Positions 1 through 64,000 of a stretch of DNA of 64,000 bases are shown piece after piece. A program made the translations under genes and the position numbers. This stretch comes from an uncultured Acidobacteriaceae bacterium. Its GTDB lineage: Bacteria; Acidobacteriota; Terriglobia; Terriglobales; Acidobacteriaceae. How positions within the stretch are numbered: position 1 is the stretch's first letter; each line of letters starts with the position of its first letter. Below the pieces are notes generated by a model that was not told the DNA's origin, ran no database searches, and worked only from the letters and a program-made list of their open reading frames with translations. The DNA is taken from positions 35,717 to 99,716 of the forward strand of contig CAWHSR010000003.1 of assembly GCA_963832015.1 (NCBI GenBank), read 5' to 3'.

Positions 1-1664
1 CGACGCCGAACTCGCGAGCGAAATGGCGCGCTTCTTCGGAGCCGAGACGAACGTGATTACGTTCGAAGAGCAGGCTTCGAAAGAGATTGACGCCGCCGCG
101 AGCGGGGAAGAATCTGCCGCCGAAGTTACGCCGCGTCCGCCGGTGGTCACGATCATGGGTCACGTCGACCATGGCAAGACCACACTGCTCGATTCGATTC
201 GGCTGACCAGCGTTGCAGAAGGCGAAGCGGGAGGCATCACGCAGCACATCGGTGCCTACAAGGTTCGTATCACCGACAAGGAATCTCCAGCCTTTGGGCG
301 CGAGATTGTTTTCCTCGATACGCCGGGTCACGAAGCGTTTACCCGCATGCGGTCGCGCGGTGCGAAGGCCACCGACATTGTTGTGCTAGTCGTAGCGGCG
401 GATGACGGCGTTATGCCGCAGACCGTGGAAGCTATTGATCACGCGCACGCTGCCGAAGTTCCGATCATCGTAGCGGTGAATAAGGTCGACAAGCCCGATG
501 CCATGCCCGACCGAGTGAAAAAACAACTCGCCGATCGCGGGCTCGTTCCGGAAGAGTGGGGCGGCAAGACCGTGTTCGTCGATGTGTCAGCCAAGAAGAA
601 AACGAACCTGAACCTGCTCATGGAAATGATCTGCCTGGTCGCCGATCTCGCGGAGCTGAAGGCGACTCCCGAGCGTGCTGCGACTGGTGTGGTTCTCGAA
701 GCAAAACTGGATCGCGGTCGCGGACCCGTGGCGACAGTGCTGGTGCAGAATGGAACGTTAGTCGCCGGGGACAACTTCGTCGTGGGCAACGTGTTCGGCA
801 AAGTTCGCGCGATGTTCGACGATCGCGGGGCGGCGCTGCAGTCCGCGCCTCCATCGACGCCGGTCGAAATTCTGGGCTTGGAAGGTTTGCCGCAGGCTGG
901 GGATCAGTTCGTCGTGGTTGCGGATCGCGACAAGGCGCGCGGAATTTCCGAATACCGCGAGCAGAAAGCCCGCGAAGCAGCGCTGGCGAAGAGTTCCCGC
1001 GTATCGCTGGAAGGACTCGCGGAACAGATCAAGACCGCTGGAACGAAGGAATTGAACATCATCCTGAAGGGCGATGTGCAGGGCTCCGTGGAAGTGCTCA
1101 GCGATCTTGCTGTCGCGGCTCTCGAACGAAAAGGTTCGCCTGCGGCTGCTGCGTTCGGGCGTGGGTGCGATCACCGAAACCGACGTGCTGCTGGCCTCGG
1201 CGTCGAATGCCATCATCATCGGCTTCAACGTGCGGCCGGAGCGCAAGGCGCAGGAACTGGCCGATCAGGAAGAAGTCGACATCCGCCTGCACTCGATCAT
1301 TTACGAACTGCAGGACGAGATCAAGCGCGCCATGACCGGCCTGCTTGAACCGACCATCAAAGAAACCTACCAGGGACGCGCCGAGGTGCTCGAAACCTTC
1401 CGCATCCCGAAGGTGGGAACGATTGCTGGTTGCCGCGTGACCGATGGCGTGATCAAGAACAACTCCGAAGTGCGTCTGCTGCGCGACAACGTGGTCGTGT
1501 TCAAGGGCAAAGTCGGATCACTGCGGCGCTTCAAGGACGATGCCAAGGAAGTGACCAACGGCATGGAATGCGGCATCTCGATCGCGAACTACGGCGACAT
1601 CAAGGCGCGCGATGTGATCGAGGCGTTCGCCACGGAGCGGATTGCCGCCGAAGCTATGGTGTAG
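1..1664 (+). CDS. infB: translation initiation factor IF-2, 5-prime partial (N-terminus outside window), apparent frame break near 1106
   Basis: ORF 23-1348 has GTPase motifs [13 protein letters not shown] and NKVD, and stays open back to base 1. ORF 1074-1664, in another frame, carries the IF-2 C-terminal domains ([20 protein letters not shown]). The frames join between ...VLSD (ends 1105) and [10 protein letters not shown] (starts 1107). Confidence 0.9.
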
Positions 1665-1665
1665 A

Positions 1666-1755
1666 AGGTTCGAGTTTCCAGTTCAGGTTTCTAGTGAACC
1701 CGGTCCGGGTGGATGTTTTTGCTCATCCGAAACTCGAAACCTGAAACTCGAACCT
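1666..1755. repeat. imperfect inverted repeat with 7-nt periodic arms (RRGTTTC / GAAACYY) between infB and the DUF503 gene; candidate terminator or processing hairpin
   Basis: aggttcgagtttc (1666-1678) is the perfect complement of gaaactcgaacct (1743-1755). The arms continue as tandem 7-mers, and a small inner GC stem lies in the loop. Confidence 0.6.
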
Positions 1756-1757
1756 GA

Positions 1758-2048
1758 ATGCCCATCGCTTTCCTCACCCTCGAACTCCACATCGAAGCGG
1801 CCCAGTCGGTCAAAGACCGGCGCCAGGTGGTGCGTAGCATGAAAGACCGACTGCGCACCAGCTTCAACATTTCCGTCGCCGAACTCGACGCGGCGGAACT
1901 ATGGAACCGCGCCACCATCGGCGTAGTCAGCATTTCCAATTCCCGCGACTATCTCGACGGCCTGATGAAAAATGTGGAGCGCGCAGCCACGCGCATCGCC
2001 AACAACCACGGCGCGGAGATTGCGGATTCGTTCGTGGAATACTTCTAG
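1758..2048 (+). CDS. DUF503 (YlxP-like) family protein
   Basis: 96-aa ORF (MPIAFLTLELHIEAAQSVKDRR...) in the infB-rbfA gap where DUF503 genes typically lie. Family recognised from memory. Confidence 0.7.
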   Translation: MPIAFLTLELHIEAAQSVKDRRQVVRSMKDRLRTSFNISVAELDAAELWNRATIGVVSISNSRDYLDGLMKNVERAATRIANNHGAEIADSFVEYF

Positions 2049-2227
2049 ATTCAGCGCTGGATGGGTGTTCGCGTCCGAGCCGTAGAATTCCGCAACACCT
2101 CCTAACATATTGTTACCTCCGTACTTAACCCTCCACCGCGGAATTGGTCCACAATAGCGCAGCCGGATCACACACTTGGGGCCGATTTTCTGTTATTCTC
2201 ATGCGTTTTACCTGAGGTGCCGGAATC

Positions 2228-2620
2228 GTGGAGAAGCGCGGGCTCAAATATCATCGCGGGCGGGTTGGCGAAGCTCTGCGCGAGGAGATTGAAACGCTCG
2301 TCGAAGGCGAGCTGGCCGATCCGCGGATTGGGCTGGTGAGCGTGACGGCGGTTCACATCGCCGATGACGGGCGCTCGGCGCAGGTCTGGGTCAACGTCGA
2401 GGGTAGCGACGAGGATGCGGACCAGAGTCTGGAAGGATTGGCCGCTGCGAAGGAATACATACGGCACGAACTTGTGGAGCGGTTGCATCTGAGGCGCGCT
2501 CCGGAGTTGTATTTCCGGCTGGATCGCGCGGAACAGGAAAAGGCGCGAGTGGAAGAATTGCTAGCGCGGGCGAAGAAGAGGAGTAAGACAGGCAAGGCAA
2601 CCAGTGGAAAAAAGGCATAG
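2228..2620 (+). CDS. rbfA: ribosome-binding factor A
   Basis: 130-aa ORF with a GTG start. RbfA-like core (RVGEALREEIETLV...DPRIGLVSVTAVHIADDGRSAQVWV...LRRAPELYFRLD) and synteny after infB. Confidence 0.85.
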   Translation: MEKRGLKYHRGRVGEALREEIETLVEGELADPRIGLVSVTAVHIADDGRSAQVWVNVEGSDEDADQSLEGLAAAKEYIRHELVERLHLRRAPELYFRLDRAEQEKARVEELLARAKKRSKTGKATSGKKA

Positions 2621-3569
2621 CGGCGTCGAGGATGTGCTCCGGCAGATCGGACAGCACGAGCGATTCGTGCTGACCTCGCACGCCCGCCCGGACGGCGACG
2701 CGGTCGGATCGGCGTTGGCCTGCTGCCAGGTGTTGCGCGCGATGGGCAAGCATGCCGACGTTGTGCTGCACGATGGCGTCCCGCGCATCTATCGCTCTCT
2801 TCCGTTCGCTGATCAAGTTGTCCAGTCCAGTCGCATCGCGGGCAACTACGAGGCGGCGATTATTCTGGAATGTGACAGCATTCACCGCACTAGGCTCGAG
2901 GGGCTGGAAGATAGAGTGCTGATCAGCATTGATCACCATGTCAGCGGGCGTCCGTTTGCGCACGTGAACTGGATCGATCCGCACGCGGTGGCAACTGCCG
3001 AGATGGTTTTCCGGCTGGCCCGCGAAGCGGGCGTGAAATTTTCTCCCGAGATTGCGACCTGCCTTTACACGGCGCTGATGACCGACACCGGCTCGTTTAT
3101 GTTCCAGGGAACGAATGAGAATACGTTCGCACTGGCGCGCGAGCTGGCACTCGCGGGGGCCGATCCGGCGCACTGCGCCCGCGGAATTTATTTTGCGCAC
3201 TCGGTTAGCAAGATCCGGCTGCTCGGCGAGGCCCTTCGCAATCTCAATGTCGAAGCGCATATCGGCTATGCATGGGTGACCCAGAAGCAAATGGAACGCT
3301 GCGGCGCGATTGAAGAAGACTGCGAAGGCCTGGTGAATTACGTCCTCTCCATCGGCGGGGTCGAGGTGGCGGCGTTCTTCCGTGAAATGCCCGAGGGGCG
3401 ATACCGCGTGAGCTTGCGCAGCAAAGGCAAACTCGATGTCGCGCACGTGGCTGAGAGCTTCGGCGGCGGAGGCCACGAGTGCGCCAGCGGATGCTCGCTT
3501 GACGGGCCGCTTGCCGAAGCCGTGCGCCAGGTTCTATTCCAGCTTCGCCGCGGACCTTCCGTACAATAG
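2604..3569 (+). CDS. DHH-family phosphoesterase (NrnA-like oligoribonuclease/pAp phosphatase)
   Basis: Motifs DGDAVGS, DHH (SIDHHVSG) and the DHHA1 GGGH (GGGGHECASG). Overlaps the rbfA 3-prime end by 17 nt. Confidence 0.8.
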   Translation: MEKRHSGVEDVLRQIGQHERFVLTSHARPDGDAVGSALACCQVLRAMGKHADVVLHDGVPRIYRSLPFADQVVQSSRIAGNYEAAIILECDSIHRTRLEGLEDRVLISIDHHVSGRPFAHVNWIDPHAVATAEMVFRLAREAGVKFSPEIATCLYTALMTDTGSFMFQGTNENTFALARELALAGADPAHCARGIYFAHSVSKIRLLGEALRNLNVEAHIGYAWVTQKQMERCGAIEEDCEGLVNYVLSIGGVEVAAFFREMPEGRYRVSLRSKGKLDVAHVAESFGGGGHECASGCSLDGPLAEAVRQVLFQLRRGPSVQ

Positions 3570-3575
3570 AAATCC

Positions 3576-3665
3576 ATTGTTGATTGTTGATTTCTGATTG
3601 CTGATTGTAGGGCGATCGAGCCTGCGGAAGTTCGGTCATCAATCATCAATCATCAATCAACAATT
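3576..3665. repeat. long imperfect inverted repeat with 7-nt periodic arms (YTGATTK / TCAWCAA)
   Basis: attgttgattg (3576-3586) is the perfect complement of caatcaacaat (3654-3664). Left arm: ttgattg ttgattt ctgattg ctgattg. Right arm: tcatcaa x3 then tcaacaa. Lies between the DHH gene stop and the GT39 start. Confidence 0.6.
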
Positions 3666-3669
3666 TCAC

Positions 3670-5319
3670 ATGACCGCTCGCACCCGCACAGACGTGCTCT
3701 TGATCGCAGGCTTCTGCGCGTTTCTATTTTTCTACGGCATGGGGCAGTTCGGGCTGATCGGTGCCGACGAGCCACGCTACGCGCAGGTGGCGCGCGAGAT
3801 GCTCGAACGCCACGACTGGATCACGCCGGTTCTCGGGAGGCATGCCTGGCTCGAGAAGCCGCCCCTCTATTACTGGCAGGCGATGCTGGCCTATTCCTTG
3901 TTCGGCGTCAGTGATGTGGCCGCGCGCATCCCGGCCGCGATTGGCGCTACTCTGCTGGTGATCGCCGTTTATCTTTTCTTTCGCAAATTTCGGGGCGGGG
4001 TGGAAGTTGATGCGGCGCTGATCACGGCTTCTTGTGCGGGCGTAATCGGGTATGCCCGTGCTGCCTCGATGGACATGGCGCTGGCCGCGACCTTCAGCAT
4101 CGGGATACTCGCGTGGTGGGCCTGGCGAGAGAGTGAGCAGCGAATCTATCTTGCGCTGTTCTATGGCTGCATGGCTCTTGGGATGCTGGCCAAGGGGCCT
4201 GTTGCGCCGTTCCTGGCGGCAGCTGTGATTGTAGTGTTTGCTCTGGCAGCCCGCGAAGTCCGCCTGATTCTGAGAACTCTATGGTTGCCGGGAATTTTCC
4301 TGTTCTGTGCAATCGCATTGCCCTGGTACATCGCGGTGCAGGTACGAAATCCGCAATTCTTTCGCGAATTCATTCTGCAGCATAACCTCGCTCGCTTCTC
4401 CAGCGATCTCTATCACCATCGCCAGCCGTTCTGGTATTACCTTCCGGTCACAGCGTTAGCGTTCGTGCCGTGGATCGTGTTCGTGATCGCGGCGTTCGTG
4501 GAATCTCTGCGGATCTGGTCGGCGGAACGCAAATCCGTTTCCGCCGAACCTGACCTCGAATTGCAATTCAGAGTTTTCGTGTGCTGCTGGCTTGTGGTTC
4601 CGGTGGCGTTCTTTTCGATTTCGCAGTCAAAGCTTCCCGGTTACATTCTCCCTGCGATCCCGGCCGGAGCCTTACTGCTGGCGGATTATCTGCGGCAGCA
4701 CCTTGCGCGCGAGAACGATGCACCCGTTTCCAAGGGGTTGGTGATACTGCATGCTCTGGTCGCAGCGGCGCCCATCGTTCCCTCTGTGCTGATCGCTTAT
4801 GTCATCACCCAGCACCGGCCGCCTGCAGGGAGGCCCATGTTTGTCGCTGTTGGTATTGCGTTTGCCCTCTGTGCTGCTATCACGATGACACTGGCGAGTC
4901 GCTCTCATTTGCGCATGCTCCGTTTTGTGACGTTGATTCCTGTCGTGCTATCGGTGGCGGCGGTGCTGAAACTCGGGTCGGTTTCGGTTGACCAAACACT
5001 GTCGGCTCGGCCGTTGGCAATTGAGCTGGCAGCCGTGGAGACGCATGTGCTTCCGGTCGCGGTGTACGGTGTTCCGCGTGAGATGGAGTATGGGCTCACG
5101 TTTTATCGCAATCAGACGACTGCACGCTACGAAACCGGAGGTGTTCCAGCGGAAGCACATCTGCTGCTGGCGCCGGAGACGTGGAAGGTGAATGTCGCAG
5201 TAAAAACGGCGGGAAGACGAGTGCTGTTCCTCGGAAACTACGCGCCGCAGAACGTGGATTACTACTGGGTCTCTGCCGCGAGGGCTGCGGGAGCTGCGGG
5301 AGCTGCGCAGGAAAGATAA
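3670..5319 (+). CDS. GT39/ArnT-like membrane glycosyltransferase (dolichyl-phosphate-mannose-protein mannosyltransferase family)
   Basis: Polytopic membrane protein with an N-terminal GADEPRYAQVAREM...WLEKPPLYYW signature. The ATG at 3670 (MTARTRTD) is preferred over the upstream ORF start at 3598, which lies inside the hairpin repeat. Confidence 0.75.
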   Translation: MTARTRTDVLLIAGFCAFLFFYGMGQFGLIGADEPRYAQVAREMLERHDWITPVLGRHAWLEKPPLYYWQAMLAYSLFGVSDVAARIPAAIGATLLVIAVYLFFRKFRGGVEVDAALITASCAGVIGYARAASMDMALAATFSIGILAWWAWRESEQRIYLALFYGCMALGMLAKGPVAPFLAAAVIVVFALAAREVRLILRTLWLPGIFLFCAIALPWYIAVQVRNPQFFREFILQHNLARFSSDLYHHRQPFWYYLPVTALAFVPWIVFVIAAFVESLRIWSAERKSVSAEPDLELQFRVFVCCWLVVPVAFFSISQSKLPGYILPAIPAGALLLADYLRQHLARENDAPVSKGLVILHALVAAAPIVPSVLIAYVITQHRPPAGRPMFVAVGIAFALCAAITMTLASRSHLRMLRFVTLIPVVLSVAAVLKLGSVSVDQTLSARPLAIELAAVETHVLPVAVYGVPREMEYGLTFYRNQTTARYETGGVPAEAHLLLAPETWKVNVAVKTAGRRVLFLGNYAPQNVDYYWVSAARAAGAAGAAQER

Positions 5320-5324
5320 ACTCT

Positions 5325-5432
5325 TGTCATCCTGAGACGCGACGTTCTTGGCGGGCCGAAGGATCTATGGACTCCTAGACACCAGGGCGAAGACGGGGAG
5401 TGCAGGGGCCCTTCGCCTTGCTCAGGATGACA
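5325..5432. repeat. MITE-like nested palindromic element, copy 1 (tgtcatcctgag ... ctcaggatgaca)
   Basis: 12-nt terminal inverted repeats at 5325-5336 and 5421-5432. The internal ccgaaggatctatg box is shared with the copies at 30244 and 32752. Confidence 0.6.
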
Positions 5433-5458
5433 AATCCGTAGAACGCCGTCGTATGGTT

Positions 5459-6058
5459 CTACTCGCTGGAATATGCAAGCTCCTGCAGTCCTACCCGGGG
5501 CGGAGCCCCGGCCAGCGCGATGTTGCCGTATTCGAATCCCTTCTCGAAGGCCTGCAAATTCAGCTCGCGGAAATTTGGCGGCACCGAGTCGGCTACGGCT
5601 TTGCGCACGGCATCCGGGGTGAGAAGTTTCGTGACGGCGGTGAAGAAACCCACCATCACGGAATTCAGCACCATGCGTTTACCGAGTCCTTCCGCGATGC
5701 GCGTGGCCGGAATACTGTAGACCTTCTTGTCGGTGTTGACATTGGAGACTCGCACCAGATCTTCTTCGATGATCAGCATGCCCTCCGGCTTCAGTTCCGG
5801 CGCGAAACGGTTGTAGGCCTCCTGCGACATGACAACCATGATGTCTGGCCGCGTCACGTAGGGATACAGTACCGGTTCGTCGGAGAGAATAAGCTGGGCG
5901 CTGCACGCGCCGCCGCGCGCTTCCGGGCCGAAGTTCTGCGTCATGGTGGCGAAGCCGTTTTCGTAGATCGATGCCGCCTTGCCCAAGAGTATGGCCGAGA
6001 GGATGACTCCCTGGCCGCCGAAGCCTGCAACGCGAATCTCGGTTAATCGCATACGCAC
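5459..6058 (-). CDS. 2-oxoacid:ferredoxin oxidoreductase, gamma subunit
   Basis: 199-aa ORF with RVAGFGGQGVILSA, typical of the POR/KOR gamma domain. Last gene of the four-gene overlapping operon. Confidence 0.8.
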   Translation of the reverse strand: MRMRLTEIRVAGFGGQGVILSAILLGKAASIYENGFATMTQNFGPEARGGACSAQLILSDEPVLYPYVTRPDIMVVMSQEAYNRFAPELKPEGMLIIEEDLVRVSNVNTDKKVYSIPATRIAEGLGKRMVLNSVMVGFFTAVTKLLTPDAVRKAVADSVPPNFRELNLQAFEKGFEYGNIALAGAPPRVGLQELAYSSE

Positions 6059-6933
6059 TCCATCTCTGGTTCTTCGATGTAGCGCTCGCCCAGCGTCTCG
6101 ACATACTGCGCGCGCATCATGGTTTGGTAGTCGGGACGGTCGCGGTCGACGAACTTGCCGACGGCGATCTCGCCGTTGAGCGTGAGTCCGACTTCGCTGG
6201 TCGGCGCGCCGTGCTTCACTTTGCTCTTTTCCTTGTAGAACTTCATGGTGTCAAGACCGTCGCCCATTTTGTTGCGGCGCTGGTAGAGCGTGGGGCACGG
6301 CGAGATGACTTCGATGAACGAAAATCCCTTCTTCTGGAAAGCCTCGCTGATCGAGCGCGCCAGTTGCCGGACGTGAAAGGTTGTCCAGCGCGCCACGTAT
6401 ACGGCGCCGGCAGCTTCGACGAGGTGCGGCAGGTTGAACGCAGGTTCGAACGTCCCGTAGGGATTTGTCGAAGTAGTGGCGTGACCAGGCGTGGTCGGCG
6501 CAGTCTGGCCGCCAGTCATCGCATAGATCAGATTGTTCACGCAGATGACCTTCAGGTCGATGTTGCGCCGCGCTGCGTGGATCAGGTGATTGCCGCCGAT
6601 TGCCGACAGATCGCCGTCACCGGAGTAGACCACAACATTTAGCTTGGGATTTGCCAGCTTCAGGCCAGTCGCAAACGGGATCGCACGTCCGTGGGTGGTA
6701 TGAAACGAATCGAGCTTCACGTAGCCAGCCACGCGTCCCGTGCAGCCGATGCCGGAAACCAAAGCCAGCGACTGAAGGTCAATCTTCGATTCGATCAGCG
6801 CATGCGCGAAGGAGTTTACCGTGGTCCCGATGCCGCAACCGGGGCACCAAATATGCGGCATGCGGTCGCTGCGCAGAAACTGCTCAACCGGATTGACCGT
6901 GTCGTCCGGCGTGTTGTCGAGAATGTTCAGCAT
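6043..6933 (-). CDS. 2-oxoacid:ferredoxin oxidoreductase, beta (TPP-binding) subunit
   Basis: WCPGCGIG motif plus GDG...N TPP-binding region. ATG at 6933 (MLNILDN) overlaps the alpha stop as ATGCTGA. The longer ORF start at 7008 is inside the alpha subunit. Confidence 0.85.
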   Translation of the reverse strand: MLNILDNTPDDTVNPVEQFLRSDRMPHIWCPGCGIGTTVNSFAHALIESKIDLQSLALVSGIGCTGRVAGYVKLDSFHTTHGRAIPFATGLKLANPKLNVVVYSGDGDLSAIGGNHLIHAARRNIDLKVICVNNLIYAMTGGQTAPTTPGHATTSTNPYGTFEPAFNLPHLVEAAGAVYVARWTTFHVRQLARSISEAFQKKGFSFIEVISPCPTLYQRRNKMGDGLDTMKFYKEKSKVKHGAPTSEVGLTLNGEIAVGKFVDRDRPDYQTMMRAQYVETLGERYIEEPEMECVCD

Positions 6934-8087
6934 CGGCTTGCCTCCACGATGGCGTTCAGGATTTCGTCGGGACTGTGCACTCCGCCTCCAGCGTGCGATA
7001 CGGCGCAAGTCTTGGCTTTGCCGTCGGCCGCGCGTTGGACCTCACGAACCATCTGTCCCAGATTCAGTTCCGGCACGACGAAGGCTTTGACGTGCGCTGC
7101 CAAATCCGCAATCTTCTTCTCGGGGAAGGGCCAGGCGGTGATGAGGCGCAGCTTGCCGACTTTCAGTCCTTTGTCGCGGGCCGCATCGATCGCGCGTTGC
7201 GCGACGCGTGACGTGATGCCGTAGGAAACTACCACGACATCCGCGTCGTCGAGGCGATCTTCCTCGAACAGGCAGATGCGGTCGATGGCAGAGCGAATCT
7301 TGTTCTGCAGACGCCGCACCAGCTTGTCCTGCACCTGCGGCGTCATGTTGGGATAGCCGTGTTCATCGTGGGTTAGGCCCGTGACGTGAAAATTGTAGCC
7401 ATCGCCAGCATGCGCCATCTCCGGTACCATGTCGCCGTTTGTTCCGTAGGGCAGGTAGTCTTCGACGGATTTGTGCGTGTGCTTGCGCGGTGTGACTTCG
7501 ATTTCATCGGCGGGAGGAATGACAACCTTTTCCGTCATGTGTCCCACCACTTCGTCCATCATGAACATGACCGGGACACGAAATTCTTCCGCGAAGTTGA
7601 ACGCCTTGATAGTCAGGTCGAAGCACTCCTGCGGCGAATTCGGACAGAGCGCGATGATCTCGTAGTCGCCGTGCGATCCCCAGCGAGCCTGCATCATGTC
7701 GGCTTGGGCGGGCAGCGTGGGCAGTCCAGTCGACGGCCCGCCGCGCTGCACGTCGACGAATACGCAGGGCGTTTCGGTCATGGCCGCGTAGCCGATGTGT
7801 TCCATCATCAGCGAGAAGCCGGGGCCGGAGGTTACAGTGAACGCTTTCGCTCCGCCCCATACTCCGCCCTGCAGCGCGATCGAGGCGGCGAGTTCGTCTT
7901 CCATCTGAATGAAGGTTCCGCCTACCATGGGCACACGGGCCGCGAAGCGCTCTACGACTTCAGTCGAGGGAGTGATGGGATATCCAGCGGCAAATCTTGC
8001 GCCGGCGGCCAGCGCGCCTTCACAGCAGGCGTGGTCGCCGTCGAGAAAGTGCGTGCCGGTTAGAACACCACGGGGATCCGCTTTCAT
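6927..8087 (-). CDS. 2-oxoacid:ferredoxin oxidoreductase, alpha subunit
   Basis: 386-aa ORF with an N-terminal GDHACCEGALAAGARFAAGYPITPSTEV signature of the POR/KOR alpha subunit. Confidence 0.85.
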   Translation of the reverse strand: MKADPRGVLTGTHFLDGDHACCEGALAAGARFAAGYPITPSTEVVERFAARVPMVGGTFIQMEDELAASIALQGGVWGGAKAFTVTSGPGFSLMMEHIGYAAMTETPCVFVDVQRGGPSTGLPTLPAQADMMQARWGSHGDYEIIALCPNSPQECFDLTIKAFNFAEEFRVPVMFMMDEVVGHMTEKVVIPPADEIEVTPRKHTHKSVEDYLPYGTNGDMVPEMAHAGDGYNFHVTGLTHDEHGYPNMTPQVQDKLVRRLQNKIRSAIDRICLFEEDRLDDADVVVVSYGITSRVAQRAIDAARDKGLKVGKLRLITAWPFPEKKIADLAAHVKAFVVPELNLGQMVREVQRAADGKAKTCAVSHAGGGVHSPDEILNAIVEASRC

Positions 8088-8338
8088 TTCTCACCTCCGC
8101 TGGCCTGCTTGGCGATGCCCGCCGCAGGAATCTTGGTTCCGTTGATGGCGAAGTCCGGGCAATACATGCCGCAGAGATCACAGCCGCTGCATTTTTCCGG
8201 ATGCACCACGTGCGGCGGATGGTAGCCCTTTGAATTGAAGGCGGAAGAGAGCGCGAGCACGTGCGTGGGACAGAACTCCACGCAAAAGCCACAGGCCTTG
8301 CAGCGCTCAACGACGATCGAAACACGTCCTTTTGCCAC
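8084..8338 (-). CDS. 4Fe-4S dicluster ferredoxin (delta subunit of the oxidoreductase)
   Basis: Two CxxCxxCxxxCP motifs (CKACGFCVEFCP, CSGCDLCGMYCP). The likely GTG start at 8338 gives MAKGRVSIV. The maximal ORF reaches 8368. 4-nt overlap with the alpha start. Confidence 0.75.
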   Translation of the reverse strand: MAKGRVSIVVERCKACGFCVEFCPTHVLALSSAFNSKGYHPPHVVHPEKCSGCDLCGMYCPDFAINGTKIPAAGIAKQASGGEK

Positions 8339-8738
8339 GAGATCCCCCAGCCAAAGAGTGACAATCACTCCGGGAATTCAATAAAGCAGGACTCGATTAT
8401 GCGGTGACTCCTGCCGCATGCGGTGTGATCAGCATCACAGAGGGGGGTGAGGTTAGGCACGATCGAGTTTTGGGACAAAAAGTTGCGCAAGACGTTGCAG
8501 GCGCATGATTTGCGGTCTGAGAGCTCAGGATGATGTGGGGTCAATCGCCCTCCGACATAGCTTGGTGACCCTCATCACGAGCGATCGTGAGGCTGAACAC
8601 ACAGAAACAACCTGACTTCCGTCCGTTCTCTTTGGCAGGCGTCAGAATCGAATCCCTGCAGAACTCGACGGATAGACAGCGACGACCCTAATGCGACTCA
8701 CACTTCTGGGATGAGAACCCACAGGCTGTTGCCGCCCT

Positions 8739-9782
8739 ATGTTCGCCTGGTTTGCCTCTGCCGGGCGAACCAACTACACTCGAAATTTTGCCGCGAGATC
8801 TTCCGCCAACCCTGGCGGCAGGCGCGGCGGGAGCCCTTTGGAGATCCTCGACCTCAGGCATTTTTCTTCCGTGGACCTGCGTCCTTTGCTGGACGACGAG
8901 ACGCAAGTCTGGTCACGCTTGCTGTCGTGGGATTATTCCGGCTCGGCGGAAATGATTCTCCGTTACGTCGACGCGAAAATCCTCCCGGGATATGCCGCCG
9001 TTGATCGCGGCCGCGTCTTCGGCTACTCGTTTTTTGTGTATGAGGGGAGTAAGGGAGTCATTGGCGACCTGTATGTCATCAATGGCGCCCGCCTTCCTAA
9101 TGCCCGCGAGGTTGAGCTAAAGCTGCTCACCCACGTGATCGAGACGCTGCAGCAGTCTCCGGGGATTCATCGCGTGGAGGCGCAGCTTCTGGCGCACGAC
9201 GCCAACGCAGTGTCGCGCCCGTTTCTCGAGACGGGATTCCAGCGGCATCCGCGCCTCTTCATGACTCTGAGTTTGGGGAAAGCTGCGGCCGAAAAGGTAC
9301 CGACGCATCCCGATGTTGAGATCCGCCCCTGGACCGAGGGTGATTACCAGCCTACTGCTGCCGTCATCACCGCGGCCTATCGCGGCCACGTTGACGCTCA
9401 AATCAACGATCAATACCACACGCTCAGCGGATCGTTGCGGTTCCTTAATAACATCGTGCGCTTCCCGGGATGTGGTGTGTTCGACGCAGAGTCGTCGTTC
9501 GTGGCCCTGGATCGAAAGGCGAAGAGTCTGATTGGCGTGATCCTGTGCTCGCGCGTGCGAAACAATGTCGGTCACGTTACGCAGGTGTGTGTGCTGCCGG
9601 AGTATCGCTCTCGCCGAATTGGGGAGTCTCTGCTGGCGGCTACCGAAGGCAGCCTGAAGAAGCGAAACTTCGTCCTTCTCTCGCTGACGGTGACCGAAGC
9701 GAATGCGCGTGCGGTTGCTCTTTACCGACGGCTGAATTTTGAGTCGAAGAGGATTTTTGACGCGTTTGTTTGGGAAGGCTAG
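8739..9782 (+). CDS. GNAT-family N-acetyltransferase (two-domain), start uncertain
   Basis: C-terminal acetyl-CoA motif region (VTQVCVLPEYRSRRIGESLL...ANARAVALYRRLNF). The N-terminal about 30 codons are low-complexity, so the true start may be later. Confidence 0.7.
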   Translation: MFAWFASAGRTNYTRNFAARSSANPGGRRGGSPLEILDLRHFSSVDLRPLLDDETQVWSRLLSWDYSGSAEMILRYVDAKILPGYAAVDRGRVFGYSFFVYEGSKGVIGDLYVINGARLPNAREVELKLLTHVIETLQQSPGIHRVEAQLLAHDANAVSRPFLETGFQRHPRLFMTLSLGKAAAEKVPTHPDVEIRPWTEGDYQPTAAVITAAYRGHVDAQINDQYHTLSGSLRFLNNIVRFPGCGVFDAESSFVALDRKAKSLIGVILCSRVRNNVGHVTQVCVLPEYRSRRIGESLLAATEGSLKKRNFVLLSLTVTEANARAVALYRRLNFESKRIFDAFVWEG

Positions 9783-9853
9783 CTTTGAGCGGCGAGCTGT
9801 GAGCTACGCGTAGAATCGGGCTTGCCTTGTAGCTCATCGCGAGCAACTCAGGG
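9782..9853. repeat. imperfect hairpin with NNNGAGC 7-nt words between convergent genes; candidate bidirectional terminator
   Basis: gtgagctac (9799-9807) pairs with gtagctcat (9829-9837) at 8 of 9 positions. The outer arms tttgagc ggcgagc tgtgagc are partly complementary to the right arm. Confidence 0.45.
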
Positions 9854-10036
9854 CTATCTTCGCAACACCCACATTGCCCAGCCGGCCACGAGCACGCCGC
9901 CGAGAAACATCGCGAAGCAATAAAGCCCGTACTTCACCATTTCGCGCGTGGTCTCGCGATGGGTGATGCCGAATACGATGGAGGCGAACAGGGCAAAGAC
10001 CGCCGCCGCACTGAGATGATTGAGAGTGATGGTCAC
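9854..10036 (-). CDS. small two-TM membrane protein, hypothetical
   Basis: 60-aa ORF with two hydrophobic helices, last in the co-directional string after the M24 peptidase. No family recognised. Confidence 0.35.
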   Translation of the reverse strand: MTITLNHLSAAAVFALFASIVFGITHRETTREMVKYGLYCFAMFLGGVLVAGWAMWVLRR

Positions 10037-10063
10037 TGCGCCGAACTCCGAGTGAAGGCGTTA

Positions 10064-10094
10064 ACTGACAGCTGATTGCTGATCGCTGATACCT
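10064..10094. repeat. lone periodic arm (ctgacag ctgattg ctgatcg ctgatac), same word family as 3576-3607
   Basis: Four tandem 7-mers of the CTGAYNG type. No complementary arm within 100 nt. Confidence 0.35.
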
Positions 10095-10097
10095 GCA

Positions 10098-10514
10098 TTA
10101 TTGTTTCTTTCCGATGGCGATGTGATACGCGTCGGCCACGGCGATGAAGTTCAGGAGTCCCGCGACAATCATGAATTTCGTCCCATAGTCCGCCGTGGCG
10201 AATGCGATCGCGCCCTGGCCCCAGTCTGCGGCCATCGTAACGATGTAAAGCGCTCCAGCCCCTACGTCACCAATAAATCCGAGAATGTCGAGAATGTCGC
10301 CGCCGTTCGCTTTGTAAATGCGTCCCTGCATCGCGAGTCCGAGCACGAACAATGTCACGATCGACACGAACAGTAGCAGGCCGCGAATCCAGCGTTTCTG
10401 GATCATGTGTCCGGCACCGGGAATCAGCCAGCCCAGGGCCGGCGCGAGCACCGACATCATGTTCACTTGTTCCTGCTGAGCCGGCCTTGTTTTGTCCGTA
10501 GTGGAATTTGCCAT
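10098..10514 (-). CDS. membrane protein, hypothetical (3-4 TM)
   Basis: 138-aa ORF. Its start ATG overlaps the peptidase stop by 1 nt (TGATG), implying translational coupling. Confidence 0.5.
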   Translation of the reverse strand: MANSTTDKTRPAQQEQVNMMSVLAPALGWLIPGAGHMIQKRWIRGLLLFVSIVTLFVLGLAMQGRIYKANGGDILDILGFIGDVGAGALYIVTMAADWGQGAIAFATADYGTKFMIVAGLLNFIAVADAYHIAIGKKQ

Positions 10515-11680
10515 CAGATGTTCACAATCTCGCGTTGAATTTTCCCGGTTACTTCGGCGGACTTGGCGCGCACCAGCACGTTCACTTCAGTGCGCACGCC
10601 AAACTCCGGCAGGTAGATGCCGGGCTCGATGGAGAAGCAGGAGTTCGGAAGAATCTGCCGCTCGTCGTGAATTTCCAGATCGTCCATGTTGGCCCCGTTG
10701 GAATGGACGTCGGTGCCGATGGAATGTCCGGTGCGATGAATAAAATAATCGCCGTAGCCCGCCTTCTTGATGTGTCCGCGGGTAGCGCGATCGACTTCCC
10801 ATCCTGCGATGCGGCGTCCACCGTTGATGGCGTCGAGGACGGTCTTCACGCCGGCGTCGCGCGCGTCGCGCACGACCTCGAAAACTTCCTGCATTTTTCC
10901 CGACGGCGCACTGCCCACGAATCCCATCCATGTGATGTCGTAGTAAACCGCATTGGGCGTATTCTTCTTGCCCCAGACATCAAGCAGAAGCAAATCGCCT
11001 TCGCGAATCGGTACCGGATGACTGGCATGCGGCTCGTAGTGCGGGTTGCCGGCGTTGGCATTGACGGCCACGATCGGCGGATCGTCGGCGAGAAGATTCT
11101 CCCGGGCGAAGGCCTCCATGAACCATTGCTGAATTTCGTGTTCCTTGGTGCCGCCGTTGCGCACGCGCTTGCCGACCTCTTGGAAGGCTGCCGCCACAAT
11201 GGAGTCGATGCTGTCGCGCGCGGCGAAGTGCGACTGGATCTGCTCCTCGCTCCAGGTGGCTTCAAACTGCGCCACCAGATCCGCGGAGCTAACCACGTTC
11301 TTGCCTAGGCCGCGCAGGAGATCGATCGTGCCGCCATCGACCAGCGAGATGGTGAACACGCTGTTGTTCGGCGAGTACTGCATCGCCAGATCGCGGTGCT
11401 TGGCGAGAATCGATTTCAGCTGGTCGAACAATTCCTGCCAGCCGGAATACTGATGCTTCTTGCCGGGCAGGGAATCGAGATGTCCGGCTTCAATCTTGTG
11501 GACCAGTTTGACGGGCTCGCCTTCGGCGGGAATCAGGTAAAACCAGCGCCGGGTTACCATCAAGCTCGTGGGCAGGCCAAGCACCCGGTAAGCGATGGGA
11601 TCGCGATGGTGGTGGTCGTAGAAAAGCCACGCGTCAATGTTGCGTTCGCGCAGCGCAGACTGGATGGCGGCAAGGTCCAT
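10514..11680 (-). CDS. M24-family metallopeptidase (Xaa-Pro aminopeptidase-like)
   Basis: Pita-bread fold metal ligand motifs (DITWMGF, HRTGHSIG, SIEPGIY). The ATG at 11680 (MDLAAIQSALRERNIDAW) is preferred. The 119 codons upstream in the ORF are antisense to the neighbouring gene start. Confidence 0.85.
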   Translation of the reverse strand: MDLAAIQSALRERNIDAWLFYDHHHRDPIAYRVLGLPTSLMVTRRWFYLIPAEGEPVKLVHKIEAGHLDSLPGKKHQYSGWQELFDQLKSILAKHRDLAMQYSPNNSVFTISLVDGGTIDLLRGLGKNVVSSADLVAQFEATWSEEQIQSHFAARDSIDSIVAAAFQEVGKRVRNGGTKEHEIQQWFMEAFARENLLADDPPIVAVNANAGNPHYEPHASHPVPIREGDLLLLDVWGKKNTPNAVYYDITWMGFVGSAPSGKMQEVFEVVRDARDAGVKTVLDAINGGRRIAGWEVDRATRGHIKKAGYGDYFIHRTGHSIGTDVHSNGANMDDLEIHDERQILPNSCFSIEPGIYLPEFGVRTEVNVLVRAKSAEVTGKIQREIVNI

Positions 11681-11755
11681 GGGCAAACCTCTATTGTAAA
11701 CAAGAGCAAGGATTTGGGCGAATCCGTCGAACTGGATTTTGATAAACTCCGCCAG

Positions 11756-12947
11756 ATGGCTGCGATAGCCGAATCCGTCCCCATCAAGCCAGCCCAGCGC
11801 GTCCGTATTGAGTCGATCGACGTGGTGCGCGGGGTCATCATGATTCTGATGGCGCTCGACCATACGCGGGATTTCTTCGGCAGCTCCGGCCTGAATCCCA
11901 CGGATCCGGCCACGACGACGATCCCGTTGTTCTTCACTCGCTGGATCACGCATTTCTGCGCGCCCGTTTTCTTCCTGCTGACCGGCACCGGAGCCTATCT
12001 TTCGCTGCGCAAGAAATCGAAGAGCGAGTTGTCGCAATTTCTGTTCACGCGCGGACTGTGGCTCATTTTTTTGGAGTTGGTCGTCTCACGATGCCTGGGA
12101 TGGGAGTTCAACTTCGACTACCACGTGGTCTTCATCATCGTTCTGTGGGCGCTGGGCTGGGCGATGATCGTGCTGTCGGCTGCTGGTGTATCTGCCGACT
12201 CCCGTCGTGGCGGCGTTCGGGATGTTGATGATCGCGACCCACAACCTGTTCGATTCCGTGCAGTCTTCGAATTGGCTGTGGACCATTCTGCACTCGCCCA
12301 ATTTTCTGCTGAACACCCCGACGCACACAGTGTTTGTGGGGTATCCACTCATTCCCTGGATTGGCGTGACCGCTGCCGGCTACGGACTTGGGCAGATTTA
12401 TCGTTGGCCGCCGGAACGGCGCAGGGCATTCTTGCTGCGGCTAGGGCTGGGGCTGAGTGCAGGATTTATCGTCTTGCGCGCGATCAACGTTTATGGCGAT
12501 CCACAGCGCTGGTCAACGCAGAAATCCGCAGCATTTACGGCGCTCTCATTTCTGAACACGACGAAATATCCGCCGTCGCTGCTGTACCTGTTGATGACGC
12601 TTGGTCCGGCAATGCTTTTCCTCTGGGCGGTCGATGCTGGGACGCCCCGCTGGCTGCGGCCCGCGCCGATCATCGGCAAAGTGCCCATGTTTTACTACCT
12701 GCTGCACGTCCCGCTGATTCATCTGATCGCCATCGCGGTGTGCTACGCTCGCTACGGGCAGGTCCATTGGATGTTCGAGTCGCCGACCATGGGTCAGTTC
12801 CCCATCACTCAGCCGCCGGGCTGGGGATACTCGCTGCCGATTGTCTACATGATATGGGCCGTTGTCGTGCTGACACTGTATCCGCTGTGCCGATGGTTTG
12901 CGGGATTGAAGCAGCGCCGCAGTGACGCGTGGCTGAGTTATTTCTGA
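11756..12947 (+). CDS. DUF1624 / heparan-alpha-glucosaminide N-acetyltransferase-like membrane acyltransferase, frame break about 12172-12185
   Basis: N-terminal IESIDVVRGVIMILMALDHTRDFF signature. The protein continues in ORF 12186-12947 (...YLPTPVVAAFGMLMIATHNLFD...). Confidence 0.7.
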
Positions 12948-13002
12948 GTTAGGCGCGGTCAAGTAGACGAGTTGTAATACAAATCCAGCCGCGGAGCGGC
13001 CT

Positions 13003-13086
13003 TTGAAATTAGCCCAGCGCTTCAGCGCTGGGTCGGCGCAACTAAATCAGAATAAGTCCTGGAGGGACGGCACAAGAGAAGCATCG
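13003..13086. repeat. dispersed Acidobacteria-type repeat containing hairpin cccagcgc-ttca-gcgctggg
   Basis: 8-bp perfect stem at 13012-13019 / 13024-13031 with loop ttca, between convergent genes. A related gcggcgc-ttca-gcgccgc hairpin lies at 46602-46619. Confidence 0.5.
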
Positions 13087-13816
13087 CTAAGCAGTCAGGA
13101 CCCGTGCACGCACGGTCTTCGGCAGCGTTTCACACGCCGTTCGCAGCACCAGCCGCGGAGCGCGCCCGCGAATCTTCATCAAATACGGTACCGTGCGGTT
13201 CGGATCGTACTTCGCCGTCTCGCGAAGCAGCCAGCCGAGGCCCTTCTGTACCATGTCATCCCGGTCGGTGAGGAGGAAATTGGAAAGCTTCACAATCTCG
13301 GGGAAGAACATTTTTGACCGCGCGCCGCGAATCATCGCCACACAAGCCGCTCGCCGATGCCAGCGTTTCGGCGACTTCGCCCAACGAAATACATCTTTAC
13401 GCGCGTTCTGGCTTCGCAGCCACCATCGGCGCAATCAGGTAATGCACCAGCCCGTCATGATCGGCCCAACTGCTGATGCGGTCGAGCCACGATGCGAACA
13501 ACTTGAATTCACGATCGCCGAACTGCGCGTCCATCTTCTCGAGCAGAAACACGGCGGCAACTTTTTCTTCGAGCACGCGGCCGGAGAATAGTTTGTCGGC
13601 CACTCTCACTAGGAAATCGAAGTCGTGCTCGCGCAGAATCTCGCGGCGCCATTGCCGCACGGCTCTTCGCAGTGCGGCGGTGTACCAGCCGTGCGATTTG
13701 ATCTCTTCTTTAAAGAACCACTGCACTCCGGCGGCGTGCTCGGCCGAGCCACCGCTCTTCAGCGCGTCACGAATTCGCGCTGCCACTCGGGACGGACTGT
13801 CCTTCGTCTTCGGCAT
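13087..13816 (-). CDS. DNA alkylation repair protein (AlkD-like HEAT-repeat family), frame break about 13400-13406
   Basis: ORF 13397-13816 carries the N-terminal part. ORF 13087-13434 carries RWAKSPKRWHRRAA...DMVQKGLGWLLRE. Restoring one base in the cgcgcg run gives ...AAKPERARKDVFRW. Confidence 0.7.
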
Positions 13817-13832
13817 AGGCGGTTATTCCGAA

Positions 13833-15247
13833 TCACGATTGCGCTGCAGACTCCGCAGCCGCTCCAGCGGTTCTCACAAACCTGTCATACAACCACAGCC
13901 CCGCTGCGGTCGCGAGTCCGATGCCGGTGATCCAGAACCAGATCATCTCCGGTTGGTGCTGGACTTCGCCGAAATGATGCAGCAGGAATCCGCCAAACGG
14001 CCCGCCGATCAGTGATCCAATGCCGATGGGCACGAACGCAAATCCCATATACGTGCCTTGCTGCCCGGGAGGCGCAAGCCGTGAGATGTATTCGTAATAG
14101 CGCGGGGCCTGTATGATTTCGCCCATCGCGAGGAAGAACAGCGAGAAGATCGCGCCCCAGATCGTGGGCCGGAAGGCGAGGATCAACCACGAGAGGGAAG
14201 TGATTACCGTGCCTAGAATAACTGCCGCGAATGCGGGAATCTTGCGCGTCAGGAAATTTACCGCGAGGGTCAGACAGATGACGGTCAATCCATCGACCAC
14301 TAGAATCATCTCGACGTCTGCATGCGCATTGATGTACCCATGAATGAATCCGGGCAGACTGATGTACTGTTGCCAGAAGACGATCCAGTAGCCGGTGAAG
14401 ATCACGAGGAACCACATGAAGCGGCTGATGCCCGCGAGCATCAGACACGAGGAACCCAATCCAGATCCACCATGGGACGGACCACTCCGGCTTCGTCCAA
14501 AGCGCGATGCGCAGGAGCAACGCGACCAGCAGCACGGGCAACACCAGGCGGTAATTTCCCAGCACGATGCAGAAATTCCGCGCGACCGTCGCGATGGAGG
14601 GCGGCGGCGCATCGCCGGCCTTCCGCGGCTCCCGGAAAAACAACAAAACCACAAAAAACATGGCGAACACGCTGAGAGCGGCCACCCGGTACACGTTCTC
14701 AACGCCCAGATGGCGATGTGCCCACGACGCAAAATAAGGCCCGGCAGCGCCGCCGATGTTCACCATTGTGTAGTAAATCGAATACCCGATGGAGCGAACA
14801 TTTTCTTTCGAAGCGCGAGCTGTGGTGCCGACCACGCATGGCTTGACCAGCGACACGCCGAGCGCCGGAAGGATCAGGATAAAGCCAACAAACAGCCCCA
14901 AGCGGCACCACGTTGCGGACGGGCGCCAGCCATGAAGCGCCAATCGAACCGATCAGAAAATACGAAGCGCCAAGAATGAGATACGCCACCGAAAGAGCGC
15001 GGCGGAATCCCAGTCGATCGGCAGCGGCTCCGCCGAAGATCGCGAGAAACCACACCATTCCGCCGAAGATGCCAGTCAGCGTGCCGGTCTGCTCGGTCGA
15101 GAAATTCAGCTTCTCCTGCAGATACAAGGCCAGGGACGCGAATGCCCCGTAGTAGGCCAGTCGCTCGAAAATCTCGGTGATATTGGCGATCCAGAAGGGA
15201 CGTTCGAATCCGGTGCGGATTTCTTCGAAGCGTTGCGAGAAGGACAA
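13833..15247 (-). CDS. POT/PTR2-family peptide:proton symporter (MFS), two frame breaks (about 14445 and the CCCC run 14896-14899)
   Basis: N-terminal FERLAYYG PTR2 signature. Three ORF pieces (14699-15247, 13885-14943, 13833-14732) join into one 12-14 TM protein. Confidence 0.8.
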
Positions 15248-15369
15248 AGTGGCTCCTAAAGGTTATGTGTCATCGGCGTTCGTCGCAGTCAGACAGAAGT
15301 CCTGCCACGCATTCTCGCTGTACACAGCGCGCGCAAGCTGCGGTCGCGACAGCCGGCGAGACGCCGGTG

Positions 15370-15657
15370 CTACGATCCAATTCGGTTGCGCAACTCGGCG
15401 GCGGAAATGCCCGCCACGCGTATCACTTTATTCCGGCTGGTATGGCCGGAGGCAATGGTAACGGAAGAGCGCGGCACCTTCAAAAGTTTCGCGAAGAATT
15501 CGATGCACGCCTCGTTGGCCCGGCCTTCGACGGGAGGCGTGGTCAGTGAGACTTTCAGCGCGTCGCCCAATTCGCCGGTGATGGCGTTCTTCTTCGCGCG
15601 GGGATGAACCCTGACCGCGAAGGATGCGCCATTGGCCACGTCTTGGAGGGGAATCAT
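15370..15657 (-). CDS. DUF167 (YggU) family protein
   Basis: 95-aa ORF with VRVHPRAKKNAI...L.V.LTTPPVEGRANEA, typical of DUF167. Confidence 0.8.
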   Translation of the reverse strand: MIPLQDVANGASFAVRVHPRAKKNAITGELGDALKVSLTTPPVEGRANEACIEFFAKLLKVPRSSVTIASGHTSRNKVIRVAGISAAELRNRIGS

Positions 15658-15667
15658 GGGCCGTGCC

Positions 15668-15805
15668 TCAATGCCCGGCCTTCCACATGGATATCAAAAA
15701 AAGAGTCAAGACGAGGCCGATACCAATAGCAACATAGGCAAGAAAATCACGAAGCCGATTCTGGCCTCGTGCGGTCGATGCAGCCCCAAAAGCTTGGCTG
15801 GTCAT
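15668..15805 (-). CDS. possible 45-aa single-TM peptide, translationally coupled
   Basis: The ATG overlaps the TGA of the upstream ORF (TGATG). C-terminal hydrophobic helix FLAYVAIGIGLVLTLFLI. No homology recognised. Confidence 0.3.
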   Translation of the reverse strand: MTSQAFGAASTARGQNRLRDFLAYVAIGIGLVLTLFLISMWKAGH

Positions 15806-16113
15806 CACCGGATGTAATGATCTTCTTTCCGCAGTGCCTGGAGCGCGTCTTTCCATGGCTGTTCTCGACTTGGTGATGCGTTCCGGTCGCGATCGCAAGC
15901 GCTCTTTAATAAATTCGCAATCTTTGATTCGTGTTCGTTTGAGTCGAAAGTGCGCTCGAACTCCGCGTTGACCTCGTAGATGTCGGGGAGCGACGGGCCG
16001 ACCTCAGTGAAGTACAGCATCTTCCTCTCGACATCCGAGAGAGATACATGTTCATGATCAGATTCTTCAAGCACCTTCGATATTAGAAACTGTTTTGCGG
16101 CGGTTGAATCCAT
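15805..16113 (-). CDS. hypothetical acidic soluble protein (102 aa)
   Basis: Clean ORF between yggS and the DUF167 gene. No family recognised. Confidence 0.5.
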   Translation of the reverse strand: MDSTAAKQFLISKVLEESDHEHVSLSDVERKMLYFTEVGPSLPDIYEVNAEFERTFDSNEHESKIANLLKSACDRDRNASPSREQPWKDALQALRKEDHYIR

Positions 16114-16140
16114 GGTGCCCTTTCTGCGGCTCCTCCGGGC

Positions 16141-16845
16141 TCAAGCTCTTGGTCTTTCCCCGAAAATTGCGCTCCCGACGCGAACGCAAGTCGATCCTTC
16201 CTCGATCGCCACTTGGAAATCATGGGACATACCCATAGAAAGCACGTGCATCGCCACTGCGGGAAGTTTGCGAACTGCGATCGCGTCGCGCAATTCCCGC
16301 AGCCTGCGGAAGTACGGCCGCGCGCCTTCGGGATCGTCAGTGAACGGAGGCACCGTCATCAGTCCTCGGAACTCGAGTGCCTCGAACCGCCGGGCGGCCA
16401 ATAGCAGATCCTCCAGATCCGGCGAATCCGGTGCCACGCCGCTTTTTGCGGCCTCGCCGCCGACGTTGATCTCGATCAGCACGGCAAACTTCTTGCCGAG
16501 GTTTCGCGCCGCAGCATCAAGTTTTTCGGCAAGCTTTACGGAATCGACCGAGTCGACTCCGCTAAACAGTTCCGCAGCTTTGGCTGCTTTGTTGGTTTGC
16601 AGGTGCCCGATCATATGCCACTCGGCTCCGGCCAGATCCGCGAGTGCCGCGGCTTTCCCGGCAAACTCCTGCACGCGATTTTCGCCGAACAGGCGCAGTC
16701 CGGCGGCATGGGCTTCGCGAATGCGTTCTGGCGGATGTGTCTTGCTCACCGCCATCAGCGCAATTTCTTCGGGACGCCGCCCCGCGCGCTGCGCGGCTTC
16801 CGCGATTCGTTCTTGAAGGTCCGCTATGTTCTCCGGAATCGCCAT
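16141..16845 (-). CDS. yggS: YggS-family pyridoxal-phosphate homeostasis protein
   Basis: 234 aa with the MAVSKTHP PLP-lysine region, GENRVQE and HMIGHLQTNKA motifs. Confidence 0.85.
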   Translation of the reverse strand: MAIPENIADLQERIAEAAQRAGRRPEEIALMAVSKTHPPERIREAHAAGLRLFGENRVQEFAGKAAALADLAGAEWHMIGHLQTNKAAKAAELFSGVDSVDSVKLAEKLDAAARNLGKKFAVLIEINVGGEAAKSGVAPDSPDLEDLLLAARRFEALEFRGLMTVPPFTDDPEGARPYFRRLRELRDAIAVRKLPAVAMHVLSMGMSHDFQVAIEEGSTCVRVGSAIFGERPRA

Positions 16846-16948
16846 CAGGCACGGAACAGGTCACGAGTATGAAGCCGCACCAGCCCAGAGGCCATCGAGA
16901 CACGAAGCGCCCGCGCCATGAAAGCGCGCTTTCCCGAATGGCTCTCGC

Positions 16949-19024
16949 TCACATCATCGCCGTAGGCGGCGCGGGTTCGTTCGGGTCGCCTGCGCTGGTA
17001 AGAGGGAGAATGATCATCAACGCAGCCAGCAGAGTCATCACGATAATTCCTCCGACGTACAGCGGATGATCGAAAATCTGAGCTGCCTTGATTCTGCCAG
17101 CCCAGGCTGAGGCTGTGCGCAACCATGGCTGCTGGGCGTACGACAGTGCAATGACACCCGCCCACATCAGCCCACATAGGGCTTCGCCGGCGATCAGACC
17201 CGACGCCGTCAATACCCCGGCATTTTCCGCTCGTGCGTGTTGCGCAGCATTTAAGCCGCGCCGCTTTGCCATCCAATCCCCGATTGCGCGGAAGACTCCG
17301 CCTAGGAAAATGGCGAACGTCGTTTCAAAGGGCAGATACATTCCCACCGCTACGAGCATGGGACTCTTCACCTGCATCATGATCAGCGCGATTCCAAAAC
17401 AAACACCGACGACCACTAGAGGCCACGGCATATCGCCGCCCACGATGCCGATTGCGAGAGTGGCCATCAGTCCCGCTTGAGGCGCTGAGAGTTCCCGGCT
17501 CCCAAAACCGAAGGCTGTGTGTAACAGGTAAAGAGGCCAATACATTACCAAACTCGCCACTACAACGGCGATTAATTCCGCGGTCTGAATCTTGCTGGGA
17601 GTGCCGCCGAGAATGTAGCCGACTTTGAAATCCTGTAGCAATTCGCCTGCGACTGCCGCAGACACACAAACCACCGCAGCGACTCCAAGAACTGTGGCCA
17701 CGCCGGAAATTCCGTGAACGCCCAGCGCCACCATCAGGAGAGCTGCAACAATCAGGGTCGAGAGCGTCAGGCCGGAGATAGGGTTATTAGAGGACCCGAT
17801 AAATCCGACCAGGTTTCCCGAAACCGTTGCGAAGATAAATCCCACAATCAGCATCACCACCGCCGCAAATATTGCCGGCCAAAGCAGTCCAGAGATGTGG
17901 ACATAAAGGAAGCACATCAGCACAAACATGACCGCGATCAGCCCGAACACAATCTTCGAACTCATGTAGCGCTCGGTGCGCGAGAGCTTGGCTTGCTGAT
18001 CCGCCGTCTGGCGAAGATCGGAGAATGCCTTCCCGAGTCCCGCCGTAAGGCTGGCGCGCATGTTGTAGAGCGTGTAAGCAGCGCCCACCAACATGCCGCC
18101 TACGGCGATGGGGCGCACGATAAATCGCCACACTGCAGCCGCCATGGTTGCCCAATCGTCGGGCGTATCGGCGGGAATATACTGCTTGAGTTGCGGGCCG
18201 AGAAAGTACATGAATAGCGGCACCATCACACCCCATGCCAGTACGCCACCGGAGAACTGGAGCGCGGCCAGCCTCAGCCCGATGATGTAGCCCACGCCTA
18301 AGTACGCAGGACTCACGCTCGGAGCGGCGACCATACTCGCCCCGCCGGCCGCGATTACATTCGTACTGCCAACCGAACCCAGTCGCACCTGGCTGCGGCC
18401 CAGGCTGCCAACTCCAAAGTGCAAGTCCTTGTCGGCGGCAAATAAACCAAAACGTCCCAGCAAATAAACGAAGCCACCTATACCGATATTCCAGAAAAGA
18501 TATTTTGCGGCCTGCGCGCCGCGCTGTCCGGCTTTGTGAATCTCCGACGCTGCCAGCGACTCCGGAAAGGGCAGCTCAGGATCTTCCACCATGCCCCGTC
18601 GCACCAGCGAGATGAACAACACGCCGAGAATGCTCCCCACCATGATGAGTGCCGTTGATTTCCAATACGCGACGCCCGGCTCAAAGGAAGGCCACGCCTT
18701 GGCAATCAGGAACGCAGGAATCGTGAAAATCGCTCCCGCGGCTACCGACTCTCCGATGGAACCCGCAGTTCGGGCAATATTTTCTTCCAGCAGGGATCCC
18801 TTCCACGCGCGCATGGCTGCCATCGCGATGACGGCCGCTGGATACGTGGCGGCGATCGTGATGCCAGCTCGCAGGCCGAGGTAGGCGTTGGCGGCTCCCA
18901 GCACGATCGTCAACAAGAGTCCAAGCAGGACGGCCCGCAACGTGAACTCTTTCATCTCCATGGTTTCGGGCACATAGGGAACGTGCTTCTTCTTGCCGGG
19001 CACGTCGGGCGCTGGACTGCTCAT
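16949..19024 (-). CDS. OPT-family oligopeptide transporter
   Basis: 691-aa polytopic protein with an N-terminal KEFTLRAVLLGLLLTIVLGAANAYLGLRAGITIAATYPAAV signature typical of bacterial OPT proteins. Confidence 0.85.
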   Translation of the reverse strand: MSSPAPDVPGKKKHVPYVPETMEMKEFTLRAVLLGLLLTIVLGAANAYLGLRAGITIAATYPAAVIAMAAMRAWKGSLLEENIARTAGSIGESVAAGAIFTIPAFLIAKAWPSFEPGVAYWKSTALIMVGSILGVLFISLVRRGMVEDPELPFPESLAASEIHKAGQRGAQAAKYLFWNIGIGGFVYLLGRFGLFAADKDLHFGVGSLGRSQVRLGSVGSTNVIAAGGASMVAAPSVSPAYLGVGYIIGLRLAALQFSGGVLAWGVMVPLFMYFLGPQLKQYIPADTPDDWATMAAAVWRFIVRPIAVGGMLVGAAYTLYNMRASLTAGLGKAFSDLRQTADQQAKLSRTERYMSSKIVFGLIAVMFVLMCFLYVHISGLLWPAIFAAVVMLIVGFIFATVSGNLVGFIGSSNNPISGLTLSTLIVAALLMVALGVHGISGVATVLGVAAVVCVSAAVAGELLQDFKVGYILGGTPSKIQTAELIAVVVASLVMYWPLYLLHTAFGFGSRELSAPQAGLMATLAIGIVGGDMPWPLVVVGVCFGIALIMMQVKSPMLVAVGMYLPFETTFAIFLGGVFRAIGDWMAKRRGLNAAQHARAENAGVLTASGLIAGEALCGLMWAGVIALSYAQQPWLRTASAWAGRIKAAQIFDHPLYVGGIIVMTLLAALMIILPLTSAGDPNEPAPPTAMM

Positions 19025-19160
19025 AGATGGGATCCTTGTAGAGCGTGGAATGAAACGTCATCGACTGCCTTGTCTGCTCAGCATGACACAACAATGACAC
19101 AAAACAATGGAACGGCGCACCTTAGCACGCTCCCAGCCTGCAAGACAAGTGTGCGTATCG

Positions 19161-20626
19161 AGCCATGCTAAATGTAACCCGAGGGGAGGCCGTCGAGACA
19201 CGTAGGATGTAACCCGACTCAAAAGAGAATTTGAGGAGGGGTGGGATTGGGACACAAAACGAAGTGGGAATATTTCCGGGCAGTGTATGAGCGCTATCAC
19301 AAGGCGGGGCGGGAAGCGAAGCACATGATGCTGAACGAATTTTGTCTGAACACCGGCTACCACCGGAAATACGCGATTCGTCTTCTGAACGGAGCGCCTC
19401 CCGGAAAGCAACCGGAGCGACGGCGGGGGGAACGCCGACCGCGCTATGGACCGCAGGTGCTCTCGGTGCTGGCGGCGATTTGGGAAGCTGCGGGATATCC
19501 CTGGTCGGTGCGGCTGAAGGCCTTGCTACCGAGTTGGATGCCATGGATTCGCAAGCGCTACCGGATGAGCCCGGCGATGGAGAAACAACTCCTGGGCATC
19601 AGTGCTCGGCAAATCGATCGGCGCTTGCGGGCGAGGAAGAGTGAGCGGAAACGGCGTGTCTACGGACGCACCAAGCCGGGTTCGCTGTTGAAGCATCCCA
19701 TTCCGGTAAAGACCGATAGTTGGGACGTGACTTCGCCCGGGTTCAGCGAGATCGACCTGGTGGCGCATTGTGGCAACTCAGGAGACGGAGAGTTTGCCCA
19801 TACTCTGAACCTGACCGACATCCATAGCGGCTGGACGGAGTCGCGCGCCCTGCTGGGGAAGAGTCAAGTGGCGGTGCAGCAAGCGCTAGATGAGATCGAA
19901 GGGGTGTTGCCCTTCCGTCTTCTGGGGGTGGATTCGGACAACGGATCGGAGTTTATCAACTGGCATCTGAAGCGGTGGTGTGAGCAGAAGCAGATCCAGC
20001 TCACGCGCGGACGGCCCTACAAGAAGGATGACAATGCACACGTAGAGCAGAAGAACTGGACGCACGTGCGCAAGCTGCTGGGGTGGGAACGCTACGACTC
20101 GGCGGCGGTGGTGGAGGCGATCAACGATCTCTATCGTCACGAGCTGCGTTTGTGGATGAACCTGTATCTGCCCTCGGTGAAGCTGGTGAAAAAAGTTCGA
20201 GTGGGATCGAAAGTTCGGCGCGTCTATGATGCCGCACAAACGCCCTTGCAGCGGGTGCTGGCTGGGGCACAAGCCAAACCGGAGCGGGTGGCGGAACTCA
20301 AAAAACTGCGTCAGAGTTTGGACCCGTTTCAACTGGGGAAGTTGATCGATCAGAAACTGCAACGCATCTACGACATGGCGAATCGGCGGCTCAGTCCGAA
20401 AATGACCGCGGAGAACCATGCTGGGCAAGAAACACAACGCGGCCGGCGAAACGGCTGTGGAAAAGCCGCTCCGTGGAAAAGTCCAAAACCAGACTTTTCC
20501 ACCGAGCTTGGAAATCGCGCAAAGAACGCGCGATTCCCACTTTCCCACAGCCGCGGCGACGGCGGGTCTTCGGTTACATTTCCAATGTCTCGACGATCGA
20601 CCCCAGGGTTACATCTTTAAATGGCT
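19161..20626 (+). mobile_element. ISNCY-like insertion sequence (about 1.47 kb) with structured terminal inverted repeats
   Basis: Left IR 19172-19215 and right IR 20572-20614 match at about 31 of 43 positions. Each contains two ATGTAACC boxes flanking a conserved CGTCGAGACA core. agccat/atggct extensions lie at 19161 and 20626. Single DDE transposase gene inside. No target-site duplication seen. Confidence 0.75.
19241..20620 (+). CDS. DDE (integrase-core) transposase, ISNCY-like
   Basis: 459 aa with a GTG start after gaggaggg. Catalytic-core strings DLVAH..., GVDSDNGSEFIN and RPYKKDDNAHVEQKNW resemble the ISNCY/IS1202-group transposases I recall. Confidence 0.85.
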   Translation: MGLGHKTKWEYFRAVYERYHKAGREAKHMMLNEFCLNTGYHRKYAIRLLNGAPPGKQPERRRGERRPRYGPQVLSVLAAIWEAAGYPWSVRLKALLPSWMPWIRKRYRMSPAMEKQLLGISARQIDRRLRARKSERKRRVYGRTKPGSLLKHPIPVKTDSWDVTSPGFSEIDLVAHCGNSGDGEFAHTLNLTDIHSGWTESRALLGKSQVAVQQALDEIEGVLPFRLLGVDSDNGSEFINWHLKRWCEQKQIQLTRGRPYKKDDNAHVEQKNWTHVRKLLGWERYDSAAVVEAINDLYRHELRLWMNLYLPSVKLVKKVRVGSKVRRVYDAAQTPLQRVLAGAQAKPERVAELKKLRQSLDPFQLGKLIDQKLQRIYDMANRRLSPKMTAENHAGQETQRGRRNGCGKAAPWKSPKPDFSTELGNRAKNARFPLSHSRGDGGSSVTFPMSRRSTPGLHL

Positions 20627-20676
20627 TGACACGGTGTGCCGGGTGTGCCGGGGAGTCCGTGCCAGGGAGTCTTTCA

Positions 20677-21967
20677 TCACAAACGCCCTCCGCGTTCCGC
20701 AATCAGCTGCATCGCGGGCTTGCTCACCCAGCTGTGACCGTGAGAGCCCGGGTTGTAAAAGCGCTCGCCCCACGACAGGGGCGTGACGTCGCGGTATTCG
20801 TGCATCGACTCGTCCGGAACGAAGCGCAGGCACTTGCGCAGCGATGCTCAGAGCGTTGGGATCGGCGCCTTGATCGAGCAGCAAGCGGGCGAAGGCGGCG
20901 TCGCGCTGCAGGCCGCAGAGGTAGGCTTGCGAGACCACACAGCCGAACAGTGGTATGTGGCCGCCGAAGCCGTCCGCATCAACTTCCGCGCGCGCGTTCA
21001 CGTCGGCGCCTTGTTCGATCAGCCAGCGCGCAATCTCGATTTCATCGAAATCCACACAGATATGTAGCAGCGTGGTCCCGGCCAGCGGAGTGCCATGCAG
21101 TGCGAAGGAATGGTCGGCGTGACATCCCAACTCCGGAGGATAAATGTCTTCGTGAGTGAACGTTCGAGCGAGCAGCCGGGGATCACGCCGCAGGTGCGCA
21201 TCGAGCAAATCGATGCGTCCCCGATGCAGCGCCATCGGAGGCGTGTCGGGCAGAGCGACACCTCGCTTCGCTACGAGCTCAAGGCAGCGATGTTTGCTCT
21301 CGGGACCGCGGCAATACGTTTGCAACAGCAATGCCACCGGCGCGAGGCGGTCGCCGTGTTTGTCGGTGAGGTCCGCTCCCAGTTCAAGCAGGAACGCGAG
21401 GCCCTCGGGATTCAGGGTTTCGCACGGCCCCATCACCATCCCGGGAAGGACGCGGGCGCCCATCGCATGCAGACGCCGCGCGGTTTGAATTTGGCCTTGC
21501 AGGCAGGCGCGGTCGAAGGCGTGCTGCAGGTCTTCGGCGCCCATCTCGCGCAGCATCGCGATGATCGCGTCTTGGCCGACGTTCGCTGCGTAGGACATGG
21601 GCGGACCCCAATTGCTGTCCGCTATGCCGCGCGCGGCCTCGTGCAGCAGCCGCGGATCCTTCAGCACCAGCGCGCGGACGGTCTCGACATCGCCCCGCCA
21701 GATCGCGTCGGTCATGCGACAGGCGGTGACCAGCCGCGGCCAATTTGGCAGCCCGTAGCTTCGCGCCAGCGCGGCTTGCGCGTCTGCGAGTTTGGCGGAC
21801 GCAGGATCGATTGCCTTCGTGCCTTGCATGGGATGATGTTTGAGCAACTCCGCGACTGCGGCCGGATCATTCTGCTTAACGGCGCGCAACAGATCCTTGG
21901 CTTGGTGCTTGAGTTGATCGAGGTTGGGACGAACGGGAAAGTGGCGATCGTGAAACTGCTTGGCCAT
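20677..21967 (-). CDS. ankyrin-repeat protein, frame break about 20847-20853
   Basis: Repeated ankyrin-like G.D.N / LL..GAD modules. After ...GADPNA the conserved tail ASLRKCLRFVPDESMHEYRDVTPLSWGERFYNPGSHGHSWVSKPAMQLIAERGGRL-stop is read in another frame (stop 20677-20679). Confidence 0.7.
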
Positions 21968-22203
21968 AACGGACCTCCTTCGTGGTCATGCCCGGGGTCC
22001 GCTGCGGCGGGCGAAAAGGAGGTTCGCGGAGAACCTTAGGATTTCGAGAATCGCTCAGGTGGACTCGGTCCTGTCCGCGGACGGGCGGCGTCCTGTACGC
22101 CGGTGGCCAGTATAGCGCACAGATGCCAAGCATCATCGGGAATTTGGGAACTCATCGGGAACTCACGAAGGATCAGGCAAGGGTGATATCTCTAGTATCT
22201 TCC

Positions 22204-22234
22204 TTCGTGCAACTTCTTGCCCTTCGTGGTCAAG
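22204..22234. repeat. diverged copy of the CCTTxGTG direct-repeat box (see 37773 and 40164)
   Basis: ttcgtgcaacttcttgcccttcgtggtcaag lies 58 nt upstream of the DUF4242 start. Confidence 0.35.
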
Positions 22235-22291
22235 AGTCCCGCTGGAGCGCTTTCGAACGAATCTGCTAACATCACCGTCCGTGAGGTGGTC

Positions 22292-22564
22292 ATGCCCCAA
22301 TTTGTGATCGAGCGGGAAATCCCGGGCGCGGGAAATTTATCCGATGCGGAGTGGCAAGCCATCGCCAGGAAGTCGGTCGGCGTGCTCAAAGACATGGGAC
22401 CGGAAATCAAATGGCTCCACTCTTACGTCACGGGCGACAAGATCTATTGTGTGTACCTTGCGCCAAACGAGGAAACCGTTCGCGAACATGCGCGCCGCGG
22501 AGGTTTTCCCGCGAATCGCGTCTCGGCAGTGCGCCACTTGATTGATCCCGGCACAGCCGGTTGA
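22292..22564 (+). CDS. DUF4242 domain protein
   Basis: MPQFVIEREIPGAGNLSDAEW...WLHSYVTGDKIYCVYLAPNEETVREHARRGGFPA matches the DUF4242 pattern from memory. ATG at 22292 preferred over 22217. Confidence 0.7.
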   Translation: MPQFVIEREIPGAGNLSDAEWQAIARKSVGVLKDMGPEIKWLHSYVTGDKIYCVYLAPNEETVREHARRGGFPANRVSAVRHLIDPGTAG

Positions 22565-25500
22565 GTGCGGCAAAGTTTCACGCGGGATAATTCGGCAGCT
22601 TCGTCGCTGTTTAGCGCTTCCTGTACGGCCTGTTCGACGGGCATCGACCAACCTTCCATCCACGCCGTTGTGCCTGCAGCGTTGCCGAGCGTTCGGCGCG
22701 CAAATTCCAGGGCCTTTTCCAGCCTGGGAGCCTCGGCGGGCGCGAGCGGGACGCCTAATCGTTGGCGAAGCGCTGCGGCGGTTCCCGCAAGGTGCAGCGA
22801 TTGCACGGCGTTCGATTGTGCCGCGGCATTGGCGGCAAGATATTCGAGTACCCTCGCAATACCGCGTTTGTGACCCAACTCCTGAAACATCTTGATGCTC
22901 TCGCCGTATAGGCGCCGCGATTCGGCGTTGTTCCCCTGATCGCAGCTCAGGCACGCGAGATCGGAGAGGGCGCTCGCAATGCCCCAGCCATCGCGCAGTT
23001 GGCGAAATGCCGCCAGGCTCTGTTCGCAGAATGAGCGCGCGGCAGGGAAGTCCGCTTTCTCGCGGGCGACGTCGCCCTGGTAGTTCAGCGTCCATGCCAC
23101 TCCAGCTTCATCTCCCGCCTTACGGAACATCGTCCAGGCACTCGTCATACAGTGACGACGCGCGCGCATATTCTCCCTGCAACTTCATCACGCTGGCGAG
23201 ATTGCTGAGGGCGCGGGCCAGGTCCGCGGAATCGCCCAGATCTTTCCAGATCGCGACACACCGCTCAAATAGCAGGGCTGAAAGAGGGAAGTCCCCGCGA
23301 TCGCGAGCATTCACGGCTAGAGCGTTCAATGCGACGGCAACGCCGCGGTTGTCTTTCAACTCGACGCAGGTGTCGAGACTTTCTTCGAACAGTTGCTGCG
23401 CGCGAGCGTAGTCGCCCTGCTCGCCAGACAGCACTGCGGCAGCAAACAACAGCCGCGCCCGGAGTTTCGGACGAGTTGCAGATCCTTCCAGCGCGAGCAG
23501 CCGGGCAATGGCGTCGCGGCCCTCTGTGTGATATTCGCGCGTCTCCCAGAAACGAAACAAGGCAGCACCGAGGCGGAGGCCCCACTCCGCATCCCCTGTT
23601 TTGATCAGATAATCCAGCGCCATGCGGAAGTTGTCGTACTCGATCTCAAAGCGGTCGAGCCACTCGGAGTGCGCGGCCACATCCTGGGCGCCTTCTTCAG
23701 CGAGCACGAGGTAGTAGGCTGCATGGGCGCGACGAGTTGTCGCCTCATCCTGGCTCTCGGTGAGACGTTCGAGAGCGTACTCCCGAATCGTGGAAAGCAT
23801 GCGAAAGCGCGTTTCTGTATCGGCCTGCTCCACGTGCTGCGTCAGGCTCTTGTCCACCATGGACGTCATGCCGTCGAGCACGTCGATCCCCAGGTCGCCC
23901 TTGGTGTCGCACACTGCCTCCACGCCTTCCAGGGTGCAGCCGCCGGTGAACACCGCAAGCCTGCGGAACAAAGTTTGTTCCTCGGGATTGAGCAGGCCAT
24001 AGCTCCAGTCCACCGTGCCGCGAAGCGTTTGTTGCCGGCTGGGCAGATCCCGCGCGCCGCCAGTCAAAAGGCTTAAGCGGCTTTCCAGACGCGTCAGCAT
24101 CGAAGGCGGCGAAAGCAGCTTGATGCGCGCCGCTGCCAGTTCGATGGCGAGAGGCAGGCCATCGAGGCGGGCGCAGATCGCCGCCACCGTCGGCGCATTT
24201 TCTTTCGTCAGCACAAACTCGTGCTTCACGGCCCGGGCGCGCTCGACAAAGAGCGCGACCGCCGGAAGGCGCGAGAGCGCTTCTAGCGGAGGCATGGACT
24301 TCGGATCGGGTAGCGCGAGTGGCGGCACCGGGAATTCATGTTCACCATAAACGTGAAGCGGAGCCTGGCTCGTGACCAGGATTTTGAGTTGTGGTCCGAT
24401 CGTGAGCAACTGCGCGATCACCGGCGCGGCTGCGATGAGATGCTCAAAGTTGTCGAGCAACAGCATCACCGGCTGGTTCAGTCCGCCCAAGTATTCTTTG
24501 AGGCTCTCCTGCGGAGACTGATTAGCAACCTCGCGCACTCCCAATGCCTGCACGATTGTGGTAGCGATCAAACCATGTTCTTCGACTGCGGACAGAGGGA
24601 CGAAGCACACGCCGCCGGGGAACTCGCCTGCGATTTCCGCCGCTACCTGCAGGGCGAGGCGCGTCTTCCCGATGCCGCCCGGACCCGTGAGGGTCACGAG
24701 TCGCGCATCCGCACGACTCAAGAGTTGTCGCAGAGCCACCTCCTCGCGTTCGCGTCCTATGAACGCGGTGCGCTGCATGGGCAGGTTGTTGGGGCGAGGC
24801 TCCGAAAGTCGGGCCGGCGATTCGGCCAGCCGGTCGCGCACCGCGATCAGGTCGCGCGCTAAATCCCGGGTGGAGGCATAACGATCTTTCGGATCCTTTG
24901 CCAGACAGCGCTCCACGATCCAAATGAAGGGAGCGGGCGCGTGCAGCATTCTTGGGCCGAGGCGCTCGGGCTCATCGCGCAGGATCGCCGCCAACGTTTC
25001 GGCGTGACTCGCTTTGCGGAACGCGGCAAATCCGGTAACCATTTCGAACAGGACGGACCCGAACGAGAATTGGTCGGAACGAAAATCAATTTCGCCGCCC
25101 GTTGCCTGTTCCGGCGACATGTAGCCGACGGTCCCCATCACTGCTCCATCTTCGGTGATCGTCGTGGTCGAAGCATCCGGAGCCTCGGTCCGGTTCACCG
25201 CCGCCAGTTTTGCCAGACCAAAGTCCAGCACCTTGACCGTGTCTCCGCCAGAAACCATCAAGTTCTCGGGCTTCAAGTCACGATGTACGAGGCCAACTTC
25301 GTGCGCTTTGGCAAGAGCTTCCGCAATCTGAACCGCGATGGTGACCGCCTTGCGAAAGGGAATGGGGCCAGAAGAGAGCATCTGTCGCACCGTCTCGCCA
25401 TCCACCAACTCCATCGCAATGTAGCGCGTGCCGTTCACCTGCCCCAATTCATAAATCGTGACGATGTTTGGATGGTTGAGCGCGCAGGCGGAACGGGCTT

Positions 25501-25714
25501 CCTTTTCTAAGCGCGCCAGAGCTTCCGGTTGCGACAGGCGGTCCAGGGAAAGCGTCTTAATGGCGACTTCGCGGTTGAGGCGAGTGTCCTTGGCGCGGTA
25601 CACCTCGCCCATGCCGCCGGCGCCCAGTTGCTGAAGGATCTCGTAAATCCCGAAGCGCGTTCCCGGCGAAAGGGTGGAGGGCGCGGAATCTGGCGTGAGC
25701 GGCAGGTTCATCAA
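22444..25714 (-). CDS. Ser/Thr protein kinase fused to a P-loop NTPase (STAND-like) and TPR repeats, frame break about 23128-23138; 3-prime end uncertain
   Basis: Kinase motifs GAGGMGEVYRAKD, HRDLKPENL, DFGLAK. Walker A GPGGIGKTRLA. A long TPR array follows. ...LYDECL continues as MFRKAGDEAGVAWTLNYQGD in ORF 22444-23169. The last 120 nt overlap the convergent DUF4242 gene. Confidence 0.85.
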
Positions 25715-25858
25715 CTTTGCTGTCGCGGCGGACCGGCATACCAGAAATGATTGGCCGACGCTGCGCGAATATTTTTTGAATTCTAGATTTGTGCCGCGAT
25801 CGGCTCGGCGGCAAGCCCCGGGGTCCGTTTATAATACCCCAGATTTCGGAGGCGATTC

Positions 25859-26362
25859 GTGGATATTCGATCGGTGCAACGGCCGCTGAAAGATCAGTAC
25901 CGCCAGGACCCAACAAGTTCCCGGATCACTCTGACCGCGCACGGCAAGCAGTCCGATGCACCCATCTCCTGCTCGATCGACTTGGGCCGGGCGATCTACA
26001 ACGCGCAGGCGCACAAAGGGGTTGGCGGAGCAGGGACCGGCGCTTGTTCCGGCGACCTGCTCTTGGGCGCGCTGGCTGCCTGCGCACAGATCACTTGCCA
26101 AATGGTGGCCGCGGCCATGGGAATTCCGACCGAGGGCATCGATGTCAGGGTTGAAGGCGATCTCGACTTGCAAGGCACTCTGGGCCTATCGAAGGAAGTC
26201 CCGGTCGGATTTCAGAGTATTCGTGTGATCTTCGATATCCGTGCTCCGAAGGCGACGAAAGACCAGTTAACCGCGTTGCAGGCGAAGACGGAGCAGTATT
26301 GCGTGGTCATGCAAACCTTGCTGCATCCACCCGAGATTAAGCACACGTGGGCCGCGCATTGA
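25859..26362 (+). CDS. OsmC-family protein
   Basis: 167 aa with a GTG start. OsmC-like pattern with paired Cys regions (GACSGDLLLGALAACAQIT ... EQYCVV). Confidence 0.8.
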   Translation: MDIRSVQRPLKDQYRQDPTSSRITLTAHGKQSDAPISCSIDLGRAIYNAQAHKGVGGAGTGACSGDLLLGALAACAQITCQMVAAAMGIPTEGIDVRVEGDLDLQGTLGLSKEVPVGFQSIRVIFDIRAPKATKDQLTALQAKTEQYCVVMQTLLHPPEIKHTWAAH

Positions 26363-26548
26363 GTCCCAAGGTTCATCTGTAACCCTGTCCAAATTGAAGG
26401 TCTTGTCAGTTGCCTTTTTCGCGTTAGGCCCATGAAATCAGCATCAAAGTTGCTATCCCGAATGAATTGAGCCCATCATCCCTCCTGGTGTAAAATAGGG
26501 TCAATCTGTCATCCGCCCCTTCGTTGTCCGTCATTTCAGAGGTGCCAA

Positions 26549-26812
26549 ATGAACGATTCCTCCGATACGCCTGTGATTCCCTCGTACCGTTGTCGTGATT
26601 GTGGTAGCGAAGTAGGGTTCAAGTCGCGTCGTCGTACGTTGACGGAGCGCTTCGTCTTGCCGCTGTTTCTGCTGAAGCCGGTGCGCTGCGGAGAATGCTT
26701 CCGGCGGGACTACCGGCTGATTTTTACCCAGGTGCGCGAACGGCTTTCGGACGCGCCCCGGATCATGCCGGGAAAGCATCCGGCGCCTACGTCCAACCGC
26801 AACGTTGCCTAG
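26549..26812 (+). CDS. small zinc-ribbon protein, hypothetical
   Basis: 87 aa with CRDCGS ... CGEC (two CxxC pairs) flanking a hydrophobic stretch. No family recognised. Confidence 0.4.
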   Translation: MNDSSDTPVIPSYRCRDCGSEVGFKSRRRTLTERFVLPLFLLKPVRCGECFRRDYRLIFTQVRERLSDAPRIMPGKHPAPTSNRNVA

Positions 26813-26868
26813 CGGACGGTATCACCGCTATACTGCTAGTGTTGTAGGATCGATGGTCCGCGGCGGTT

Positions 26869-27912
26869 TTGTGTTCGCGCGATGATGAGGAGGCCGTCTT
26901 CAGCAGTAGTGAGGACCGAATCCGGGCTAGCCAGGCCAGTGCGGGAGTGTCAGGGCCTCCTATTGTGTTGCAGAAGACTTCGTCCGGTCTCGGACGAGTC
27001 AGGGTTGATGATGTTGGGGCGGACCCAAGCTGGATTCGCCAAGCTGCCGAAAGTCTCTTCTCCGTTCTGTTTTCTTCCGATTGCCGCCTTTGCGGGGAAT
27101 CTCTTCTGAATATTTCGCGGCTGCCCGCCTGCCCCAATTGCCTGTCTCGCGTTCTCCCGGTCCGCGGCAAGATGTGTTCCATTTGCGGCGAGCGTGTGCT
27201 TTCCTCCTACGCGGAAACCGATCCCGAGGGCCTGCGCCGGTGCCCCGTGTGCCGCCGCATCGACCGTCCATTTGAGCGGGCCGTAGCCTACGGCAGCTAT
27301 GAGGGTGGGCTGCGCGAGTTGATTCACTTGCTCAAGTACAACGGTGTACGCCCCGCCGCCAAGGTCTTGGGACGCATGCTGGCGCAGGCCTGGACCGCAC
27401 TCGAGCCTGATTTTGAGCACGGCATGTTTGAGCGCGGATTGTATGACCAGCAGCCGATCCTGGTCGTCCCGGTGCCCTTGTATAAGTCCAAGCATCGCCA
27501 AAGGGAATTCAATCAGGCGGAACTGATCGCGCGGGAAGCCCTGAAGTCATACGCGGCTCCGGAACGTTTGCAGCTGTCTCTCGACCTCCTGCAGCGTACT
27601 CGCGACACGCACTCGCAGACAGGACTGACCAGCCACCAGCGTCGCGAAAATCTGCGCGGAGCCTTTGCCGTGTCGTGTGCCGACGAAGTCACTGGCCGCG
27701 ACGTGCTTCTCGTGGATGATGTCTGTACGACCGGCACCACCGCGACGGAATGCGCGCGTGTGCTGCGCCGCACCGGAGCCCGCCAGGTATGGGTTGTGAC
27801 GGTAGCGCGCACCCTGAAGTTGGCATCTAAGTACGTGGTGGATGAGCGGGTTGAAGGCGAGGAAGAAGGTTTCAAAGTTTCAGAGTTTCAAGGTTTCAAA
27901 GTCGGGGCCTGA
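26869..27912 (+). CDS. comF: ComF-family protein (double zinc ribbon plus phosphoribosyltransferase domain), start uncertain
   Basis: CRLCG...CPNC...CSICG...CPVC zinc ribbons, and PRTase motif VLLVDDVCTTGTT. Alternative GTG/TTG starts at 26965/26968. The last about 12 codons (GFKVSEFQGFKVGA) are encoded by the periodic repeat. Confidence 0.8.
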   Translation: MCSRDDEEAVFSSSEDRIRASQASAGVSGPPIVLQKTSSGLGRVRVDDVGADPSWIRQAAESLFSVLFSSDCRLCGESLLNISRLPACPNCLSRVLPVRGKMCSICGERVLSSYAETDPEGLRRCPVCRRIDRPFERAVAYGSYEGGLRELIHLLKYNGVRPAAKVLGRMLAQAWTALEPDFEHGMFERGLYDQQPILVVPVPLYKSKHRQREFNQAELIAREALKSYAAPERLQLSLDLLQRTRDTHSQTGLTSHQRRENLRGAFAVSCADEVTGRDVLLVDDVCTTGTTATECARVLRRTGARQVWVVTVARTLKLASKYVVDERVEGEEEGFKVSEFQGFKVGA

Positions 27913-27948
27913 GCTTTGTGTTTTTTAAACCCTGAAACCTTGAAACTT
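27867..27948. repeat. hairpin repeat with 8-nt periodic arms (RGTTTCAR), copy 1
   Basis: Left arm aaggtttcaaagtttcagagtttcaaggtttcaaagt (27867-27902). 15-bp perfect stem 27884-27898 / 27933-27947. The loop contains tttttt. Confidence 0.6.
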
Positions 27949-27959
27949 GGGATGATTTT

Positions 27960-28565
27960 ATGTCACTGAGGATGGAGCATCACGATGCAGGATCCCGGCA
28001 CACCGCCGGCCTGTTCGCGCCGGCGGCCATGCACCGGCCCGGGGACGGCCATGCCTTGCTCGCCCCCGTCCTCGTGCTGAACGCATCCTACGAGCCCATC
28101 AATGTCTGCGCCGCCCGCCGTGCCCTGGTCCTCGTGCTCAAGGGCGTGGCTATGACCGAGGAAGAGAACGGACACTTTCTGCACTCAGCTCGGGTGGCCA
28201 TGCGCTTGCCCTCGGTGATCCGCTTGCTGGAGTACCGGCGCATTCCGCACCAGAGCCGCGCGCTCTCGCGCAAGAACATCCTGCTGCGCGACCGCAACAC
28301 CTGCCAGTATTGCGCCACCGTGCTACCGTCCGGGGAACTCACGCTCGACCACGTGATCCCGCGCTCCCGCGGAGGCTCGTCCACCTGGGAAAATCTGGTC
28401 GCCTGCTGCCACGCCTGCAACCGCCGCAAGGGAAACCAGTCTCCCGTCGAAGCCGGTATGAAGCTGATGCGCGAACCCCGCGCCTTCAACCTGCACACCA
28501 GCCGACACATCATGCGTCTGATGGGACGGTCGGATGATAAGTGGAGAAAGTATCTCTTCTACTAA
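27960..28565 (+). CDS. HNH endonuclease
   Basis: CQYC...[32 protein letters not shown]/zinc-finger core. Confidence 0.85.
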
Positions 28566-28659
28566 GGTTTCAAAGTTTCAGGGTTTCAAGGTTTCAAAGT
28601 GGGAATCGCTCAGTTCCTTTCTGCACATGAGAGCTTGAAACGTTGCGACCTTGAAACCT
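28564..28659. repeat. hairpin repeat with 8-nt periodic arms (RGTTTCAR), copy 2
   Basis: Left arm aaggtttcaaagtttcagggtttcaaggtttcaaagt (28564-28600) starts at the HNH stop codon. Weaker right arm gcttgaaacgttgcgaccttgaaacct (28633-28659). Confidence 0.6.
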
Positions 28660-28669
28660 AGACTCAGCA

Positions 28670-29044
28670 GTGGCTCGCACCTACCGTGAATTGCTGGTCT
28701 GGCAGAAGGCTAAAGCTTTGGCTGTTCATGTCTATCGATCCACTGAACAGTTCCCCAGAAGCGAGACTTACGGACTGACTTCTCAGCTCAGACGGGCTGC
28801 TGTCTCGGTGCCGTCGAATATCGCGGAAGGACAAGGTAGGCTCACCGCCGGTGAGTTCTGGCATTTTCTCGGACAAGCACGCGGCTCTTTGCTGGAGATG
28901 GATACACAGCTCGACATCGCCCTCGATCTGGCGTATCTCAATCCGAACCAGCAGCAGACGCTAGATCAAGACATCTACCAAGTCCTCGGGCTCTTAAACC
29001 GACTGCTCGATGCGGTTCGCCGCAAGCGTTCGGTTCTACCTTGA
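28670..29044 (+). CDS. four-helix-bundle protein (23S rRNA intervening-sequence protein family)
   Basis: 124 aa with a GTG start. YRELLVWQKAKALAVHVY...YGLTSQLRRAAVSVPSNIAEGQGR...F..FL..ARGSL.E is the classic signature of this family. Confidence 0.8.
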   Translation: MARTYRELLVWQKAKALAVHVYRSTEQFPRSETYGLTSQLRRAAVSVPSNIAEGQGRLTAGEFWHFLGQARGSLLEMDTQLDIALDLAYLNPNQQQTLDQDIYQVLGLLNRLLDAVRRKRSVLP

Positions 29045-29074
29045 AACTCTGAAACCTTGAAACTTTGAAACCTT
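29038..29074. repeat. inverted copy of the RGTTTCAR periodic arm, copy 3
   Basis: accttgaaactctgaaaccttgaaactttgaaacctt. Its reverse complement matches 28564-28600 at 33 of 37 positions. It supplies the TGA stop of the four-helix-bundle gene. Confidence 0.6.
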
Positions 29075-29077
29075 GCC

Positions 29078-29944
29078 CTACTGCGGCTTCTTCTGGTCCG
29101 GCGGTTGCTGCTGCGGCGTTTGATCAGGCTTCTGATCGCTCTTCGGAATTTGCTTGCCTTCGAACAGAATCGTGGACTTCGCGCCGAACCGCTTGTAGTC
29201 CTCGTACTTGATGATTTCGCGGATGTGGATGTCTTGCAGCTTGAAGTGTAGTTCGTCGTCGGCTCGTGTGTAGACAGGGAACCAGTACTGTCCGTCAACC
29301 TGCTGTCGCCACGTCGTGAATTTGGGATAAAGATTCTCTTCGTTGCTGTGCTTCTTGTGGATGTCGGGAACACTCTTGCCATAAGTTTTCACGATCTGAA
29401 AATCGTGGTCATCGACCCAGATGCGTCCCTGGAAATAGCGCTTCTTGCCCACAATCTCTTTCGGGGCTATGTCGAAGACATAACAGTGGACTTCATCTTC
29501 CTGCTGCTGGCCCACATAAAGGATGTTGTATTCCGGCAGGTCCGCCTCGGTCAGCACAAACGGCATGCGGTGCCGGATGTCTTCGAAGTCGCCCTGGTCC
29601 ATGGAGAGTCCGCCCTGTTCGAGCGAGGACTGCGGCGCGAACACCACATTCTCGATCCGCTTGCCCTGGTCGTTAAACATCACGTCGTAGACTTCGTGAT
29701 ACTCCCCAGTCACGGTACTGCCATCCAGCGTCTCAACCTTCACGTCCTGCCGGTAGGTGTACTGGTCGCGCGCCTTGGCAAATTCCGTTTCCTTGGCGGC
29801 GAAGCGCTTGATGATCTCCTCGGGGGTGGTGCCGGCCGGGGAAGCGCTGTCTAGCGGGCCTTCCTGCGCGCGGGCGGGACGCCCCGCCAGTCCGCAGGCC
29901 AGCACAGTCAGGCATAGCAGAAAACGAACAAATACTGATTTCAT
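29078..29944 (-). CDS. secreted LolA-like (outer-membrane lipoprotein-sorting-like) protein, hypothetical
   Basis: Signal peptide MKSVFVRFLLCLTVLACGLAG. Beta-rich body with a GRIWVDDHDFQIVK motif. Gln/Pro/Lys-rich tail. Family call from pattern memory only. Confidence 0.55.
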   Translation of the reverse strand: MKSVFVRFLLCLTVLACGLAGRPARAQEGPLDSASPAGTTPEEIIKRFAAKETEFAKARDQYTYRQDVKVETLDGSTVTGEYHEVYDVMFNDQGKRIENVVFAPQSSLEQGGLSMDQGDFEDIRHRMPFVLTEADLPEYNILYVGQQQEDEVHCYVFDIAPKEIVGKKRYFQGRIWVDDHDFQIVKTYGKSVPDIHKKHSNEENLYPKFTTWRQQVDGQYWFPVYTRADDELHFKLQDIHIREIIKYEDYKRFGAKSTILFEGKQIPKSDQKPDQTPQQQPPDQKKPQ

Positions 29945-30243
29945 ATGTCTAGTTTAACGGATTGCGAGAGGCTTCGTAGAGGCGTCGCTGACAACGTCGG
30001 CTGCCAGGTCCGGGTGGGCCAGGCAGCTACTAAAACGCAGCGAGCAGAGAAGAGACGCAGCAAGCTACGACTCTACGGAAGCACACCGCGGCGACCCAAC
30101 CCTCCAACCCCTCTCCGCTCAGTGAGGCCGGAGGGAAGGGTGCTGCAGTTCTGCCACTCAGTTGGATGCTGAAGTGGGAAAGAGGTTGCCGGATGTTGTC
30201 GCCCGTCATCCATCAGATCTAAAAGGCACTCTCATCAAGGCAC

Positions 30244-30348
30244 TGTCATCCTGAGGCGGGTGCCTTTTGCCCGCCGAAGGATCTGTGCAACTCGCCGGTG
30301 AGTGCATAGATCCTTCGGCCTGCAAAAACCGCAGTCCTCAGGATGACA
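30244..30348. repeat. MITE-like nested palindromic element, copy 2
   Basis: Outer stem tgtcatcctgagg / cctcaggatgaca. Inner stem ccgaaggatctgtgca / tgcatagatccttcgg. Lies 107 nt upstream of the S9 peptidase start. Confidence 0.65.
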
Positions 30349-30376
30349 GGGAGTGAGGGTAAGCGTGCACCTGGGG

Positions 30377-30406
30377 GCTCGAAGCTCAAAGCTAGAAGCT
30401 AGAAGC
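30377..30406. repeat. lone periodic arm (gctcgaa gctcaaa gctagaa gctagaa)
   Basis: Four tandem 7-mers of the GCTMRAA type. No complementary arm nearby. Confidence 0.35.
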
Positions 30407-30454
30407 CACCCGCTCCCCCCTGCTACACTCATCCGTTTGCCGCAGGAGGCCTTC

Positions 30455-32702
30455 ATGCGCCGTCTTCTTCTCTCCCTTATTGTTTTTGCTTTCACGCTCC
30501 CCGCTCTGGGGCAAGCCAAGCATCCCTTCACCTTCGACGACATGATGAAGCTGAAGCGCGTCGGCGATCCGCAGGTCTCGCCCGACGGCAAGTGGGTGAT
30601 CTTCAGCGTGGTCGACGTCGATCTCGAAGCCAACACGAAGACCCCGCACATCTGGATCGTCCCACTGGACCATGTAGGGACGGCCGCCCCCGGCCGGCCG
30701 GCCAAGCAAAGCTCGGCAGCCTCTTCGTCTGCAGAACGCATCCTCATCGCCGATCAGGACGCCGACCGCCCGCGCTGGGCGCCGGATGGGAAGCGGTTCG
30801 CGTTTCTCTCAACGAAGGAAGGGGGATCGCAGGTTTGGATAGCGGAATTCGACGGTATGGCGGGAAATGTGACGGCGGCGCATCGGCTCACCTCCGTTGC
30901 GACCGAAGCCGGCGGTGAATTATGGTCACCTGATGGCAAGAACATCCTCTTCACTTCCGATGTATATCCCCAATGTGACGGCGAGCCTGCGGACGAGGCA
31001 AGCTGCAACCAGAGGAAAGTGGAGGAACACGAAAAGTCGAAGGTCAAAGCCCTGATTTTCGATCACCTGCTGTATCGCCACTGGAACGCGTACAAGGAAG
31101 GCAAGCGCAGCCACATTTTCGTCGTTCCGACCGAACTGCCGACCCCCGGAGAAATCGAAGGCCGCGAAATATTCGTTTGTGAAGATCCAACGCGACCTCA
31201 CGCCCGGCGATTACGACGCCCCAGTGTTCTCGCTTGGCGGGCAGGATGACTATGCTTTCTCGCCCGACGGGCAGGAGATTTGCTACGCCTCGAATCACGA
31301 CAAGAATCCGGCGGCTTCCACCAACAACGACCTGTGGATCGTCCCGATCAGTGTGGGAGCGGGCGACTCGCCCGCTCAGGTTTTGGCCAAAACCAAGAAC
31401 ATCACCGCTGACAACCCCGCCAGCGACACGTCGCCGCTCTATTCGCCCGATGGCCGCTACATCGCCTACCGCGCCCAGCAGCGTCCGGGATACGAGAGCG
31501 ACCGCTTCCGCCTGATGCTCTACGACCGCAAGACGGGCGAGAAGAAGAAGCTGACGGAAGATTTCGATCGCTGGGTGGGAACCTACACTTGGCTGCCGAA
31601 CTCAAAAGCGATCTACTTCACCGCTGAGCAGGACGGCCATGTCCAGCTATTTCGTGTCGGATTCGATTTCCGCATTACGAGCATTTTCGATGGCACATTT
31701 GACGATCCCGCATTCACACCAGACGGACGCAACCTATTCCTGACGCAGATGGGAATTGCGTTCCCGAACCGAATTGTTCGCTTGGATGTGAGTAAGACCG
31801 AAGAGTACATGGCCCAGTCACGAGCAAGACTTGACAAGGGAGGCGTCATAAATCAAGGGATCGTTGGTGAGGACCCCTCGGTTGCGGCTGATTTCAATCG
31901 CGGAGTCCTCTCTCAGGTCGCCATGTCTCCGATCGAATCCTTCTGGTTCACCGGCGCCCACAACGACAGGGTCGAAGGCTTCCTGGTCAAGCCGCCGAAC
32001 TTCGATGCCTCGAAGAAATATCCCGTGAAGTTCCTCATCCACGGCGGCCCGCAGGGCGCCTGGGGAGACGACTGGAGCTATCGCTGGAATCCCGAACTGT
32101 TCGCGGCCAACGGATACGTCGTCATCATGATCAACTTCCACGGCTCGACCGGATACGGGCAGAAGTTCATCGACGCCATCAACGGCGACTGGGGCGGCGC
32201 TCCGTATGAAGACCTGATGAAGGGCCTCGACTACGCCGAGCAAACCTACCCGTTTATAGATAAGACGCGCGAGTGCGCGCTGGGCGCCAGCTACGGCGGA
32301 TACGCCATCAACTGGATCCTCGGCCACACCGACCGCTTCAAGTGCCTGGTGTCGCACGACGGCATGTTCAACGCCGAATCCGCGTGGGGGACGACCGAAG
32401 AACTCTGGTTCAACAACTGGGAGTTCAAAGGCACTCCCTACGACAATCGCGCAGGATACCAGAAGTGGTCGCCGCACCAGTACGCCAAGAATTTCAAGAC
32501 GCCGACGCTGGTCATCCACGGCCAGCGCGACTACCGCCTCGATGTGAGCGAAGGCTTCCAGCTTTTCACCACGCTGCAGATGGAAGGCGTCCCGTCGAAG
32601 ATGCTGTATTTCCCCGACGAAGGCCACTGGGTGCTGAAGCCGCAGAATTCGCGGCTGTGGTACAAGACGGTCAACGATTGGGTGGACCAGTGGACGAAGT
32701 GA
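30455..32702 (+). CDS. S9-family serine peptidase (prolyl oligopeptidase / acylaminoacyl peptidase type), frame break within 31125-31180
   Basis: Signal peptide MRRLLLSLIVFAFTLPALG. Beta-propeller WSPDG/SPDG repeats. Catalytic GASYGGY Ser motif, Asp (QRDYRLDV) and His (DEGHWV). ORFs 30353-31249 and 31179-32702 join near ...VVPT/...DLTPGDYDAPVFSLGG. Confidence 0.85.
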
Positions 32703-32751
32703 AGAGTCGGCTCCTCTTCGCATGAACGTCTTTTACGCGCTCCAAAGTTTG

Positions 32752-32849
32752 TGTCATCCTGAGCGCGCTTTTTGCGCGAAGGATCTATGCAACTGGCCGG
32801 CACTGCATAGATCCTTCGGTCTGCAAAAAGCGCAGACCTCAGGTTGACA
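32752..32849. repeat. MITE-like nested palindromic element, copy 3
   Basis: tgtcatcctgag...cgaaggatctatgcaact...tgcatagatccttcgg...cctcaggttgaca, in the same orientation as copy 2. Lies 50 nt downstream of the S9 peptidase stop. Confidence 0.65.
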
Positions 32850-32875
32850 GCACAAAGAAGTTCCAAAGAGAAGAA

Positions 32876-33433
32876 CTAGTTCAGATTCAACCGCTGGATG
32901 TTCGTTTCGCCCGCCTTCTTCACGCCCAGCGCGATCGGCCGCGGCGGCCCGTTGCGCGGAACCGTGGCCTGTACCCACAACTGGTCGCCCCTCGACAGGA
33001 CGGTAGGGTCCTTCGCAGTGTCGGGGATGAAAAATAGAATCGGCTGGTTGACCCGCAACCGGCTGGGGCCATTTCCTGGCCAGTAAGCGAAACTCAAGTT
33101 TGCGCAATCCCACGCCGGACTGTTGTCCAACTCCGCGGTGGGCGTTCCGTTGCGCAACACAATCGAGCCGCACCAGTGTTCAAAACTGTTCAAGCCGCCG
33201 GGTGGCGTTTGGCCCATCCACTGCTTGGAGATTTCCCCCTGCGAGCGCGGGTCACTCACCGTGACCTGCATGCTGACGTAGCGTCCTCGAATGGGGAGGT
33301 TTGGATCGTATTTCTCCGCCAAGAACCACGCCTGCGGACGCGTGCGCCGGTCATACAGCAACTTGGCCCCGAGCGAAGAGACGATCAGGATCTGAATCAG
33401 CGCGACGACAGCAGCCTTGGCAAGGGGTTTCAC
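32876..33433 (-). CDS. GDYXXLXY-domain-like exported protein
   Basis: GTG start in a GTGA overlap with the upstream stop. N-terminal TM (AVVALIQILIVSSLGA), then DPNLPIRGRYVSMQV, which resembles the GDYXXLXY motif. Classic partner of DUF2157 genes. Confidence 0.5.
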   Translation of the reverse strand: MKPLAKAAVVALIQILIVSSLGAKLLYDRRTRPQAWFLAEKYDPNLPIRGRYVSMQVTVSDPRSQGEISKQWMGQTPPGGLNSFEHWCGSIVLRNGTPTAELDNSPAWDCANLSFAYWPGNGPSRLRVNQPILFFIPDTAKDPTVLSRGDQLWVQATVPRNGPPRPIALGVKKAGETNIQRLNLN

Positions 33434-34302
33434 GCCATGCCTCCTGTCGCAGTCGGGGCTGTTCTGGTGCGCGCGACCAGTTTGCGGCGCAATTGCTCCA
33501 GTTGCCATCCTCCGAGCAGGAAGAGAACTCCGAAGGCGATGAGAGCGGCTGAGCGGTCCAGTTTGCCCATCACGTTGGAGAAATAAAAGGCCATGATGGT
33601 GAAGGCAAATCCCGCCACGCCGACGTTGATGCGCTCGCGGCGGTTTTCCTGCAGACCCCAAACTACCAGCCCCACGGAGGCGAGCGCACATTAGGAAGTG
33701 AAGGCTCAGGTTCTCAAACAGATTGCGATCATCGAGGCGACCGATCACATATACCCACACCGCGTAGCCCACGTTCCACACCGCCGCCTTGCCGCGCAGA
33801 AAATAAGCGGCCAGTAAGGGAAGGGCGAAGGCCATCAGCAGTCCGGCGGCGTTCAGAGAAAACGGAAGCGGGAGCGACGTGCGACCGAAGAAGGGTTCGG
33901 GGAGCATCGCCAGAGCCGCGCAGATGGGAAGCACTCCCAGTCCTCCCACCCAGACCAGGGCGCGCCGAAAATAGGAGTCCGCTCCTGGACGCCGTGCGCT
34001 CAAATACGTAATCGACAACAAGACGAGGAACTCAAAGAGCAGGCGATCCATGTCCCTGTAGTGGCCGGTTCGTACGCTCCACTCCGAGGCGATCAATGCC
34101 GGGATGAGCAGCGCACTCAGTGTGGCTGAAGCCAGTCGCGCAGCACCAGCCACGAAAGCACTGCACCGATTGCCCACAAGAGTATCCCGCCCGGCCAATG
34201 TTCCTGGAGATTGAAGATCTGGCCGGCGAGATAAATTCCGCCTCCGAGAGCCACGGTGCCGATGGCGTGCAGGGAGAGCCCAAGAGCCCGAAAGCGCGGC
34301 AT
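33430..34302 (-). CDS. DUF2157-like polytopic membrane protein, two frame breaks (about 34120 and about 33690)
   Basis: Pieces from ORFs 34117-34491, 32876-34198 and 33430-33675 join into one multi-TM protein (...IFNLQEHWPGGILLWAIGAVLSWLVLRDW / ATLSALLIPALIASEW... / CALASVGLVVWGLQENRRERINVG...). Confidence 0.55.
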
Positions 34303-34450
34303 GAGCACGCCGCCCGCCAGGTGAAATCCAGCGAGTTCAACCCGGCAAGGGATCTCGCGGACAGGCCTCGACAAAGTTTTCGGGTCTGAAATAACCCTTG
34401 ACACGAAAACTACTCTTGTAGTAGTAATGCATACGTCGGTAGGAGATGAA

Positions 34451-34837
34451 ATGCCCGGACCGAAATTAGCCAAGCTCGAACTGCAAATCATGGAAACTCT
34501 CTGGAACCGGGGCGAGGCCTCTATCCGTGAGATTCAGGAAGCTTTCCCGGAAAAAGGCAGGCCCGCATACACGACCGTGCAGACCACGGTCTATCGCCTG
34601 GAGGCTAAGAAGGCGGTGCGCCGCGTGAAGAAGGTCGGCAACTTCCACATCTTCGAAGCCGCGGTCTCGCGCGATTCCGCGCAACGTAAATTGATCGACG
34701 ACCTGCTGGCCCTCTTCGGGGGCCGCACGCAACCGGTCATGGCGCATCTAATCGAATCGGGCCAACTCACGCTCGGGGATGTAAAGGAAGCCGAAAGGAC
34801 CCTCCGCAAGTTGGAGAGAAAGGACAAATCAAAATGA
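34451..34837 (+). CDS. blaI: BlaI/MecI/CopY-family transcriptional repressor
   Basis: Winged-helix N-terminus KLELQIMETLWNRGEASIREIQEAF...YTTVQTTVYRLEAKKAV. Stop overlaps the blaR1-like start (ATGA). Confidence 0.85.
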   Translation: MPGPKLAKLELQIMETLWNRGEASIREIQEAFPEKGRPAYTTVQTTVYRLEAKKAVRRVKKVGNFHIFEAAVSRDSAQRKLIDDLLALFGGRTQPVMAHLIESGQLTLGDVKEAERTLRKLERKDKSK

Positions 34838-36726
34838 CCTTTGCATACTTGTCCGCACTCAATACGTCTGCGATGTGGAGAGACCTGGCCCCGACCCTGG
34901 GCAATCACCTGTGGCAGTCGACGCTATTCGCTGCCGCTGCTGGATTGCTCACGTTCGTGCTGCGCAAGAATCACGCGCGCGCCCGCTATTGGCTGTGGCT
35001 GGCGGCTTCGGTGAAATTCCTGATTCCGTTTTCGCTGCTGGTCAGCATCGGCACCTATCTCGCATGGTCCCACGCTTCGCCGGCAGCGGATGGAGGTTTG
35101 TACGTCGCTGTGGAAGCGATCAGCCAGCCGTTCTCGGTGCCCGACACAGCGATTCCGGCGATTGCTCAAGCCGCGCCGGCAGCGGCTGCACCGAGTCTGC
35201 TCCACTGGCTTCCGGCATTGCTGGTCGCCGCGTGGTTCTGCGGATTCGTGATCGTCCTTCTCGCATGGTGCGTGCGCTGGCGACGTATCTCCGCCGCTCT
35301 GCGAGAGTCAGCACCGTTGCACGAGGGACGCGAAGCCGTGACCCTGCGCCGTCTGGAGCGCAAGGCCGGTGCCCGCAAGCCGATTGACCTTGCGTTGTCG
35401 CGCGCATCTCTGGAGCCGGGAATCTTCGGCATCCTCCGTCCGGTCCTGATCTGGCCTGAAGGCATCTCGAAACATCTGGAAGATGCGCACCTGGAAGCAA
35501 TTCTCGCGCATGAACTGTGGCACGTGCGCCGTCGCGACAATCTGGCGGCTGCTCTCCACATGGTGGTCGAAGCGCTGTTCTGGTTCCATCCGCTGGTCTG
35601 GTGGCTGGGAGCGCGCATGGTCGAAGAGCGCGAGCGCGCCTGCGACGAAGAAGTCGTGGAACTGGGCAGCGAACGGCAGGTCTACGCCGAGAGCATTTTG
35701 AAAGTGTGTGAATTCTGCGTGGGATCTCCGCTGGCTTGTGTCTCTGGGGTGACTGGATCCGATCTTAAAAGAAGGATGGTGTACATCATGACGGAACGAA
35801 TTGCTCGGAAACTGGATTTCGGGAAAAAGCTGTTGCTGAGTTCGGCAGGCGTTCTCGCTCTGGCTCTGCCGCTCGTGTTCGGCCTGGTCAACGCGCCGAA
35901 AATGCGGGCGCAAGAGCAGGCCGCGACTGCGGGCGCGAGTGCCTCCAACGTCGAACTCATGGTCAAATCGGGCGCCGGCGGCGAGGCCCATCGAGTGGGA
36001 ATGATGTACTCGCCCACCGGATTCAAAGCGATGAATACGACTCTCCAGGCGCTCCTTCAAGAGGCCTATGGAGTCCAGGCCAACCAGATCATGGGAGGTC
36101 CGGATTGGATCAAGACCGCACCGTTCGATCTCCAAATCGGGCCTGAGGATGACAAATCCGCGCCGCCCAGCGGCACGAGCATCGAGCAGAGCCTGGAGCA
36201 GAGCAGGATTCGAAACCAGCGGCTACTGCGGGCGGCTTTGGCAGAGCGCTTCAAGTTGGCGCTGCATCCCGATAGCAGAGAGCTGTCGACCTATGCTCTC
36301 GTTGTGGGCGACGATGGGCCGAAGCTTCAGCCCGCAAAGGCCGCCAGCAGTTACCCTGCTCCAGTCAAAGGCCCGGACGGGATCCCCATGAATAAATCAT
36401 TCCGGATCAAGCTCAACGGCAGTCAGGCTGGGTTGGAAGCCCGCGGCATGTCTACCTCGGACATGGCATCGCATTTCTCACGCCAGCTGGGCACCGTCGT
36501 AGTAGATAAGACCGGCCTCACCGGCAACTACGACTTCAGCTTGAATTGGACGTCAGATGCGAGCGGCGGTGGCACATTCAACGCCCCTGTATCCGATGCT
36601 TCCGCGTCGTCGCTCTTAGCTGCGATCCAGGAGCAGCTGGGCCTGAAGCTGGAACCGCAGAAAGGTCCCATGCAAGTTCTCGTCATCGACCACGCCGAGA
36701 AGCCGGCGGAGCCCACGCAAAACTAA
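34834..36726 (+). CDS. BlaR1-like M56 membrane metalloprotease fused to a C-terminal TIGR03435-type domain
   Basis: HELWHVRRRD (HExxH) in a four-TM M56 module, an extra TM about residues 335-355, then a roughly 260-aa domain with GGPDW, RFKL, GPKLQ, DKTGLTGNYDF and QLGLKLEP...VLVIDHAEKP. Confidence 0.8.
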   Translation: MTFAYLSALNTSAMWRDLAPTLGNHLWQSTLFAAAAGLLTFVLRKNHARARYWLWLAASVKFLIPFSLLVSIGTYLAWSHASPAADGGLYVAVEAISQPFSVPDTAIPAIAQAAPAAAAPSLLHWLPALLVAAWFCGFVIVLLAWCVRWRRISAALRESAPLHEGREAVTLRRLERKAGARKPIDLALSRASLEPGIFGILRPVLIWPEGISKHLEDAHLEAILAHELWHVRRRDNLAAALHMVVEALFWFHPLVWWLGARMVEERERACDEEVVELGSERQVYAESILKVCEFCVGSPLACVSGVTGSDLKRRMVYIMTERIARKLDFGKKLLLSSAGVLALALPLVFGLVNAPKMRAQEQAATAGASASNVELMVKSGAGGEAHRVGMMYSPTGFKAMNTTLQALLQEAYGVQANQIMGGPDWIKTAPFDLQIGPEDDKSAPPSGTSIEQSLEQSRIRNQRLLRAALAERFKLALHPDSRELSTYALVVGDDGPKLQPAKAASSYPAPVKGPDGIPMNKSFRIKLNGSQAGLEARGMSTSDMASHFSRQLGTVVVDKTGLTGNYDFSLNWTSDASGGGTFNAPVSDASASSLLAAIQEQLGLKLEPQKGPMQVLVIDHAEKPAEPTQN

Positions 36727-36835
36727 CGGCAGATCATCTTTGGAGCAAGGCAACTTCCGGCAGGCATTCGGATTCTCACTCACCAGAGTTCCGACGTCCT
36801 GCCGGAACCACTTAGCCGCCTCAAAGAGGTCCGTC

Positions 36836-37696
36836 ATGTCCCATCGCAAGTGCTGTGCTGCCTTGCTGGCCGTCGCGGCGACGTTCTTTTGTTTGGCAAA
36901 CCGAAGCTGGGCTCAGTCCTCCGCGGAGAAGACCCCCGTGGGCGTTCCTTCCTACACGACCGTTTCGATCAAGCCCGACAAATCTGGGTTGCAAGCGCAG
37001 GGCCTAAAGCTCGGCCCCGGCGAGTTAACGGTAAAGAACGAGAGTCTGCAGATGCTGATTCGCCACGCGTATGACATCGAAGCGGATCAGATTCATGGAG
37101 GGCCGAGCTGGCTCGACTCGGAAAGATATGATGTTCAGGCGAAGGTGGACAAATCCGCAGTTGAGAATCTGCAGAGACTGGGTTCTGAGCAGGCCGATTT
37201 CGAACAGCGGCAAATGATGCAGGCGCTCTTGGCCGACCGCTTCAAGCTGGTGGTTCACCACGACACCCGAGCCGTTCCCGTCTATGACCTTGTCCTCGCG
37301 GAGAATGGCCCGAAGCTGCAACAGTCATTGCCCGGCGACGCGGAGGCCCAAGGCCGCGTGATTCAAGTTGGAAACGGACACATCACAGGCCGCGAGGTTC
37401 CAATCGCAACGCTAGCGAGCCTTTTGTCCGATCAACTAGGCCGCAGCGTTATCGACAAGACTGGCCTTGCGAACCACTACGACGTGACGCTGCAATGGCC
37501 GGTCTCGGCTGAGGGCCAGCAAGGAAGCGAGAACTCCTCGGCAGCGGAATCTTCCAGGGAACTGATCCTTGCTGCCGTTGCCGACCAGCTTGGCCTTAAA
37601 CTGGAGCCGCACGAAGTCCCCAAGGAAATCCTCGTCATTGATCATGTGGAGAGGCCGGCGCAAAAACTAGCACCGATCGTGCAATCGCCTGCCTAG
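36836..37696 (+). CDS. secreted TIGR03435-family protein (stand-alone paralog of the BlaR1 C-terminal domain)
   Basis: Signal peptide CCAALLAVAATFFCLANRSWAQS. Same motif series as the fused domain: GGPSW, RFKL, GPKLQ, DKTGLANHYD, QLGLKLEP...ILVIDHVERP. Confidence 0.75.
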   Translation: MSHRKCCAALLAVAATFFCLANRSWAQSSAEKTPVGVPSYTTVSIKPDKSGLQAQGLKLGPGELTVKNESLQMLIRHAYDIEADQIHGGPSWLDSERYDVQAKVDKSAVENLQRLGSEQADFEQRQMMQALLADRFKLVVHHDTRAVPVYDLVLAENGPKLQQSLPGDAEAQGRVIQVGNGHITGREVPIATLASLLSDQLGRSVIDKTGLANHYDVTLQWPVSAEGQQGSENSSAAESSRELILAAVADQLGLKLEPHEVPKEILVIDHVERPAQKLAPIVQSPA

Positions 37697-37772
37697 GTTA
37701 TGACGCCGAGGAAATGTAATCCATGCCGAATGCCCCGTTGGGGGAAAAGCCGTCAGCGCTAGTCGTTTTGCA

Positions 37773-37810
37773 TCGTGAACCTTAGTGTCCTTAGTGGTTA
37801 ACGCCTTTGA
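37773..37810. repeat. direct-repeat box tcgtgaaCCTTAGTGtCCTTAGTGGttaacgcctttga, copy A
   Basis: 35 of 38 positions identical to 40164-40202. Contains a tandem CCTTAGTG 8-mer at 9-nt spacing. Upstream of the amidase gene. Confidence 0.55.
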
Positions 37811-37887
37811 AATAAACTCTCCCCATTGCTCCGCGCACGATGGCAACTGCTCAAGCGATAGCAGCTAAAATACCCCGCGGAGGATTC

Positions 37888-39694
37888 ATGGCGAAATCGC
37901 GCAGGCAATTTCTGACAATCACATCGATGGGAATCTTGGGAGCGTCGGCCGCGCTCCAAGGGCAAAATACGGCGCAACAAAATCCTGCTGATCTCCCCCC
38001 CGGCGCCCCACCGGCCTTCGGCGCAGGCCCGGCCGTTGGGCCGGAAGTGTCCGCGACAACCTTCGCCGAGGCCGAAAAGCTTGTCCAGTTTGAAATGACT
38101 CCCGCCGAGCGCACGGTGGCCGCCGACAGCTGGCGCAAGACAATGGCCGCCCTTTATGAGCGGCGCACCGGCCCGCGCAAACCTCGCGTTGCCCACAACA
38201 ATCGCTCCTGCCACGCGCTGGGATCCAATCCTCCCTGGCCAGAAATCCGGTCCAGAGCACGACCGCTTCGTACGCAGCTCAATCGATCCCGGCCCGCTGC
38301 CCGCGCGCGATGAGGACATCGCATTCGCGACAGTCACGCAACTCTCGCGCTGGATCGAAACACGCAAGCTCACCTCCGAGCGCCTCACGAACATCTACCT
38401 GAAGCGACTGCAGCATTTCGATCCCAAGCTGCGCTGCGTGATCACCCTGACTCGCGACCTGGCGCTGAAGCAGGCCAAGCAAGCCGACGAAGAAATTTCT
38501 GCCGGCAAATATCGCGGACCGCTGCACGGCATTCCGTGGGGCGGAAAAGATCTGCTCGATACCGCTGGCATTCTGACTACATACGGCGCAGAGCCCTTCC
38601 GCAATCGCGTCCCCGCTGAAGATGCCGTGGTGGTGAAGCGTCTGCGCGAAGCCGGCGCAGTGCTGGTAGCAAAGCTCAGCCTCGGAGCCCTCGCGCTCAA
38701 CGACATCTGGTTCGGCGGTCAGACGATGAATCCGTGGCTGCTCGAGGAAGCCTCGTCCGGATCGAGCGCCGGCCCTGGTGCTGCCACCGCCGCTGGTTTA
38801 GTCGGATTCAGCATCGGCAGCGAAACCGGCGGCAGCATCATTAGTCCATCGATGCGTTGCGGCATCACTGGACTGCGCCCAACCTACGGTCGCGTTGCGC
38901 GCACGGGTGCCATGACTCTCTGCTGGTCCCTCGACAAACTTGGCCCCATGACCCGCAGCGTCGAAGACGCCATGCTCGTACTGCACGCGATCACCGGCCC
39001 CGACGCTGGCGATGTCGACAGCGTGCCAAGCCATCTCGATTTCGACGCGTCGGCGAGTATAGCGGGCCTGCGCGTTGGCTACTTCCCCAAGTGGATGCAG
39101 GAGAATCCCGCCACAGAAGTCGATCGCGCTGCAGTAGACGTGGTGAGGAAGGTGGGCATGGTTCCCGTCGAGGTATCGATTCCCGACTGGCCCTACGATT
39201 CGCTTAACCTTATTCTGTTCGCGGAAGGCGCGGCGGCCTTCGAAGAATTGACACTTGGCGGAGGACTCCGCGAACTCAAAGCCCAAGTCCCCGATGCCTG
39301 GCCCAACATCTTCCGCCAGGCGAGATTTCTCTCAGCGGTCGACTTCGTGCAGGCCGATCGTCTCCGTCGTAAAGTCGCCGAAGAAATGGCGCGCCTTTTT
39401 TCGCAAGTCGATCTGTTGTTGGTTCCCTCGGTCCGCGACGAAATGCTGACCATTACAAACTTCACCGGCCATCCCGCGTTAGTGCTGCGTGCAGGATTCG
39501 TTAAAGTCGCGAAGGCCCGCAGCGACTGGGCTCCCGACCCGGCTCATCCTCTGCCGACGTTCAACCCCCCACGCCGCGTTCCGCACGGAGTGACGCTGAT
39601 CGGCGAGCTGTTCGAGGAAGGCACGATGGTCAACGCGGGCCTCGCCCTGGAACAAGCATTCGGCGTGGTAGGAGAGCGTCCGCCGGGCTTCTAA
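37888..39694 (+). CDS. amidase-signature family amidase with Tat-type signal, frame break about 38178-38184
   Basis: MAKSRRQFLTITSMGILGASAA twin-arginine signal. Amidase signature GGKDLLDT...SSGSSAGPGAA...GSETGGSIISPS. ORF 37840-38313 joins ORF 38156-39694 at ...YERRTGPRK / LALPTTIAPATRWDP. Confidence 0.85.
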
Positions 39695-39724
39695 CGGGGG
39701 ATAAGTCAACGCGCGACGATCTTA

Positions 39725-40041
39725 GTGATATCTTCCCGAATTTGCCGCAGCTTGGTCACGCAAGCCACCAGTTCTGCCACGCTCACCTCTTCGCCGAATC
39801 CTTCGACCTCAGGTCAAGCGGTGACCTTCACTGCTAAGATTACGTCGCCGACGGCCAAACCCGCAGGGCCGGTGACGTTCGCTTGGGGAAGACCGTGCTC
39901 GGAACGGCGCAACTCAGCGGCGGGAAAGCCAAATTCACGACCACCACGTTGGCTGGGGGCACGAGCAAGGTCACTGCAACGTACAGCGCCAACTCGAACA
40001 TTGCCGGCAGCTCAGCATCGGTGACGCAGACGGTGCACTAA
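39725..40041 (+). pseudogene. isolated C-terminal Ig-like (bacterial Ig repeat) domain fragment, frame break about 39880-39884
   Basis: ATLTSSPNPSTSGQAVTFTAKITSP...GPVTF, then in another frame LGKTVLGTAQLSGGKAKFTTTTLAGGTSKVTATYSANSNIAGSSASVTQTVH-stop. No N-terminal part or signal peptide. Confidence 0.5.
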
Positions 40042-40163
40042 CAAGCTCATAGTCCGCCTCTGGCCATCTTGGCGTTTCAGGGCCACAGCCTGGCAAGCGA
40101 CTCACACTTCCGCGATGGAAGCGCGGGACTCTAATCCCATCGTCTACGATTTCGCGCCCAGAG

Positions 40164-40202
40164 TCGTGAACCTTAGTGTCCTTCGTGGTTGACGCCTTTC
40201 GA
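40164..40202. repeat. direct-repeat box, copy B
   Basis: tcgtgaaccttagtgtccttcgtggttgacgcctttcga, 24 nt upstream of the NIF3-like start. Confidence 0.55.
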
Positions 40203-40225
40203 TCCCCCAGGAGCACCCTGCTAAC

Positions 40226-41131
40226 ATGGTCGCCCGAGGCAGAACCGTGAATACGAAAATAGCCCATTGTTGGATTCTGATGTCGATCGTGCTCGGCGCT
40301 GTTGCGCAAACGACCGCGCAGCAACAGCGAATCACCGCCCGCGAAGTGGTTGCGGAGATACAGAAGCAGGTCGGCGTGGAATGGAAACAGCAAACCGTAG
40401 ACACGTTCAAAGCGGGGAACCCCGACACCGCAGTCACGGGAATTGCAGTGACGATGATGGCGACGATGGATGTCCTGCAACGTGCGTCGGCAAAAGGACT
40501 AAATTTCGTCATCACCCACGAGCCGACTTTCTACGCGCACCTGGACAAGCCTGAAGGCATGCCCGAAAACGATCCCGTCTGGGCGGAGAAACGCGCGTTC
40601 ATTGAAAAGCATGGAATGGTCGTATGGCGGTTTCACGATCACTGGCACCTGCGTCAGCCCGATGGGATCGAAGCCGGAATGGTGCATGCCCTCGGCTGGG
40701 AGAAATTCCAGATTCCGGAAAACCAGTATCTATTTGTTATGCCCGAGACCACGGTCAAGAAATTGGCGGCGGAACTGGCCAACAAACTCGACTCGCCCGT
40801 CGTGCGCGTGGTCGGCGAGCCAGAGATGAAGGTGACCAAGGTGGGGTTTAGTCCAGGAGCCGCGGGATTCGAGAGAGAGACGCACGCACTCGAGCGGGAT
40901 GATGTCCAAGTGTTGCTGGTGGGAGAAACACGCGAATGGGAGACCGTCGAATATGCGGCCGACGCAGTCACTCAGGGACGCAATAAAGCGTTGATCGTGA
41001 TTGGACATGTTCCGAGCGAGCAGTCTGGCATGGAGGAATGCACGCGTTGGTTGAAGGGATTCGTGAAGAACGTGCCGGTTGAGTTCGTAGCGACGAAGTC
41101 CCCGTTTTGGACCGTGAGCGAGAAAAGATGA
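40226..41131 (+). CDS. NIF3-family (dinuclear metal centre, YqfO/YbgI-like) protein with N-terminal signal-like segment
   Basis: ITAREVVAEIQK...TGIAVTMMATMDVLQRASAKGLNFVITHEPTFY matches the NIF3 N-terminal pattern. Hydrophobic N-terminus HCWILMSIVLGAVAQ. Confidence 0.75.
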   Translation: MVARGRTVNTKIAHCWILMSIVLGAVAQTTAQQQRITAREVVAEIQKQVGVEWKQQTVDTFKAGNPDTAVTGIAVTMMATMDVLQRASAKGLNFVITHEPTFYAHLDKPEGMPENDPVWAEKRAFIEKHGMVVWRFHDHWHLRQPDGIEAGMVHALGWEKFQIPENQYLFVMPETTVKKLAAELANKLDSPVVRVVGEPEMKVTKVGFSPGAAGFERETHALERDDVQVLLVGETREWETVEYAADAVTQGRNKALIVIGHVPSEQSGMEECTRWLKGFVKNVPVEFVATKSPFWTVSEKR

Positions 41132-41197
41132 AGCGTTGAGACAAGGAACAGTGGACGAAGGTTTTGATCTCGTACGCGCCGGCAACCATGAGGGTGC

Positions 41198-41228
41198 CCC
41201 ATCCTTCGCGCAGTTTGCGAAGGGTGGG
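41198..41228. repeat. dispersed hairpin repeat cccatccttcgc-gcagttt-gcgaagggtggg
   Basis: Stem paired at 11 of 12 positions. A related hairpin cccatgcttcgc...gcgaagcatggg lies about 46695-46728, and a degenerate copy about 53683-53712. Confidence 0.5.
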
Positions 41229-41404
41229 AGTCGCCAACGTTTGCGCGATGGGGGCATACGGCGGTTACTCGAAATGAACCCTTCCGAGCAGTCCGCGCGG
41301 CATGACACTCGAAATCGTACAGTCAATATCGCGCCCCACCATTTTCCTTTCCGAGACGTCCAATTGTATTAACGGACCGTTCGCTATGCTAGGATGACGC
41401 CCCA

Positions 41405-43876
41405 ATGAACACGTGGATGCAGGACATTCGATTCGCTCTTCGCTCGTTCGCAAAGAATCCAGGCTTCACGCTGGCCGCGATATTGTCGTTGGCGATTGGG
41501 ATCGGTGCGAACACCTCCATCTTCAGTGTTGCGAACGCGTTGCTCTTCCGTCCTCTGCCCTATGACAGACCGGACCGATTGGTGATCCTGTGGAATCGCT
41601 CTCCTGGCCTGGACATCACCCAGGATTGGTTTTCCACGGCACAGTATTTTGACATTAAGACAGGGCACCATGGGTTTGAGCAGGTCGCGATCGCAATTGG
41701 CGGCGACTACAACTTGACTGGGCAGGGCGACCCCGAACGAGTGGGCGTCATTCGCGTCTCCTCGAATCTTCTTCCAATGCTCGGCGCTCGTCCGGCACTC
41801 GGTCGGCTGCTGACGCCCGACGAAGATTCGCCCGGCCACCCGTCTACTGCCGTCCTGACAGACGGAATGTGGGCGCGACGTTTCGGCCGTGACCCGCAGC
41901 TGATCGGTAAGTCCGTCGTCATCAATGGACAGCCTTATGAAATCGTTGGCATCCTTCTGCAGAGCTTCTCTTTGTCGCAGGAAGTCCTCCCGTTGCTCTA
42001 CGGGACCGAGCAGGCCGACATTTTTGTTCCGTTGCCTCTGGCTCCGGCCGCCGCGTCGCAGGCGCGCGACCACGAAGATTACAACATAGTCGGAAAGCTG
42101 AAGCCGGGCGTCTCGCTGCCGCAGGCCCAGGCGGAGATGGATACCATCACGGCCGGGCTACGGCGCCAATTTCCGGAGAACTACCCTCCCAATGGCGGGT
42201 TGACGTTTAGCATCGTGCCGCTTCTGGAACAAGTTGTTGGCAACGTGCGCCGCTCTCTGTGGGTGCTCCTTGGGGCAGTGGGTTTTGTGCTGCTGATCGC
42301 GTGTGCCAATGTCGCCAACCTCATGCTATCGCGCGCCGTGGCGCGCCAGCAGGAAATTGCCGTGCGCACCGCTATGGGAGCGAGCCGCTGGCACATTGTT
42401 CGTCAATTATTGACGGAGAGCTTGCTGCTTTCGCTCTGCGGTGGCGCGCTGGGAATCTTCATCTGCCTTCTCAGCATGCGGTGGATCCACATTTTGGGAA
42501 TCAAAAGCATTCCGCGGCTGCAGGACGTGGGCATTGATGGACGCGTCCTCCTGTTCACTGTGCTGCTCTCCGTTTCCTCCGGGATTCTCTTCGGCCTTGC
42601 CCCGGCTTTCCGTGTTTCAAGGCTGGATTTGAACTCGACTCTGAAAGATGCTAGCCGTGGTTCGGCGGGAACGAGCGCGGTCTGGGGTCGTGGCAATAAT
42701 CTTCGGCGCCTGCTCGTTGTATCCGAACTCGCGCTCTCTCTAGTCCTGTTGATCGGTGCAGGACTTCTCATTCGGAGTTTCGGTCGCTTGCAAGACGTAT
42801 CGCCCGGGTTCAACCCGCACGGCGTGCTCACCTTCGACCTGACCATGACCGGTCGAAGATACAACGACAAACAAATCATCTTGAATACCTATCGCCAACT
42901 CTGGGAGCAGCTTGAACATTCCCCAGGGGCGATCGCGGCGGGCGGAGTTACGTCACTCCCCTTGAGCGAGGCCTTTGCCTGGACGCCGATCACCGTCGAG
43001 AGCCGAATTCCGCTGCCCGGCGAGAAATTTCTCAATGCGGATGAACGCATCGTTGCCGGGCACTATTTTGAAGCCATGGAAATACCGTTGCGCCGTGGAC
43101 GATTCTTCAACGAACAAGACGACACGACGAAGCCAATTGCCGTCATCGTTGACGAGTACATGGCCGGCCAACTTTGGCCAGGGCAGGATCCAATTGGCAA
43201 GCGCATTCATATTGTGGAACTCCCGTCGAAGGACCGATGGCAGACGGTCGTTGGCGTGGTCGGACGCGTGAAGCAGGATTCTCTCGACTCTGACCCGCGG
43301 ATTGCCTTCTATCTGGCCCATACCCAATTCCCCACGCGATCCGTGACGGTAGCCCTCCGCGGCCGCACAGATCCGGCCGCCATGCTCTCGGCCACCAAGA
43401 AAGAACTGCGGAACCTCGATCCCGATCTTCCGATGTACTACGTTCGAACGATGGAGCAGAGAGTGAACGAATCACTGGCTCGCCGGCGTTTTTCGATGCT
43501 GCTGCTGGGAGTCTTCGCAAGCGTCGCCCTGGCTCTCGCTACCATCGGCATCTACGGTGTGATGGCGTACCTCGTCAATCAGGGAACTCGGGAATTGGGA
43601 ATTCGAATCGCGCTGGGTGCCTCGCACCGCAACATCCTGAGTCTTGTTGTCCGGCAGGGGATGGCGCTCGCGTTTTCTGGCGTGACGATTGGTTTGGCCG
43701 CGGCCTTCCTGCTTACGCGGCTGATGCGCAGCCTGTTATTTGGGGTGGAGGCGACGGACCCAATCACCTTTGCTGGGATTTCCTTATTGCTCGCGATGAT
43801 CGCGCTGCTCGCCACCTACATTCCAGCGCAACGCGCCGCCCGAATCGATCCCCTGATCTCCCTGCGCTGCGAGTAG
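41405..43876 (+). CDS. ADOP-family duplicated FtsX/MacB-type permease (orphan, no ATPase nearby)
   Basis: 823 aa. N-terminus DIRFALRSFAKNPGFTLAAILSLAIGIGANTSIFSV. Two MacB-periplasmic plus FtsX four-TM halves. Confidence 0.85.
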   Translation: MNTWMQDIRFALRSFAKNPGFTLAAILSLAIGIGANTSIFSVANALLFRPLPYDRPDRLVILWNRSPGLDITQDWFSTAQYFDIKTGHHGFEQVAIAIGGDYNLTGQGDPERVGVIRVSSNLLPMLGARPALGRLLTPDEDSPGHPSTAVLTDGMWARRFGRDPQLIGKSVVINGQPYEIVGILLQSFSLSQEVLPLLYGTEQADIFVPLPLAPAAASQARDHEDYNIVGKLKPGVSLPQAQAEMDTITAGLRRQFPENYPPNGGLTFSIVPLLEQVVGNVRRSLWVLLGAVGFVLLIACANVANLMLSRAVARQQEIAVRTAMGASRWHIVRQLLTESLLLSLCGGALGIFICLLSMRWIHILGIKSIPRLQDVGIDGRVLLFTVLLSVSSGILFGLAPAFRVSRLDLNSTLKDASRGSAGTSAVWGRGNNLRRLLVVSELALSLVLLIGAGLLIRSFGRLQDVSPGFNPHGVLTFDLTMTGRRYNDKQIILNTYRQLWEQLEHSPGAIAAGGVTSLPLSEAFAWTPITVESRIPLPGEKFLNADERIVAGHYFEAMEIPLRRGRFFNEQDDTTKPIAVIVDEYMAGQLWPGQDPIGKRIHIVELPSKDRWQTVVGVVGRVKQDSLDSDPRIAFYLAHTQFPTRSVTVALRGRTDPAAMLSATKKELRNLDPDLPMYYVRTMEQRVNESLARRRFSMLLLGVFASVALALATIGIYGVMAYLVNQGTRELGIRIALGASHRNILSLVVRQGMALAFSGVTIGLAAAFLLTRLMRSLLFGVEATDPITFAGISLLLAMIALLATYIPAQRAARIDPLISLRCE

Positions 43877-44001
43877 CCGAGCGGGCCCGTTCCGTCTGGC
43901 CCTAGGTTTCCGCTCAGAACTGGACCGCTCGTTAAAGCCCCGCTTCCTAAAAAACTTGCGGCCGCGTCTCACAAGGAGGCCTACAATCCTGCAGGGGTGC
44001 C

Positions 44002-46485
44002 ATGATGAATCTTGAGTGCATAGGTCAGGACATTCGCTTTGGCTTGCGTTCGATGCGCAAGAGTCCCAGCTTCACGGTGATCTGCATTCTTTCGTTGGCG
44101 CTAGGCATCGGGGCAAATACCACGATTTTTACCGTCGTCAACGCCATCCTTCTCCACCCGCTGCCGGTCGCCGAAATCTCTCGTCTGGTGCAACTCGATA
44201 CCGTTGACAGCAAGACTCAATTTACGCAGGCCGGCGCCACCAAGTTGGGGATGTCCTATACCAATTGTGAAGATTACAGGCGACACAATCAGGTGCTCGA
44301 CGGACTCGCGTGTATCTCGGGCGCGGTACTGACCTGGAGCGGAGAAGCGGAACCCAAACAGGTCGCCGCCCAATTGGTGAATGCAAACTATTTCCAGGTC
44401 CTCGGCCTGACACCGGCCATCGGACGCTTCTTCCTTCCTGACGAAGACACCAAACCAGGCGGCAACAATGTGGCCGTCCTGAGCTATAGCCTTTGGGCTA
44501 ACAAGTTCGGTTCGGACCGAAGCCTGATTGGCAGGACAGTGACGTTCAACGCGACGCTATTCACCGTCATTGGAGTGGCCCCGAAAGGCTTCAAGGGGAC
44601 ATTCACAATCGGTCCTGCCGACGAAGTCTGGGTGCCGGTCAGCATGTATGGTCAGGTCCTCGCTGGATTTGTGAAAGATGCTTTCAAAGACAGGCGATTT
44701 CTAAACACATTTACAGTGGCGAGATTAAAGCCGGGAGTTAGCAGGGCAGAGGCGGAAGCCTCGCTGAAGACGATCGCCTCAGGACTGGAGCACGATTACC
44801 CGAAGGACAATGCCGGACGCAGCGTTGCGGTTTCCGCATTGGCTGACGCCGCGGTGGGCATCAATCAACACGACCAATTTGTCGTGGCCGGAGCTCTCAT
44901 GATGGGTGTCGTCGGACTCATTCTTTTGATCGCTTGCGTCAATCTCGCCAATCTCCTGCTGGCCAAGGGAGCACGGCGGGAACGTGAAATGAGCATCCGC
45001 ATCGCGGTAGGTGCCAACCGTGTACGCCTGATTCGCCAGCTTTTAACCGAGAGTCTGGTGTTAGCTCTGTCCGGCGGTGCAGTCGGATTCATGCTCGCGT
45101 TCGCCGGCCGCCGCTTGCTCTGGGCTTTTCGTCCACCCTTCATCGAGAATAATGATCTCGACCTTGCGCTCGATTCTCACGTACTGCTGTTTACCCTCGG
45201 CCTTGCGCTGCTGACCGGAATCATCTTCGGCCTGGCCCCGGCGATCAAGGCTTCCAGAGCCGACGTATCCGAGGCGCTCAACGCCGGTGGCCGGGGCGGA
45301 AGCGCTACTTGGACTCGCGGTCCGTTGCGCAGCATCCTGATCGTGTCCGAGGTCGCGCTTGCCCTCATTACGCTCGTCGGTGCTGGACTATTCATTCGAA
45401 GCATGCAGAATGCACAGAGAACCGATGTCGGCTTTGAATCGAAACGCCTTTTCGTCCTGGCAATGGACCTCGGGGCGCTTCATTACGATGAAGCACATGG
45501 GCAGCAGTTTTATCGTGACGCCATTCAGAACGTGACATCCTCTCCCATGGTGCAGGCCGCGGCGGTTGCCTCAAATCTCCCGCTAGGCGGCGGCCTTGGG
45601 CGCACCGTATTTCCCGAAGGAAAGGACGAGGCATCTGGCTATCGGGGCACCATGACGCAACTTAACGACGTTTCTCCAGGGTTTTTCGATACTTTGCGCA
45701 TTCCCCTCAAGCAGGGACGATCCTTCTCAGATCTCGACAAGAATCAGACCACGCCCGTAGCTGTAATCAACGAAGCCATGGCTCGTCATTTCTGGCCGGA
45801 TCAGGATCCGATTGGCAAACGCTTCCACTTCTTCGGCGACCCCAAGCTGCTTGAGGTCGTAGGAGTCGTAGGCAACACAGTGATCAACCAGATCGGCGAA
45901 GATCCTCAACCGCTTGCTTATCTTCCACTGACCCAGGATTACTCTCCGGCCGCGACCCTGCAGGTGCGCACCTCCGGAGACCCACGTGCAGTCATCGCCA
46001 CAGTGCGCAGCCAGATTCAAGCGCTGGACCGCAACTTGGCCATTACGAATGTTCAGACCATAGAAGAGGTGTTGGACCAGGGACTGTGGGCGCCGCGCAT
46101 GGCAGCCGCAATGCTCACCCTATTCGGCGGCCTGGCGCTCATTCTCGCGGCGATCGGTGTCTATGGCGTGCTTTCCTACTCCGTAAGTCAGCAGACGCGC
46201 GAGATTGGAATTCGGATGGCGCTCGGTGCCACCCCCAACGGAGTGCTCCGCTGGGTAATTGGCCAGGGGCTTCGGTTAGCGGGTGTGGGCGTGCTGGTTG
46301 GGCTTGTCGTAGGTTTGGGTTTGATGCACTTTGTGGGCAGCCTGCTGTTCGGTGTCAGCACCTACGATCCCGAAACGTTCGCTACTGTGACACTTGTGCT
46401 GGGATTGATTGCGTTCCTGGCGTGCTATCTGCCGGCCCGAAGAGCCACAAAGGTCAACCCACTTCTGGCATTGCGAAACGAATGA
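44002..46485 (+). CDS. ADOP-family duplicated FtsX/MacB-type permease, second tandem paralog
   Basis: 827 aa. [36 protein letters not shown]. Same duplicated architecture. Confidence 0.85.
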
Positions 46486-46754
46486 GGCTGATTAAGTGAC
46501 CGTGTCGGCTCCTTTCCTTCGAGCCCTGGTTGCTTGAGCGCACCAAGTTTACTCGGCGGCTGGGGAGCCGACATGGTTATCTAATCAGCCGACGTGGAAG
46601 AGCGGCGCTTCAGCGCCGCGTCAGAGGAAGAGAAAAAGGAACCGAGTCCCGAAGGGGACGACACAAAAAAACCGATTGATACCATCGTTCCCGGTGCCCA
46701 TGCTTCGCACATCGCGCGAAGCATGGGGGCCGCCCACGGCGTGACGGTCCAAAG

Positions 46755-46943
46755 GTGGGCCAGCCCCAACCTGATCTGGCAGCGCTGCACCAGTGCATCC
46801 ACACCGGCCGCCCCCTGGGGGCACCCGACTTCGCTGCCGCTCTAGAAAAATCAACCCTCCGCCACCTCGCTCCCCGCAAGGGAGGCCGCCCCATCAAGTC
46901 CTCCTCCGATTCCAGTCAGCCCAGCCTCACCTTTGTGACATAG
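46755..46943 (+). pseudogene. remnant of the C-terminus of a REP-associated / IS200-like (Y1) transposase-type gene
   Basis: ...HTGRPLGAPDFAAALEKSTLRHLAPRKGGRP resembles the conserved tail (TGRPLG...LE...R.L.PR.RGRP) of these proteins as I recall them. No catalytic N-terminal part is present. Confidence 0.4.
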
Positions 46944-47092
46944 TTGGAAAATGGGGAACGTCCCGTCTCTCCTTTGGCTTTCATCAGCATTCCCTCAGGA
47001 CTTCATCTTCTGACAGTTACCCGACTGCCTGCGTGCTCCTAGACTCTAATGTTCGGAATCGTACATTCGCTTAAGCAAGGGCCGCCGTCCCG

Positions 47093-48091
47093 ATGTCGGA
47101 AAGAGAATTGATGTCAAACCAGAATCTCCCGAACTATTTCGAATACATCATTCGCGATGTCGATTCCTACAGGGAGGTGCTTTCCGGGGCAACCGTTGAA
47201 ATTTCCCAGCTCGAACCTGGCCGACTCGTCGGTCGACATGTGCGCCTCGGCTTGCCTGACGGTCAGTTCTCCTGTGTGGAAACCAGCTTATCCATGCGCG
47301 GCATCGGTACTTTCCCAGACATGTGGACGCTCTCGGTGATATTGGAGAGCAAAGGCCGATAATTGCAGCATGGCATCGAAGTTCACGCCGGATCAATGTT
47401 CATCCATGGGCCCGGGGCGGAGCACGACGGGGTTTATGGCCAGAACTTCAAGGTCGCCTGCTTCACCGTTCGCGCTCAGGTGTTTGCCGAACACATCCGG
47501 CGATTCTCCCCACAACTCCAGGATGCACTGCGGCAGCCATTTTCAGTCTTTGAACCGGCCCCCGCGACCCGGCAGGAGATCATCGGGCACTTTGCAGAAG
47601 CGGCAGCGATTGTTCAATCTGACCCGAGGGTGCGCGACTCCAGCGAGGCGTTGGCCCGGTTCGAGGAAGAGTTAGTGTGTGCTTACCTGGAAGCCGTCGC
47701 GCAGCAATTCCCGTCGAATTCGACTGCGACAGACCAGCGAGCCGCTGTCATGATGCAACTGGTTGATCAGGCCGCGGAGGAGTCTCCCCTCGACGGCACT
47801 TCGGTGGTAGAACTCTGCGCGGCCTGCAAAGTGCCGCGACGAACTCTGAATCGGGCGTTCCAGGATGCGCTCGGCATGGGCCCCGCCACCTATCTCCGCC
47901 GAGTCCGGTTGAATCGAGCCCGTCGTGCTTTACAGCGGCAGAGAAAACGCTCGATCACGGTGACCGATGTTGCACTCAATCTCGGCTTCTGGCATCTCGG
48001 TCGTTTCGCCGAGCAGTACAACCAACTCTTCAACGAATCACCCCATGAAACCCTTCGCCGCGCAGAGCACGGGATCGAAACGTTTTCCTAG
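47093..48091 (+). pseudogene. AraC-family transcriptional regulator interrupted by an in-frame TAA at 47360-47362
   Basis: ORFs 47093-47362 and 47363-48091 are in the same frame (...ILESKGR-TAA-LQHGIEVHAGSMF...). C-terminal AraC HTH (VELCAACKVPRRTLNRAFQ...VTDVALNLGFWHLGRFAEQY). Confidence 0.75.
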
Positions 48092-48238
48092 TTCTATCCT
48101 TCCGGTCGGAATTAACCATCAACCGACTGGCCCAAAACGGATAGCCGACTCGCACAGCGTCGGCTATGGTACGCCAAGGAAGGTTCTGCGCACCGGCAAC
48201 GGCGAGCATTGGCAGGCGGCTCAATAGAGGAGAAAACC

Positions 48239-50179
48239 ATGAACCTGAACACACGATTTCATAACGCGGCACGCGCAGTTCTGACGACGATTGCGGTCGT
48301 GCTATTGACCGCCGGCTTCAGTCTCGTCGCCGCAGGCCAGGATGCCCCGCCAAGCCCCGCCGCCCGTAAAGTCGAAGCCAAGAAGCCCGACTATTCGCCC
48401 TACCCAGAACGGAAATACCCCACCCGCGTCTATTGGGGCGTTGCCCATGTCCACACCGGCTTCTCTTTCGACTCGGGAATGTTCGGGGTAACGGTCACTC
48501 CCGACGATCTCTTCAAGGTTGCCCGCGGCGGGGAAGTCGTCATGGACAATGGCCAGACCTTTAAACAGGACCGGCCGCTGGACTGGGTCTCCATCACCGA
48601 TCATGCCGAGTATATGGGCATCTCCGATCAGATTCGCGCCGGCAGCCCTGAACTGCTCGCCAGCCCACAGGGCAAGCGCTGGTACGAGATGTCCCAGCAG
48701 GGTCCTCAGGAGGGTGTCAAAGCCGCCATCGAAGCGGTCGTCTCCATGCAGACCGGCAAGCCTGTGTTCGATGCCAGCAAACTCACGGCGGGCGCATGGG
48801 CGCATGCCATGGAGGCAGCCGAGAAGTGGAACGAGCCGGGCGTGTTCACCACGCTTCACGGATTTGAGTGGACTTCCGCGCCGGGCGGCGCCAACCTTCA
48901 TCGCACGGTCATCTTTCGCGACGATTTGGACCACGTGAAACAAATCGTCCCCTATTCCACCTTTGATAGCCAGGATCCAGCCGACCTGTGGAATTACATG
49001 GACGCTTATGCGAAGAAGACCGGTGGCCATGTGCTTGCCATCCCGCACAACGGCAACCTGAGCAATGGCCAAATGTATACGGCGGAGACCTTCGACGGAA
49101 AACCCATGGACCGGGCCTACGCCGAGGCGCGTGCCAGCCACGAGCCACTCCTGGAGGCGACCCAGATCAAGGGCGACAGCGAGACCAATCCTGCCCTCTC
49201 GCCGACCGACGAGTTCGCCAATTTTGAGCGATGGGACTTCAATTTTGCGGGAGGTGGGGTGACGGATCCCAGTGCCCTTAGCAGGAATTACGTCCGCTCG
49301 GCGCTCAAGCTGGGACTGGAACTGGACGCCAAGCTGGGGACTAACCCTTACAAGTCCGGCCTGATCGGTGGTAACGATGCCCATGTTGGTGTCGTCACCC
49401 AACGGGAAGATAACTTCTTTGGTGAGTTTGCTAACGGATTGCCCTCTCCGGACCGCTGGAAAACCCCGCTGCTGATGGGTAAGGACGGCAAGCCGGTGGT
49501 ATCGGTCTGGCAGGAAGAAGCCGCAGGCTTGGGCGGCGTGTGGGCGACCGAGAACACCCGCGATGGAATCTGGGACGCACTCAAGCGCAAGGAAGTCTAC
49601 GCGACCACGGGTGACCGGCCGATCGTGCGCGTGTTCGCTGGATGGGATTTCGTGCCGGCCGATGTTGATCGGCACGACTTCGCCGAGAACGGTTACGCAC
49701 GCGGCGTGCCCATGGGCGGCGATCTCAGCAATGCCACAAGCGGCAAGGCACCCGTCTTCATGGTCCAGGCTATGCGCGATCCCGACGGCCCCAACCTTGA
49801 CCGCATCCAGATCATCAAGGGCTGGCTCGGAAAGGATGGCAAGTCGCAGGAGCGCATCTTCGACGTAGCGGTTTCCGGCGGACGCAAGATCGGCCCGGAC
49901 GGCCGCTGCAAGACCTTAGTCGGCAACACCGTGGACGTTCCCAACGCGACCTATACCAATACCATCGGTGCCGCGACTCTGTCGGCGTACTGGAAGGATC
50001 CGGCGTTCGATGCTGCACAGCTCGCGTTCTACTATGTGCGTGTGATTCAGATCCCGTCCCCTCGCTGGACCGCTTATGACCAGAAACGCTATGGCATCAA
50101 GATGTCGCCCGAGGTTCCAATGACCGTTACCGACCGCGCGTACACCTCGCCGATCTGGTATTCCCCGGCGAAGTTGTGA
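48239..50179 (+). CDS. DUF3604-family exported protein (PHP-like metal-dependent hydrolase fold)
   Basis: Signal/TM AVLTTIAVVLLTAGFSLVAAG. YWGVAHVHTGFSFDSG...ITDHAEYMG...HGFEWTS pattern typical of DUF3604. Confidence 0.75.
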   Translation: MNLNTRFHNAARAVLTTIAVVLLTAGFSLVAAGQDAPPSPAARKVEAKKPDYSPYPERKYPTRVYWGVAHVHTGFSFDSGMFGVTVTPDDLFKVARGGEVVMDNGQTFKQDRPLDWVSITDHAEYMGISDQIRAGSPELLASPQGKRWYEMSQQGPQEGVKAAIEAVVSMQTGKPVFDASKLTAGAWAHAMEAAEKWNEPGVFTTLHGFEWTSAPGGANLHRTVIFRDDLDHVKQIVPYSTFDSQDPADLWNYMDAYAKKTGGHVLAIPHNGNLSNGQMYTAETFDGKPMDRAYAEARASHEPLLEATQIKGDSETNPALSPTDEFANFERWDFNFAGGGVTDPSALSRNYVRSALKLGLELDAKLGTNPYKSGLIGGNDAHVGVVTQREDNFFGEFANGLPSPDRWKTPLLMGKDGKPVVSVWQEEAAGLGGVWATENTRDGIWDALKRKEVYATTGDRPIVRVFAGWDFVPADVDRHDFAENGYARGVPMGGDLSNATSGKAPVFMVQAMRDPDGPNLDRIQIIKGWLGKDGKSQERIFDVAVSGGRKIGPDGRCKTLVGNTVDVPNATYTNTIGAATLSAYWKDPAFDAAQLAFYYVRVIQIPSPRWTAYDQKRYGIKMSPEVPMTVTDRAYTSPIWYSPAKL

Positions 50180-50206
50180 CTTTTTAGTTGGCCAAGGAGG
50201 GTCAAG

Positions 50207-51610
50207 ATGAAAGCACAGCAAGCCGAGTACTCCACGTTCGAGCGAGGCTATCCCGTCGGAGCGCCGACCGAGCGCTTCTACGATGCCATCGATCTGCGCC
50301 GCGCCATTGAGGCGTATAAGTTCTTCTACGGCACCGTTGCTACTGAGGCCGTCATACAACAGGGGCTGGCTGCGGGCGGGGAGGTCAACGAGGTTGGCAT
50401 CGTGATGGCGACCTCACCCCGACAACAGTTCGGCGGTGCCAACGCCGACACGCCTTACGCCATCACCACGGTGGATCTAGAGGCCGCTGGGCCGACAGTG
50501 GTCGAGCTCCCGCCTGGCCCGTTCATCGGCTTCGTGGATGATCACAATATGCGCTGGGTGCAGGACCTGGGTACGATTGGACCGGAAAAAGGGCAAGGCG
50601 GCAAACACGTAATTTTCCCGCCGGATTATGCCGGAGCCGTGCCCGAGGGCTATTACGCTGGCCGAAGCAAGACCCGGAAGGTAGTGGTATTTGTTCGGAT
50701 CATGCCAATCGGCGGCGATGTAGCCAAGGCGCTCGAGGCCGTCAACGGCATCAAGGTGTATCCGCTGTCAAAGGCGGGTCAGCCGGTGATCCATCGGTTC
50801 ATTGATGTGAGTGCAAAGACCATGCCCCTGCCCATTCTGGCGTGGGAAGACAACATTGAGTACTGGCGGCAACTGCACGCCGTGATCCAGACCGAAACGG
50901 CCCCAGCAGAATTCCGCCCTATGCTTGGAATGTTGTCCTCGCTGGGGATCGCGAAGGGCAAGCCCTTCAGCCCCGACGCCCGCGTGCAGCCCATCCTTGA
51001 AGAAGCGGCCCGCACTGCTGTGGGAGAGATGAGGGTTGTCTTCTACGCTAGCCGTAATCCCGCGCACATCGCCTGGAAAGACCGTACATGGGAGTGGTTC
51101 CCGCTGCAACTCATTAGCGCGGAGACGGGAGACTTCGGCCCTCCAGCGTTCCTCGACCTCGAATCCAGCGATGGGTACTTCTGGTGTGGCTACGGTGTTT
51201 CGGCGGCGATCGGTAAGCCGGCGGTCGGTGCCGGCTCGGTTTATTGGCTCGTCTTTCGCGACGTTACTGGTGCATACCTCGACGGCGGCAAGACTTACAG
51301 GCTCACTGTTCCCGGCCCGGTTCCTGGCAAATTGTTTTGGTCGATGACTGTTTACGACGTGGACACGCGCTGCTTGATCGCAACCGAACAGAAGCGCGCC
51401 GCAATACGTTCGCTCGTGGACAAGCCGCAGGCCAACGCGGATGGCTCCTACGACCTGTACTTCGGCCCCCAGGCTCCAGCGGGCAAGGAAAGCATGTGGA
51501 TCAAGACTATCCCGGGTAAAGGGTGGTGGTCCGGCTTCCGCATCTACGGCCCTCAAGCGCCAGCCTTCGACGGAACGTGGAAGCTTAGTGACATCACTGA
51601 GATGAACTAA
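50207..51610 (+). CDS. DUF1254/DUF1214 two-domain protein
   Basis: FYDAIDLRRAIEAYKFFYGTVA N-terminal pattern and a C-terminal DUF1214-like half. Good SD (aaggaggg) 28 nt after the DUF3604 stop. Confidence 0.7.
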   Translation: MKAQQAEYSTFERGYPVGAPTERFYDAIDLRRAIEAYKFFYGTVATEAVIQQGLAAGGEVNEVGIVMATSPRQQFGGANADTPYAITTVDLEAAGPTVVELPPGPFIGFVDDHNMRWVQDLGTIGPEKGQGGKHVIFPPDYAGAVPEGYYAGRSKTRKVVVFVRIMPIGGDVAKALEAVNGIKVYPLSKAGQPVIHRFIDVSAKTMPLPILAWEDNIEYWRQLHAVIQTETAPAEFRPMLGMLSSLGIAKGKPFSPDARVQPILEEAARTAVGEMRVVFYASRNPAHIAWKDRTWEWFPLQLISAETGDFGPPAFLDLESSDGYFWCGYGVSAAIGKPAVGAGSVYWLVFRDVTGAYLDGGKTYRLTVPGPVPGKLFWSMTVYDVDTRCLIATEQKRAAIRSLVDKPQANADGSYDLYFGPQAPAGKESMWIKTIPGKGWWSGFRIYGPQAPAFDGTWKLSDITEMN

Positions 51611-51644
51611 CGCTCACGTTATCGGAAAGAGAAGCCTTAATCGC

Positions 51645-52517
51645 ATGAAACGAATTCTCAAAGAACCGCTTCTGCACTTCCTCCTGCTCGGGGCTGTGAT
51701 TTTCGCGGCCTACAGCCTAGTGTCCAAGCACACCAGTGCTGAGCCGGGAAAGATTGTCATCACGCAAGGTCAACTCGCGTCCATGTGGGAGGGCTTCATC
51801 CGCACTCGGCAACGGGAACCCAACCAAGAGGAATGGGAGGGGCTCATCCGGCAACGAGTGCGAGAAGAAGTGTATTACCGCGAGGCGCTGACGCTCGGCT
51901 TGGATAAGGATGACACCATCATCCGCCGCCGCTTGCAGCAGAAAATGGAATTCGTCTCGGACGATGTCGCTGCCCAGGCCCAGCCCGCCGACGCCGAATT
52001 GAACGGATATCTGCAGGCGCATCCAGATTCGTTTCGCGTGGAGCAGAAGATCACATTTCGCCAAGTGTTCCTCAACCCGGACAAGCATGGCAAGAACCTC
52101 ACAAGCGATGCCGCGCAACTACTGGCGCAGCTGATCGCGGAGGGCGGCAAAGCTGACATTTCGATGCTGGGCGATACGGTCATGCTGGAACAGAAGTATG
52201 ACGCTCTCCCGGCGGCAGAGGTCGGAAGGATCTTCGGAGATAAGTTCGCGAGGTCCCTCGCCGCGCTGCCCATCGGACAATGGCAAGGCCCGGTGGAATC
52301 CGCATACGGCGTGCACTTGGTATTCGTGACCGAACACGTGGGAGGTCGGGTGCCTGCGCTCGCGGAAGTGCACGACGCCGTGCGTCGTGAGTGGGAAGAG
52401 GACAGTCGACTGGAAGCGAAGGATAGGTTTTACCGGGAACTCCTCAAGCATTACAAGGTGACGGTTGAAAACCCGGAGCCAGACGCAAAGATCGCAGCCA
52501 ACAACGGAGTGAAATGA
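51645..52517 (+). CDS. membrane-anchored PpiC/parvulin-type peptidyl-prolyl isomerase-like protein
   Basis: N-terminal TM LLHFLLLGAVIFAAYSL. C-terminal GQWQGPVESAYGVHLVFV rotamase-like motif. Confidence 0.65.
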   Translation: MKRILKEPLLHFLLLGAVIFAAYSLVSKHTSAEPGKIVITQGQLASMWEGFIRTRQREPNQEEWEGLIRQRVREEVYYREALTLGLDKDDTIIRRRLQQKMEFVSDDVAAQAQPADAELNGYLQAHPDSFRVEQKITFRQVFLNPDKHGKNLTSDAAQLLAQLIAEGGKADISMLGDTVMLEQKYDALPAAEVGRIFGDKFARSLAALPIGQWQGPVESAYGVHLVFVTEHVGGRVPALAEVHDAVRREWEEDSRLEAKDRFYRELLKHYKVTVENPEPDAKIAANNGVK

Positions 52518-53518
52518 AACGCGCGCTCCTCATCGTCGCTCTGCTCGTCACATTCGCCTCCGGTGTGTTCGCGCACGAAGTGCGTCCCGCATATTTGGAA
52601 TTGCGCCAGACTGGACCGGAAACGTATGACGCGCTGTGGAAAGTGCCTGGCCAGGGGGACCTCCGCTACGGGCTCTACGTGCAACTTCCGGCAAACTGTA
52701 CCAACTTCACTGAGCCGTCTGGTTCAGTAGCCAACAGCGCCTATATCGAACGCTGGGCCGTAAGCTGCCCGGGCGGTCTCAGCGGCGGAACGATTCACAT
52801 CGCCGGTCTAAGTACGACAGTGGTCGACGTGCTGGTGCGCGTGGAACGTCTCGACGGCAGCTCGGAGGTAACGCGGCTCACGCCATCTTCTCCATCGTTC
52901 GTGGTGGCATCCGCAGCGAGCGCGGTGGGCGTCGCTCGTACGTACACGGTGCTTGGCATCGAACACATCCTGACGGGCGTTGACCATCTCCTGTTCGTGC
53001 TCGCCTTGATTATCATCACGCGCGGCGGATGGAAGCTGGTCAAGACCCTCACCGCGTTCACTGTCTCGCACAGCATTACCCTGACTCTCGCCACGCTCGG
53101 CTACGTCCACATCCCGCAGCGGCCCGTCGAGGCGGTGATCGCATTGAGCATCGTGTTTGTCGCGGCGGAAATTCTGCGCGGACGACACGGCCTAGTTGGC
53201 ATCACCGCCCGTGCGCCGTGGGTCGTGGCTCTGATGTTCGGACTTATGCACGGCCTCGGCTTTGCCAGCGGACTCAAAGATGCCGGCCTGCCCGACGGAC
53301 ACATTCCCACTGCGCTGTTGTTCTTCAGCATCGGGGTTGAAACGGGACATTTCCTTTTCATCGGATTCGTTCTCGCGCTGATTGCAGTCATGGTCCGTGC
53401 CGCCACAAGACTCATATCCCTGAACCAACAACGACTAGGCGTCATGGAAGTTTTGCCAACCTACGCTATCGGCGGCGTGGCGATGTTCTGGGTCATTCAG
53501 CGAATAACCGCCTTCTGA
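52514..53518 (+). CDS. HupE/UreJ-family membrane protein (long form with periplasmic N-domain)
   Basis: Signal peptide then HEVRPAYLEL. Membrane core GIEHILTGVDHLLFVLALIII...HSITLTLA...MHGLGFA. ATGA overlap with the PPIase gene. Confidence 0.75.
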   Translation: MKRALLIVALLVTFASGVFAHEVRPAYLELRQTGPETYDALWKVPGQGDLRYGLYVQLPANCTNFTEPSGSVANSAYIERWAVSCPGGLSGGTIHIAGLSTTVVDVLVRVERLDGSSEVTRLTPSSPSFVVASAASAVGVARTYTVLGIEHILTGVDHLLFVLALIIITRGGWKLVKTLTAFTVSHSITLTLATLGYVHIPQRPVEAVIALSIVFVAAEILRGRHGLVGITARAPWVVALMFGLMHGLGFASGLKDAGLPDGHIPTALLFFSIGVETGHFLFIGFVLALIAVMVRAATRLISLNQQRLGVMEVLPTYAIGGVAMFWVIQRITAF

Positions 53519-54314
53519 AGGTGAACACCAATCAGGAAAACCGGCGAAAACCCGGGACAGACGGCTGGAGTGCACCCCTGGCGTGAGACAAAGAAACTAG
53601 GGACAGTTGGATGACGTGGCCGATCCCACTCTAGCGAAGAATCCGAGAATTTCGATAGAACCATGCGGAACCTATGAAAGTGCCTATGCTCGGACATCGC
53701 GAAGCATGGGGCAGCCCCAGTCGTGGCGATGCAAAGGCGGGCCACCCTCTTCCTTGGGGGAAAACCTGGGGAAGGGAAAACCGGGGACAGACAGGACGTT
53801 TCCCAATCGTTGGGCCCAACCTGGGAAAGTCGCGGACTGGCGGGACGCTCCCTACGGCACTTCAAATCATGTCTTTTTCCACAGCCTCCACAGCCAGACT
53901 ATGTGACGAACGACCTTTACCGAGGATTTCAGAAAGCGCGTGCTCGTTACATGCGCGAGGGCTCTGCTACCAGTTCGCCGCCACCGATCCCGGGAGCGTC
54001 CTTAAGTCCGCAACTAACTCCTTATTCCAGAATATTTCAGCTGTAAGTCCTTGCGGCTCAGGATTTTGCGCGGACTCGACTCTATCCCCACCACCCAAGT
54101 TCTTAAGAATGAGGATTTTAGACAAAGGGACGAAAAAAATATGGGGCTACCCCATCACGCCAAGTTCCTCCGAGACCGCAACTCGCTCTGGCGAAACGTT
54201 CCGTGCACCTCGCCCGCATCTCGTCCGACGTCCACAGGTTGCGTACCTTCCGTGATGACAACCTGCGCACCCCGGTTTGCCCATCTCTCTCGCTGGATGG
54301 GACAATACATCTAT
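53519..54314. repeat. repeat-dense non-coding stretch (degenerate dispersed-repeat debris)
   Basis: Contains ggaaaaccggggacagac-type boxes (53545-53565 and 53770-53800) and a degenerate catgcttcgc-type hairpin (about 53683-53712). No credible ORF. The ORFs in the track here are low-complexity. Confidence 0.4.
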
Positions 54315-55127
54315 ATGCAAAAACCGCTCACCATTGTGTTCCAACTATTGGCCGCCGGGATGATGCTTCTGGGCTATGCCCCGGCGCAGCAGACTCCGGC
54401 CGCATCGACCCCTCAATCCGCCGCTCCCGCCAAGACGCCGTCCAGCACTACGACGAAGAAGGCACCTGTGACCACGAAACCCGCAACCGCTGTGACGCTG
54501 AAGACCCAGAAAGATAAGGCCAGCTACGCCCTGGGTACAAAGATTGGCGGAGACCTCAAACGCCAGGGAGTTGGCACCTCGCTCGACCCAGCCCTCACCG
54601 CGCGCGGCTTGAAGGATGCTCTCGCCGGTACCAAGGGCCTCATGACCGACGATGAGGTGAAGGCTGCGCTCACGCAACTCCAGACCGAAGTCCGCGGAAA
54701 GATGGAAGCCCAGCAGCATCAGGCGGCCGCCTCTTCCCACCAAGCCGGCGATGCATTCCTCGCTGCCAACAAGAGTAAAGAAGGAGTCGTTACCCTGCCG
54801 AGCGGTCTGCAATACAAGATTCTGACTGCTGGCTCTGGACCGAAGCCGACAGCGACCGACACCGTAACCTGCAACTATCGCGGGACGCTGATTGACGGCT
54901 CGGAGTTCGACAGTTCGTACAAAAACGGAAAGCCCGTATCGTTTCCGCTGAACGGCGTCATCAAAGGCTGGACCGAGGCCCTGCAGTTGATGCCGGTCGG
55001 TTCGAAGTGGCAACTCGTCATCCCCCCCGATCTCGCTTATGGCGATGCGGGCCGCCCCGGCATTCCTCCCGGAGCCACTCTTGTCTTTGAAGTGGAGTTG
55101 ATCTCGATTGGCGAGCAGAAGCAGTAA
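54315..55127 (+). CDS. FKBP-type peptidyl-prolyl cis-trans isomerase (FkpA/Mip-like, exported)
   Basis: Signal peptide MQKPLTIVFQLLAAGMMLLGYAPAQ, an N-terminal dimerisation-type helix region, and FKBP core YRGTLIDGSEFDSSY...GVIKGWTEAL...LVFEVELI. Confidence 0.85.
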   Translation: MQKPLTIVFQLLAAGMMLLGYAPAQQTPAASTPQSAAPAKTPSSTTTKKAPVTTKPATAVTLKTQKDKASYALGTKIGGDLKRQGVGTSLDPALTARGLKDALAGTKGLMTDDEVKAALTQLQTEVRGKMEAQQHQAAASSHQAGDAFLAANKSKEGVVTLPSGLQYKILTAGSGPKPTATDTVTCNYRGTLIDGSEFDSSYKNGKPVSFPLNGVIKGWTEALQLMPVGSKWQLVIPPDLAYGDAGRPGIPPGATLVFEVELISIGEQKQ

Positions 55128-55157
55128 GAGAACTCTCAGGCGATCAGGAGCAACAAG

Positions 55158-55190
55158 GCCGTCTGCCTGCGCAGACGGCTTTTTCCTTTT
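55158..55190 (+). terminator. rho-independent terminator after the FKBP gene
   Basis: Stem gccgtctgc (55158-55166) / gcagacggc (55171-55179), loop ctgc, then tttttcctttt. Confidence 0.8.
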
Positions 55191-55256
55191 CCGCCGCGCG
55201 GCCTAAAGTGCTTCCTGCCCCCGCCGATGGAGATGGCAGCGACAGGGAGAAACAAC

Positions 55257-55808
55257 GTGAAGATTCTCTTAGTGGAGGACAGCAAGCCCATCCGACGGGA
55301 GAATGAAACTGTCCCGCACAAAGCAGGCTATGAAGTCATCTGCGCCGAAGACGGGGAAACCGCGGTGCAATTGTCGCGAGACCAGCAGCCAGATCTGATT
55401 CTGCTCGACATGATCCTACCCAAGATGAGTGGCCCCGAAGTATTGCGGCATCTGAAGAGTGATCCGGCTACGGCCGAGATCCCGGTCGTAGTCGTGAGCA
55501 GTCTGTCGGACAAAAACCGGCAGAGGCTGCTGGAAGCGGGCGCAGAAGAATATCTTGAGAAGAATGCGCTGATGCCCGGCAAGGGAGTCAACCTGCTCCC
55601 GCAAGCCTTGGAGAACGTGATCTGCCGCATCAACCCCAAACGCGGCGTCGCGTTCTCGAGCATTCGCGTTACATCAGTAGAGCGCTACAGAGAGTGTTGC
55701 AGATGTTCTTCCGCCGAAAGATTGGCGCCCGCCAGCAATAACAGGCCCGACAGGAACGCCCAGAACATCATGCTTACCGAGAGCGCAAACGGGCCATACA
55801 CTTCCTGA
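55257..55808 (+). CDS. stand-alone response-regulator receiver (CheY-like); 3-prime end uncertain
   Basis: VKILLVEDS...DLILLDMILPKMSG...PVVVVSS...YLEKN receiver pattern. GTG at 55257 is preceded by agggag. The last about 120 nt overlap the convergent YihY gene. Confidence 0.75.
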   Translation: MKILLVEDSKPIRRENETVPHKAGYEVICAEDGETAVQLSRDQQPDLILLDMILPKMSGPEVLRHLKSDPATAEIPVVVVSSLSDKNRQRLLEAGAEEYLEKNALMPGKGVNLLPQALENVICRINPKRGVAFSSIRVTSVERYRECCRCSSAERLAPASNNRPDRNAQNIMLTESANGPYTS

Positions 55809-56704
55809 AAGTTCAGCCACGGAAGAGCCAGGATATACGCGTACTTCAGCGCCTCCGACAGCAATCCCATGATGATGGCGGCGGGCAGCACCGCCCGCGC
55901 CGGAACTTTGCCGTTGGGCAGCAGCCAGTAGATCAGAAAGAAGATCGCGATGCTGGCGGCAATCGCGAACAGCTTCATCATCAGAAATCCCACAACACGC
56001 ACAAACCCGGTGCCATAGCCGCGCAGCAGGAACTCCATGAACGCCATCGGTCCCGCAGTCAACGCGATCGACAGCAGCGCCAGCACACCGCAGGCAAAAG
56101 CCAGTCCGAGCGAGATCACCTGATTGCCAAGATACGAGCGGTTGTTCTCAAAGCGCCAGATGCGATTCAGCGCGACTTCGAGCGGAAGAAATACGCCCGA
56201 GGAAGTCACCAGCAAAATGACGAGCGAGACCGCCTGCACCCGCTGCCGTGAGTTGACCATGGAGTTGAGGTTGCGGATGACGAAGTCCTGACCAGCAGGC
56301 AGGTAGTCGCGCAGCAACTCGAGGACGACCTCATACATGACGCGCGAATGAAAGACGCGGCGGATCAACGTCATCAGCAGAACGACGAAAGGGAAGAACG
56401 ACAGAATCGAATTGGCCGCGACCGAAAATGCGAAGGTATGAACATCGGTCCGCATCAGATATTTCACGGTGGCAAGAACCAGTCCCGGAGAACGACGGGG
56501 CGCGGGTTTTACTGTACGTTGGCGTACAGAACCAGGCTCGGGTAGCGTCGGAATGGGAGGATTGGGCACGGCGACGATCCATCGTACCAGAGGGCTGCGA
56601 TTGGACCTGAAATGCGATAAACCGAAGTGCTTGAAGTGGTTACCGGGGTATTTCTTTATCTTTGTTAAAGTTATTTGGAGACGAGTAAAATGACCAGCGG
56701 TCAT
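55685..56704 (-). CDS. YihY/BrkB-family membrane protein; start uncertain
   Basis: Core FAFSVAANSILSFFPFVVLL...SSGVFLPLEVALNRIW...YLLPNGKVP, typical of YihY. The first about 60 codons of the ORF are AT-rich and probably non-coding. Confidence 0.75.
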   Translation of the reverse strand: MTAGHFTRLQITLTKIKKYPGNHFKHFGLSHFRSNRSPLVRWIVAVPNPPIPTLPEPGSVRQRTVKPAPRRSPGLVLATVKYLMRTDVHTFAFSVAANSILSFFPFVVLLMTLIRRVFHSRVMYEVVLELLRDYLPAGQDFVIRNLNSMVNSRQRVQAVSLVILLVTSSGVFLPLEVALNRIWRFENNRSYLGNQVISLGLAFACGVLALLSIALTAGPMAFMEFLLRGYGTGFVRVVGFLMMKLFAIAASIAIFFLIYWLLPNGKVPARAVLPAAIIMGLLSEALKYAYILALPWLNFQEVYGPFALSVSMMFWAFLSGLLLLAGANLSAEEHLQHSL

Positions 56705-56728
56705 ATTACGATTTCTTTCTAATTCTTC

Positions 56729-56757
56729 TTGCGAATCGTTTTAATAGTGCTTATTAT
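56729..56757 (+). promoter_or_regulatory. sigma-70-type promoter candidate for the csp gene (TTGCGA-17 nt-TATTAT)
   Basis: TTGCGA at 56729-56734, exactly 17 nt spacer, TATTAT at 56752-56757, in an AT-rich island about 290 nt upstream of the csp start. Confidence 0.5.
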
Positions 56758-57048
56758 CTGTTGCTCGACACCGGGAATTGGTCCGGTGGTGAGACCAGTG
56801 GTGGTTGACGTTTGTTGGGTGTAGTGGAAAACGCGCCAAATTGTCGGGCTCCGGAAGTTCCCGCAGCGGATCGAACACCGCGGTGGAGGACTGAGGAGTC
56901 TTTTCCTTTTTTGGAGTACTTCTTCTGCACATCGTAGACGCAACCCGAAAGTTCTATCGGCTTCTTTGAGGGGGACTTCAATCGACCGGGGCGACGATCG
57001 AGAAAGCCGGAGAATAATTCTTAGCGATTGGTGAAAGGAGTTTTTTCC

Positions 57049-57252
57049 GTGAGAGAGAAAGGTACAGTGAAGTGGTTCAACGGAGCGAAAGGATATGGAT
57101 TCATCCAGCGCTCCACTGGGGAAGATGTATTCGTGCACTTCTCCGCCATCCAGGAGAACGGCTATCGCACCCTGAATGAGGGCGAGACCGTGGAGTTTGA
57201 CCTGCTGAAAGGCCCGAAGGGCTTTCAAGCGGCAAACGTCGTCCGCGCATAA
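57049..57252 (+). CDS. cold-shock protein (CspA family)
   Basis: [15 protein letters not shown] (RNP1) and DVFVHFS (RNP2). GTG start 8 nt after aaaggag. Confidence 0.9.
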
Positions 57253-57273
57253 AACCTGCGAACCATTTGAGAA

Positions 57274-57305
57274 CCCTCCCGGTCCCAGCGGGAGGGTTTT
57301 TTATT
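57274..57305 (+). terminator. rho-independent terminator after csp
   Basis: ccctcccg (57274-57281) / cgggaggg (57289-57296), loop gtcccag, then ttttttatt. Confidence 0.85.
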
Positions 57306-57350
57306 GCTGCCTCCATTTCCTATTGCTATCCAATGCAAAGGTGATGGGCT

Positions 57351-57369
57351 CCTATTGGATCTCAATAGG
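57351..57369. promoter_or_regulatory. palindromic operator candidate cctattg-gatct-caatagg at the PadR gene start
   Basis: 7-bp perfect arms with a 5-nt spacer. A second partial copy, cctattgctatccaat, lies at 57319-57334. Confidence 0.4.
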
Positions 57370-57719
57370 AGAGATACGTTCGGCGACAACGACGTTTGGC
57401 AGGGCACTGTGGCCGTGCTGATGCTCAGGACGCTTGAGTCCATGGGCGAACTCCATGGATATGGCATTGCCCGCCGCATCGAGCAAATCAGCGGCGACCG
57501 GCTGATCGTCCCGTACGGAACGCTCTATCCCTCGCTCCTCCGCCTCGAGCAGGAAGGTTACATCTCCTCGGAGTGGGGCCTCTCCGACAACAACCGCGCG
57601 CCCGCTTCTATAAACTCACGCGGGCCGGACGCCGCCAGGTCGAGAAAGAATCGCAGTGCTGGGAGAAGGCGACCGCCATCCTTGCACGCTTCGTCTCGCC
57701 CAACGAGGAGCCGCTATGA
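57355..57719 (+). CDS. PadR-family transcriptional regulator (Acidobacterial type), one-base frame break within 57594-57604
   Basis: LRTLESMGELHGYGIARRIEQISGDRL...GTLYPSLLRLEQEGYISSEWG. Adding one C in ccgcgcgcc gives NNRRARFYKLTRAGRRQVEKE...stop. The stop overlaps the permease ATG (ATGA). Start (TTG 57355) is tentative. Confidence 0.75.
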
Positions 57720-58620
57720 GAAGACTCCGTGCCTGGCTGCTGCGCCTCTGGGGACTTCCCCATCAGAAGCTCCAGGACCAGCAGTTCGCTGAAGAGATTG
57801 AATCGCATCTCCAGATGCACATGGCTGACAATCTCCGCTCCGGCATGGATCCCGAGCGTGCCCGCCGCGAAGCTCTCCTCAAGTTAGGTGGAATCGAAAG
57901 GATCACGCAGGCCTATCGCGAAGGACAAACCCTTCCCTTCGTCGAAACCCTGTGGCAAGACCTGCGCTACACGTTTCGCCAGCTGCGCAAGAATCCTGCG
58001 TTCGCCATCACCGCGATCCTTGTGCTCACGCTCGGAATCGGCGCTACAGTCGGCATCTTTGCCTTCGCGGACGCCGCGCTCATCAAGCCTCTACCCTATT
58101 GCGAGCCCACGCGACTGGCCGTCATCTTCGGGAGCATTCCTCTCGGTCCACACTTTCCCCACTCCTTTCCCGACTATTACGATTTCAAGAAGCTCAACCA
58201 GGTCTTCAGTTCGTTCGAAGTCTATGACTCGAACGGATTCATGCTGGCGACGCCCACCGGAGCGCAACTGGCTCCGGGCACGCGTGTGAGTGCTGGATTG
58301 TTTCGCACGCTCGGGGTCGCTCCCATCCTGGGGCGCGACTTTGCTCCAGGGAAGACAAGCCCTCCGCCGCGCGCACCGTGATGCTGAGCTACGCCGCCTG
58401 GCAGACGCGTTATGGCAAGCGCGCGGATGTGATCGGCCAGACCGTTACGCTCGACGGGAATCCGAACACGATCGTCGGAGTGCTGCCCAGAGACTTCCAA
58501 TTCGCACCAGCTGAGCCCGCCGAATTTTGGACCGCTGAACACGACGAGAGCGACTGCCGCGGTCGCCACTGGCTCTTCGGCCTCGCGCGTCTCAAAGACG
58601 GCGTCACCCTGGATTTACCC
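57716..58620 (+). pseudogene. ADOP-family permease, N-terminal about 300 codons only, frame break at the GGG run 58349-58351, truncated
   Basis: MRRLRAWLLRLWG...DLRYTFRQLRKNPAFAITAILVLTLGIGATVGIFA...; continues as EDKPSAARTVMLSYAAWQTRYG...LFGLARLKDGVTL, then similarity stops. Intact paralogs in this window are 823-827 aa. Confidence 0.7.
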
Positions 58621-58675
58621 AGACACCGATCGTGCAATGGTGGATTCAGGAAGCAAAAGACGCTGGCAGTAGTGA

Positions 58676-58882
58676 CGACTGCGGCTAACTTACGCCGCCG
58701 CCTATGTCAGCCTGTCCGTTCGGGCATGTGATATTTGGTTCTGTTTCCAGTTTCCGAGTTCGGCAACCTACTACGCACCTCTCGCTCCGGGAACGTACCA
58801 CGTCACTTTTGAGGCCACGCAGTTCACAACCTTTGATCACCTGACGAAGACCACGACCGCGACCATTAATGTGACGCCGTAG
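58676..58882 (+). pseudogene. possible beta-sandwich / Ig-like C-terminal gene fragment without start codon
   Basis: Open frame ...YAPLAPGTYHVTFEATQFTTFDHLTKTTTATINVTP-stop, with stops immediately upstream. Lies in the scar after the truncated permease. Confidence 0.3.
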
Positions 58883-58908
58883 ATCGGTGGAATCTGATTC
58901 TGAGTAGA

Positions 58909-61701
58909 ATGGTCTGTTCTCATCACCTACAGTGGGCGAAGATGGTCACTTTGACACCGTGCGGAACGGATTCTCGCGTCAGCTTTGATTGCCGGACTCT
59001 TCCCGATTCGTACAACTCGTGTCGACTGTTGCTGTGCTGCCTGTTGTTCTTGTTTATTTTCGGAGCGGCCGACTTGGTGCTGGCCCAAGACAAGCCTGTA
59101 CCGCCCGGCCAGGCATCCACAGATGCCCGCGGATTCGCGGCGGGGGCACCGAAGCGTCTTGTGCTGGTGGACGTAATTGCGACGGGCGTGCAGGGCCATC
59201 CCGTTACAGGTCTGACTGAAGACGACTTCCAGATCGTTGAGAAGGTCGGATGGGCCACGCAGGTTCCCCAGAAAATTGAATCGTTCCGAGTAGTGGACAC
59301 GACCCGCTTACGGAATATGACGCAACCGCGCGAATTCTTGCGCACTCCCACTGAAACGCGGGGAGATCTGAGAGCGGACCGCGAACCCTCAGCGCCGCTG
59401 ACGATTCTGCTGCTCGATAATCTCAATACAGATCTGTTTGCGCCTTCCGTGAAGGAACAAGTTGCCAGCATGGCCAGTCTGGGCTGCGAAGACAGCAGCG
59501 CAGAGATCGAAGGGCCTGCCGGCTATCAGGCTGTTCCAATTGATGCCACGTGCAGGACCGTGCCGATTGCAGTCCTGCTCCTCGGTCGAAGACTCGAAAT
59601 GCTGCAGGACTTCGACGCCGACCGCAACGTCTTGCGAGCCACGTTGGATCAAGTCTTTGGAGTCAAGTCCTCGAAGACGGCGGCAGCGGAGTTGGCAGCG
59701 GCGGTGGCAGCGAACGAGAGTCTCGCACCGGCGAATCAACCTTCGCCGTCGCCGGTGATTCAGACTTGGAGTCGCGTTCCCACGATTGGCAACGATCGGG
59801 TTCGGCGCGTGCAGATGACGATGGATGCGATACGTGCGATTGCGCGACATTTAGCGGGCTATCCCGGGCGCAAAAGGCTGATCTGGGTATCGACCGCGTT
59901 CCCGTTCGGCATTGCTCCCAATCCCCGTGCCGGCCCTTTCGACGATCCGTGGAGCTATCGCGGCCAGGCTGCGACGGTGATGAATGCGCTGGCGAACGCG
60001 CGGGTGTCGCTGTATCCGGCGCGGCCCGGGCTGATTTCGATTCAACAAGACAGTGCAAACACCCGGCGGACCGACGGCCGACCTGCCATTGCGGTCATGC
60101 CGGTACAGGCCAGCACGGACTACGCGACCGTGCCTATGCAGGAATTCGCGGGACAGACAGGGGGGGTGGCTTGTCTCGACGACACGTATCTCGCTACCTG
60201 TTTCGACCGGGTCTTACACGATGGGCTGGTCGATTACGAAATCACGTACTCTCCTCCTTCTGAGAATTGGAGTGAAGGGTTTCATCGCATCGAGATCAGG
60301 ACGCCAAGACGCGATGTGAGTCTGTCGTACCGGCGGTACTACTATGTGCGCGGCGAACGGCGTTCTGGTCCGGACATGGGGCTGAAACAGGCAGCTTGTG
60401 ACGACCTGATGACCGCGACTTCACTCAAGTTGACCGCCCAGCTTCAGGCCGCTCCACTCGAGCCTGCGAAGTTTGCTCTGGCGGTGGACGGAAAGCTGCT
60501 GACAGCAGATGCGTTGGAAGACAATCGAGCGAGACTTCGTTTGCATCTTGAATTCGGCGTGTGTGCCATCGATGAGCAGGGAAGACCGCTGCGCCATGTG
60601 CAATACCCCACGCAGCAGGAGATGAGCGCTCAGGAGTTCAAAAACGTCCAGCGCAGCGGAGTCCGGCGCCTGCTCGAGTTTCAGCCGGCCGAAGGAACCA
60701 AGCTTGTGCGCTGGGTGGTGCGTGATTCGCTGAGCGGCCGATTGGGTTCGGTCGATCTGCCCTATCAGGCGCTGCCTGTCAATGCTGCCGCCGACACCGC
60801 CGAAGACGGTGGGAAGACGGATCATCCCGCTTCCCCCGAGCCTTCCAGTGCTTCCACGGAACAGAGCACCGTTCCACAACAGGCGGGGGCTTCTGGCTCA
60901 ACCAGCGCCGAGGTGGATCGTCCGCCTGATGAGCCAGACTCCGAGATCAACCCTTACTGCGCGGCCGTCACGAATGGAGTCGCACATTCCCAGGCGCTGG
61001 CTGAGCTTTGCCGGTTTACGCTGTCCTTGCCGCGGAAGATGCCCAACGTCTTTAGCGATCTGGAGACCAAGCGCAACTGGCGCGCGTACAACACCGCGCA
61101 CAAAGACGTTGTGACGGCGACAGTGACTTACGCGGACGGCCTGGAGCATTACGACAGGATCAAGATTAACGGGAGTCCCGCGGATGCTTCCTCTGATGCC
61201 TTGAACAGTAGTTGGTCCATGGGCGAGTTTGCCTCGATTCTACAAATGGTCTTCTCACCCACGAGCGATGTGGAGTTCCACTTCAGCGGGGAAGTGAAGC
61301 TGAACTCGATCCCGGCGCTGCTTTTTGAGTTTCGGGTCGAGCAAACGAATAACCAGATGTACTACGTGCAGGCGTTTTACCCGAACGGATCGGGCACGAC
61401 ACTGTTTCCGGCTTACCGCGGGAAGGTCTGGCTGAACCAGTCCAACTTCCAATTGATGCGGATGGAGAAAGAGACTGCCGACATGCCGAAATGGTTTCCC
61501 ATCACGCGTGCCAAAACCGTGATCGATTATGCCGACGTGCCATTGGGCGATGGGAGCAGCTTTGTGTTGCCGGGCAAGTCCGAAATTGAAATCTGCGAAA
61601 GAGCGGAAGGGTCTGAGTGTGCACACAACGTGGTGCGGTTCAGGAATTGGCACAAGTTCCGGGCAAAGACTCGCATCTTGTCGATAGAAGAACCTCGCTG
61701 A
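58909..61701 (+). CDS. VWFA-related Acidobacterial-domain protein with long C-terminal extension ending in a LolA-like domain
   Basis: Signal-like CRLLLCCLLFLFIFGAADLVLAQ (alternative ATG at 58942). N-terminal KRLVLVDVIATG..GHPVTGLTEDDFQIVE...ILLLDNLNT...RKRLIWVST pattern. Ser/Pro-rich linker about 60790-60940. C-terminal about 260 aa described in the findings. Confidence 0.7.
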   Translation: MVCSHHLQWAKMVTLTPCGTDSRVSFDCRTLPDSYNSCRLLLCCLLFLFIFGAADLVLAQDKPVPPGQASTDARGFAAGAPKRLVLVDVIATGVQGHPVTGLTEDDFQIVEKVGWATQVPQKIESFRVVDTTRLRNMTQPREFLRTPTETRGDLRADREPSAPLTILLLDNLNTDLFAPSVKEQVASMASLGCEDSSAEIEGPAGYQAVPIDATCRTVPIAVLLLGRRLEMLQDFDADRNVLRATLDQVFGVKSSKTAAAELAAAVAANESLAPANQPSPSPVIQTWSRVPTIGNDRVRRVQMTMDAIRAIARHLAGYPGRKRLIWVSTAFPFGIAPNPRAGPFDDPWSYRGQAATVMNALANARVSLYPARPGLISIQQDSANTRRTDGRPAIAVMPVQASTDYATVPMQEFAGQTGGVACLDDTYLATCFDRVLHDGLVDYEITYSPPSENWSEGFHRIEIRTPRRDVSLSYRRYYYVRGERRSGPDMGLKQAACDDLMTATSLKLTAQLQAAPLEPAKFALAVDGKLLTADALEDNRARLRLHLEFGVCAIDEQGRPLRHVQYPTQQEMSAQEFKNVQRSGVRRLLEFQPAEGTKLVRWVVRDSLSGRLGSVDLPYQALPVNAAADTAEDGGKTDHPASPEPSSASTEQSTVPQQAGASGSTSAEVDRPPDEPDSEINPYCAAVTNGVAHSQALAELCRFTLSLPRKMPNVFSDLETKRNWRAYNTAHKDVVTATVTYADGLEHYDRIKINGSPADASSDALNSSWSMGEFASILQMVFSPTSDVEFHFSGEVKLNSIPALLFEFRVEQTNNQMYYVQAFYPNGSGTTLFPAYRGKVWLNQSNFQLMRMEKETADMPKWFPITRAKTVIDYADVPLGDGSSFVLPGKSEIEICERAEGSECAHNVVRFRNWHKFRAKTRILSIEEPR

Positions 61702-61746
61702 CCGTTCAGTTCATCTGCTGTATCTCGCCGATCCGGCGGACAGTCT

Positions 61747-63831
61747 TCAGCGCATTTCCAGCGAGACCACGTCGCCGTTCGTCGAGCCGCCGGGCTTGTA
61801 ATTCACCGTGACCTGGCGGTCATGCCAGTCGCAGGAGAAATCGTCGGCGCCGATCAGGACCAGCGATTTGAAATCGGGTGCGCGCAACTTCATCACGGTA
61901 CCGTTGGCGGTGACCGTCAAGATTGCTGCGGGGGCCTGAGTGCAGTCCACCGAGTCGAGGCGGCCTTTGACGAATTTTGCGGGACGATGGTCGCCGGGCG
62001 CGGTAGCGGAATTTTCGCCGGCAGCCCGCTTGGCGGCGTCTTCCTCGAGCACATCGAATGGCGACTTCTGGGGCGCAAGTTTGGATTGTGGCGTGCCTCC
62101 GAGCGGGATGCCGTATTTGCGTTCGCCGCTGGCCCGCTCCGTGAGGTCGTGGGCCAGTGTCACGATCTGCGAATTACTGCTGGCGTTCAGGCGGTCGAGC
62201 AGGACCTGGGCGGCGTCCCACTTTTTACTGGCCACATAAATCTGCGCCAGATGGTATGTGTACAGTTCATTGCGCGGACTCAGATTGATGGCGGCGTGCT
62301 CCGCCTGCATGGCGGCGGGTGTGCTGCCGCCCTCGTTGCGGGCGACCGCCAGCAGGTCGTAGGCGTCGGCCATTTCCGGATACCACTCCAGCACGGCGCG
62401 CAGTTCGAGCATCATGTTGGGCAAGCCCTGAATGTCGGCGTGCTTCGCCTGCGCAACGCGGTATTTCAGCACCGACATGTAATAGCGTAGCCACATGTCG
62501 CGCTGGTTGAGCGCGCCCGCGTCGGCGAGTTCGGCGGTGGCTTCGTCGAATTCGCCGCGCTGGATGTGGTCCCATGCGAGGATGCGGTGGGCGAGCGGAC
62601 TACCGATCGCGTTGGTGGGAAGGAGATCGGGGTCCTCCCCCGGTCTCCTCTCTTCTTTTTTGGATTCGAACTTCTTGTCGGACGCTGTCGGTGCTGTAGC
62701 CAGCGCGTGCAAAGCTTGCAAGCCGACGTCGCGGCGTTCGGGAATCCGGATTTCCACTTCGGCATAGAGAGCGCGTTCATCGGCTTCGGGCAGAGGCTGA
62801 GTCGTGATGGTCGCGTCATCCGGCCCCACGGGAGCCGGAAATCGGTACATCTGAGAGGAATCAGCGAAGCTGGCGGTGTTGGAATTGGTTTGTCGCGCAG
62901 CAGCGAGGGCAGTGATCAGCGTGGTCTGCGCGTGGAAATAATCCTTCACCGCCTGTTCCAGTTGCGCGGAACTCATACCGAAGGCTTGCTGAATGGCGTC
63001 TTCCACGGGGACATGCTGATTGAGGACGAGGTTGAAGAACGCCCCGGTTTCGGGCAGTTTTTTCTCGTGAAGCAGGTAGTGCATCACGATCCACGACTCG
63101 GCATAGTACAGCGTGTGGTGCGTGCCCTGGTTGCGCGTCGAAGTGTCATGCTTCATCGCGAAGAGGTCCGTTAGGGGCAGCCAGACCTGGGCTCCGAGTA
63201 ATTCAGTGAGCGACTTGGGCGGATTCGTCTCGCGCTGGTTGCCAAGCAAATCCTCTTTGAGAGACGGACTGAGCTCGGGATCGCCGCCGATCTCGACCGT
63301 TTTGTTGTCAACGCGAATCGAGCTGAAATATTCGGCGAGACCTTCGTCGAACCATCCCTGTGCGGGCGGATAATTGAAGTTCAGCAGCATTCCGGCGAAG
63401 TCATGCGCGACGGCGCGCCACGGCTCGTCTTCGAAGAGGTTGAGGACGATGAAGTCCTGATCATCGCCGGGGAGAAAGAATCCGGGGACGTCGATGGGCT
63501 GGCCCTGGCGCAGGGGCGCGAGTTGGTAATAGGACTTGTCGTTCTTGAAGGCGAGAATGGTTAGGGGCACGGACTGGTTGAGGTGTTCTTTGCCCAGCAG
63601 CAGGGCGAAGACGGCGCGCATCTGCTCGAAACGGAGGGCAACTTCACGGCCCTTCTTTTCGCCAGCATCGGTGATCACGGTGAAGTGGGTGGAGTGAACC
63701 TCGAGCCACGGGGGCTCGGCGGAAAACGAGCGAGGGCACAGCAGCAGGCCCAGAACAGCAGCGCAAAGGGATAAAGCGAGCCTGTGAGAAGGGCCTGTCA
63801 TCGGTGTTGTGAAGCGTACACGAAGCGTCAC
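61747..63831 (-). CDS. secreted protein with N-terminal DUF1570-like (putative MA-clan peptidase-like) region and TPR-like helical repeats, hypothetical
   Basis: Signal peptide (probably from the M at 63801: MTGPSHRLALSLCAAVLGLLLC). W.EV.S.HF.V.TD N-terminal pattern. Helical repeat middle and a small beta C-domain. Family call weak. Confidence 0.5.
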   Translation of the reverse strand: MTLRVRFTTPMTGPSHRLALSLCAAVLGLLLCPRSFSAEPPWLEVHSTHFTVITDAGEKKGREVALRFEQMRAVFALLLGKEHLNQSVPLTILAFKNDKSYYQLAPLRQGQPIDVPGFFLPGDDQDFIVLNLFEDEPWRAVAHDFAGMLLNFNYPPAQGWFDEGLAEYFSSIRVDNKTVEIGGDPELSPSLKEDLLGNQRETNPPKSLTELLGAQVWLPLTDLFAMKHDTSTRNQGTHHTLYYAESWIVMHYLLHEKKLPETGAFFNLVLNQHVPVEDAIQQAFGMSSAQLEQAVKDYFHAQTTLITALAAARQTNSNTASFADSSQMYRFPAPVGPDDATITTQPLPEADERALYAEVEIRIPERRDVGLQALHALATAPTASDKKFESKKEERRPGEDPDLLPTNAIGSPLAHRILAWDHIQRGEFDEATAELADAGALNQRDMWLRYYMSVLKYRVAQAKHADIQGLPNMMLELRAVLEWYPEMADAYDLLAVARNEGGSTPAAMQAEHAAINLSPRNELYTYHLAQIYVASKKWDAAQVLLDRLNASSNSQIVTLAHDLTERASGERKYGIPLGGTPQSKLAPQKSPFDVLEEDAAKRAAGENSATAPGDHRPAKFVKGRLDSVDCTQAPAAILTVTANGTVMKLRAPDFKSLVLIGADDFSCDWHDRQVTVNYKPGGSTNGDVVSLEMR

Positions 63832-63893
63832 CTAGCGAAAGTTTAGCACCGGAGCGGAGGCCGATGGCACGTGCCGGTATAATTCCTCGGTTC

Positions 63894-64000
63894 ATGTCGA
63901 ACTCCCCCAGAAGTCGGTTCCAGGCCCTGTTTCTGTCGGCAATCCTGTTGGCATCTCTGGCAGCCCTCGCTGCTTCTGGAGCATCGTGGAACGGCGTCTT
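63894..64000 (+). CDS. 5-prime partial ORF encoding a signal-peptide-like N-terminus (runs off window end)
   Basis: MSNSPRSRFQALFLSAILLASLAALAASGASWNGV... Only 35 codons are visible. Confidence 0.3.
   Translation, partial: MSNSPRSRFQALFLSAILLASLAALAASGASWNGV

What the first reader, a model, noticed from the sequence alone, without database searches (positions are those of the whole stretch)
28564..29074. Four-helix-bundle (23S rRNA IVS-type) gene nested between 37-nt inverted copies of the periodic repeat
The arm aaggtttcaaagtttcagggtttcaaggtttcaaagt (28564-28600) and the reverse complement of 29038-29074 match at 33 of 37 positions. They bracket exactly one gene, the 124-aa four-helix-bundle protein at 28670-29044. 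The left arm begins at the HNH stop codon, and the right arm provides the TGA of the bundle gene. This protein family was first noticed inside intervening sequences of 23S rRNA. There the ORF sits in the loop of an extended helix that RNase III excises. Here a homolog sits in the loop of a potential roughly 37-bp long-range stem in an mRNA 3-prime region. The parallel suggests that genes of this family travel with, or insert into, long stem structures, and that the transcript segment may be excised or processed. Whether the gene is a mobile cassette, a rider on the hairpin, or a regulator of it is unknown.
Basis: partly seen in the sequence, partly recalled or inferred. Interest (0 to 1): 0.62.

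Follow-up and report, generated by a model that had tools for sequence, protein, structure and literature searches.

The report
Octamer-armed four-helix-bundle gene cassette
A small, well-conserved gene of the family first seen inside ribosomal-RNA intervening sequences sits here between two mirror-image runs of an 8-base repeat, and comparison with over 200 relatives shows that gene and repeat arms are inherited together, come and go at this site, and share their repeat word with dozens of gene-less hairpins in the same genome.

Summary
Arms 28564-28600 and 29038-29074 are 33/37 complementary and enclose one gene, a PF05635 four-helix-bundle protein.

It is not a coincidence:
- All three PF05635 genes of this genome lie between inverted periodic arrays, each with a different word, against 12 of about 5,060 other ORFs.
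- 184 of 228 related loci show the same layout.

In the same genus the HNH/LolA-like gap varies. It is filled, filled in reverse, reduced to arms plus a gene remnant, or empty with a gene-less hairpin of another word.

The repeat word follows the protein clade, not the site. Genomes with a GTTTCA-armed gene hold a median of 53 GTTTCA array matches, against 2 in the others. A variant word occurs only in the four genomes whose cassette arms carry it.

Best reading: an IVS-like cassette of gene plus arms that belongs with the genome's dispersed periodic hairpins, in a pattern like RAYT/REPIN.

RNase III excision is not supported as the main role. Arm mismatches show no G·U bias, and a promoter-like site lies inside the left arm's span.

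The parts
27868..27950 (.). Gene-less RGTTTCAR hairpin between the comF-like gene and the HNH gene. The 5' arm lies inside the comF-like ORF and the stop codon lies in the loop. It is a satellite of the same repeat family.
   Evidence: terminator-like stem plus T-run in its loop at 27903-27918
27960..28565 (+). Upstream neighbour: single-copy HNH-domain protein, conserved at 88-98% identity in the genus. Used as the anchor for synteny.
   Evidence: Pfam HNH_5/HNH; 40 of 41 relatives have one copy
28564..28600 (+). 5' arm: about 4.6 units of RGTTTCAR, starting inside the HNH stop codon.
   Evidence: (I1)
28601..28627 (+). Spacer, which is the loop of the local hairpin.
28628..28662 (+). Internal, degenerate 3'-type arm. 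It is the local partner of the 5' arm (78%), is conserved in orthologous cassettes and carries the promoter-like site.
   Evidence: (I4-I6)
28635..28664 (+). Sigma-70-like promoter candidate TTGAAA-18-TAGACT. It ends 5 nt before the GTG start (28670), which would give a leaderless or near-leaderless mRNA. A TANNNT box 5-6 nt before the start codon is kept in 8 of 8 cassettes at this site.
   Evidence: 1 site in 1.5 kb against 0.3 expected; sequences
28670..29044 (+). PF05635/TIGR02436 four-helix-bundle gene, 124 aa, under purifying selection.
   Evidence: dN/dS 0.08-0.16 against orthologues
29038..29074 (+). 3' arm: about 4.6 units of YTGAAACY. It contains the gene's TGA and ends 3 nt before the LolA-like stop codon.
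   Evidence: (I1)
29078..29944 (-). Downstream, convergent neighbour: 288-aa secreted LolA-like protein with no Pfam hit. Used as the second synteny anchor.

Best explanation
Window 28564-29074 is one copy of a widespread class of IVS-like cassettes: a PF05635 four-helix-bundle gene plus two inverted arrays of a 7-8-nt word, here the octamer RGTTTCAR.

Shown:
- Gene and arms are inherited as one unit. The word tracks the protein clade across different genomic sites.
- Different cassette lineages occupy one and the same site.
- At the HNH/LolA-like gap the cassette has been gained or lost several times, turned around, and decayed to arms plus a gene stump.
- The protein is under purifying selection.
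- The cassette's word is the word of dozens of gene-less hairpins in the same genome. These hairpins have one fixed arm polarity.
- Across the genus the hairpins are abundant wherever a cognate armed gene exists, and a variant word is confined to the genomes whose cassette arms carry it.

Inferred:
- The cassette is the gene-bearing member of its hairpin family, much as a RAYT gene stands among its REPINs.
- The pentameric protein binds the periodic arms, at about one unit per subunit, since arms have a median of 4.3 units.
- Arm complementarity is kept at the DNA level by template switching or conversion between arms, not by selection on an RNA stem.
- The gene is transcribed from a promoter in the internal arm.
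For: Non-coincidence:
- 3 of 3 PF05635 genes of this genome are armed, with words RGTTTCAR, CGGCTTC and CTAGCTT. Only 12 of about 5,060 other ORFs are, and those lie between two complete hairpins.
- 184 of 228 related loci are armed: period 7 in 157, period 8 in 26, period 9 in 1.

Site turnover:
- Filled, inverted, remnant and empty states are interleaved on a tree of the flanking proteins. Examples are the sister pairs G017 against G016, G014 against G024 and G002 against G023.

Unit follows protein:
- The tree and the contexts show this.
- L042 (AGTTTCG clade) and L038 (AGTGGTC clade) share the same upstream 487-aa neighbour.
- The two arms of a locus match each other better than arms of orthologous loci in 113 of 123 cases.

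Link to gene-less hairpins:
- There are 85 arrays in this genome, with polarity 23:0.
- GTTTCA array matches have a median of 53 in the 19 genomes with a GTTTCA-armed gene, against 2 in the other 42 (p 1e-7).
- All 8 genomes with a CAGTTCT-armed gene have at least 19 matches.
- GTGRCAAR arrays occur only in the 4 genomes whose cassette arms carry that variant (p 2e-6).

Other points:
- DNA level: G·U 112 against A·C 101. One relative has 22 perfect units on both arms (L156).
- Selection: dN/dS 0.08-0.16.
- Promoter-like site.
- Pentamer: PDB 2GSC holds 5 chains, and PMC4990558 calls XCC0516 a homopentamer.
Against: - No nuclease, recombinase or reverse transcriptase is linked to the cassette, and PF05635 has no known catalytic activity.
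- No target-site duplication was seen at the cassette ends.
- Gene-less hairpins of one family have unrelated loops, so they are not simple copies of a master element.
- Many genomes hold abundant arrays without a cognate armed gene: at least 5 for GTTTCA and 16 for CAGTTCT. Hairpins therefore do not need the gene in order to persist.
- The genus-level associations are not fully corrected for phylogeny, and only three sister pairs were examined.
- The lists of PF05635 hits were truncated and the genomes are MAGs.
- An earlier check in this scan found that only 2.6-7.9% of the whole PF05635 family is armed, so the high fraction here may be specific to Terriglobia.
- Protein binding to the arms is pure inference.
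Confidence: 0.6

Rival explanations
1. RNA-level IVS analogue. In transcripts that read through from the HNH gene, the two arms pair into a 37-bp stem. RNase III cuts it and the gene-bearing loop is excised or the transcript is processed. The stem would exist for that purpose.
For: The stem is part of the predicted minimum-free-energy fold (z -5.2). In Coxiella the same gene family sits in a 28-bp stem containing GACAGAT heptamers, and RNase III cuts that stem in vitro (PMC4990558).
Against: Arm mismatches show no excess of G·U over A·C on the sense strand in 76 loci (112 against 101). The promoter-like site and the conserved TANNNT box lie downstream of the 5' arm, so the gene's own mRNA would lack that arm. 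The element is the same on both strands and occurs at this site in either orientation (L094). There are no RNA data.
Confidence: 0.2
2. Rider model. The periodic hairpins are resident host elements, such as terminators or REP-like structures. The four-helix-bundle gene merely inserted into the loop or arm of one of them, so the arms belong to the site and not to the gene.
For: Empty sites at the same gap carry gene-less hairpins. Many genomes have abundant arrays without a cognate gene. Gene-less hairpins sit in housekeeping operons such as rpsK-rpsD-rpoA, tsf-rpsB and mreB. The layout of 5' arm, internal 3' arm, gene, 3' arm looks like an insertion into the 3' arm of a complete hairpin.
Against: The repeat word follows the protein clade across at least 4 genomic contexts. 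Two protein clades at one site each bring their own word. Paralogues in one genome almost never share a word (2 of 144 pairs). Even a divergent PF05635 subfamily has its own ATTG-type arms.
Confidence: 0.12
3. Host regulator model. The protein is a domesticated factor that binds the periodic hairpins genome-wide, for example for termination, mRNA stability or nucleoid structure. Its own flanking arms serve autoregulation. Nothing is mobile, and the turnover at the site is ordinary deletion and recombination.
For: There is strong purifying selection. There is one gene per word per genome. Hairpins lie in intergenic gaps of core operons. Terminator-like elements sit inside some hairpin loops. 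Geobacter paired heptamer sites were annotated as global regulator sites (PMC2700814).
Against: This model does not explain different cassette lineages at one site, the inverted copy, or the same lineage at several sites. It does not explain how a derived word appears at many dispersed loci together with the cassette arms.
Confidence: 0.2
4. Coincidence. Intergenic hairpins are so dense in this genome that a gene between two of them appears bracketed by chance.
For: 12 ordinary genes, including the HNH gene itself, tsf, rpsB, rpsD and mreB, also pass the bracket test because they lie between two complete hairpins.
Against: 3 of 3 against 12 of about 5,060 gives Fisher p 2e-8. The layout recurs in 184 of 228 relatives with about 20 different words.
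Confidence: 0.01

Closest known systems
ORF-bearing intervening sequences of 23S rRNA (Coxiella burnetii S23p IVS, Leptospira IVS; PMC4990558)
   Same: Same protein family. One small gene lies in the loop of a long stem of about 28-37 bp made of terminal inverted repeats. The stem contains tandem short repeats, GACAGAT heptamers in Coxiella. These elements have been proposed to be mobile.
   Different: This cassette is not in an rRNA gene. It lies between two convergent protein genes. The unit is an octamer. The gene is under purifying selection, whereas it is decaying in Coxiella. It has its own promoter-like site. It shares its word with dozens of gene-less hairpins. RNase III cutting is not shown here.
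REP/REPIN elements and their RAYT genes (established knowledge: Nunvar 2010; Bertels and Rainey 2011)
   Same: A single-copy gene is flanked in inverted orientation by the repeats of its own family. Many gene-less palindromic copies lie in intergenic gaps. There are several gene/repeat families per genome, each with its own sequence. Gene and repeat family co-occur across genomes.
   Different: The gene is a four-helix bundle without any known catalytic motif, not a Y1 (IS200/IS605-type) transposase. The repeats are periodic arrays of variable length with unrelated loops, not conserved REP doublets. Orphan hairpin families are common.
Gene-less inverted heptamer arrays in Xanthomonas (GGGAATC), Nostoc and Geobacter metallireducens (PMC4692102, PMC2700814); cyanobacterial STRR heptamers (from my own knowledge)
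   Same: Arrays of 3-5 units of a 7-nt word are often paired in convergent orientation at a variable distance. They are intergenic, transcribed and of unknown function. Four units are preferred.
   Different: Those papers name no associated gene family. Here the arrays are tied to PF05635 genes and the unit is 8 nt.
bAvd, the accessory protein of diversity-generating retroelements
   Same: Same fold family. It is a pentameric, basic barrel that binds nucleic acid and a reverse transcriptase.
   Different: The score to the Avd model is 23.9 bits against a cut-off of 80. No reverse transcriptase, template repeat or variable repeat is next to the gene.

Membership tests
PF05635 / TIGR02436 four-helix-bundle protein (23S rRNA IVS protein family) | Match to the family profile above the curated cut-off over the full length | tested here: met
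   PF05635: 124.2 bits against a cut-off of 33.8, profile positions 1-105 of 106. TIGR02436: 115 bits against 24.
PF05635 / TIGR02436 four-helix-bundle protein (23S rRNA IVS protein family) | Four-helix bundle that assembles into a homopentamer | tested here: inconclusive
   Sequence match to XCC0516 (2GSC, 5 chains) at E 2.6e-26 over residues 3-120. No structure was predicted here.
ORF-bearing 23S rRNA intervening sequence | Inserted in a helix (25 or 45) of a 23S rRNA gene | tested here: not met
   The flanks are protein genes. There is no rRNA or other Rfam match in 27700-29300.
ORF-bearing 23S rRNA intervening sequence | Terminal inverted repeats forming a long stem around a single S23p-family ORF | tested here: met
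   33/37 complementary arms. The stem is present in the predicted fold.
ORF-bearing 23S rRNA intervening sequence | Excision of the element from the transcript by RNase III | not testable with these tools
The indirect test for RNA-level selection was negative.
REPIN/RAYT-type system | Single-copy gene flanked by inverted copies of its own repeat family, with many gene-less copies in the same genome | tested here: met
REPIN/RAYT-type system | Repeat family present only where the cognate gene is or recently was | tested here: inconclusive
   19 of 19 and 8 of 8 genomes with an armed gene have many arrays, and the variant word is restricted 4 of 4 against 0 of 57. However, there are at least 5 and 16 orphan genomes.
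REPIN/RAYT-type system | Gene encodes a Y1 HUH transposase | tested here: not met
   The only domain is PF05635.
MITE / TIR transposon | Target-site duplication and copies that share internal sequence | tested here: not met
   No direct repeat at the cassette ends. Hairpin loops are unrelated.
DGR accessory protein Avd | Score above the equivalog cut-off and an adjacent reverse transcriptase with template and variable repeats | tested here: not met
   NF033474: 23.9 bits against 80. The neighbours are comF-like, HNH and LolA-like genes.

The most novel reading that the evidence does not exclude
PF05635 four-helix-bundle proteins are the trans-acting partners of a hitherto unrecognised class of genomic replicators. 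These would be families of hairpins whose arms are arrays of a 7-8-nt word, a class that would include the cyanobacterial STRR, Xanthomonas GGGAATC and Geobacter heptamer repeats. Each protein lineage would recognise its own word, perhaps one unit per subunit of the pentamer. It would promote the making or keeping of inverted arrays at new sites, including helices of 23S rRNA. That would explain both the rRNA intervening sequences and the long-noted excess of heptamer repeats in bacteria. The strict arm polarity and the unrelated loops would then mean that arms are built in place around local sequence, rather than transposed as whole elements.
Probability: 0.3. Interest if true: 0.88.

Novelty: new variant of a known kind. 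Interest (0 to 1): 0.7.

Why it matters
The function of the 23S-IVS protein family has been unknown for over 30 years. The same is true of the short tandem heptamer repeats of bacteria (STRR, GGGAATC and similar).

This locus and its genus provide a natural experiment that ties the two together. It offers one site with filled, inverted, decayed and empty states. It offers three paralogous genes in one genome, each with its own repeat word and its own set of gene-less hairpins. It also offers a derived word shared by cassette arms and dispersed hairpins.

That makes a concrete, cheap test possible: a 3 x 3 binding matrix of proteins against words. If the link holds, it would define a new kind of gene/repeat partnership alongside RAYT/REPIN.

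Tried and rejected
- Wobble test. If the stem were selected in the sense RNA, G·U should outnumber A·C among arm mismatches. It does not (112 against 101).
- First cis/trans arm comparison. Using whole flanks was invalid, because homologous flanks of inverted loci aligned. It was redone on the arms only. The cis arms are defined by their own best alignment, so some bias towards cis remains.
- Clustering heptamer words by single linkage at one mismatch merged nearly all of them into one cluster. The words form a continuum, so the consensus word of each locus (its lowest rotation) and a tree were used instead.
- Defining 'different sites' from 260-nt flanks was unreliable, with many singletons. 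It was redone with 2.2-kb flanks for L001-L080 and checked by eye.
- The strict 'hairpins need the gene' prediction failed. Orphan genomes exist.
- No target-site duplication was found at the cassette ends.
- Literature searches for PF05635, S23 and IVS protein combined with repeats found no paper linking the family to periodic arms outside rRNA.
- Rfam gave no credible match.

Full report
**What is there**

The window lies in contig C3 of a 6.0-Mb, 58% G+C genome. Its closest public relatives are Terriglobia MAGs labelled Acidobacteriaceae or Candidatus Sulfotelmatobacter.

Between the stop codon of a conserved HNH-domain gene (27960-28565) and the stop codon of a convergent LolA-like gene (29078-29944, minus strand) lies a 510-bp module. 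Its parts, in order:
- A 37-nt array of the octamer RGTTTCAR (28564-28600).
- A 27-nt spacer.
- A degenerate array of the complementary word (28628-28662).
- A 124-aa ORF (28670-29044).
- A 37-nt array of YTGAAACY (29038-29074).

The outer arrays are 33/37 complementary. The two-unit pattern occurs 11 times in the window against 0.03 expected.

The ORF is a full-length PF05635/TIGR02436 protein. It is related at E 2.6e-26 to XCC0516, whose PDB entry holds five chains.

One addition is that the left arm has a second, nearer partner (I4).

**Not a coincidence**

The genome has only three PF05635 genes. The other two are also bracketed by inverted periodic arrays, but with different words. One has CTAGCTT-type heptamers, between dprA-like and topA-like genes on C30. 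The other has CGGCTTC-type heptamers on C2.

Of 5,067 long ORFs in the genome, 14 pass the same bracket test. Two of these are PF05635 genes. The rest simply lie between two complete hairpins. The comparison of 3 of 3 against 12 of about 5,060 gives Fisher p 2e-8.

I collected 228 PF05635 loci from relatives: 80 from the species collection, 147 from 60 genomes of the same genus, and the own copies. Of these, 184 have inverted periodic arms:
- Period is 7 in 157 loci, 8 in 26 and 9 in 1.
- The median is 4.3 units per arm.
- The 3' arm starts at about the stop codon.
- The 5' arm ends a median of 57 nt before the start.

About twenty words occur. Even a divergent subfamily (E about 1e-15 to the Pfam model) has arms, made of ATTG-type words.

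An earlier check in this scan found that only 2.6-7.9% of the whole family is armed. My high fraction therefore applies to this protein's relatives, not to the whole family.

**Turnover at this very site**

The comF-like, HNH and LolA-like gene order is conserved in the genus. The HNH/LolA-like gap takes several states:
- Filled with a GTTTCA-armed gene in G000, G019, G009, G014, G017, G002 and, in degenerate form, G010.
- Filled in the opposite orientation, with GTGRCAAR-type arms, in G005.
- Reduced to both arms plus the last 38 codons of the gene in G003.
- Empty but holding a gene-less periodic hairpin of another word, either AGCTGTC or AGTTTCG.
- Empty but holding a gene-less hairpin of the same word.
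- Holding no hairpin at all.

On a tree of the three flanking proteins these states are interleaved. There are three sister pairs in which one genome is filled and the other is not. The site has therefore changed state several times. The remnant shows one way a gene-less hairpin can arise.

**Gene and arms go together**

In a tree of the proteins, clades correspond to words. The GTTTC-core clade occupies four genomic contexts. The AGTGGTC clade occupies at least three, and the AGTTCTC and AGTTGCC clades occupy several each.

One site, downstream of the same 487-aa gene, carries an AGTTTCG-clade cassette in L042 and an AGTGGTC-clade cassette in L038. The word therefore follows the gene, not the place. 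This argues against a gene that merely rides on a resident hairpin.

Three further points:
- Within orthologous sites the word drifts (for example AGCTTCT, AGCTATC, AGCTTTT). Yet the two arms of a locus match each other better than arms of other loci in 113 of 123 cases. There is some bias towards this result by construction.
- Paralogues in one genome almost never share a word, in 2 of 144 pairs against 6.5% of between-genome pairs.
- The protein is under purifying selection, with dN/dS of 0.08-0.16.

**Link to the gene-less hairpins**

This genome has about 85 RGTTTCAR arrays. Most form tight hairpins in intergenic gaps, including gaps in ribosomal-protein and mreB operons.

Their polarity is fixed. 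The GTTTCA array comes first in 23 adjacent pairs and second in none. The loops are unrelated to each other.

The three words that flank the three PF05635 genes are among the most frequent 7-9-nt tandem words of the genome.

Across 61 genomes of the genus:
- GTTTCA arrays are bimodal. The 19 genomes with a GTTTCA-armed gene or remnant have a median of 53 matches (minimum 10). The other 42 have a median of 2 (Mann-Whitney p 1e-7).
- In the three sister pairs, the filled genomes have 40, 45 and 53 matches and the empty ones 12, 2 and 2.
- For CAGTTCT, all 8 genomes with such an armed gene have at least 19 matches.
- The derived word GTGRCAAR occurs only in four genomes. These are exactly the four whose cassette at the HNH site has that word in its arms (p 2e-6). 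In G045 it forms a dozen gene-less hairpins.

The converse does not hold. At least five genomes are rich in GTTTCA arrays, and sixteen are rich in CAGTTCT arrays, without a cognate armed gene. The hairpins can therefore persist without the gene.

**RNA or DNA?**

The long stem is predicted to form in a read-through transcript. RNase III cuts the analogous stem of the Coxiella IVS (PMC4990558). Three observations speak against RNA pairing as the selected property:
- Arm mismatches are as often A·C as G·U on the sense strand.
- The only promoter-like site in 1.5 kb (TTGAAA-18-TAGACT, 28635-28664) lies downstream of the left arm and 5 nt before the start codon. A TANNNT box at that distance is kept in all eight cassettes at this site. 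The gene's own, probably leaderless, mRNA would then carry only the right arm.
- One relative has 22 perfect units on both arms (L156). In that genome arrays are long everywhere. This points to DNA-level copying between arms.

No RNA data could be consulted.

**Comparison with what is known**

The nearest described thing is the ORF-bearing intervening sequence of 23S rRNA. It has the same protein family, a long terminal stem and heptamers in the stem (PMC4990558). This cassette is not in rRNA.

Gene-less paired heptamer arrays have been described in Xanthomonas, Nostoc and Geobacter without any associated gene (PMC4692102, PMC2700814). PF05635 genes have been noted inside cas operons (PMC3936711).

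In behaviour the system most resembles RAYT genes and their REPINs. It fails that family's defining features, because there is no Y1 transposase and the doublets are not conserved.

I found no paper linking PF05635 genes to periodic arms outside rRNA. Earlier notes of this scan report the same layout in many genomes. These notes are unpublished and count as leads only.

**Verdict**

The finding is real and belongs to a recurrent, apparently undescribed class. This locus adds four things:
- An octamer variant.
- A compound layout with an internal arm that carries a promoter-like site.
- A well-resolved series of filled, inverted, remnant and empty states at one site.
- Quantitative evidence that cassette arms and dispersed gene-less hairpins share their word.

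How the arms spread, and what the protein does, remain inferred.

Noticed in passing
window 26869-27950: The comF-like ORF reads through the 5' arm of the gene-less hairpin (tail ...EEEGFKVSEFQGFKVGA) and stops in its loop. Congeners without the hairpin have a different, longer C-terminal tail. The hairpin has therefore replaced the end of a coding sequence.
   Followed up: partly
own genome C7:3514-4076 (outside the window): The same compound layout occurs here: a complete CGGCTTC hairpin, then an ORF, then an extra 3' arm. The cargo is a 159-aa HXXEE-like membrane ORF on the opposite strand (PF13787, E 7e-5, just below the cut-off).
   Followed up: partly
L156 (G064:C55) and other G064 loci: The cassette arms are 22 perfect CAGTTCT units on each side, a 155-nt perfect inverted repeat. 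Arrays of this word are long at many loci of that genome. Array length therefore looks like a genome-wide trait.
   Followed up: no
L095 (G015), HNH/LolA-like gap: A gene-less GGTTTCAA hairpin has a second, unrelated palindromic element (TGTCATCCTGAGCGGCG...CGCTCAGGATGACA) nested in its loop.
   Followed up: no
L258-L270, L275 (G015, G008, G013, G046, G066, G068, G076, G016): A divergent PF05635 subfamily (E 1e-11 to 1e-15) is flanked by ATTG-type heptamer arms (TGATTGT, GAGTAAT, GTAATTT). The own genome has 15 TGATTGT arrays, for example window 3576-3665, but no detectable gene of that subfamily.
   Followed up: partly
L082, L083, L089 (G019, G009, G017): The orthologous cassette genes are split over two frames. 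These could be real decay or indel errors of long-read MAGs. An earlier first-reader note on this window (e1-3910612) lists about 14 such frame breaks.
   Followed up: no
own genome C52:107386-107773: Two CGGCTTC-type hairpins lie inside one long open frame. The repeats translate as ...GFRLPASG.../...KPRAGSRKP..., so periodic arrays can sit within coding sequence.
   Followed up: no
L012-L016, L062 (one genomic context): At one orthologous site the arm word keeps the core GTTTC, but the period is 7 (AGTTTCG), 8 (AAGGTTTC) or 9 (GGAGGTTTC) in different genomes.
   Followed up: no

Follow-up and report, generated by a model that had tools for sequence, protein, structure and literature searches.

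A BlaI/BlaR1-like operon with a periplasmic DUF3738 domain and a secreted stand-alone copy of it in a soil acidobacterium

Gene content of the locus and its domains

The window, which is the whole 64-kb stretch of DNA analysed, contains three co-directional genes on the forward strand, whose ATGA overlap, domain calls and common motifs were all verified as real, and the agreement of domains and motifs within the trio is far beyond chance. Gene 1 (34427/34451-34837) encodes a BlaI/MecI/CopY-family winged-helix repressor of 128 aa, and the sequence favours the start at 34451 because AGGAG lies 5 nt upstream and relatives start at the same MPGPK/MAGPK. The ATG of gene 2 (34834-36726, 630 aa) at 34834-34836 overlaps the stop codon of gene 1 at 34835-34837. 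Gene 3 (36836-37696) encodes 286 aa counted from an ATG with the SD sequence GAGG immediately ahead of it, and its longest possible ORF begins at a TTG at 36740. A window-wide check found no other copies of any of the three families elsewhere in the 64 kb. The coordinates agree with the original prediction of three co-directional genes with an ATGA overlap of the first pair. That prediction also described a tight unit, which goes too far for gene 3: a 109-nt spacer sets it apart, and the unit is less close-knit than first proposed because gene 3 has its own highly conserved 5′ leader, present before solitary copies too. Among related loci, blaI is directly upstream of the sensor gene in 73/74, mostly with a 4-nt overlap.

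The profile search bears out the assignment of gene 1 as a BlaI/MecI-type repressor (Penicillinase_R, E 2.5e-23), and among solved structures it comes nearest to M. tuberculosis Rv1846c (2G9W) and S. aureus BlaI (1SD4). The sequence has no cysteine, and a CopY-type metal sensor was therefore rejected. A segment that is nearly invariant among 83 homologues, FGGRTQPVMAH/LIESG, aligns to the S. aureus scissile bond N101/F102.

The N-terminal part of gene 2 (residues 1-345; 34834..35868, + strand) is a BlaR1-type membrane gluzincin, matching Peptidase_M56 over residues 26-318 (E 4e-41), and the M56 metalloprotease that had been read from its HELWH motif has its catalytic residues intact. HELWH occupies residues 226-230, and all 82 homologues share H226, E227, H230, E267, D271 and R314 without exception; the catalytic residues align to H201/H205/E242/D246/R294 of BlaR1 (PMC9834060). 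The periplasmic loop (residues ~77-125) contains an invariant Q98-P99-F100. In a fold search with gene 2, the top six matches were all S. aureus BlaR1 with probability 1.00, using a model of moderate confidence (pLDDT 68, pTM 0.41). V303/S304 aligns to the BlaR1 autocleavage site S283/F284, where the kind of residue is not conserved. Against the BlaR1 equivalog model, gene 2 scores 91.9 bits and fails the cut-off of 400. Only the protease part matches, and a penicillin-binding domain was therefore rejected.

The last TM helix and linker of gene 2 (residues ~330-360; 35821..35913, + strand) carry the conserved motif NAPxxRA/Q, whose position corresponds to the SpsB site of BlaR1, G331/Q332 (PMC9834060). 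In the model, helix 330-364 is a TM helix ahead of DUF3738, and this arrangement puts the DUF3738 domain in the periplasm. The linker consensus of the sensors, LPxVFGLxNAPxxRAQ, matches APxVxxSxNATQSRAQ of the free proteins.

The C-terminal domain of gene 2 (residues 381-626; 35974..36726, + strand) belongs, as predicted, to the TIGR03435 type and not to the penicillin-binding domains (TIGR03435 E 2.2e-53, 181.5 bits against a cut-off of 40 bits; DUF3738 E 6.7e-52, residues 406-620). Gene 3 was correctly taken for a secreted stand-alone paralog, since it combines a match to the same family (DUF3738 E 8e-59; TIGR03435 211.7 bits) with a typical Sec signal peptide at about residues 1-27 (MSHRK / CCAALLAVAATFFCLA / NRSWA/QSS). 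The two regions are 37% identical over 239 residues (E 1e-45), and with the DUF3738 and TIGR03435 matches this strongly supports their common ancestry. Every motif of the ordered series listed earlier is present in both copies (GGPDW/GGPSW, RFKL, GPKLQ, DKTGL..YD and QLGLKLEP..LVIDH.E.P). Both are thus clear members of the PF12543/TIGR03435 family, in which the conserved polar residues are the same set throughout, in fused and free proteins.

The domain is modelled with pLDDT ~82-92 in gene 2, and the AlphaFold model of gene 3 has a pLDDT of 83.5. Fold searches found no PDB neighbour for either one, and judging from these models the DUF3738 fold is apparently new. The literature searched yielded no paper on the DUF3738/TIGR03435 domain, and neither a structure nor a function for it, and the Pfam/NCBIfam entries PF12543 (DUF3738) and the paralogous family "Soli_TIGR03435" give names only. 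The family counts about 48,000 representatives, and thousands of database proteins carry both the M56 and DUF3738 Pfam labels; the novelty lies not in the existence of the architecture but in its functional understanding. Covalent M56-DUF-DUF fusions exist among the homologues, with the second domain fused in 5 loci family-wide, and M56-less DUF-DUF tandems are also present, which indicates that DUF3738 domain pairs recur.

Promoter and operator dyads upstream of gene 1

Two dyads of the TACANNTGTA type, the documented BlaI/MecI/CopY box (PMC1935004, PMC7253601), sit over the promoter and ribosome-binding site of gene 1 and are kept in ~70 related loci. Dyad 1, ACTACTCTTGTAGT (34409..34422), is an inverted repeat with a perfect 5+5 palindrome that occurs once only in the 64 kb, and its core TACTCTTGTA agrees with TACANNTGTA at 9/10 positions. 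The exact TACANNTGTA is present upstream of many relatives, and the position matrix built from 73 upstream regions reads CTACa..tGTAGTAG, with GTAGTA in 60-73/73. Dyad 2, ATACGTCGGTAGGAG (34431..34445), overlaps the ribosome-binding site, has 2 mismatches to the dyad-1 pattern and represents a conserved TAC-N4-RTAG(G/T)AG element. In 41 regions, exactly 21 nt, or two helical turns, separate the right half-site of one dyad from that of the other. A -35-like hexamer, TTGACA (34399..34404, + strand), recurs as TTGACA/TTGaca with unchanged spacing to the dyad in the majority of the ~70 upstream regions; the -10 is non-canonical, which is why a simple sigma-70 scan did not detect a full promoter. 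By analogy with the known boxes, autoregulation of the operon by its own repressor is very probable.

Origin and surroundings of the free copy

BLAST alignments of the free protein to the sensors begin at the last TM helix, and the NA(P/T)xxRAQ junction is common to both. These alignments indicate that gene 3 is a 3′ partial duplicate of a sensor gene that kept the last TM helix as its signal peptide, and that the two segments are homologous. Gene 3 is functional, given that its dN/dS of 0.22-0.24 denotes purifying selection and that it keeps the conserved residues of the fused domains, polar ones included.

The trio is kept in an orthologous clade (L004, L008, L083-L085, L092, L094, L101), to which its conservation is limited, and all deep gene 3 orthologues, 70-83% identical, directly follow a blaI-M56::DUF3738 pair. 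Gene 3 is cleanly missing in two close relatives, L003 and L005; L001/L006 and L002/L007 lack it too. Relatives without it retain blaI and an intact sensor under purifying selection; gene 3 is therefore not needed for the switch, and the comparison points to a periplasmic sensor-domain copy that is accessory and dispensable. Family-wide, a free copy lies directly downstream of the sensor in 16/75 loci against a background of 0.34% (binomial P 3e-24), so the adjacency recurs beyond this genome, within the clade and outside it.

The spacer between genes 2 and 3 (36727..36835, 109 nt, + strand) is a conserved non-coding leader. Its outer stem, TTCCGGCAGG / CCTGCCGGAA (36755-36764 / 36798-36807, + strand), surrounds an invariant core hairpin, GGATTCTCACTCACCAGAGTTCCG (36770-36793, + strand), and its MFE is -48.3 kcal/mol (z -5.2). 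The leader is 91-98% identical in nucleotides in L004, L008, L083-L085, L005 and L003, where the flanking proteins are 67-83% identical; it had no Rfam match, and no covariation was found in it. Solitary free DUF3738 genes also have the core ahead of them, and the leader occurs as well before the gene of a small secreted protein that is unrelated. In solitary loci the leader is preceded by the promoter-like TTGGAA-N17-CAGAAT, and co-regulation of gene 3 with the sensor is therefore not assured.

Gene 3 could be functionally independent of the sensor, either as a leftover of local partial duplication or as an inserted leader and free DUF3738 module with its own promoter and regulation, adjacency being only its birthplace. 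The leader of the solitary loci would fit this, as would the spacer, in which no operator was found, and the clean absence from L003 and L005. There are also free DUF3738 genes well away from any M56 gene (solitary in L088, L090 and L103), and the free copies are polyphyletic, some being recent adjacent duplicates (68% identity to the neighbour in L052, 59% in L039) and others old lineages, with no single "partner" subfamily. However, gene 3 is itself an old lineage, 37% identical to its neighbour against 70-83% to its orthologues; it has kept its place immediately after one and the same sensor lineage throughout their divergence, and it is under purifying selection. In addition, the promoter-like sequence is degenerate in the M56-linked version, no terminator was found between genes 2 and 3, and M56-DUF-DUF fusions show that two domains have repeatedly been held together by selection. 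Taken together, we consider independence unlikely.

Downstream lies a TAT-signal amidase, PF01425 (37888..39694, + strand; Amidase E 7.8e-76), with the twin-arginine N-terminus SRRQFLT and, in the window, a reading frame broken near 38180 by a frame switch. At least 14 related loci, window included, have it behind the system, at 68 nt after gene 3 in L083 and L084, and it may be one more gene of the unit or one of its outputs. A signal-peptide PF00144 gene (beta-lactamase/DD-peptidase family) is embedded between blaI and the sensor in L085, L001/L006 and L076, where stop and start codons overlap the neighbours; it is absent from the window's own locus. In 22 of ~75 loci, the next same-strand gene encodes a TonB-receptor-like CarboxypepD_reg + OMP_b-brl_4 barrel (PF25183, E 3e-163), often only 18-40 nt away. 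Gene order suggests that the co-expressed outputs in the window's clade are likely the TAT-amidase, plus the PF00144 serine hydrolase in some relatives, and that outputs likely differ by clade, with periplasmic hydrolases here and outer-membrane barrels in the 22 other loci.

A proposed BlaR1-style switch and its alternatives

The system resembles BlaR1-BlaI of S. aureus/B. licheniformis and MecR1-MecI in its winged-helix repressor gene directly coupled to an M56 gluzincin gene, its two copies of a TACANNTGTA-type operator over the promoter, its HEXXH...E zinc site with EXXXD and partner Arg, its BlaR1 fold of TM and protease part, its sensor domain outside the cytoplasm, joined to the last TM helix by a linker that has a signal-peptidase-like site, and its conserved repressor segment at the scissile-bond position. 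It differs in the sensor, DUF3738/TIGR03435 instead of a class-D-beta-lactamase-like penicillin-binding domain, in falling short of the BlaR1 equivalog cut-off (91.9 bits against 400), in its autocleavage-site residues, in forming a co-directional single operon with the repressor first rather than a divergon with blaZ, and in its Gram-negative host, in which the sensor domain is therefore periplasmic. The host is a soil acidobacterium related to Candidatus Sulfotelmatobacter.

The sensor-less "atypical" BlaR/BlaI pairs (M. tuberculosis Rv1845c/Rv1846c, M. abscessus, P. aeruginosa PvmS/PvmR) likewise combine an M56 protease with a BlaI-family repressor and do not sense beta-lactams through a penicillin-binding domain, and gene 1 is closest in sequence to their Rv1846c. 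Their signal is still to be identified (bioRxiv 10.64898/2026.08.03.742534). They have no extracytoplasmic sensor domain, whereas the present system carries a large periplasmic one that is conserved and has been duplicated. M56-TonB_C fusions (Bacteroides thetaiotaomicron TonB1 and TonB10), uncharacterised and suspected of signalling (PMC10350073), also join an M56 N-terminal module to a different periplasmic C-terminal domain in a Gram-negative, but DUF3738 has no detectable similarity to TonB_C.

We propose an autoregulated BlaR1-style proteolytic derepression switch with a DUF3738 sensor and gene 3 as an accessory, to which we give a probability of roughly 60%. At rest, a repressor dimer would keep the operon off. 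A periplasmic cue acting on the DUF3738 domain would turn on the cytoplasmic protease, possibly through the QPF-bearing periplasmic loop by analogy with the BlaR1 EL1 loop, and the protease would cleave the repressor near H99/L100 and derepress the operon. Cleavage of the repressor by the protease is the likely core of this scheme, and a signal-receiving role for DUF3738 is somewhat less secure, though still favoured. The gene 3 protein would be the equivalent of a permanently "shed" sensor domain, most likely binding the ligand or partner of the sensor and tuning or executing the response, while signalling would do without it; a cue or partner of action common to gene 3 and the sensor is a tentative suggestion.

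Alternatively, DUF3738 might be no small-molecule sensor and instead couple to TonB-dependent-receptor-like barrels, as a BlaR1/BlaI-based counterpart of FecA/FecR/FecI with free copies as extra barrel partners. The 22 barrel-linked loci of the wider family fit this, and in L086/L087 a barrel of this type is bracketed by a pair of free DUF3738 genes where no M56 gene is present. Barrel-linked operons more often contain a free copy (9/12 vs 10/52, odds ratio 12.6, P 4e-4, with loci counted without phylogenetic correction), one homologue is M56-DUF3738-TonB_C, the Bacteroides M56-TonB_C fusions are comparable (PMC10350073), and the family-wide invariant polar residues fit a common partner better than diverse ligands. 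The likeness to FecA/FecR/FecI is a functional analogy only: in both, an inner-membrane, periplasm-facing sensor is genetically coupled to a barrel and regulated proteolysis releases a transcription response, but there is no sequence or fold relationship, and the output here would be repressor cleavage instead of sigma-factor release. Moreover, no barrel of this kind lies within the 64-kb window, and its clade carries hydrolases in that place, 42/52 single-domain loci have no barrel nearby, fold searches linked DUF3738 neither to TonB or FecR nor to any other known barrel-binding domain, and adjacency could also mean that the barrel is a regulated output. We therefore judge barrel coupling, like independence of gene 3, to be unlikely.

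A clade-specific cue that is beta-lactam-like, D-Ala-peptide-like or another amide compound, inducing periplasmic amide hydrolases, would make the system a true bla analogue with a non-homologous sensor. The embedded PF00144 gene and the exported amidase-signature enzyme point in this direction, but PF00144 and PF01425 both cover a wide range of hydrolases, many of whose substrates are not antibiotics, the window has no PF00144 gene and a broken amidase frame, and DUF3738 has no SXXK/SXN context or penicillin-binding fold, the K-T-G in DKTGL being apparently coincidental; this reading is improbable. Gene 3 as an obligate co-receptor, the sensor needing a fused/free DUF3738 heterodimer to work, is highly improbable: fusions and free tandems suggest two domains acting together and the adjacency is highly non-random, but 59/75 loci have no downstream free copy, 54 lack a second domain of either kind, free or fused, close orthologues keep an intact sensor under purifying selection without gene 3, and BlaR1 is itself homodimeric (PMC9834060), so that two fused domains are already at hand per complex.

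In conclusion, we favour a BlaR1-style derepression switch with a DUF3738 sensor and an accessory free copy of it, and the switch would belong to a very large, unstudied family.

A protease and repressor pair of the BlaR1/BlaI type

Three co-directional ORFs on the forward strand make up the locus: a BlaI/MecI/CopY-family repressor (gene 1, 34451-34837, with an alternative ATG at 34427), an M56 protease with a C-terminal DUF3738 (PF12543, TIGR03435) sensor domain (gene 2, 34834-36726), which overlaps gene 1 at ATGA as originally predicted, and a secreted stand-alone DUF3738 protein (gene 3, 36836-37696), which follows gene 2 after a 109-nt spacer. HMM scans upheld every domain call. Gene 1 matched Penicillinase_R (PF03965; E 2.5e-23, 83 bits with a cut-off of 22.6, over profile positions 2-113 of 115), the family profile for a winged-helix N-terminal domain followed by a helical dimerization domain, and gene 2 matched Peptidase_M56 over residues 26-318 (E 4e-41), DUF3738 (E 6.7e-52, 176.8 bits against a cut-off of 22) and TIGR03435 (E 2.2e-53, 181.5 bits against a cut-off of 40). 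Gene 3 scored above the curated cut-offs of both DUF3738 (E 8e-59, 199.3 bits) and TIGR03435 (E 1.3e-62, 211.7 bits). No further copies of the three families were found elsewhere in the 64-kb window, and the nearest database proteins belong to Candidatus Sulfotelmatobacter and Acidobacteriaceae metagenome-assembled genomes. A 440-aa ORF without a Pfam match (32876-34198, minus strand) lies divergent from gene 1; in syntenic relatives the same position holds a ~210-aa protein and a ~1,030-aa Big_1 protein instead.

The best-supported reading of this arrangement is a proteolytic derepression switch of the BlaR1/BlaI type, in which a non-homologous periplasmic sensor domain would receive the cue. 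The M56 gluzincin core of gene 2 is complete (HEXXH, downstream Glu, EXXXD and partner Arg), and the 82 homologues compared show no variation at H226, E227, H230, E267, D271 or R314. H226/H230/E267 align with the zinc ligands H201/H205/E242 of Staphylococcus aureus BlaR1, and D271/R314 with its D246-R294' pair. The full-length AlphaFold model of gene 2 is of moderate quality (pLDDT 68), although confidence is reasonable for both the core of the protease and the C-terminal domain, and its six best Foldseek matches in the PDB are all cryo-EM structures of BlaR1 (8EXS/Q/P/T/R, probability 1.00), with a TM of 0.61 against 8EXR, a TM-plus-protease entry, and M48 gluzincins next. The model thus has a BlaR1-like TM-plus-protease fold, and the predicted topology is also that of BlaR1, with a cytoplasmic protease, a last TM helix (~330-352) and a periplasmic C-terminal domain. 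Between TM2 and TM3, a periplasmic loop (residues ~77-125, 35062-35208), modeled with low confidence and otherwise variable, contains an invariant Q98-P99-F100. In BlaR1, the extracellular loop EL1 occupies and plugs the sensor site (PMC9834060), and the gene 2 loop may be its positional counterpart.

Gene 2 reached 91.9 bits with the blaR1_generic equivalog NF000326, whose cut-off is 400, and since the match was limited to the protease part (positions 86-317 of 585), gene 2 has no penicillin-binding domain. The C-terminal 250 residues are instead DUF3738, as the original prediction held, and they resemble no PBP or beta-lactamase by sequence or fold. The system would work like BlaR1/BlaI and shares its repressor family, M56 core and fold, but lacks the penicillin-binding (SXXK) sensor domain that defines BlaR1/MecR1 proper. 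It is likewise distinct from the "atypical" BlaIR pairs described in mycobacteria and Pseudomonas aeruginosa, which have no sensor domain whereas a large periplasmic one is present here, and from the uncharacterized M56-TonB_C fusions.

The closest solved relatives of the gene 1 protein are Mycobacterium tuberculosis Rv1846c (2G9W) and S. aureus BlaI (1SD4). CopY sensors carry a C-terminal Cys-rich metal site, whereas the gene 1 protein has no cysteines and falls short of the CopY equivalog TIGR02698 (51.3 bits, cut-off 121.95), so it is not a metal sensor. Upstream of gene 1, a TTGACA on the forward strand (34399-34404) is followed by the perfect palindrome ACTACTCTTGTAGT (34409-34422) and then by an AGGAG ribosome-binding site. 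The search for a BlaI operator upstream of 34451 yielded two putative TACANNTGTA-type dyads at 34409-34445 and none elsewhere in the window; the ACTACTCTTGTAGT dyad occurs once in the 64 kb, at the operon's own promoter, so that we discarded the idea of a regulon elsewhere within the window. The TACANNTGTA sequence is the core of BlaI/MecI operators (PMC1935004) and of the CopY box (PMC7253601). It occurs exactly in many relatives, and the window dyads match it at 9/10 and 8/10 positions, a comparison of sequence only.

Upstream regions of repressor genes from 80 species-level genomes share a footprint, in the order TTGACA, CTACA-NN-TGTAGTAG and (A)TAC-N4-RTAG(G/T)AG, the last overlapping the ribosome-binding site. 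Both dyad sites are kept in 73 upstream regions, 41 of which have a spacing of exactly 21 nt between the right half-sites of the two dyads. In 73/74 assessable loci, the gene immediately 5′ of the sensor gene is the repressor gene (68 by strict adjacency, plus 5 where it was hidden by ORF over-extension). The conserved dyads over its own promoter and this adjacency make autoregulation of gene 1 through the candidate operator well supported at the sequence level.

S. aureus BlaI is inactivated by one cut in its dimerization domain, between N101 and F102 (PMC9834060). The aligned bond in the gene 1 protein, between H99 and L100, lies inside FGGRTQPVMAHLIESG, a segment nearly invariant among 83 homologues, and this conservation is compatible with a single cut by the partner M56 protease.

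The DUF3738 domain and its free copies

The C-terminal domain of gene 2 and the gene 3 protein share ancestry, as had been proposed: both are DUF3738/TIGR03435, they are 37% identical (E 1e-45), and every motif of the series listed in the original prediction is common to the two. An AlphaFold model of gene 3 built from 69 free homologues was confident (pLDDT 83.5, with 176 residues at 90 or above). Foldseek found no structural neighbor of this model in the PDB (best E 1.2, TM at most 0.14) and none of the DUF3738 part of the gene 2 model, and a DUF3738 profile search of PDB sequences was empty. Judged from these models, the fold is probably new relative to the PDB, a provisional assignment. 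Four helix-hairpin-like units in the model raised the possibility of an internal duplication, which we rejected because the hhalign comparison of the halves was not significant (E 0.09). The K-T-G within DKTGL, which might hint at penicillin-binding kinship, lies outside any SXXK/SXN context and is backed by neither HMM nor fold matches, and we regard it as coincidental.

The family is very large, with 48,192 representatives at 50% identity in a profile search (32,987 at E ≤1e-10). Fusions of M56 to DUF3738 make up at least about 8,000 clusters, nearly all from soil and peat Acidobacteria. A literature search returned no paper on the DUF3738/TIGR03435 family under any name, nor on M56 in Acidobacteria. 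Fused and free domains have in common Y79, Q85, W92, D99, K103, K137, H141, Y150 and K160 (gene 3 numbering), as well as D207, T209, Y215, D216, W221, Q251, K255, D269, H270 and E272. These shared polar and aromatic residues point to one common biochemical property rather than a diversified ligand pocket.

BLAST alignments of the free protein to sensors start at the sensor's last TM helix, and the consensus following this helix in fused proteins (LPxVFGLxNAPxxRAQ) matches that following the hydrophobic segment of free proteins (APxVxxSxNATQSRAQ). The free genes therefore derive from partial duplication of sensor genes at their 3′ end, with the TM helix now acting as a signal peptide. The A-Q junction looks like a signal-peptidase site and lies at the position of the SpsB cut in BlaR1, which falls between G331 and Q332 and sheds the sensor domain (PMC9834060), so that the gene 3 product is in effect a sensor domain that is always shed. 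Purifying selection acts on gene 3 (dN/dS 0.22-0.24) about as strongly as on the fused domain (0.19-0.27), while the protease part is more tightly constrained (0.13-0.19). Divergence within gene 2 is mosaic: against the related locus L005, dS is 0.92 in the M56 part and 0.32 in the DUF3738 part, and the reverse holds against L004, suggesting intragenic recombination that exchanges sensor domains.

Adjacency of a free copy to the sensor extends beyond this genome. The gene 3 orthologue group (277 aa) is 70-83% identical, after which identity drops to at most 58%, and the orthologues with readable context, in eight loci (L004, L008, L083, L084, L085, L092, L094 and L101), all lie directly after blaI-M56::DUF3738. 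Family-wide, one to three free copies lie directly downstream of the sensor in 16/75 assessable loci, against a background of 0.34% per gene in the flanks (binomial P 3e-24); a second domain is fused in cis (M56-DUF-DUF) in 5/75, and another complete sensor comes next in 2/75. Gene 3 is absent, with identical clean boundaries, from L003 and L005, and L001/L006 and L002/L007 have other arrangements in its place. We do not count these as at least two independent losses, since L003 and L005 share their boundaries and the locus recombines; we claim only a presence/absence polymorphism with several differing downstream arrangements. The best-supported reading is that gene 3 encodes an accessory, dispensable periplasmic copy of the sensor domain.

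In the domain tree, the free copies are polyphyletic. Some are sister to their own neighbor (68% identity in L052, 59% in L039), and the window free copy is an old separate lineage. Free copies distant from any M56 gene (L088, L090 and L103) and DUF-DUF tandems without M56 also exist. The ~880-aa M56-DUF-DUF class might be read as gene 2 joined to gene 3, but similarity and an NJ tree do not group its distal domains with gene 3. As fused and free second domains are both polyphyletic, no simple fission or fusion relationship can be claimed. The resulting picture is one of recurrent local duplication of the sensor 3′ half with occasional long retention, and not of a fixed two-component receptor.

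Sensor arrays were also seen (L040-L043 and L063; L048, L062, L066, L073 and L075). In one type, blaI is followed first by an M56 gene that lacks DUF3738 and next by an M56::DUF3738 gene; in another, a single blaI precedes a tandem of two to three complete M56::DUF3738 genes. L040 has a blaI-M56 pair without a fused sensor and a free DUF3738 gene ~700 nt further on.

A conserved leader between genes 2 and 3

The spacer between genes 2 and 3 (36727-36835, core 36770-36793) recurs in L004, L008, L083-L085, L003, L005 and L090-L103. Its nucleotide identity is 91-98% in the first seven of these, above either flanking gene; the flanking proteins are 67-83% identical, with a dS of about 0.5. It is retained in relatives that lost gene 3. 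The spacer forms a hairpin of very high stability (-48.3 kcal/mol, z -5.2), and a metagenome scan found its core, GGATTCTSASTCACMAGRNTTCCG, in 13 contigs, with GGATTCTCA[C/G]TCACCAGAGTTCCG as the invariant hairpin core. In some contigs, it sits between the sensor and a gene-3-like gene. Elsewhere it lies 50-120 nt 5′ of solitary free DUF3738 genes (L091/L093, L102 and L103; also L090) and, in L095 and L098, 5′ of an unrelated ~160-aa secreted protein. In the solitary cases, TTGGAA-N17-CAGAAT stands before it and AGGAGG-N6-ATG after it, and this flanking by promoter-like sequence and an SD with ATG indicates that the spacer behaves as a transcribed 5′ leader.

A coding function on either strand conflicts with non-triplet indels at the spacer edges in L004 and L008. 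A large structured RNA would agree with the stable fold, but distant copies share just an 8-bp hairpin with an invariant loop, the only element common to all, and no compensatory change was seen among the copies. Rfam 15 covariance models had no match on 34200-38000 (a single chance-level hit lay elsewhere, E 0.77), and sequestration of the gene 3 SD by an outer stem was unsupported by the alignment consensus. Gene 3 may thus have its own regulation through the leader, which weakens the original view of the three genes as a tight unit: genes 1 and 2 do overlap, but gene 3 stands behind a leader that is also found at solitary copies.

Rearrangements are concentrated just after the leader (L004 ~12100-14500; L096 ~7790-10170). 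A ~795-aa FG-GAP/VCBS-like repeat protein replaces the amidase there, following gene 3 in L004 and coming directly after the leader, with no gene 3, in L096/L099.

Neighboring genes and possible outputs

A TAT-signal amidase (PF01425) follows the system in at least 14 loci of the window's clade. The window amidase (37840-39694) is split into overlapping ORFs (37840-38313 and 38156-39694), and tblastn with the intact 624-aa orthologue of L003 places the frame switch at about 38180; the break is either a real frameshift, making it a pseudogene, or an assembly indel. In L085 (2500-3987), L001 (6712-7980, the same in L006) and L076 (about 8576-9949), and not in the window, a signal-peptide gene of PF00144, the beta-lactamase/DD-peptidase family, is inserted between blaI and the sensor with stop/start overlaps.

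In 22 other loci (among L003-L082), the next gene, often 18-40 nt on, encodes an outer-membrane barrel with CarboxypepD_reg and PF25183 (OMP_b-brl_4), following the sensor and its free copies. The barrel is ~1,040 aa long (examples are L034, 12821-15931, L050 and L043), and in L086 (9161-12304) a barrel of the same type stands beside two free DUF3738 genes without an M56 gene. Operons with a linked barrel have free copies more often than expected (9/12 versus 10/52, Fisher P 4e-4, uncorrected for phylogeny). One homologue has the architecture M56-DUF3738-TonB_C, and no PF25183-type barrel was found in the 64-kb window.

There is also a bolder proposal, which we consider unlikely: DUF3738 would be a new-fold periplasmic module of a third kind of trans-envelope signaling, common in Acidobacteria, reading the state or cargo of a TonB-receptor-like outer-membrane barrel, or another invariant envelope partner, and driving cleavage of a BlaI repressor in the manner of BlaR1, with free, leader-equipped copies that arose by partial duplication of the sensor gene acting in trans on the sensor. 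Such copies might compete for the QPF-bearing loop of the sensor or for a shared partner, and the switch threshold would depend on this competition. The M56 plus DUF3738 architecture is already labeled in databases, and we therefore do not regard the system as a new kind. Keeping to the BlaR1/BlaI-type switch, what is new here is an uncharacterized and very abundant system, a probably novel fold, the recurrent duplication of a sensor domain and a conserved leader.

Almost everything known of BlaR1/BlaI comes from its role as a switch for antibiotic resistance in Gram-positive pathogens, and here the same protease-repressor logic is joined to a different periplasmic domain without a structural relative. 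DUF3738 is also a good target for structure determination. The system is directly testable, since its putative operator is conserved, its promoter is defined and its three genes form a compact unit. Soil and peat Acidobacteria are abundant but extremely difficult to work with, and little of their signal transduction has been mapped; the repeated pairing with barrels or periplasmic hydrolases suggests that these switches control the uptake and breakdown of nutrients or xenobiotics.
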